Assembly: GCA_009914755.4 (NCBI GenBank)
Contig: CP068257.2
Location: 22,656,001 to 22,720,000 of the forward strand
DNA from: the human T2T-CHM13v2.0 reference genome, Homo sapiens
Reading direction: 5' to 3'
DNA length: 64,000 bases
A program made the translations under genes and the position numbers. Under the pieces are notes generated by a model. The model saw nothing but the letters and a program-made list of their open reading frames with translations, did no database searches and had not been told where the DNA came from. This document shows, in pieces, positions 1 through 64,000 of the stretch. Numbering within the stretch: the first letter of the stretch is position 1; each line of letters starts with the position of its first letter.

Positions 1-26700: not shown

Positions 26701-27384
26701 CCTGGAAGAAAAGTGAGAGAATGAGAGGAGCTTGAAGTGAAGCACTATTGGTGCGCACTAGGACCCCCTCTCTCAGCTGGAGATGAAGTCAGAGGTGGGC
26801 TGAGGATACAGAGCACAGGACCCTAAAAGCCTCTGCTACTGCTGATCCCCTGTACTACTGCCCTATCAGGCTCCACATTAATTCCATTTTCTCACTCTTC
26901 AGTGGAGCTGCCAGTAACAATCTGTAAAGCAGACTTATGGGTTAGTGAAATAGGAACCTGCTGCAGTGGATCCTGAAAATCAGTATGTATCAACAGGACA
27001 GAAAATATGTGAAAAATCAGCTTTCTACCATGTGGTTGGCTGATCACCTTGAGTAATCCTACCATCTCTCAGGCTCAATGTCAGATTCTGTTGCTGACAC
27101 AGTGGGCATTCAGCAGTGGCATTCCAAATGTATGCTCCTTAAAAGATAACAGCAGACTATTGGATCCATGCCTAGCCTCTATCTTGGCCACTAAGTCTAC
27201 CCTATTAGTGAACCATTTCACAAGCAGTTGTGTGAACTTATTTTAACATATTTTGAAGGGCATGTATGCTGATGATTAATAACCTTAGTTTTTGTTTGAG
27301 AAATTTTTTATGTCTTTTTCATTTCTGAAAGATAATTTCACTAGATATGGAATTTTAGGGTTTTTTTGGTTTATTTCAACAGTT

Positions 27385-27850
<466 letters not shown>

Positions 27851-29639
27851 TAATGTAGAAATCATAGTGTATGACATATAGCCTAGGTGTGTAATAGGCT
27901 ATGTCATCGAGATTTGTGTAAGTATACTCTTTGATGTTTGCACAATGATGAAATCACCTAACCATGCGTTTATCAGAACTCATCCCTGACCCTAAGTGAC
28001 GCATGACTGTATTATGAAGAACAAAATTAAATTTGAATTTTCAAAATTAGTTGGAAAGATCAGGGATGATATATTGAAAAGTATTGAAAATTAAATTTAC
28101 AGCTCAGAATTTTAATGCCTTGTTAATATTTTTGAAGGTCTGCTTCAAAAAATCAAAAAATATTTCAAAAAAATTATATATTCATAAGATTAATATGTTT
28201 CTATAACTGCAGGACAGCATTCTTGTTTCTTTATTAAAGGAAAATTATTTTAAATTATTACTAACATGGACACATTCTATGTAAGTTGAATGTACAGTAA
28301 TTTTATACAGTTAAATGTATTTTGCTATCCAGATAGATAATTTCATAACTTGGTATTTTATTTCCTATATTGTATAGATTAATTATATAGTATACATAAT
28401 TTTTTTTGCTTTAACCCTGCAATAATTGAGCAACTCATAATAAAAGAAATTGTGAATTATTTGATGTAGAATTTTACAAGAAATATCTAAAAACGTTGGG
28501 TATTAATGTTATTAATTATAAACTGATAAATTATGTTTTATATATAGATATTAGAGATAACAAATTACAACTTTTAGACACTCTAAATAATACTGGGGAA
28601 AATATACCATTAAAGTAAGAAAATACTGAATTTCATTCCAATTAGGATCATGTACTACCTTTTGGCATTTTCCACTGTACCCTAATGTCAAGAGACCTAA
28701 TATTTCAAGGATGTATTCAACAAATATACTGTTGCTATAATATTATTTAGCAGAGATTTCTTAGATTGCTATGTGGATTAGAAAATTTAATGTATATTTT
28801 AAAACACCTGTGTGTCACATGTAAGAAGACCTCCATTTATTTTAGCTCATAGAGATAACTATATACATTATATATGCATTATAGATCACACATATGCCAT
28901 ACACACATGCACACACACATACACACACACTCTAACAAAGCCTAAAACATGTAGCAAAATTTATAAATATGTTGGACTAAAATGTCTATATGTCATTGCA
29001 ATTAAGGAATTGAGACAGTCTTCTACTTTTTCTTAGGAAAAAGAAAAGATATTTATTAGGAATTATGCATATCATGATTTTGTTGATTATTAGTCAGGAT
29101 AAATGAAGGGATTAAACAAATTCATTTTATTTTCATGTTTTGCAGAATGTTTATGTTGGTGAATTAGTGGATGAAATAGACCTCTATTCAGCAAATAATC
29201 TTATGTATCTTCTATTTTTAAAAATTATTTATCATTTTTGTTGATACATAATTGTGCATATTTATGGGGAACATACAATATTTTGATGCATACATATGAT
29301 GTGTAATGATCAAATCAGACTGTTTGGAATATCCATTACCTCAAACATTTATCATTTTTTTTGCGTTGAGAACAGCTAGATTCTTCTAGCTATTTTGAAA
29401 AATACAATAAATAATTGTTAACTATGGTCACGCTACTGTGCTATCAGACACTAGAACTTATTCTATCTGTTTAACTGCATGTTTGTGCCCATTATCCAAA
29501 CTTTTTTATCCTGCCCCCCACCCTCTTTCCCCCACTGTGGTAACTATCATTCTACCTTTTACCTCTGAGATCAACGTTTATAGCTCTCAATATGAGTCAG
29601 AACATGTAATGTTTGTCTTTTCTGTGCCTGCCTTTTTTC

Positions 29640-29985
29640 ACTTAACACAATCACCTTCAGTTCCATTCAGGTTGCTGCACATGACAGGATTTCATTCATT
29701 TTTATGGCCAAATCATATTCCATTGTATTTATACACAACATTTTCTTTATCCATTCATCCACTGGTGGACACTTAGGTTGATTCCATCTTGGGTTTTGTG
29801 AATAGTGCTGCAATAAACGTAGGGGTGCAGGCATCCCTTTGATGTACCGATATTCCTTCCTTTAAATAAATACCCACTACTGGGATTGCTGGATCATATG
29901 GTAGGTCCATTTTTAGTCTTCTGAGAATCTTCCATACTGTTTTTAATAATGTGTGGAGGAAATTCTTAAATAAAGAAACCTCAAA
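29640..29985 (-). mobile_element. Old L1 3' fragment (ORF2 C-terminal region), minus orientation
   Basis: ...catattccattgtatttatacacaacattttctttatccattcatccactggtggacacttaggttgattccatcttgggttttgtgaatagtgctgcaataaacgtaggggtgcagg ... tacccactactgggattgctggatcatatggtaggtccatttttagtcttctgagaatcttccatactgttttt. The ORF 29773-30003 (-) is an L1 ORF2 C-terminal-like remnant (...DPAIPVVGIYLKE...). Confidence 0.6.
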
Positions 29986-30082
29986 CTGGGCATGATGTTG
30001 CATGCCTGTAATTCCAGGTACTGTGGCCAGAGGATCTCTTGAAGAGCCCAGGAGTTTGAGTCCAACCTGGCAATATAGTGAG
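29986..30082 (+). mobile_element. Free Alu monomer-like fragment (FLAM/FRAM-like)
   Basis: ctgggcatgatgttgcatgcctgtaattccaggtactgtggccagaggatctcttgaagagcccaggagtttgagtccaacctggcaatatagtgag. Confidence 0.55.
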
Positions 30083-30084
30083 TT

Positions 30085-31282
30085 TCTGTTTTTTTTTTTT
30101 TTGTATTTGGATTTTTTTAATTTTTTTTTGTTATACTTTAAGTTCTAGGGTACATGTGCACAACGTGCAGGTTTGTTACATATGTATACATGTGCCATGT
30201 TGGTGTGCTGCACCCATTAACTCGTCATTTACATTAGGTGTATCTCCTAATGCTATCCCTCCCCTCCCCCCCACAACAGGCCCCGGTGAGTGATGTTCCC
30301 CTTCCTATGTCCAGGTGTTCTCATTGTTCAATTCCGACCTATGAGTGACAACATGCGGTGTTTGGTTTTTTGTCCTTGCAATAGTTTGCTGAGAATGATG
30401 GTTTCCAGCTTCAACCATGTCCCTACAAAGGACATGAGCTCATCCTTTTTTATGGCTGCATAGTATTCCATGGTGTATATGTGCCACATTTTCTTAATCC
30501 AGTCTATCATTGATGAACATTTGGGTTGGTTCCAAGTCTTTGCTATTGTGAATAGTGCCGCAATAAACATATGTGTGCATGTGTCTTTATAGCAGCATGA
30601 TTTATAATCCTTGGATATATACCCAGTAATGGGATGGCTGGGTCAAATGGTATTTCTAGTTCTAGATCCTTAAGGAATCGCCACACTGTCTTCCACAATG
30701 GTTGAACTAGTTTACAGTCCTACCAACAGTGTAAAAGTGTTCCTATTTCTCCATATCCTCTCCAGCACCTGTTGTTTCCTGACTTTTTAATGATCTCCAT
30801 TCTAATTGGTGTGAGATGGTATTTCATTGTGGTTTTGATTTGCATTTCTCTGATGGCCAGTGATGATGAGCTTCTTCATGTGTCTTTTGGCTGCATAAAT
30901 GTCTTCTTTTGAAGTGTCTGTTCGTATCCTTCGCCCACTTTTTGATGGGGTTGTTTGTTTTTTTCTTGTAAATTTGTTTAAGTTCATTGTAGATTCTGGA
31001 TATTAGCCCTTTGTCAGATGAGTAGATTACAAAAATTTTCTCCCATTCTGTAGGTTGCCTGTTCACTCTGATGGTAGTTTCTTTTGCTGTGCAGAAGTTC
31101 TTTAGTTTAATTAGATCCCATTTGTCAATGTTGGCTTTTGTTGCCATTGCTTTTGGTGTTTTAGACATGAAGTCCTTGCCCATGCCTATGTCCTGAATGG
31201 TATTGCCTAGGTTTTCTTCTAGGGTTTTTATGGTTTTGGGTCTAACATTTAAGTCTTTAATCCATCTTGAATTAATTTTTCT
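30085..31282 (-). mobile_element. L1 LINE (L1PA-like, young primate subfamily), 3' terminal about 1.2 kb, minus orientation
   Basis: poly-T then ttatactttaagttctagggtacatgtgcacaacgtgcaggtttgttacatatgtatacatgtgccatgttggtgtgctgcacccattaactcgtcatttacattaggtgtatctcctaatgctatccctcccc ... gtgtgagatggtatttcattgtggttttgatttgcatttctctgatggccagtgatgatgag. The ORFs 30328-30570 (-) and 30824-31183 (-) are L1 ORF2 C-terminal peptides ([51 protein letters not shown]...). Confidence 0.92.
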
Positions 31283-33943
31283 TTCTATTTCTAAAAAAAA
31301 ATTTAAAAATCTTATTCAAAATTTCAGGAGTTGACTTCAATTCCAGAAGTTTGGATAGCTTTAAGACTGACATATTAACAAGATTATTGCCCCCCTAGTG
31401 GTTCCAAATTTGCCTGGGAGTAGTTTGATAGTGATGCACCATTTCAGAAAGGATGAGGGAAGTGTATTAGAAAGGAGATTTCTAGTGGTGAGTTTGGATT
31501 TTTTCTCACATGCAAAACAATGAAACTTTAGTAAAATTTGTAAAAGCAAAAAATAGAAAGACTCTGACTTTTTTCAGTGATGTGCCTCTACCTAATTAGC
31601 TCAATTGCATCATTTTTTATTCCCCAGGAAATAATTGTTCTGGACATTTCCTCTCCAACCACTCTAAGATCTTTCATTTCACTATGTAATTCTTGTTTCA
31701 ATAACATATATTAATATGTTAATAATATTTCTGCAATTTTTAATCTCTTATGATAATGTCATAGATCAAAACAGCTCATGCAATATTACTTGTTACTGAT
31801 TGCCTTGGGTATTTTAATAGTGTCTTAACACTTGAAATAAAACAAAAATTAGGATATCTTTAATCACATGCCCACTCCTTTTCTCTTTTCATCTCCATGC
31901 CTCTCTTTTCTCATCTTATTATTATATTCTTATCCAGTCAGTACAACTTCAGATCTTGTGCTGCTCATCACCACATCCACTCAGAAATACAAAGTATTGA
32001 TATGTTCTCATTAAAGTCTCAGTCCTGTTTAACTCATCAGTGTAAGCATATAGTTGTGTCTCGGACTGGTTGTCACACCACACACTGTGTTATAAACAGG
32101 CACAGAAGGTGCTCAGTCTTTGCCCATTAACCTTGGGAATGGCTATTTGTTGCATCCAAGAAGGCTCTATGTATGTCTACACTTTGTTTGATAGGGTGAT
32201 TGTAAGAGGATTACAAGTTACATAAGCAGGCAGAATAATCTCCTAATTAGAGATAGGGCTAGAAATCAATTCCTCTTTGTACAACATAATGACAATGCCT
32301 TTTAAACATTTAAAGGTTCTTTCTGAGCAGTAGATCTTGTCACTATTGCTCATTAACTTCTCAGCCAATGTTATGTGGGTCATGGTAGCTTTGTGTACAT
32401 TGCAAATATTACAAGTCAGTCACATTTAAATTTACTGTCTATTTTAAGATTTGAAAATGTTGCTTGATTCTAGTCAAAGAAAGCAATACATAACATTTGC
32501 AACAAAAGAGCTTATGGAAAAAAAGACATCATTAACCTGTGAGATCTATGTTAGTCAGAGTTTCATCTCTATTTACATACAGATGCAGTGTACACACATA
32601 CACACAGATACTCTTCCTCTGTTTATTAAAACTTTCATGTAATAGTGGCTGGCACAATAACATAAAATTATTCCTATGAAATAACATACTTTTATTTATT
32701 TTTCCTGATTTTTAAAAATGAACAAAACAAGTTGTTAGTCCATTTCTATAGAATTAGCTTCCCAAATGAAGAATTCATTCAAAATTGTTTGAAGGACTTG
32801 AATAATTATTGATTCACTGAACACAATGACATATAATATCTATGCACAAATGCAAGTTTCACACATAGGCAATGGGAAAACCATTAGTTTTAAAAATGTT
32901 TCTGTATTTTCTCCACAGAGCTAGAGATTGTATTACTTTCATTCATTCTTCATTTTCTTTCAAATAAACATTATACCATGTGGTTAGCTGGAAATGTACT
33001 TAAAATGTCTATAAAGCCTGAGACAAATTTCATTTCAGAAATAAAAGCATATATGGAGGAAATAGGATGGGATTATTTGGGAAGTAACTCATTGAATCAC
33101 TAATTAACTCTACATAGAAACACTGATGTTAGAAAAAGGAAGAAGGAAAGAAAGAAATATGTTCGTGAGATCTATTGTAGAGTTTCCTTTGTAATTAAAG
33201 AATCAATTAACAAATATAAAATACAATATCTTTGAACTTATTAATAATTAACTTTCTGGCCCACAGATTTAATAGTTAAGTTTTTCTAATAATGGCAGGT
33301 GGAAGATAAATGAATAACAATCTTAGTTCTTTGCTGGAGTTCAATACAATAGTCAGATATACCACACATGTATAAGTATAATCACATGCATATTTGCAAG
33401 TTTACCCAATAATATACAATTATATATGTTTGACTCTATGTGTCAGTATTTATATAACTTCTAGCACCATAGAACTGTGCATTTTCATAAAGATACAGTT
33501 TTCTTCTGGAAACAAATCCTAGTATTTTAATTTTGGCTATCATATTAAAAATTAAACAATACAGAGGCAATAATTCTCAAGATGTTTTAGTTCCTGTATA
33601 AGCGATCATCTTCACTTTATATGTTTGGGATAGCAAAGATAAAATTTTCATGAATGCTATATATCTTACACTTCTTTCTTCTTTATACTTGCTCTGCAAA
33701 AAGGCAAACTTTTCTATAAAGGCACCAGATATTCTATAAATGTGACAGATATTTGAATTACTAAATAAATTGCATACCCAATAAAATTAGTCTATATATA
33801 CACCCTCAATAACTATGAAACAAAATTTGAAATAGACCTTCTTTTACCCTGATTTAATTTATTTATTCGTTTAATTTTTGGTCTTCCAGAATATTGGGTA
33901 CATTCTTAAAACAGGTGGAATGGGGAATGGAGACAAGTATCAG

Positions 33944-34206
<263 letters not shown>

Positions 34207-35642
34207 TTATTAAGAAATAACTGCATGACTTTCTCATTTTAGCCTTTGTAAAAAGAAAGCTGAACATTCATTAGAATGAAGGACTGTAAAGAATGCTGTC
34301 AGTTTTAGCCCTCAAGACATATTTTGAAGATATTTGTAAGAAAATGGGAAAAGCATCTCTCTCCTTCTTTATCTGAATACTGCTGAGTTAAACATCATGT
34401 GGGTTGTATGTACTGTTACAAGAACCTAGACACTTGGTAGGGCACTGAAGAGCTTTGGGAAACCCTCACAAGTCCTCAGGAATTTGGGAAGAATAGAGAC
34501 TTCTGTCTGCTTTTCACCTGCTTCTCAAAAACGTACACAGCAGGAGATCCTAATTTTGATTATGTTCCCTGATGAAGCTGTGCTCAGAGAGCACAAAACC
34601 AGTGAAGTGATGTTTTTACTTTCTTCTCCTGCCTTCTCTCTCCTCCTCTGAGCCTGAAGTGTCCATAGCCAGCAGGATCGAAAGGTGACGGGGTGGAAGA
34701 TGAGTAATGAGAACATCTCATTGCCCAACTCCCCGTCCAAATTGTGCACCAGGCCTGACCTGCAGGATGGGAGAACTTAGAATCGAGTGCAAATTAGTTT
34801 TGGTTTAGATTGGATTGGTCTTTCATACTGAACATGAAGCCAAACCTAAGCTAAAAGGTTACAGAAAACTATTTATTATGTAAGATATGTACACCAAGGA
34901 TGGAAAATGGAATTCTGACAAAACATTTGTAAAGACCATGGTGGGATAAAAATGGTAAAAAGCATAATTATCAGATTGTTTATTAGTGATCCCCACACAT
35001 TAAGTAAATTGCCTCTGCCTAAAAGTAGTTAGGTTTCAGGAAAACTCTTCTACTCAGAATACAGAGAGGCAAGAGCAGAGACTCAACGCTGTTCGTGTGA
35101 AGAATATGGGACTTTTCCCCAACAGCAATCATTTACCTATCACTTTTTTCTCGTTGCCAAAAATCTAATAATTGAATATTGTTTGGGGAAAGTATTTCAT
35201 AGAAAATCTTCATGAAGACACAAATGTAGATGTGTACACTACTATTACTATGTAGTCCTAAATTATTAACTATGACAGGTGCCTTAAAATTACTAGCTTT
35301 CTCCAAAAAAATACTTTACACTGTCAAGGAAGGTTTTTGAATAACAAGTTCTATAAATCTGAAAACCAAAGACAATTATCATTACATCACGGAATGCCAG
35401 ATGTAATAGGCTAATCAGAAGAAGGCTGATCCTCCTAAGAAATTTCCAGTTCCTCCCAATTAAGCCACACACCTAGATGAACATATGTGATGTAGAGTGG
35501 CTGAAGGAGGGGAGATTTTTAGAAAAGAAAAAACTGGGCAACAATATTTAAGGTTAATAAAGATTTGATTATATTCTATTATATTTTATATTTGTAGTGA
35601 CTCATATGAGCATAAAAACACATATAAAAAATTGATTGACTT

Positions 35643-36004
<362 letters not shown>

Positions 36005-36600
36005 TTAATCTATTGAACATTAAAACAAATGAACCAAAAGCATAAAAACATCATACTCAGTGGTATGGTGCCAATTGCTATGAATTCAGTTCCACCCTGA
36101 ACTAAATAGCAACCAGTACATAATTATCAGAAAATTTAAAATGACACATAATTTGCAGAAAAGACAAAAAGGTTGCCAACATTTTAAGATAATATACCAA
36201 AATATCTATATTTTTATTCATTTATTAAAGTAAAAAAGTTTGTCAATGTGCAGAAATCAAAGGCACATTATAGATTAGCAATGTAGCTATGTACTTTTAA
36301 GAATATTCCATTTAAACTATCATCAAAGTATGACATCTATAGGAATAAATACAACTAAAGTTGTCTAAAATCTTAACGGTAAAAATTTTAAGACTTCGAA
36401 GAAATTTATAAGATATATTTTTAATAACAATGATACCTATAAATTTAATTTAATGTTCAGAATACGTAAGAATTACAATGAGCCACTAAGAAAAAACATT
36501 TGCAAAAAAAGAGCAAAATATATCAACTAGAACTTCATTCGTGAAGAAGCATGTTATTATGTAGAAGAATACAAATTAAATTGCAGAGATACAATTTTAT

Positions 36601-36705
36601 AATCATCACCAAAAGGATGGAGAAGTAGAAGAGAAGGAGGAAGAGGAAGAGGAAGAGGAGGGCAGGAAGATGAGGAAGAGAAGGAAGAGAAGGTAGAAAA
36701 TAAAA
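36601..36705. repeat. Polypurine (GAA/GAG)n-rich tract, about 100 bp almost pure purine on the plus strand
   Basis: ggagaagtagaagagaaggaggaagaggaagaggaagaggagggcaggaagatgaggaagagaaggaagagaaggtagaaaataaaagaaaaaaagg. Source of the LPSLPSLP and LFLFL ORF 36535-36738 (-). Confidence 0.85.
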
Positions 36706-37038
36706 GAAAAAAAGGATATTACCAGTATTTGTTATCATGAAGAAGTATTACTCAGTAGAACCACTTATAACTGGTTGGCATCACCTATTAAAGTATAACA
36801 TGACTGAGTGCATCCTACAACCGAGAAAATGTCTTGCTAAGTATATATTCTAGAGAAACTCATCTTCATTTATAAAGAAGGGTTTTTTTAATTAAAAATA
36901 TTCAAGTTTCAACCTTGCATCAGAAACTGATCAAGATATTAAAAATGCAACAGTGAGCAAAATGCAGTTCTCTGGTTTCTTGGAGTTTTAATTCCATTGG
37001 GAGAAATAAATATTAACATACCTATATAAAATACTTCA

Positions 37039-37330
37039 GACCAGGCACAGTGGTTCATGCCTGTAATCCCAGCACTTCGGGAGGCCGAGGCGGGCAGATC
37101 ACGAGGTCAGGAGTTTGAGACCAGCCTGACCAACATGGTGAAACCTCGTCTCTACTAAAAATACAAAAATTAGCTGGGCGTGGTGGTGGGTGCCTGTAAT
37201 CCCAGCTACTCGAGAGGCCGAGGCAGGAGAATCGCTTAAACCCGGAGATGGAGGTTGCAGTGAGCGAAGATCGTGCCACTGCACTCCAGCCTGGGTGACA
37301 GAGCCAGACTCTGTTTCAAACAAACAACCC
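37039..37330 (+). mobile_element. Alu SINE (AluS-like), plus orientation
   Basis: gaccaggcacagtggttcatgcctgtaatcccagcacttcgggaggccgaggcgggcagatcacgaggtcaggagtttgagaccagcctgaccaacatggtgaaacctcgtctctactaaaaatacaaaaattagctgggcgtggtggtgggtgcctgtaatcccagctactcgagaggccgaggcaggagaatcgcttaaacccggagatggaggttgcagtgagcgaagatcgtgccactgcactccagcctgggtgacagagccagactctgtttcaaacaaacaa. Confidence 0.92.
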
Positions 37331-37678
37331 AAAAAACCCACAAAATACTTCAGATGTTGATAAGAAAAGGAAAGCAGTCAGGGCAGGCAATAAGTAGTGG
37401 AAATTGACCTGAGACATTTTCCCCAGAAATGACAATTTGGGAAAAAGGTTTAAATGAGGTAAAGGAGACAGCTCTGCATATTTGAGGATGAGGATTTCAG
37501 GCATAGGAAACAGCATGTGCAAAGAACAGGCGACATGAATGCCTGAAAATTTTGAGGAACAGCATGTCCGGAATTTTGACAGTAGCTGGTTTCTCTGAAA
37601 GAAAAATATGAAAACATCTCTCATTTACATTACTAGTGAAATGAATAAATTATGCTACATTTGTGAAAAATAATATTC

Positions 37679-38410
37679 TTTTTTTTTAATCATACTTTAA
37701 GTTTTAGGGTACATGTGCACAATGTGCAGGTTTGTTACATATGTATACATGTGCCATGTTGGTGTGCTGCACCCATTAACTCATCATTTAATATTAGGTA
37801 TATCTCCTAATGCTGTCCCTCCCCCCTCCCCCCACCCCACAACAGGCCCCGGTGTGTGATGTTCCCCTTCCTGTGTCCATGGGTTCTCATTGTTCAATTC
37901 CCACCTATCAGTGAGAACATACAGTGTTCAGGTTTTGTCCTTGCGATAGTTTGCTGAGAATGATGGTTTCCAGCTTCATCCATGTCCCTACAAAGGACAT
38001 CAACTCATCATTTTTTATGGCTGCATAGTATTCCATGGTGTATATGTGCCACATTTTCTTAATCCAGTCTATCATTGTTGGACATTTGGCTAGGTTCCAA
38101 GTCTTTGCTATCGTGAGTAGTGCTGCAATAAACATATGTGTGCATGTGTCTTTATAGCAGCATGATTTATAATCCTTTGGGTATATACCCAGTAATGGGA
38201 TGGCTGGGTCAAATGGTATTTCTAGTTCTAGATCCCTGAGGAATTGCCACACTGTCTTCCACAATGGTTGAACTAGTTTACAGTCCACCAACAGTGTAAA
38301 AGTATTCCTATTTCTCCACATCCTCTCCAGCACCTGTTGTTTCCTGACTTTTTAATGATTGCCATTCTAACTGGTGTGAGATGGTATCTCATTGTGGTTT
38401 TGATTTGCAT
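37679..38410 (-). mobile_element. L1 LINE (L1PA-like), 3' terminal about 0.73 kb, minus orientation
   Basis: (T)n aatcatactttaagttttagggtacatgtgcacaatgtgcaggtttgttacatatgtatacatgtgccatgttggtgtgctgcacccattaactcatcatttaatattaggtatatctcctaatgctgtccctcccccctcccccc ... gtgtgagatggtatctcattgtggttttgatttgcat. The ORF 37908-38333 (-) is an L1 ORF2 C-terminus (...[67 protein letters not shown]...). Confidence 0.92.
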
Positions 38411-38949
38411 GATCAGGAATGTAATGTTCTGATTCCATTTTTTAAATCTGACAGCTGACAGCTTTTAATTCCCACTCTTTTCTCTTCTCTGCTTTCTATA
38501 ACTATGAAAACCAATAAGAAAACCTGATTACTTTCTTCTTTGGTGCCAATTAGAATCTCTGTCCTATGCAGACACCAGATCAGCCATGGGAACCCTCACT
38601 GTGCTCTCATACTCCAACCACAACAACAGACAATGCCAATTCTTGTCTTTCAACCCAGTTTTAGACCTTGCTCTTTCGACCCAGTTTTAGACCTGCTTGT
38701 TAGCTCTCTTGCTCTTCTAGAAAGCCTTATTATTTGAGCGTAAACATTTACATACCCTGTTGGCATATGTGTGGCACCTCAGCAACTGCGGTGGATTTTA
38801 TATGGGGAATCCCATCTTGCCTCCATATAGAGACCACAAGACAACTGCCACAAAGCAGTGTGTGCAGGTGATGATGATCAGTACTGATAGGGTGTTTGTC
38901 TTATCTTGCTTTGGCTTCCTAAATGGTGTGTAACCTTCTGTCTGCATAC

Positions 38950-39246
38950 TTTTTTTTTTTCTCTTTTAAGTTGGAGTCTCGCTCTCTCACCCATGCTGGA
39001 GTGCAATGGTGCAATCTTGGCTCACTGCAACCATCGCCTCCCGGGTTCAAGCGATTCTCATGTCTCAGCCTCCTGAGTAGCTGGGACTACAGCCATGTGC
39101 CAACACTCCCGGCTAATCTTTGTATTTTTAGTAGAGATGGGGTTTCACCATGTTGGCCAGGCTGGTGTTGAACTCCTAGCCTCAGGTGATCTGCCCACCT
39201 TGGCCACCCAAAGTGCTGGGATTACAGGCGTGAGCCACCGTGCCTG
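38950..39246 (-). mobile_element. Alu SINE (AluS-like), minus orientation
   Basis: (T)12 ctcttttaagttggagtctcgctctctcacccatgctggagtgcaatggtgcaatcttggctcactgcaaccatcgcctcccgggttcaagcgattctcatgtctcagcctcctgagtagctgggactacagccatgtgccaacactcccggctaatctttgtatttttagtagagatggggtttcaccatgttggccaggctggtgttgaactcctagcctcaggtgatctgcccaccttggccacccaaagtgctgggattacaggcgtgagccaccgtgcctg. Confidence 0.92.
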
Positions 39247-39484
39247 TCTCCTGCATAATCTTTGAGTTGTGTTGCTGCCTACAGGCAAAGTTGCACTTTG
39301 AGTTGAGCTTCTTTGTGCTGCATTTGCTGAGTTCTGCCATGCTTCTGTTATAGACTTAACTGACCAATATCAGAAGTATCCTTACTGGCATCTGAAGAAA
39401 GGATTAAGAAATTGGGACCTTCCTTAAAGGGGCCTTGGCTCCTGCATCATAACCTGCATTTATCTGTATTTCAGATTAAGGCAT

Positions 39485-39863
39485 GTGTCTTGATTCTGTC
39501 TAGTTTTTTCAGCCTTCTATAAAAAATACCAAAAACTGAGAAGGTTATAAACAAAAGAAATTTCCTTCTCATAGTTCTGAAGTCTGGGAAGTTCATGAAC
39601 AAGTTGCTGGCAGATTCAATGCCTGGTGAGGGCCTGCTTTCTCGTTCACTGATGGTCATCTTCACCTTGCGTTCTCACATGATGGACAGGGCTAGCTAGC
39701 TCTCTGGGGCCTCTTTTATGTGGGCACTACTACCATTCATGAGAGCTCTGCCCTCACAATCTAATCATCTCTCAAATGCCATCATCTCCTAATGTTATCA
39801 CCTTGGGAATTAATATTTTAGCAGATGAATTTTGGGAGAACACATATATTCAGACAATAACAT
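39485..39863 (-). mobile_element. ERVL-MaLR solo LTR (MLT1-like), antisense orientation
   Basis: tgtcttgattctgtctagttttttcagccttctataaaaaataccaaaaactgagaaggttataaacaaaagaaatttccttctcatagttctgaagtctgggaagttcatgaacaag ... ggtgagggcctgctttctcgttcactgatggtcatcttcaccttgcgttctcacatgatgg ... ctctctggggcctcttttatgtgggcactactaccattcatgagagctctgccctcacaatctaatcatctctcaaatgccatcatctcctaatgttatcaccttggg ... acacatatattcagacaataaca. Confidence 0.65.
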
Positions 39864-42800
39864 CACTATATGTAGTAAGCTTAGGATAAAGATTTGCCCG
39901 GGGACTGTCGGTTTTATGTCTTAATCAGGCTATGATTTCCATCCTATAGAGCACTTCTGGGAAAGACTGATGCCGTGTGCAATATATGGGTTCACCAGGT
40001 GGCCACTCCTGTGGAGAAAGAATAGTCACTATTTAGAAATCCAGAATTTACTAAAATAATTTATGTAAGAAGAAAAATAAAAGGACTTTGATGATTTTTG
40101 TACTGCTACAAGAAAGGAAACTTGATTAACTTTAGCAGATGCTAAAATGTACCAATCAGAAAAATTTAATGACCTTTATCAACACTAGGTCTCAAATTAC
40201 AGTTACATCTGGGAATCGAAATAATTTTAAACAAGATATCCTGTTTAATCTAGGGGGAATTACCAATGAAAACAGAAGAAAACAAGTACACCTCACCAGA
40301 GCTACTGCACTGCCCAAGTTCCCCATAGTCATAGCGCCCATTGCCCTAAAATATTCCATCAAAGACAGAAACTCTTACCATACAAGCCAAAACTTAAATA
40401 TTCATAAACAGTAACTAAATAAAATTAGTTAGTAATGAAATTAAGTTAAATTAAATTGCATTTAAATCTCTAGTCCTTAAAATGCTATTGACATAATGAG
40501 ACTTATTCCGTCCCCACCAGTTAAAATAGTTAATACCGCTTAGTATAAATAAAAACATGACCTTTAAGAGTAGAACTCGGCCTCTCTAGCATATCCCATA
40601 TGCAAGAAATGTTGGCCTCCTCCTCTCCCCATTCCTTTGCCAGATGCCATGGTGCTGGATGAAGTTATCCCTCTCCCAGACCCCTTGGCTACCTGGGCAG
40701 CTCCTTGTGATCAACTGAGTAAATAGCACAGAGCATTTCTAAATTGTATAGATGGCAGCACCACGTTACATATGATGAAGTCCCCAGGAGCGTTCTTGCC
40801 ATCTACCTTTCAATCATGATATCACAGATCAAAGACACACAAAAAGTCAGCACAAATGGCCTGGCTTTGGGCATTCATTCCTAGCACTGGATGCCCTGGC
40901 CAACAACAGCCCCATCTGCACATTTTTACAGATTATTGAGCTATTGCCACTATTCTGGTCATCTGATCCAGCCAATGGCCAAAGCAACAATTCTTTATCC
41001 AAGGTTTCTCTATTTGTGGTAAAGAACATATGGGGTAAACAATATAAACCACAGTTCTCTATGTCTCTGTACATAGTAAAGCCACAATACAAGTTCTTAT
41101 CAAGGCATTTATACCCTTTGGATTTCAAGATAGCTTTCATAGTGGCCAAGGTACATCTCACTTCTCAAAAATGCGCAGTGCTGGGATCCTGGACAAAGCA
41201 TTCAGTGAAACTAAACTTTCTTACTGGCCTAGGCTACAGCTCTCATAGAATGTCAGGCATATAGCTTATAAAGACAAATTTTAATGTTTCAAGTCCCACT
41301 CCTCCTTCTTCGCCTGTATCTAAGCAAGACAAAAATAGAGCCCAGCTGCTTCCTCCTTTGGTACCAGCAAGAAGTTTAAATAATGCAAGTCACTGGCCCA
41401 AACAGGAACTCTCACCCTGGCCCCACCTCTAATCATAATACTAATAATTAAAGCCAGTTTCTACTCTTTTCTCTCTCAAGTCATTTTCAGACCTTCAGGG
41501 AAGCCTCACTTGCTCTTTCCCAAAAAACTCATTTTAAGTGTAGTAAAACTTTCCATGCTATTTTGGGGAATGTGTATATATATAAATTATGAATTAATGC
41601 AATTAAAATTAATATAAATTCAAAAAAGTGGTCACATGGGCAGTGAGGACTGCATATTATCAGAAAATGGCATGCAGAAGATATTGAGAACGTTGGAAAT
41701 GTTGTATTTCTTAATCCATGGTGCTCACATTTGTAACCATCATTTTTTCCTTTAAGCTTTCTCATAGGTTTTAACATTTATATTCAATTGCAGAATACCA
41801 AATAGAGTAATATAATCAATAGTGTAGTTATTGAAAAATAGAAATGAAAAACTGAGTTTGAAGCAAAGGCAGGTATCAAACATTTGAAAAAAAGTTTTAA
41901 ATATTTAAACCGGTAGCGATTTTTCATAAAAATTAAGTCTCTACCGTAATAAAAATAATAACTAATGGAAAATTGTTATCATGTGATCTAAAATTATTTC
42001 TCATCTTATTTTTATCTTATGGCAATATTAACTTAGGCACTGAAAAATTCAAAAACTAAAGCAAACCAAAATATGTTCATGTACTTGGGAGAACAATTTA
42101 AATCAAATACTAGTGGCCTGTTTTTTTATTGTAATCAATTCAGATGATAATTTTTATATACTTCAAATTTATGGTTAAATGTCACTAACATATTATGGAT
42201 TTAATATCTTTAAAAATTCGTTTTAAAGTCAGAGGTCATAGGTAATATTCCTGTTGTTAAATAATATCTATGAACCTCAGTTTTCCCACAGATAAAAGAA
42301 GGATAATAGAACTGTTGAAAGAGGGTTGCTATAAGGAATAAAAGAGGTAATAAAACTGAAAATGACATTCGCAGGGTCTAACTTACATAAGATACTCAAT
42401 AATTTTTGGCATAATTTAAGAATCCTCTGAGAATAAGAAAATATTTCACTTCTCAATGAAACATTAGAAGAATGGCTTTTGTCTCTTGAACACCGACATA
42501 AAATCATACTGCTAATTAATTGGCCATCGAGACTAATCAGAAGGAACAGTATGATAAGTTTGGTCAGTGAATGCTCAGGAAGCAATCACATCAGAATGAT
42601 AAATGCATCTATAGTTCTCGGGAACATAAATTTATTTTCAGGAGTGGCTCAGTGACAAAGGATTGACTCCTAGTTCTGATAAAATTGTTAACTCAAGTTA
42701 CCATACTATTTTTATTTAAGAAATACTGATTTCAGCCCTCTTGATACACTGATTTTTCCAATGTCATTGCTGATTCATGTTTGATTATACTACCCCTCCC

Positions 42801-43134
42801 TTTTTTTTTTTGGACCTTTCCATATCCATTTATATGATTTGCCTGATTTCTATAAAACAGATCAGGATATGAAGAAGAAAACAATAAAAAAATCATGTCT
42901 AGCAAGGACAGAGGTCACCTCCAATGGAGACACTTCAGGAATTGCTCGGGAAAGAACATCAAGTGGTCAAACAGGAGGATATATGTGGTTCAAGCTACAG
43001 AAACAGCAACAGGCTGAGCAGCCAACATAAGGTAAGAACTGATTCCAGGATGGGTGACTCTGCTATGTGTTGCCTGATCTGGATACATTTTAAATTGAAC
43101 TCCATCATTTTTTGAGGCCCTCTGGGAAACGTAT

Positions 43135-43350
43135 CCATTGAAAACAGTCGACACCAGGGTCTACTTGAATGGGGCTGGGGGAGGTGGGATGAGGGAGAGG
43201 AGCAGAAAAGACAACTACTGGGTACTGGGCTTAATAACTGGGTGATGAAATAATATGTACAACAAATCTCATGACACATATTTTCCCATTTAACAAACCT
43301 GCACATGCACCTCCAAACCAAAAATAAAAATAAAAATAAATGAATAACAA
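43135..43350 (+). mobile_element. L1 3'-UTR terminal fragment (L1PB/L1PA-older-like), plus orientation, with an (AAAAAT)n tail
   Basis: gaaaacagtcgacaccagggtctacttgaatggggctgggggaggtgggatgagggagaggagcagaaaagacaactactgggtactgggcttaataactgggtgatgaaataatatgtacaacaaatctcatgacacatattttcccatttaacaaacctgcacatgcacctccaaaccaaaaataaaaataaaaataaatg. Confidence 0.75.
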
Positions 43351-44010
43351 CACCACAAAGACCAGCAGGATTCCAGCCTGATACTGTAATGTATTTTGGA
43401 TTCTTAACTCGATCCTAAAATAGGAAATTTGTGCATTGCTAGTGACAGAAGGAATATTATTTGCAAGATTTATTGGCAACTTTGCATTTATTCTCGAAGG
43501 CAGTGGTTCCCAACCTTTTTGGCACCAGGGACCAGTTTCATGGAAGACAATTTTTCACAGATGGGGGAAGGTGGGAGGATGGTTTTGGTATTATTCAAGC
43601 TATTACATTTATCATTAAATTCTCATAAGGACAACACAGCCTAGATCCCTCCCATGCACAGTTCACAGTGGGGTTGGCATTCCTATGAGAACCTAATGCT
43701 ACGGCTGATCTGACAGGAGGCAGAGCTCAGGTGGCCATGCTTGCTTGCCCCTGGCTCACTTTCTGTTGTGCAGCCAGTGCCTCAAATGCCATGGGCCAGT
43801 ATAAACACAGAAGATGGGAACACCTGCTCTAAGGCCTAACTTAGAATATTTTTTGTAATTTCTATCCCTCTAGTATAGCCACAATTCCCAAATGGGCTTT
43901 CAAAAGCGTGTAAAAAAATATTATTTGGAAGTTTTAATGGGGAAAAATAACTGAATACAGATGAATCTGCAAAAGAAAAACTATGAATGTTATGGAACCT
44001 CCTTTATTAA

Positions 44011-44083
44011 ATCTATCTATCTATCTATCTATGTATCTATCTATCAACTGTCTATCATCTGTCTATTTATCATCTATCTATCT
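44011..44083. repeat. Tetranucleotide STR (ATCT)n/(TCTA)n, interrupted, about 18 units
   Basis: atctatctatctatctatctatctatgtatctatctatcaactgtctatcatctgtctatttatcatctatctatctc. Source of the ORF 43961-44149 (SIYLSIYVSIY...). Confidence 0.9.
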
Positions 44084-45727
44084 CAGCTGTCTTTCACTTG
44101 GATGATGCTAATTATTGTTTATTTAGCTATTTTCCAGTTCTACTTGTGAAAAGAAATAGGAAGAGACAATACTAATCTAGAATAGTCTATGAAAGTTAAC
44201 TTTAGATGAAAGTACACTTACAATAAATGCTTTAAGTCAAAAGGAACTAATAAATTGCCCATCTTTAAAAAGTGTCTAATATCACGGGACAATTCCATGA
44301 AAATTTCTCTGAAAATTTGTTAAGATCTTTACATTTGTTTCAGTGCAATGCCCAGTGTTATGAGAGAGATTACTAATAAACTAGATATAAAGAGGGAAAC
44401 AGCCTAATGCCTCTAAAAATGATAGTGCTACTATACATACATTTTAATGTCTTCTTTTTGTGTACGAAATGAGTATTTGTTTTAGTGAGAAATAAAGTTA
44501 TTAAATGCTGGAACTGGCCTCTGGAAAATTTGGCTGCTGAAGTCTCTTATTGTTCATTTTCATCTAATCAGCGATTTTGAATTATTTTATCTATGAGTAG
44601 GATGATTAACTCACATATTTCGATGAAGTTATATAATGCAATGCATTTATATATGATATTGATTTAAATAGCTATAATTGATAATTGCAAAATAAACATT
44701 GGTGATAACTTCAGGTCTTGCTTTATATCAAAATATATAGTTTATTAGGTACATAGTATTTGTCTGAATCAAAATATAATTAATCGTACATAATTGAAAA
44801 CTTTAAACTCTTTTTTCTAAAGGATATAACTTAACCAAAAATTCAGATTTTGAATGATGTTATTGGACAATACAAAAATTAAGGTTTCTGTAACTCATGA
44901 GTAGCAAAATTAGTGACTCTGGGCATGTCTAATTCTAGCAAATATCTTCTCTCTACACAATAAAGAACGATTAAAGCAACAAGAGAAAAGAAATGTACCA
45001 AAATGGTTCTAAAATTACTGATTATAATTAAATCAACTCTGTCATCATTTTCTGTGACAAAAAGCTTGAAGTTACGCACATTGCCTCACTTAGCATAGTG
45101 TTTCCATTCGTATTCAGATTTATGTATGCTTAAGCATGATATCTGTGTTAGGTAATAACATATGGTTATTTAGCCATGCCATGCAAATTACAAATGAATG
45201 CATATTTTAAATAAAGATTGGTGTTAGCTGCAATGCCTTAGCAAATTAATGTTTTCTCTTTAGTAATTAAATACACAAAGCATGTTTCTTTTAGCCTCCA
45301 GGTTTTCTTATTATTGGCCATTTTATGACATTTTCAAAGTAGTCTACCAAATAGAAAAGATCCGTGCTGCCCTTTATAAAACAATACAGAGAAATGTTTA
45401 TACTTTCAAGCCTGAAAAAGTGACTTGAAATTAATAACTTTTTTTCTAAAAGAAGTCAATAGATTATAAGTCATGGAAGTTAATATAATTTATTTTTGGA
45501 ATTTGTTGTCAGTGAGACTACTAATGCACTACTCTGCCATCTCCCTAACCCTCCCCAATCAATAATACTTTTTAAAAGATATGTGGTTTAATATCCATAT
45601 GCTTAAAATATATGCTTTAAATACAAATTTCTTAAGGAATTGGAGCTTTGTGTGACACTGATGCAAGATGTTATCTTTGCTTCAAAGAGTCAGACTTTAT
45701 GGCAGTTCCCTGTAGTGTGCACAATTT

Positions 45728-45771
45728 GTGAGTGTGTGTGTGTGTGCGTGCGTGTGTGCGTGTGTGTGTGT
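45728..45771. repeat. (GT)n microsatellite with GC interruptions, at the 3' terminus of the minus-strand L1
   Basis: gtgagtgtgtgtgtgtgtgcgtgcgtgtgtgcgtgtgtgtgtgtt, directly followed by aagaacacttaatatgagatctaccctcttagcaaatttt, which is the reverse complement of an L1 3' end (...aaatttgctaagagggtagatctcatattaagtgttctt). Confidence 0.9.
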
Positions 45772-45772
45772 T

Positions 45773-50150
<4,378 letters not shown>

Positions 50151-50683
50151 ATATCTCACTTTTATTACTATTTTTTCATCCTTCTAGTATATTAACTTCG
50201 GAAAAACATTATTCTATTTATAGCATTCTGTTTTTAGTAGTGCTATTTCCATTTACAAAATATAGTAATTCTTGATTGTTGAAAATGTCAAATATTAGAA
50301 AATGTAGTGTTAAAAGCAAAATTTCAGCCAAATTAAATTTTAAAAAGTTTAATTGAGCAATGAACTATTCATGAATAGGGCAGCCTCCCTGAACCAGAAT
50401 AGGGTCAGAGACTCCAGTGCAGCCATGTGGTGGGAGAAGATTTATGGAAAGAAAAAAGGAAATTGACATAGAGAAAATGGAAGTGAGGTACAGAAGCAGC
50501 TGGGTTGGTTACAGCTGAACCTTTGCCTTATTTGAACATGGTTCAAACAGTTGGCCACATTTGATTGGCCAAAACTTGGTGATTGGCACAAGAGTAGACG
50601 ATAGTCTGTTTATACTTTCATTTAGTCTAGAGTTTGTGATGTACAGAGAAACGTTTAGGCCAAACTTAAAATATGTAAGGAGG

Positions 50684-50980
<297 letters not shown>

Positions 50981-53161
50981 TTAAACTAAACTTGATTTAA
51001 CAGTAGCATTCTTAAACGTGAGGTTAACATCATTCTCAAAGAGTTGACCAAGGATTCATTTGATAAATTCGGTTTTTCGGAAATAGATGATTCTGGTGAT
51101 TCAGACAATTCTGATATTAGTTCTGTTTAGAAATAACTCCAAGAACAGTTTTTATATTTTGTTCTTACATTTAAAACCAGTCAGGTTGTTTCAGCCTCAA
51201 AGAGGATACTTATGTAAAATTAAATGAGCGCCGGCAGAAGCTGCATTTTTTTTTCTAAACAGGAAAAGGGTTAAAAAATTAGGGAAGGATTTATTACTGC
51301 CATTTTGTTAATTATATTTTCTGTCTTTTTTGTAGTTCTTTATCCTTCTTTTCTCTTATGCTATCTTTCTTTGTGATTAGTTGATTTTTTATGGTGATTT
51401 GCTTTGATTCTTTTTTTCTCTTGTGTATCTTCCATACACACACACTGTCTTTGTGTGTACAAGAGTTTTAACTCTTATTTTCTTTAATAATTGAGAGATG
51501 TAATATACTACTATGTATGTGAGAGTTTTAAAAAATCATATATATTCGTGGGGATTTATTAGACTTGCAGTAACCACGAACTGATGAACTGATTTGTTTC
51601 TTTACACAACATAGATTTAGTGGTTACTAAGTGATATAGCTGAAGTTTAGACAAATTAAGTAACTTACCTAACGTGACTTAAGTTACATGTGGCATTGAA
51701 GAGTTCTCTGTAGACTCTTGACCCTGAGAGCCAGATTGCTGGCATACAGGATCTTCACCACAATTGCCAACATTGAAACCTAACACAATAGCCTCCCGTT
51801 TGTCTACAGAGGGTATCTTCCAAGGCCCCCGTTGGATATCTGAAATTGCAGAGAATACCGAACCCAAAATATACTCTACTTTTTATACATACATACCTAA
51901 AATACAATTTAATTTATAAATTAGTCACAGTAAGAGATTAAAAACAATAATAATAAAGTGAGTTATTATAACAGTATGTAAGCCTTACCATTCTTGGGGC
52001 CACTATTAAGTAAAATAATGGTTACTTGAATAAAAGCACTGCAATATCTCAATCACCATCCAATAATTGAGATGGCTACTAAGTAACTAATGGGCAGGTA
52101 GCATATGAAACAAGGATACTTTGAACAAAGGGCTACTTTATGTTCCAGGATGGATGGAGTGGGATGTTGAGAGATGTCATCATGCTACTCAGAAGGGCAG
52201 GCAATTTAAAACATATGAATTATTATTTCTAGAATTTTTTATTTAATATTTTCATACTGTAATTGACTGTGGGTAACCAAGAAAGGTAAAACTGTGGATA
52301 AGGAGGCACTACTCTAATAAGGATAAAACTCACATTTGTCCTTTGAAATGTAAATACTCTTCAAGAGACATTCAACATTGAAACTTATATGACTTTAGAA
52401 CTCAATGAAGAAATTTAGAGATTTCTAGTATAAAAAGACTAAGCTTTAAAGAAAAACAACTCTTTTAGATTTAGCTGAAAACAGCTTATAATGAATATAC
52501 AATTGAAATAATTATTGTTGTAAAAGTAAATATGCTTAAATATGTCTTTCTGTTTGGGATATTTTTATCATGTTAAAGTACCACATCAACACACTACTTT
52601 TTTAAAGAAAGAGAGAACTTTTAGATTGCAAAAGTGTACGTAGAAAATAAGTAAGTAGTGAAATTTTGAAATATTTACCATCAACAAACACTATCAAAGC
52701 TAGAGGTGTGCAGTTGTTTTCAATTCTGAATAAATTTCATAAAATAAATAATACTAAACATTACTCACTTTTTCAACTTAAAAAAAAAATCTTTTCAGTG
52801 ATTTTCTGGTTTTCAAGCATCAGTAAAAGAAAGAGCATCAGGCTGAATCCTGATGTGAACCTGACTCAGTGGGTAGAACATCTGTCTTCTCTGAGAGCTT
52901 GTCAGTTTGGGTAAATGATTGATTATGCTACTCAGGGTCAAGGATAGACAACACCACAGCACTAACTGACAACAGCCATGAGTCCATAGCAAGATTTGCT
53001 CATCATATTCACTCAAATTTCTGGTCTCGGGCTAAAATACGCATGACATTTATTAACTGATAAGTTTGAACTATTTTATCTAAAATTAAATGATGTTTTT
53101 ATTTTTGAATAAATGAATATTCATGCTCTTTATTGAAATGAACACATTGAGATGTTCATTA

Positions 53162-53513
53162 CTGTATTAGTCTGTTCTCACACTGCTATGAAGAAATACC
53201 AGAGACTGGTTAATTTATAAAAGAAAGAGGGTTAGTTGGCTCACAATTTTGTTTGGCTGGGGTGGCCTCAGGAAACATAATCATGGTGGAAGACAAAGGA
53301 TAAGCAGGCACCTTCTTCACAGGGCGGCAGGACGGAGTGAGTGCAACCAGGGGAAATTCCAGAGAACCATCAGAATTCATAAGACTCACGCATTATCATG
53401 AGAACAACATAGAGGAAACTGCCCCTGTGATTCGATTACCTCCACTTGGTCCCGCCATGACACGTGGAGATTATGGGGATTACATTTCAAGAGGAGATTT
53501 TAGTGGGAACAAA
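53162..53513 (-). mobile_element. THE1/MST-family MaLR solo LTR, antisense orientation
   Basis: tgtattagtctgttctcacactgctatgaagaaataccagagactggttaatttataaaagaaagagggttagttggctcacaattttgtttggctggggtggcctcaggaaacataatcatggtggaagacaaaggataagcaggcaccttcttcacagggcggcaggacggagtgagtgcaaccaggggaaattccagagaaccatcagaattcataagactcacgcattatcatgagaacaacatagaggaaactgcccctgtgattcgattacctccacttggtcccgccatgacacgtggagattatggggattacatttcaagaggagattttagtgggaac. This is the reverse complement of the THE1 sense LTR TGATATGG...TAATACA. Confidence 0.7.
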
Positions 53514-54384
53514 TGATATGGATTGGGGAGCGAATTCACATCAGTTACTAATAGATGCAAAGTGATCCAATATTACAACCTCAATAAAGTAGGTTTAAAA
53601 TTTTTTAATCCTTATAATAAAATTATTAAAAAAGAATTCTGGAGAATTCTTGATGGAAATCATCAATATTCCTAGAGAAAAATTCTACAAACTTCAGATG
53701 AATCTGAATGGTCATCCTTAAAGGTCATCCATCTTTCTGTTTGTTTTCATCTAAAAGACATCATACTTTCAATACTGCAAAACTACTTGTTTAAGTAGCT
53801 TTATTTTGGATAAGTATTCACTTCATATATTTTATGAATTTGTGACAAAGCTAATCTAATAAAATATGGGTATTTGTTTTTGTATCTTTGAAAATTTCAC
53901 TCATTGTCTTCTTGGTCTGACCACTGGGGCAAATAATATTTTCAATATAAAACATAAATAAATATAAATACATATTTATATTGTAGATAGTATACAACAT
54001 GACTATTTTATTACATAGAAAATATATATTTATATTGTATTGCCAATATATATTTAACATATATAAAATATAAAATATACAATAAACAACATACAGTAAG
54101 TTCCCACATATTGTTGTAGAGAGGTTCTTGGAAACTGTGATGCTAAGCAAAATGACATAAAAGGAAACCCATTTTACCATAGGTTAATTGATATAAATAA
54201 GAGTTGAGTTCCTATAACATATTTCTGGTCACAAAAACATCACCAAACTTCTAAATGAAAACCAAAACATTTTAATATTTAATATTTATTGCAATATTAA
54301 ACATTGAGATAAATGTAAGCTATACATACATTTAAGAAAGATTAATAAAAACAAGATCACTACTTAGCCAATGATTCCAGTTCA

Positions 54385-54620
54385 GTGTCATGTGTGGCAG
54401 GAACCTACCTCAGCAGCTCAGTGCCAAGGCTGGAATCAACCTTGGACAGGATGGCATTCCCTCTCGGCATGCACTCAAACACACACCCACACTCACTCAG
54501 ATGGGACCAAAGAGACACACCAGTTCACTCATGTGCACATCTTTGGAACGTGGGAGGAAACTGGAGTACCCAGAGAATATCCACATAGACATGGGGAGAA
54601 CATGTGAACTCCACACAAAG
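54385..54620 (-). mobile_element. Ancient Deu-domain SINE remnant (AmnSINE1 / 5S-Deu-L2-like core), minus orientation
   Basis: The plus strand reads ctttggaacgtgggaggaaactggagtacccagagaatatccacatagacatggggagaacatgtgaactccacac (54541-54616). Its reverse complement is gtgtggagttcacatgttctccccatgtctatgtggatattctctgggtactccagtttcctcccacgttccaaag, which closely matches the Deu-domain consensus as I recall it: gtggagtttgcatgttctccccgtgtctgcgtgggtttcctccgggtactccggtttcctcccacagtccaaag. The block forms a local GC-rich island in AT-rich surroundings and generates three overlapping plus-frame ORFs (54371-54653). Confidence 0.5.
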
Positions 54621-55315
54621 ACTAGGGAATTGTTTTTTTTCTCATCAACATGATAACAAAGTGACATCGAATGAAATGAAGTTATTCAATGACATACTGT
54701 GTATAAATAAAGTGATCTATGTGGTGCTTAATGAGTTAATTTTAAAATTATTTTATTGAAGTTACAATAATTTATGTAAAAGGGTGGGGAAAATAACAAT
54801 TTAATCCCTCAAATTTGACATTACTCTTGGATTTGTTTTTTATGTGTAACACTTTCTCCCATCTACTCCATTCAGATCACTTCCAACTCAGATGATTGAA
54901 TTTAAAAAAATAAGCCTTAACTTTCCAGAGGCACTTATTGAATATCTGCTCTTTATTCATGTATACTTGGCTCACAGAACATTGCCTATTACATGGCAGG
55001 TGCTCAATGTATATTTGTTGAATAGATTGAATGAAATAAGTTTCTTGTATGCTGAAGAGTCTTATCAAAGATACTTGAGGTCTTTCATCTAAGGTGGAGT
55101 AGTTGAATTCTCAGGTAGATATTGCATAGTAATTGGAAACGTGACACATAAAATGGAGTAACTGAACTGAAACTAAAATATGTCTTATCAGGGCAATTCC
55201 GTGAGACTTTGAAAGCATTTTTAAGGCTGCAGTTTTGGTGAAAATATACATAAAGATAAATCAAAAGGAAAGCTACCTTGGACAGTATTTTTAAGGCATT
55301 AAAAGTCAGTTTGTG

Positions 55316-55656
<341 letters not shown>

Positions 55657-57669
55657 AATGTACTGCAGTTAAAATATACATATAGCTAGAATTGAAGGTT
55701 CTCACTTTTAGCTTCTATGTTTGATCTATTTATTTCATAGTGCTGCTGGCACAGCATTTTACTGTGTCACATAAATTAACTTTAAGCAATCTGTAAAACT
55801 TTTATTAATGATTCCAACAAGACTATACAAATCCTTTTGCTAATGAGGTCAAGGTATGCTTCAAACTCCAGGCAAAACAGCTGTCTTCTAACAGAGACAG
55901 TCTCATGCCTTTGCAGTGTATATCAGTTTATCAACTGGCTGTTTGACAAATACATCGCTTTGGTTACAAACATGAGAGCAAGATAGAGAATTGGGAAGAT
56001 AATAGGTTAAAAACTGGATAAAAATTTCAGTTTCTTTCCCTGAAGTATCAGCTTCGTAGAAACAAGAAAATATCTACTATGCTTTCATATTCTATTAGAT
56101 TTTCTAGTCACTCTATTCAGTTGTGTCCAGATTAATTTATGTCTTGAAATACTCTATTAATTGACAAATATTTATGATTCAGATTTAGCAAGACATTATC
56201 CTGTCAGCAGGTAGAAGGATGTGTAGGAAAATATAGAGGCTATCTTAAAAAGTCAGGTTTGATTATAAACAGATTTGTCCTTTAACTTTCTCCATTCACT
56301 TTTTCACTCGGTTAGGTTTCATATTTTGCTTAGGCATAATGAAGTATTATCTATCATCTAGGCCTACATGAAAACATTCTTTAAATTTAATTTAACTATT
56401 TTTCCTATCTGGCTTTAGAGTTTCTTTTTCAAATTCCTCTGCCTACTTCATGAGAAATTTGTATCCAAAAGTGAAATTATTTTTAATATATTTTAAATAA
56501 TTTATGCTTTAATCTTGTGTAAATAAAAATATTGACCCCAAGCTTAACTGCATACTTATTGGGATCATGGTTACCAATTATAGACTGAAGTGTTTATTTA
56601 ACCTTCTAGAAGGAACTGTAAATCTGCCATTAATAGAGAATGCTTCATGAGCTAGCAAATTAGAAAGCACCTATATTTAAAAGATTGTAGGAAGTGGAAA
56701 TTGCCTTTAATATTTAATTTTTGAATTACTTAGGAAGGCTGATCATTAACACAAACTAAATTATTTGAAGTGACTATTTAATTGGGAATATGTCAATAGA
56801 GATTTAATATATCTAGCAAACATTACATAATTTCAAACAAAATGCTCCATTACTTAATTTGACATGTATACAGTAGGTACCAGACATAGTGCCAAGTACT
56901 AAACACAACAGAGAATTAGGTGAATTGGATTCTTACATGCAAAAATACTCCAAGGACTTTCATTCTATTTACTGGTTGATTTGTCTTTGCAAAATAACAA
57001 AACGATTTAAAACCTAAACAGAAACAAAATATCTTAATATTAAAGCTTTCTTCAGAAACATTATTAAATTTCAACTGAGAACTATTAAATGTTAATGGTG
57101 TTTTGTTATTTTTATTGTCTAGAAAAAGGAAGTAAAATGTTACAAATAATTCTGGTAATAAACAGTCATCAGTGGCTACTGCAATATTGATAATTTTTTG
57201 CTATATAATTTTTCTTTTTTAAAAAATAGACCTGAAAACTGACCAAGTAAGAATTTTTTTTAATTCTTCTGTAGGAGTCTATATCATTTACTACATAAGG
57301 AAATTCTTAAGATGTCAAGTTGTCTTTTCCAATCAATGTACCTGTAAGTCTATAATCACCTAGTAATTGTTTTCACATATGTTTGATATACAATGAATTA
57401 CCCACATAATTTCCCAGACATTATCACTCAGCCCTAACTTTTCTCTTGGGTTCAGGGATATTAAAACAGTGGAGTGGAGAGTGGGATAAAATTCAATGAA
57501 AGAACCCAATAGTGGTGACTAAGTAAAATCAGGTGGAGAGAAAATTGATGGGGATGAAAGACAGTGTGACAAACGCTCTTCTCCTATTTCAGTGCTATCT
57601 CAACATTTCTCTGGTTTCTTTGCTAACACTATGTTCTTTTCAAGATTCTAAATTTTTATGTGTAGATGT

Positions 57670-59322
57670 TTTTTAAAACTATGTTTTATGTTAACTTTCA
57701 AGTTAGCTTTGGAGATACATGTGAAGATTTGTTATACAGGTAAACTCCTATCACGACGGTTTGTTGCACTGATTATTTCATCACCAGGTGTTAAGCCTGG
57801 TACCCAATAGTTATTTTTTCTGCTCCTCTCCCTCCTACCAACCTCCAGTCCCAACTAGACACTAGTGTCTGTTGTTCCCCTTTTTGTGTTCCTGAGTTCT
57901 CATCATTCAGCTCCCACTTATAAGTGAGAACATGTGATATTTGGTTTTCTGTTTCTGCGTTAGTTCATCCATCCATGTTCCCACAAAAGACATGATCTCA
58001 TTCTTTTTTATAGATGCATAGTATTCCATGGTGTATATGTACTATGTTTTCTTTATCCGATCTGTCATTGATGGGCGTTTAGGTTGATTCTATGTGTTTG
58101 CTATAGTCAATAGTGCTGCAATGAACATATGCATGCATGTGCCCTTAGAGTAAAACAATTTATATTCCTTTGGGTATGTAACCAGTAGTGGGATTTCTGG
58201 GTCAAATGGCAGTTCCGCTTTTAGCTCTTTGAGGAATCACCATACTGCTTTCTGCAATGGTTGAACTAATTTACACTCCCCCGACAGTGTGTAATTCCCT
58301 TTTCTCCACAACGTCACCAGCATCGGTTATTTTTTGACATTTTAATAATTGCCATTCTGAGTGGTGCGAGATGGTATCTTGTTGTGGTTTTAATTTACAT
58401 TTCTCTAATGCTCATGATATTGAGCTTTTTTATATGCTTGCTAGCTACATGTATGTCTTCTTTTGAAAGCATCTGTGCATGTCCTTTGCCCATTTTTTAA
58501 TGAAGTTGTTTGTTCCTCTCTTGTAAATTTCTTTAACTTCCTTATAGATGCTGAATATTAGACCTTTGTCAGATGCATAGTTTGCAAAAATTTTCCCACG
58601 TTCAGTAGGTTGTCTGTTTACTTTGTGATTAGTTTCTTCTGTGGTGCAGAAGCTCTTTAGTTTAATTAGGTCACATTTGTCAATTTTTGCTTTTGTTGGG
58701 ATTACTTCTGGTGTCTTTGTCATGAACTGTTGGCCCGTTCTTATGTCCAGGATGGTATTGCCTAGGTTGTCTTCCAGGATTTTTATAGTTTTGACTTTTA
58801 CATTTAAGTCTTTGATCCATCTTGAGTTGATTTTTGCATGTGATGTAAAGAAGGGGTTCAGTTTCAATCTTCTGCATATGGCTAGCCAGCACCATTTATT
58901 GAACAGGGAGTCTATTTTTATTTTTATTTTTGCTTGTTTTCATCAGCTTTGTCAGAGATCAGATGGTCTTACATGTGCAGCCTTATTTGTGGGCTCTCTT
59001 TGCTGTTCCATACGTCTATGTGCCTTTTATTGTACTAGTATCATACTGTTTTGGTTGTGGTAGCCCTGTAGTATTGTTTTTAAGTCTGGTAATGTGGTCC
59101 CTTCAACTCTGTTCTTTTTGCCTAGGATTGCATTGGCTATTTGGGCTCTGTTTTGGTTCCATATGAACCTTAAAATAATTTTTCTAGTTCTATGAAGAAT
59201 GTAATTTGTAGTATAATAGGAATAGCATTGAATTAGTAAATTGCTTTGGGCAGTAAGGCCATTTTAATATTAATTCTTCCTGCCCACGAGCATGAGATGT
59301 TTTTCCATTTTAACCTATGCAA
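57670..59322 (-). mobile_element. L1 LINE (L1PB-like, intermediate age), 3' about 1.65 kb, minus orientation
   Basis: 3' end reverse complement: ...gatacatgtgaagatttgttatacaggtaaactcctatcacgacggtttgttgcactgattatttcatcaccaggtgttaagcctggtacccaatagttattttttctgctcctctccctcctaccaacctccagtcc ... ctcccacttataagtgagaacatgtgatatttggttttctgtttctgcgttagttcatccatccatgttcccacaaaagacatgatctcattcttttttatagatgcatagtattccatggtgtatatgtactatgttttctttatccgatctgtcattgatgggcgtttaggttgattctatg ... The ORF 58445-58867 (-) is an L1 ORF2 C-terminal-region peptide (...[53 protein letters not shown]...). Confidence 0.85.
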
Positions 59323-59325
59323 AAC

Positions 59326-59540
59326 ATAGCAGCTTTAGACTATGTAAAACATAGCAGCTTTAGATTCACAGCAAAATAGAAAGGAAGGCACAGAGATTTC
59401 CCGTATACCCTCCACCCGACACATGACTAGCCCCGCTTATCAACATCCCTTACTAGAGAGTACGCGTATTGCAATAGATGAACCTAGATTGACAAGTCGC
59501 ATTCACCCAAAGTCCATGTTTTACCTTAAAATTCAGTTTT
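59326..59540 (-). mobile_element. Ancient L1M-type 3'-end fragment with a tandemly duplicated terminus, minus orientation
   Basis: gcaaaacatagcagctttagactatgtaaaacatagcagctttagattcacagcaaaatagaaaggaaggcacagagatttcccgtataccctccacccgacacatgactagccccgcttatcaacatccc ... gatgaacctagattgacaagtcgcattcacccaaagtccatgttttacc. This resembles the conserved reverse-complement 3' terminus of old mammalian L1s (tagcagctttagattcacagcaaaattgagaggaaggtacagagatttccc...). Confidence 0.5.
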
Positions 59541-59544
59541 GGTG

Positions 59545-59623
59545 ATATATTTGTGTATGCATATATATATGTGTGCGTGTATATATATATATGTATATAT
59601 ATGTTTTTGTGTGTATATATATG
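59545..59623. repeat. Compound (TA)n/(TG)n simple repeat
   Basis: tatatttgtgtatgcatatatatatgtgtgcgtgtatatatatatatgtatatatatgtttttgtgtgtatatatatgg. Confidence 0.85.
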
Positions 59624-62600
59624 GATTTTAAGACCCCTACTAACCTTTAAACCACAATAAAATATTTTATCAAAATGTTAAAAGTATTTGCTTTTTAGAA
59701 ATAGAGTTGAATTTCATTATTTATAGTATTAATGTAGTATTAGAGATGGGAGCATTAATAAATAATAACAGTAGTAGTAATATTATGTATGATGTATTAA
59801 GTGTTCATTCTGGCCAAAAAATGTGCTAAATTCTGCATTTATTATTACTTTACATCTAATCACAATGCTAGGTGACAATTATTAAGATGAAAACCAATAT
59901 ATATTTAAAGACATGGATGTACAATGACCACTAAGGAGACAGGTTTAACCAGAGAGAGATTCTGCATTGAGTAGAAATATGAGGCTTTGGATGGGCATGA
60001 ATTTCAGAATATGCTTGAGATTCAAAAGGCCAGTTGACTGACTAAAGTCTTATAGATAACTTTTAATGGGAGACTTACTATTGGAATTTTGACCTGTTAT
60101 TAACTATTGACATTTCCAAAATTTCTGATAGTGAAATGGCTATTTTTGGTTTGAAGCCTGTCATTACAACTTATTGTTCACTAATCTGACTCTGGAACTT
60201 ATTTTAAGCCCCCTTGTCTCAGTTTTATCATCTGTAACATTTTCCTAATAATAATATATTGCTCATGGGATAATTTTAAGAATAAAATCAGTGAAGATTT
60301 TTTGTATATGAATTTATTTGCAATTGTGTCTCATAGAATCCCTCAGAATATTAACCACTTACTGTTCCAAGACTAAAGGATCCAAAGTAAAAATTGCTTT
60401 AATTAAGTCCATGGCTAATCAATATGCAGGATTATTCAGCAGTTATTTGCCCATAATGGTCAAATAACTGCACTTGTTTATATAGATTTCTTAGAGCTTA
60501 TTGTACACATTCTTGAAAGTAGTAGGAATAGAAATACAATCAATTCATTTGAATTTTCAGTTTTGGTGGTAAATTGAAGTGACATGCAAGTAAAAATAAC
60601 AAACAATGTAAGTAGAATTTTTTATCCACTCTTCTAACTAGATGTAGATTCATTATTTCGGCGGCAAATATATTACCCAGGAAAGGTGATGCTACAAAAA
60701 AGCAGTTGTTACTCTTGTCAAATTATCAGTTATTGATGTGCGAACTAAAATACCCAAAAGAAAGAGGATGAGAAGCATATGGTTTAACCTCAGGCAACAG
60801 ACCTGTATGACTTGCTGTGAATTTTTACCACTTTATTCCAGATAATTCCCCCAAATGATACATATGATATTTCACATGAGTAAGGGAAACGGCAGTGTTA
60901 GGAGAGGGTGATAGCTGCTTTGTCTTCCTTATACAGCTTTTTCCATTTAGCATTTATTCTGTATTAAGACAGGTGCAACTTTTATGGAAAGAAATTACAG
61001 GCTCTTTTCAGAATCCCCCAAAATAAAATGGCACATTTTTCCCTCAGAGTAAAGAGTTCTCCAGCAATTGTCTCATTAATTTAACCAAAAATCGGTCTAC
61101 CATTCTAGGTAGTCAGGGTACTAAATTAAAAATATAAGGTATTCAATAACATTTAAATGGTAGTTATACATCTTCTAATCATATATGGCTTTTCTATGAC
61201 AAGAAAATTATATAATTTTAATTTTCAGTGTTTCAGTAGATCGACGGTACTTTTGAAGTTTCAGTTGAGGATAAAATCACACAACATCTACATGAGGATT
61301 TGGGATTGGAGCATAATTTTTTGCTGAGTATGTGCAGAGTTCCCAGGAAGGGAAATGCCTAAGATATAAGTAAAATTCAAATTTAATATGCCTTTCATAA
61401 AAGGTGATTGGGACAAGCTGTTAAATAATAGATTTGCAACTCTTTCACTTCAACTCAACAAATATTAAGTTTGAGTTTCAAACTTGGCTAATTAGGTGAG
61501 TCTTTTGGGAAGGGAAAATGGGATTACTCATCGGGGACCTCTGCTTGGGAAGGGAGGCCAACCGGTTCTGAACTTTACTCTGTTTTATGAACATTATTGA
61601 AATGTAAGTTCACAGTTTCAACCTTAATTATATCCAGAGGGTCCAGAACCACATTTTTTTCAAGTTCTTTTATCTTGAGCAACCAGTACTGTTTGATTTT
61701 TTGCAGTTGCCAACTCTCTCCTGCGGATGGCTCAGATGCAATGTATGTGATAAATCAATACAGAATAGGTTACCTTTTCTCAAAGAATTTGCCATTGAAT
61801 TGTGAAACTAAAACTATGAGAAAGTAAATAAAAATGTAAATGCAAAGTACAATATGAATCTGTATTAAGTGGTATTGTATAGCACAGAGGGAGAATAGGT
61901 CAAGGCTAATGAGGAATGATTTCTTCGAAGGAGGAGGTGGGTGAAAACTGGGCGAGCATTCCAGATAGATACATCATGGACAGCTGGCAATATGTCAATC
62001 ACCAGAGCCTTTTGGTACTCATTTTTTCAAATAATCCTGCATCCCAGTTTTACTATTCAAATAATTGATGTCAAAGTGTTATGTCATTTCATTAAAACTC
62101 ATTTTATTAATTATTTAATTGATTAATCTCTCCTTTGCATTGTATTAAAAATAGCACACATTTAATAAAATACATTTAAACTAATGCATATTTTATAAAA
62201 TTTTTATTTTTTATAGATTTTATTATGAAAACATTGAATATAAATTTTGGTTTATATGTTACAATATTGAATATCTAAGCATGATGTAATTTACTACATG
62301 TTTTAGTTATTTCATTTGTATCATACATGCCTTTTGGTCATGTTGTACATAATACAAAAATGTTTACCCTATATATTTTTAGGCTAAAGTAACAAACAAT
62401 ATCATTTGCAATGTGTGTTACTAGAAACAACATTAATTTTGCTTCTAGATGTAGAATATTTAAATTAATATTAATGTTATAAAATCTTATGTCTGAAATG
62501 TGGATTGAGATAGGATCTGGATTTTAAATATGAAAAAAATGGGAGGAGATAATTTTAATGACAGTCAGATTTGTGATAGAAAGAACATCATTAATAGTTA

Positions 62601-62669
62601 ATAGTACAGCATTATTTTTCCCCTAAGTTGAGATATTGCTTTAAAAAATATAATTCTAACACATTGGGT

Positions 62670-63540
62670 TTGTTTTTAATTTGCAGGGAGTACATGTGCA
62701 GGTTTGTTGCCTGGGTAAATTGCATGTCATGGGGGTTTGGTGTACAGATTATTTCATCACCCAGGTAATGAGTAAAGTACCCAATAGGTAATTTTTCATT
62801 CATTACCCTCCTCTCACTCTCTGTTCTCAAGTAGGCCAAGGTGTCTATTGTTCTATTATTTGTGTTCATATCTACTCAATGTTTAGCTCTCACTTATAAG
62901 TGAGAACATGTGACATTTTATTTCCTGTTCCTGTGTTTATTTGCTTAAGATAATGGCCCCCAGCTCCATGCATGTCACTGCAAAGGACATGATTTCCTTT
63001 TTTTTTTGGTATGGATGGATAGTATTTCATGGTGTATATGTACCATATTTTCTTTATCCATTCCACCATTGATGAGTATCTAGGTTGATTTTGTGTCTTT
63101 GCTATTATGAAAAGTATTGTGATAAACATAAGTATGCATGTGTTTTTATAATAGAACAAGTTATACTCTTTTGTATATATACTCAGTAATGAGATTGCTG
63201 GATTGAATGGTAGTTCTGTTTTAAGTTCTTTGAGAAATCTCCAAACTGCTTTCCACAGCAGCTGAAGTAATTGACATTCCAACCAACAGTGTATATGTGT
63301 TTCCTTTCCTCTACAGCATCACCAGCACCTGCTTTTTGTTTGTTTTTTTTTTGTTGTTTTTTGTTTTTTTACTTTTTAATAATAGCCATTCTTACTGCTG
63401 TGAGATGGTATCTCATTGTGGTTTGAATTTGCACTTCTCTAATTGGTGATGTTGAGCATTTTTCATATGCCTGTTGGCTGCTTGTATATCTTCTTTTGAA
63501 CAGTGTCTGTTCATGTCCTTTGTCAATTTTTAATGGGTGT
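62670..63540 (-). mobile_element. L1 LINE (L1PB-like), 3' about 0.9 kb, minus orientation
   Basis: ...gcagggagtacatgtgcaggtttgttgcctgggtaaattgcatgtcatgggggtttggtgtacagattatttcatcacccaggtaatgagtaaagtacccaataggtaatttttcattcattaccctcctctcactc ... ctcacttataagtgagaacatgtgacattttatttcctgttcctgtgtttatttgcttaagataatggcccccagctccatgcatgtcactgcaaaggacatgatttcc ... gtgagatggtatctcattgtggtttgaatttgcacttctctaattggtgatgttgagcatttttcatatgcctgttggctgcttgtatatcttcttttgaacagtgtctgttcatgtcctttgtcaattttt. The ORF 62890-63282 (-) is an L1 ORF2 C-terminal-like remnant. Confidence 0.85.
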
Positions 63541-64000
63541 CACGAAGTAGAGTGTAGTGAATCAAAAATCCTAAGTCTGATTTCTACTTTCCCTTGACTT
63601 TAACTTTGGTCCATTAAAGTTCAGTTTTCTCATTTAAAAAATTGATTTCAAAAACTCAATATTCCTTTGAGAATCTAATAATAAGAGCTGAAAAAAGTTA
63701 CTTAAAACATTAAATGGCTATAAATATTATTGTCAGTATAACAAATATGAACTTATGATAAACTTCACAGTATATTACTAAATTGTGAAACTTTCCAAGA
63801 ATCTTGACAGTTTGTTTTGTGAGAAAATTTGGGAGTTTAGCTAATTCAAGGATCTACTAAGAGCACTCAAATTAGAGTTAAATTTTTTTTTCTTTATACA
63901 TTTGCTCCTTTTGGAACACTTGTCTTTTTATATAACCATGTTGTAAGACCTGTCTCTCTCATCCAGCTGAAAAATTTTGAGTTTATGGCCTTAATTGCTT

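What the first reader, a model, noticed from the sequence alone, without database searches (positions are those of the whole stretch)
54385..54620. Ancient Deu-domain SINE core (AmnSINE1-like) forming a GC-rich island, a candidate exapted conserved non-coding element
The 54541-54616 stretch is a near-consensus reverse complement of the Deu domain, the central domain shared by AmnSINE1, SINE3 and other Deu-domain SINEs. It is far better preserved than expected for an insertion older than the amniote radiation sitting in fast-decaying AT-rich DNA. Many surviving mammalian AmnSINE1 copies are under purifying selection, and some act as distal enhancers. Its GC content and high sequence complexity make it stand out from everything within about 10 kb on either side. 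It also explains the three overlapping ORFs at 54371-54653, which are not coding.
Basis: partly seen in the sequence, partly recalled or inferred. Interest (0 to 1): 0.6.

Follow-up and report, generated by a model that had tools for sequence, protein, structure and literature searches.

The report
SINE relic carried inside DNA transposon
The GC-rich patch really is a piece of an ancient Deu-type SINE, but it sits inside a complete 606-base copy of a cut-and-paste transposon family and has decayed no less than its sister copies, so it looks like an ordinary repeat, not a shown conserved enhancer.

Summary
The Deu domain is real. A profile built from 11 independent fish tRNA-Deu SINE copies hits the window once, at 54619->54365 on the minus strand (E=3e-32). 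The window is primate, almost certainly human: it holds Alus and L1 ORF2 fragments, and the same locus turns up at 99% in a metagenome contig.

The Deu domain is only the middle of a larger unit. At least five independent paralogous copies, mostly human DNA found as metagenome contamination, align with the window over 54094-54699 and end sharply at the same points. A family profile built without the window matches it end to end (model positions 2-610 of 610, E=4e-132).

The unit starts CAGYARGTCCTC and ends with the inverted counterpart. It is flanked by TA far more often than chance (P~2e-5). It has no Pol III head and no 3' repeat tail, and one end resembles a Tigger7/MER44-type terminus. 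I read it as a non-autonomous Tigger/pogo-like DNA transposon carrying a promoter-less Deu-SINE fragment.

The window copy is an average member: K2P distance to a leave-one-out consensus is 0.205, against 0.18-0.28 for the other five copies. Its AT-rich part is as well kept as its GC-rich part. The "too well preserved, therefore selected" argument therefore fails. Cross-species conservation could not be tested. This is an ordinary repeat of low interest.

The parts
54094..54699 (-). Full-length copy (606 nt) of a ~610-nt interspersed repeat family: terminal inverted repeats, with an internal Deu-SINE-derived segment
   Evidence: A family HMM built from 8 other copies (window excluded) matches 54698->54094, model positions 2-610 of 610, 434 bits, E=4e-132. 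Homology to L123, L124, L125, L134 and L126-128 starts at 54088-54093. It ends at 54705-54708 for L123 and L126-132; the alignments to L124, L125 and L134 stop short of the right end.
54092..54093 (.). TA dinucleotide next to the left terminus (putative target-site duplication)
   Evidence: Read directly from the sequence. Exact TA occurs at 7 of 12 junctions across copies, against an 8.6% background, P~2e-5.
54700..54701 (.). TG next to the right terminus (putative TA duplication with one substitution)
54094..54117 (+). Terminus of the unit, CAGTAAGTTCCCAC... (family consensus CAGTAAGTCCTCACTTAAYGTYGT), Tigger-like
   Evidence: The family consensus end aligns from position 0 with a from-memory Tigger7/MER44 inverted repeat: score 35 against shuffles 16.9+-2.5. 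That remembered sequence is a real repeat end in this window (28009-27913, 82.5%).
54676..54699 (-). Opposite terminus, CAGTATGTCATTGAATAAC... (family consensus CAGCAGGTCCTCGAATAACRTCRT)
   Evidence: The terminal 12 nt of the two consensus ends match 10/12 in inverted orientation, and 19/24 after restoring CpGs that the Y/R column mixtures indicate.
54620..54675 (-). Subterminal region between the terminus and the Deu segment. The A-run and the remnant of the SINE box B lie at its inner edge.
   Evidence: Shared with L076, L123, L126, L131 and L135 but not with fish SINE heads. No 5S or tRNA signal.
54365..54619 (-). Deu domain (the SINE-derived passenger segment), lacking box A and most of the head
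   Evidence: Fish-copy HMM positions 104-371 of 401, E=3e-32. In L123 the same HMM starts at position 80, inside box B.
54541..54619 (-).
   Evidence: 82% identical to the fish consensus, 87% to the leave-one-out family consensus. 14 differences, of which 12 are transitions and 4 are CpG-type.
54094..54364 (-). AT-rich 3' part of the unit (not SINE-derived), with an 18-nt AT-rich insertion specific to this copy near 54270-54290
   Evidence: 86% identical to the leave-one-out consensus, K2P 0.152. The insertion is visible.
54371..54653 (+). Three overlapping spurious ORFs on the antisense strand of the Deu segment
   Evidence: The protein search with the 87-aa ORF found nothing. The profile search found only translated repeat copies.

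Best explanation
Window 54094-54699 (minus strand) is a complete 606-nt copy of a non-autonomous Tc1/mariner-type (Tigger/pogo-like) DNA transposon family. The middle ~300 nt of that family derive from a 5'-truncated, promoter-less DeuSINE of the amniote type.

Inferred history:
1. A Deu SINE, which ends in a (GAAT)n tail that is still visible in one subfamily, retroposed into or was captured by a Tigger-like miniature element.
2. The composite was then amplified by a transposase acting on its CAG...CTG inverted termini and inserting at TA sites.
3. This copy landed here roughly 60-90 million years ago and has decayed neutrally since.

The 51% GC 'island' and the stop-free antisense strand are simply the composition of the passenger Deu segment. 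The element has no Pol III promoter, no coding capacity and no demonstrated present function.

Shown here: the Deu homology, the unit's extent and shared ends, the inverted termini, the TA flanks, and the average divergence. Inferred: the order of events, the transposase partner, the age and the neutrality.
For: - Deu homology: E=3e-32, minus strand.
- Six independent loci with unrelated flanks share the unit, and the homology breaks off sharply at its ends.
- An HMM built without the window matches it end to end, E=4e-132.
- The termini CAGCAGGTCCTC and CAGTAAGTCCTC match 10/12 in inverted orientation, and 19/24 after CpG restoration.
- Exact TA at 7 of 12 junctions, P~2e-5, and no longer duplications.
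- The unit's 3' end carries no poly(A) or microsatellite, whereas an internal (GAAT)n follows the Deu part in L126, L131 and L133.
- No 5S or tRNA head in the window or in 9 other copies.
- One terminus resembles a Tigger7/MER44-type end, z about 7. A genuine copy of that end is in the window, also preceded by TA.
- Divergence is star-like and the window is mid-range: K2P 0.205 all sites, 0.169 without CpG-like columns, 0.152 in the AT-rich part. The other copies give 0.18-0.28, 0.13-0.21 and 0.12-0.22.
- This is much less than the ~30% divergence of the two MIR fragments in the window and similar to the in-window MER44-like end (17.5%).
Against: - Only 6 full-length and 3 partial copies were available. 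They were found through similarity of the Deu core, so the core figures are biased.
- Beyond the first 12-24 nt the two ends show no significant inverted similarity.
- Similarity to Tigger7 is modest, about 60-65% over 42-55 nt, and only z=2.6 against the decayed in-window copy. It rests partly on a consensus recalled from memory.
- No autonomous partner, no Deu-less version of the element and no empty site were seen.
- The published AmnSINE1 consensus is 570 bp (PMC3234267), close to this unit's length, and I could not compare the two.
- The hosts of L124, L125, L134 and L076 are unknown.
- Neutrality is inferred from paralogues, not from orthologues.
Confidence: 0.7

Rival explanations
1. 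The whole ~610-nt unit is a LINE-mobilised Deu SINE (AmnSINE1, AmnSINE2 or an LF-SINE-like family). On this reading the AT-rich 235 nt are its LINE-derived 3' tail, the shared 5' end is its transcription start, and the inverted termini and TA flanks are coincidences.
For: DeuSINEs do carry LINE-derived tails, and human AmnSINE1 is described as a 570-bp composite of head, Deu domain and 3' tail (PMC3234267), close to 610 nt. The first ~10 nt (GCAGCAGGTCC) loosely resemble the GGCAGCACGGTGG start of the fish tRNA-like heads. Sharp 5' and 3' ends are also expected for full-length retroposons.
Against: No box A/B, tRNA or 5S signal appears at the 5' end in any of 10 copies. The 5S alignment scores below the shuffles. 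The unit's 3' end has no repeat tail, while a SINE-type (GAAT)n lies internally in one subfamily. TA flanks have P~2e-5. The inverted termini are anchored exactly at both ends. One end is Tigger-like. Divergence of about 0.15-0.2 is half that of the MIR copies in the same window, which is hard to square with an amniote-age retroposon decaying neutrally.
Confidence: 0.2
2. Whatever its origin, this copy has been exapted. On this reading it is a conserved non-coding element acting as a distal enhancer, as shown for AmnSINE1 loci AS021 (Satb2), AS071 (Fgf8) and AS3_9 (Wnt5a).
For: A sizeable share of human AmnSINE1-annotated loci overlap conserved elements: about 14% in PMC3234267, and 626 loci in PMC5065162. 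Conserved AmnSINE1 copies lie preferentially in gene-poor regions (PMC12015672). This window is AT-rich with no evident gene; a few of its long ORFs were checked and are L1 ORF2 fragments or have no Pfam match. The Deu core is the best-kept stretch of the copy at 87%.
Against: The copy is no better kept than five paralogues, and its non-SINE AT-rich part is kept equally well. It carries copy-specific indels of 18 and 10 nt. All 12 CpGs have decayed. The POU-type TTTGCAT in the Deu core, present in the family and fish consensus, reads TTCACAT here. Conservation and chromatin state were not testable.
Confidence: 0.1
3. One of the overlapping ORFs (67-87 aa) encodes a small protein.
For: Three open frames overlap, and 54373-54587 is the longest stop-free stretch in the window.
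Against: All three frames are open at once, which is a composition effect: only 18% T on this strand. The ORFs have no Pfam domains and the 87-aa ORF has no homologue. The only protein hits, found with a different frame, are ORFs called on paralogous repeat copies in contaminating host DNA, and they align as DNA repeats with frame-breaking indels.
Confidence: 0.01

Closest known systems
AmnSINE1 (human Repbase AmnSINE1_HS; SINE3/5S with Deu domain; Nishihara et al. 2006, as described in PMC3234267, PMC3427154, PMC4824008 and PMC5753468)
   Same: It shares the Deu domain, occurs in an amniote (primate) genome, is an old and immobile relic, and the internal segment would very probably be labelled AmnSINE1-like by RepeatMasker.
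   Different: This unit has no 5S-derived head and no tRNA-derived promoter in any copy examined. The Deu part is flanked by about 70 nt and about 235 nt that are shared between copies and end in inverted CAG...CTG termini with TA flanks. Divergence suggests amplification tens of millions of years ago rather than hundreds. The consensus itself could not be compared.
Teleost tRNA-Deu SINEs (the SINE3 / OS-SINE1-type DeuSINE superfamily), sampled here as fish host DNA in metagenome contigs L001-L120
   Same: Homologous over about 255 nt (E=3e-32) in the same order of sub-blocks, with the core TGTGGAGTTTGCATGTTCTCCCC...CCTCCCAC...CCAAAGA.
   Different: The fish copies have box A/B tRNA-like heads and end in (TGAA)n. 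The window segment starts inside box B. Its mid-region is only 49% identical to the fish consensus but 80% identical to the amniote-type copy L076.
Tigger7/MER44 and MER8-type non-autonomous pogo/Tigger DNA transposons (Mariner/Tc1 superfamily; PMC5753468)
   Same: They share TA target duplication and termini starting CAGT..GTC.TC.CTTAACG. The CGTCG-containing subterminal motifs and the age are comparable: an in-window MER44-like end is 82.5% identical to its consensus.
   Different: Identity to the Tigger7 end is only about 60-65%, so this is not a MER44 member. The internal region is SINE-derived. The family name, if it is curated, is unknown to me. No transposase partner was identified.
Exapted AmnSINE1 enhancers AS021, AS071 and AS3_9
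   Same: Each has a Deu-domain-derived sequence in a gene-poor region. AS3_9 also combines an AmnSINE1 piece with a Mariner/Tc1-type element (X6b_DNA).
   Different: Those loci are defined by mammal-wide conservation and transgenic assays. Here neither is available, and the paralogue comparison gives no sign of constraint. In AS3_9 the transposable elements inserted side by side at one locus, whereas here the combination itself is the repeated unit.

Membership tests
DeuSINE superfamily (sequence derivation) | Central Deu domain homologous to that of other DeuSINEs | tested here: met
   An HMM of 11 fish tRNA-Deu SINE copies hits 54619->54365 (-), E=3e-32, the only hit in 64 kb.
DeuSINE superfamily (as a mobile SINE) | Pol III promoter head (tRNA- or 5S-derived) at the 5' end | tested here: not met
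   No Rfam or ARAGORN hit and no box A/B motif in the window. None in the 9 related copies either. The Deu segment starts inside box B.
DeuSINE superfamily (as a mobile SINE) | LINE-type 3' end (short tandem repeat or poly(A)) at the end of the repeated unit | tested here: not met
   The unit ends ...GAGGACTTACTG|TA with no repeat tail in 6 copies. A (GAAT)n lies internally, directly after the Deu part, in L126, L131 and L133.
AmnSINE1 | 5S rRNA-derived promoter region | tested here: not met
   No 5S_rRNA match at E<=10 in the window or L076 and at E<=1 in the other loci scanned. Local alignment of the family consensus head to 5S rRNA scores 12, against a shuffle mean of 15. Absence could reflect truncation, but several copies begin at the same point.
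AmnSINE1 | Match to the curated 570-bp consensus / Dfam model over head, Deu domain and 3' tail | not testable with these tools
   No Dfam or Repbase library was available. The consensus is not printed in any accessible paper text.
AmnSINE1 | Host is an amniote | tested here: met
   The window is primate: 11 Alu copies, L1 ORF2 fragments, and the same locus at 99% in metagenome contig L122.
Tc1/mariner (Tigger/pogo-like) non-autonomous DNA transposon | Terminal inverted repeats at the exact ends of the repeated unit | tested here: met
   10/12 at the termini, and 19/24 after CpG restoration supported by Y/R column mixtures. The chance of >=10/12 at a fixed register is about 1e-4 (my calculation). 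No significant inverted similarity further inside.
Tc1/mariner (Tigger/pogo-like) non-autonomous DNA transposon | TA target-site duplication | tested here: met
   Exact TA at 7 of 12 junctions, the rest one substitution away, against an 8.6% background, P~2e-5. The window copy has TA on the left and TG on the right.
Tc1/mariner (Tigger/pogo-like) non-autonomous DNA transposon | Termini related to those of a known autonomous Tigger / matching transposase partner | tested here: inconclusive
   One end aligns from position 0 with a remembered Tigger7/MER44 end at z about 7, but only z=2.6 against the decayed in-window copy. The other end does not align. No autonomous element was found.
Tc1/mariner (Tigger/pogo-like) non-autonomous DNA transposon | Precise empty sites (a single TA) at orthologous positions in species lacking the insertion | not testable with these tools
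   No vertebrate genome collection was available.
Exapted conserved non-coding element / enhancer | Cross-species conservation above the neutral background | not testable with these tools
   Only the same locus from the same species (L122, 99% to the window) was recovered, and no orthologue from another species. The indirect paralogue test shows no excess preservation.
Exapted conserved non-coding element / enhancer | Enhancer chromatin marks or reporter activity | not testable with these tools
   No epigenomic data were available.
Protein-coding gene | ORF with homologues or domains and a single preserved frame | tested here: not met

The most novel reading that the evidence does not exclude
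The ~610-nt unit may be an uncatalogued, or split-annotated, composite family: a eutherian-age Tigger-like miniature transposon that picked up an AmnSINE-type Deu domain and spread it by cut-and-paste. If so, part of what is annotated as 'AmnSINE1' in mammalian genomes would be DNA-transposon copies several-fold younger than the amniote-age SINE. That would bias the age, copy-number and 'fraction under selection' statistics for AmnSINE1, and it would be a clear vertebrate case of a SINE module spread by a transposase.
Probability: 0.15. Interest if true: 0.4.

Novelty: already known. Interest (0 to 1): 0.15.

Why it matters
It matters mainly as a caution. A recognisable Deu core in human DNA was taken as evidence of purifying selection because AmnSINE1 is assumed to be more than 300 million years old. 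Here the core is a passenger in a younger, TA-inserting, inverted-repeat element, and it has decayed exactly as much as its sister copies. Good preservation therefore says nothing about function.

If this composite family is not properly represented in repeat libraries, some AmnSINE1 age and conservation statistics would need correcting. Otherwise this is an ordinary, already catalogued kind of interspersed repeat in a gene-poor, L1- and Alu-rich region.

Tried and rejected
- Rfam (gathering and E-value modes) and ARAGORN on the window and related loci, looking for a 5S or tRNA head: nothing found.
- Protein search with the 87-aa ORF: no candidates.
- Scans of viral contigs with the Deu core and with an amniote-type pattern: no hits.
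- Scan of prokaryotic genomes with the amniote-type pattern: one hit, an invertebrate-type tRNA+partial-Deu SINE in a contaminated MAG contig, of no use for this locus.
- Full-text search for the element's own sequence in papers: none. Nishihara et al. 2006 is not held.
- First working idea: 54620-54686 is the 'tRNA-related region' of a 5'-truncated AmnSINE1, and the high window-to-L076 identity means constraint. I abandoned this once more copies showed a 610-nt unit with common ends and average divergence.
- L122 looked like a possible orthologue (73% protein identity), but it is the same locus at 99%, joined to 247 nt that do not match the window.
- Search for long target-site duplications or local repeats around the element: none.
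- Pfam on large ORFs elsewhere in the window: no hits. L1 identity was obtained from PDB sequences instead.
- Identifying the chromosomal locus or a neighbouring gene: not possible with these tools.

Full report
**What the window is.** The 64-kb window is 34.5% GC with a CpG observed/expected ratio of 0.19. It carries at least 11 Alu copies, 71-91% identical to an AluY consensus. It also holds L1 ORF2 fragments that match the solved human ORF2p (E=5e-72 and 3e-32). A low-coverage ENA metagenome contig (L122) is 99% identical to window 54476-54904. Sister copies of the element occur in human gut, bile and oral metagenomes. The window is therefore primate, almost certainly human, and lies in gene-poor, repeat-rich DNA with no evident gene.

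**Checking the observation.**
- I recognised the stretch as Deu-like from memory (75.5% over 139 nt), then replaced memory with data.
- A scan of metagenome contigs with a 20-nt Deu-core pattern returned 120 contigs, nearly all fish host DNA.
- In those contigs the core is preceded by tRNA-like heads. Box A-like motifs occur in 68 and box B-like motifs in 71 of the 106 copies with enough upstream sequence. This fixes the SINE sense strand.
- A profile HMM from 11 long fish copies hits the window exactly once, at 54619->54365 on the minus strand (105 bits, E=3e-32), covering model positions 104-371 of 401. That is the Deu domain without the head.
- The three overlapping + strand ORFs are real. 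54373-54587 is the longest stretch free of stop trinucleotides on either strand of the window (215 nt). This is a composition effect: only 18% T on that strand.
- The ORFs have no Pfam match, and the 87-aa ORF has no homologue.

**What was overstated.**
- The core 54541-54619 is 82% identical to the fish consensus. The 14 differences include 12 transitions, of which 4 are CpG-type. The whole domain is 60% identical, and none of the 12 consensus CpGs survives.
- GC is 51.3% for 54385-54620, in the top 2.1% of 236-nt windows. Three Alus within 10 kb are equally GC-rich.

**First reading, later abandoned.** One metagenome contig of unknown host (L076) is an amniote-type copy. It matches window 54490-54686 at 76% and shares many derived states against fish. 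In the mid-region the window is 80% identical to L076 but only 49% identical to fish. At that stage it looked like a 5'-truncated AmnSINE1 evolving 2-4 times slower than neutral.

**The turn.**
- A profile of the antisense-frame peptides of the window and L076 was searched against the protein collection. It found nine ORFs called on contaminating vertebrate DNA. I fetched their contigs.
- L123 (with an Alu and a MIR), L124, L125, L134 and L126-L128 align with the window well beyond the Deu domain. The alignments start at 54088-54093. For L123 and L126-L132 they end at 54705-54708. Flanks beyond these points are unrelated.
- L131/132, L133, L135 and L076 are partial or short-contig copies.
- The repeated unit therefore has a ~610-nt consensus.
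- An HMM built from the eight other copies, without the window, matches 54698->54094 over model positions 2-610 of 610 (434 bits, E=4e-132). The window carries a full-length copy at 54094-54699.

**Anatomy of the unit, in SINE sense (window minus strand).**
- It begins TA|CAGCAGGTCCTCGAATAAC..., followed by about 70 nt that end in an A-run.
- Next comes the SINE segment, starting inside box B (GATTCC...) and running through the Deu domain to GGAATAAGC.GGTTAGAAAATAAT. In copies L126, L131 and L133 this is followed by a (GAAT)n run and about 310 extra nt.
- Last come about 235 AT-rich nt ending ...GTTAAGTGAGGACTTACTG|TA.
- The two termini are inverted repeats: 10/12 as they stand. They reach 19/24 once CpGs are restored at columns where the copies show mixed TG/CA states.
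- An exact TA abuts 7 of 12 junctions, and the others are one substitution away. Against an 8.6% background this gives P~2e-5. In the window the flanks are TA (54092-54093) and TG (54700-54701).
- No longer target duplications are seen.
- The unit's 3' end has no poly(A) or microsatellite.
- No copy has 5S or tRNA similarity.
- One terminus aligns from position 0 with the Tigger7/MER44 inverted repeat as I remember it: score 35 against shuffles of 16.9+-2.5.
- That remembered sequence is validated by an 82.5% match over 97 nt at window 28009-27913, itself preceded by TA. Against this decayed real copy the similarity is weaker (z=2.6).

I conclude, with about 0.7 confidence, that the unit is a non-autonomous Tc1/mariner-type (Tigger/pogo-like) DNA transposon carrying a promoter-less Deu-SINE fragment as an internal passenger.

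**Preservation.**

| Measure | Window copy | Other full-length copies |
|---|---|---|
| Identity to leave-one-out consensus, whole unit | 81.7% | 77-84% |
| Identity, Deu domain | 81.7% | - |
| Identity, Deu core | 87.3% | - |
| Identity, AT-rich part | 86.2% | - |
| K2P, all sites | 0.205 | 0.18-0.28 |
| K2P, CpG-like columns removed | 0.169 | 0.13-0.21 |
| K2P, AT-rich part | 0.152 | 0.12-0.22 |

(Identities, K2P distances.)

- The window copy is mid-range.
- The AT-rich part played no role in how the copies were found, and it is kept as well as the GC-rich Deu part.
- The window copy also has an 18-nt insertion, a 10-nt deletion and smaller deletions relative to its relatives.
- For comparison, two MIR fragments in the window (60215-60295 and about 54951-55019) are about 30% diverged from a remembered MIR consensus. 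The MER44-like end is 17.5% diverged.
- At the customary 2.2e-9 substitutions per site per year (established usage, quoted from memory), K of 0.15-0.2 corresponds to roughly 60-90 million years.

So the Deu segment is 'too well preserved' only if one assumes an amniote-age insertion. As part of a younger transposon burst its state is what neutrality predicts.

**Function.**
- Published work shows that many AmnSINE1-annotated loci are conserved: about 14% in PMC3234267, and 626 loci overlapping phastCons elements in PMC5065162.
- A few of these are enhancers: AS021, AS071 and AS3_9.
- I could not obtain any orthologue of this locus from another species, so direct conservation is untested.
- Indirect signs point to neutrality. 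Divergence is average, the copy carries its own indels, and CpG loss is complete. The POU-type TTTGCAT of the Deu core is lost, reading TTCACAT here, while the family and fish consensus keep it.
- I put exaptation at about 0.1.

**Family naming.**
- Membership of the DeuSINE superfamily by sequence derivation is met.
- Membership of AmnSINE1 proper is not established. The 5S head is absent, and the curated consensus was unavailable for comparison.
- Repbase lists many human Mariner/Tc1 non-autonomous families (PMC5753468). I cannot say which, if any, this unit is.
- The human repeat catalogue is deep, so I assume the family is already known. The alternative, an uncatalogued or split-annotated composite, is recorded as the novel case (probability 0.15).

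**Limits.**
- Only six full-length paralogues were available, and some are of unknown host.
- Some comparisons (Alu, MIR, THE1, Tigger7, 5S) use consensus sequences recalled from memory. Each gave significant matches to real sequence in the window, except 5S, which gave none.
- The transposase partner, empty sites and orthologous conservation remain to be checked as described under next steps.

Noticed in passing
L121 (JBEVXT010000125.1, 'MAG: Sedimenticola sp.'), positions 2883-2999: A contig of a bacterial MAG that serves as a GTDB species representative carries a tRNA-like head plus a partial Deu (Nin-type) domain. The fish-SINE HMM scores E=3e-12, and the contig's CpG o/e is 0.78. It looks like invertebrate host DNA binned into the MAG.
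   Followed up: partly
L001-L120 (mostly MDSQ01/MDSP01 metagenome contigs): Nearly all contigs retrieved from the 'metagenome' collection with the Deu core are fish host DNA carrying several distinct tRNA-Deu SINE families: long-Deu, short-Deu, and variants with different tails.
   Followed up: partly
L076:301-508 versus L123:4092-4307: These two copies are 88% identical, against about 70% for other pairs, but only inside the unit. Their flanks do not align, and L076 lacks the 3' half of the unit. They may be orthologues from distant species (which would imply constraint at that other locus) or a later partial duplication. This is unresolved.
   Followed up: partly
L126 versus L131 (both from 'human gut metagenome' assemblies): The same locus, including flanks, is 96.6% identical over 827 nt. 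This is either two related primate genomes or a segmental duplication.
   Followed up: no
window 54593-54612 (minus strand core): The octamer-like TTTGCAT inside the Deu core is kept in the fish consensus, the family consensus and L076, but reads TTCACAT in the window copy. POU sites in the Deu domain were proposed as part of AmnSINE1 enhancer logic (PMC3234267).
   Followed up: partly
window 54951-55019 (+): A MIR-like 3' end fragment lies about 250 nt from the element, roughly 70% identical to a remembered MIR consensus (score 46.5 against shuffles of 23.7+-3.1). I used it only as a local yardstick of old neutral DNA.
   Followed up: partly
window 27913-28009 (-): This is the end of a MER44/Tigger7-like DNA transposon, 82.5% identical over 97 nt to a remembered inverted repeat and preceded by TA. 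Its full extent was not mapped.
   Followed up: partly
window 53163-53511 (-): The 48% GC block just upstream of the finding is a MaLR (THE1/MST-like) LTR, 74% identical to a remembered THE1 consensus. Weaker related pieces lie at 11909-11992, 9919-9976, 22886-22954 and 39506-39577.
   Followed up: partly
window 10710-11900: This region has several overlapping ORFs of 94-143 aa on both strands and no Pfam match. It lies next to a MaLR-like fragment and is probably LTR or ERV-derived. It was not examined.
   Followed up: no
L122:1-247: The first 247 nt of this 676-nt contig do not match the window, while the rest is 99% identical. The join falls in the CACAC-rich part of the Deu segment, which suggests a chimeric low-coverage assembly.
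   Followed up: no
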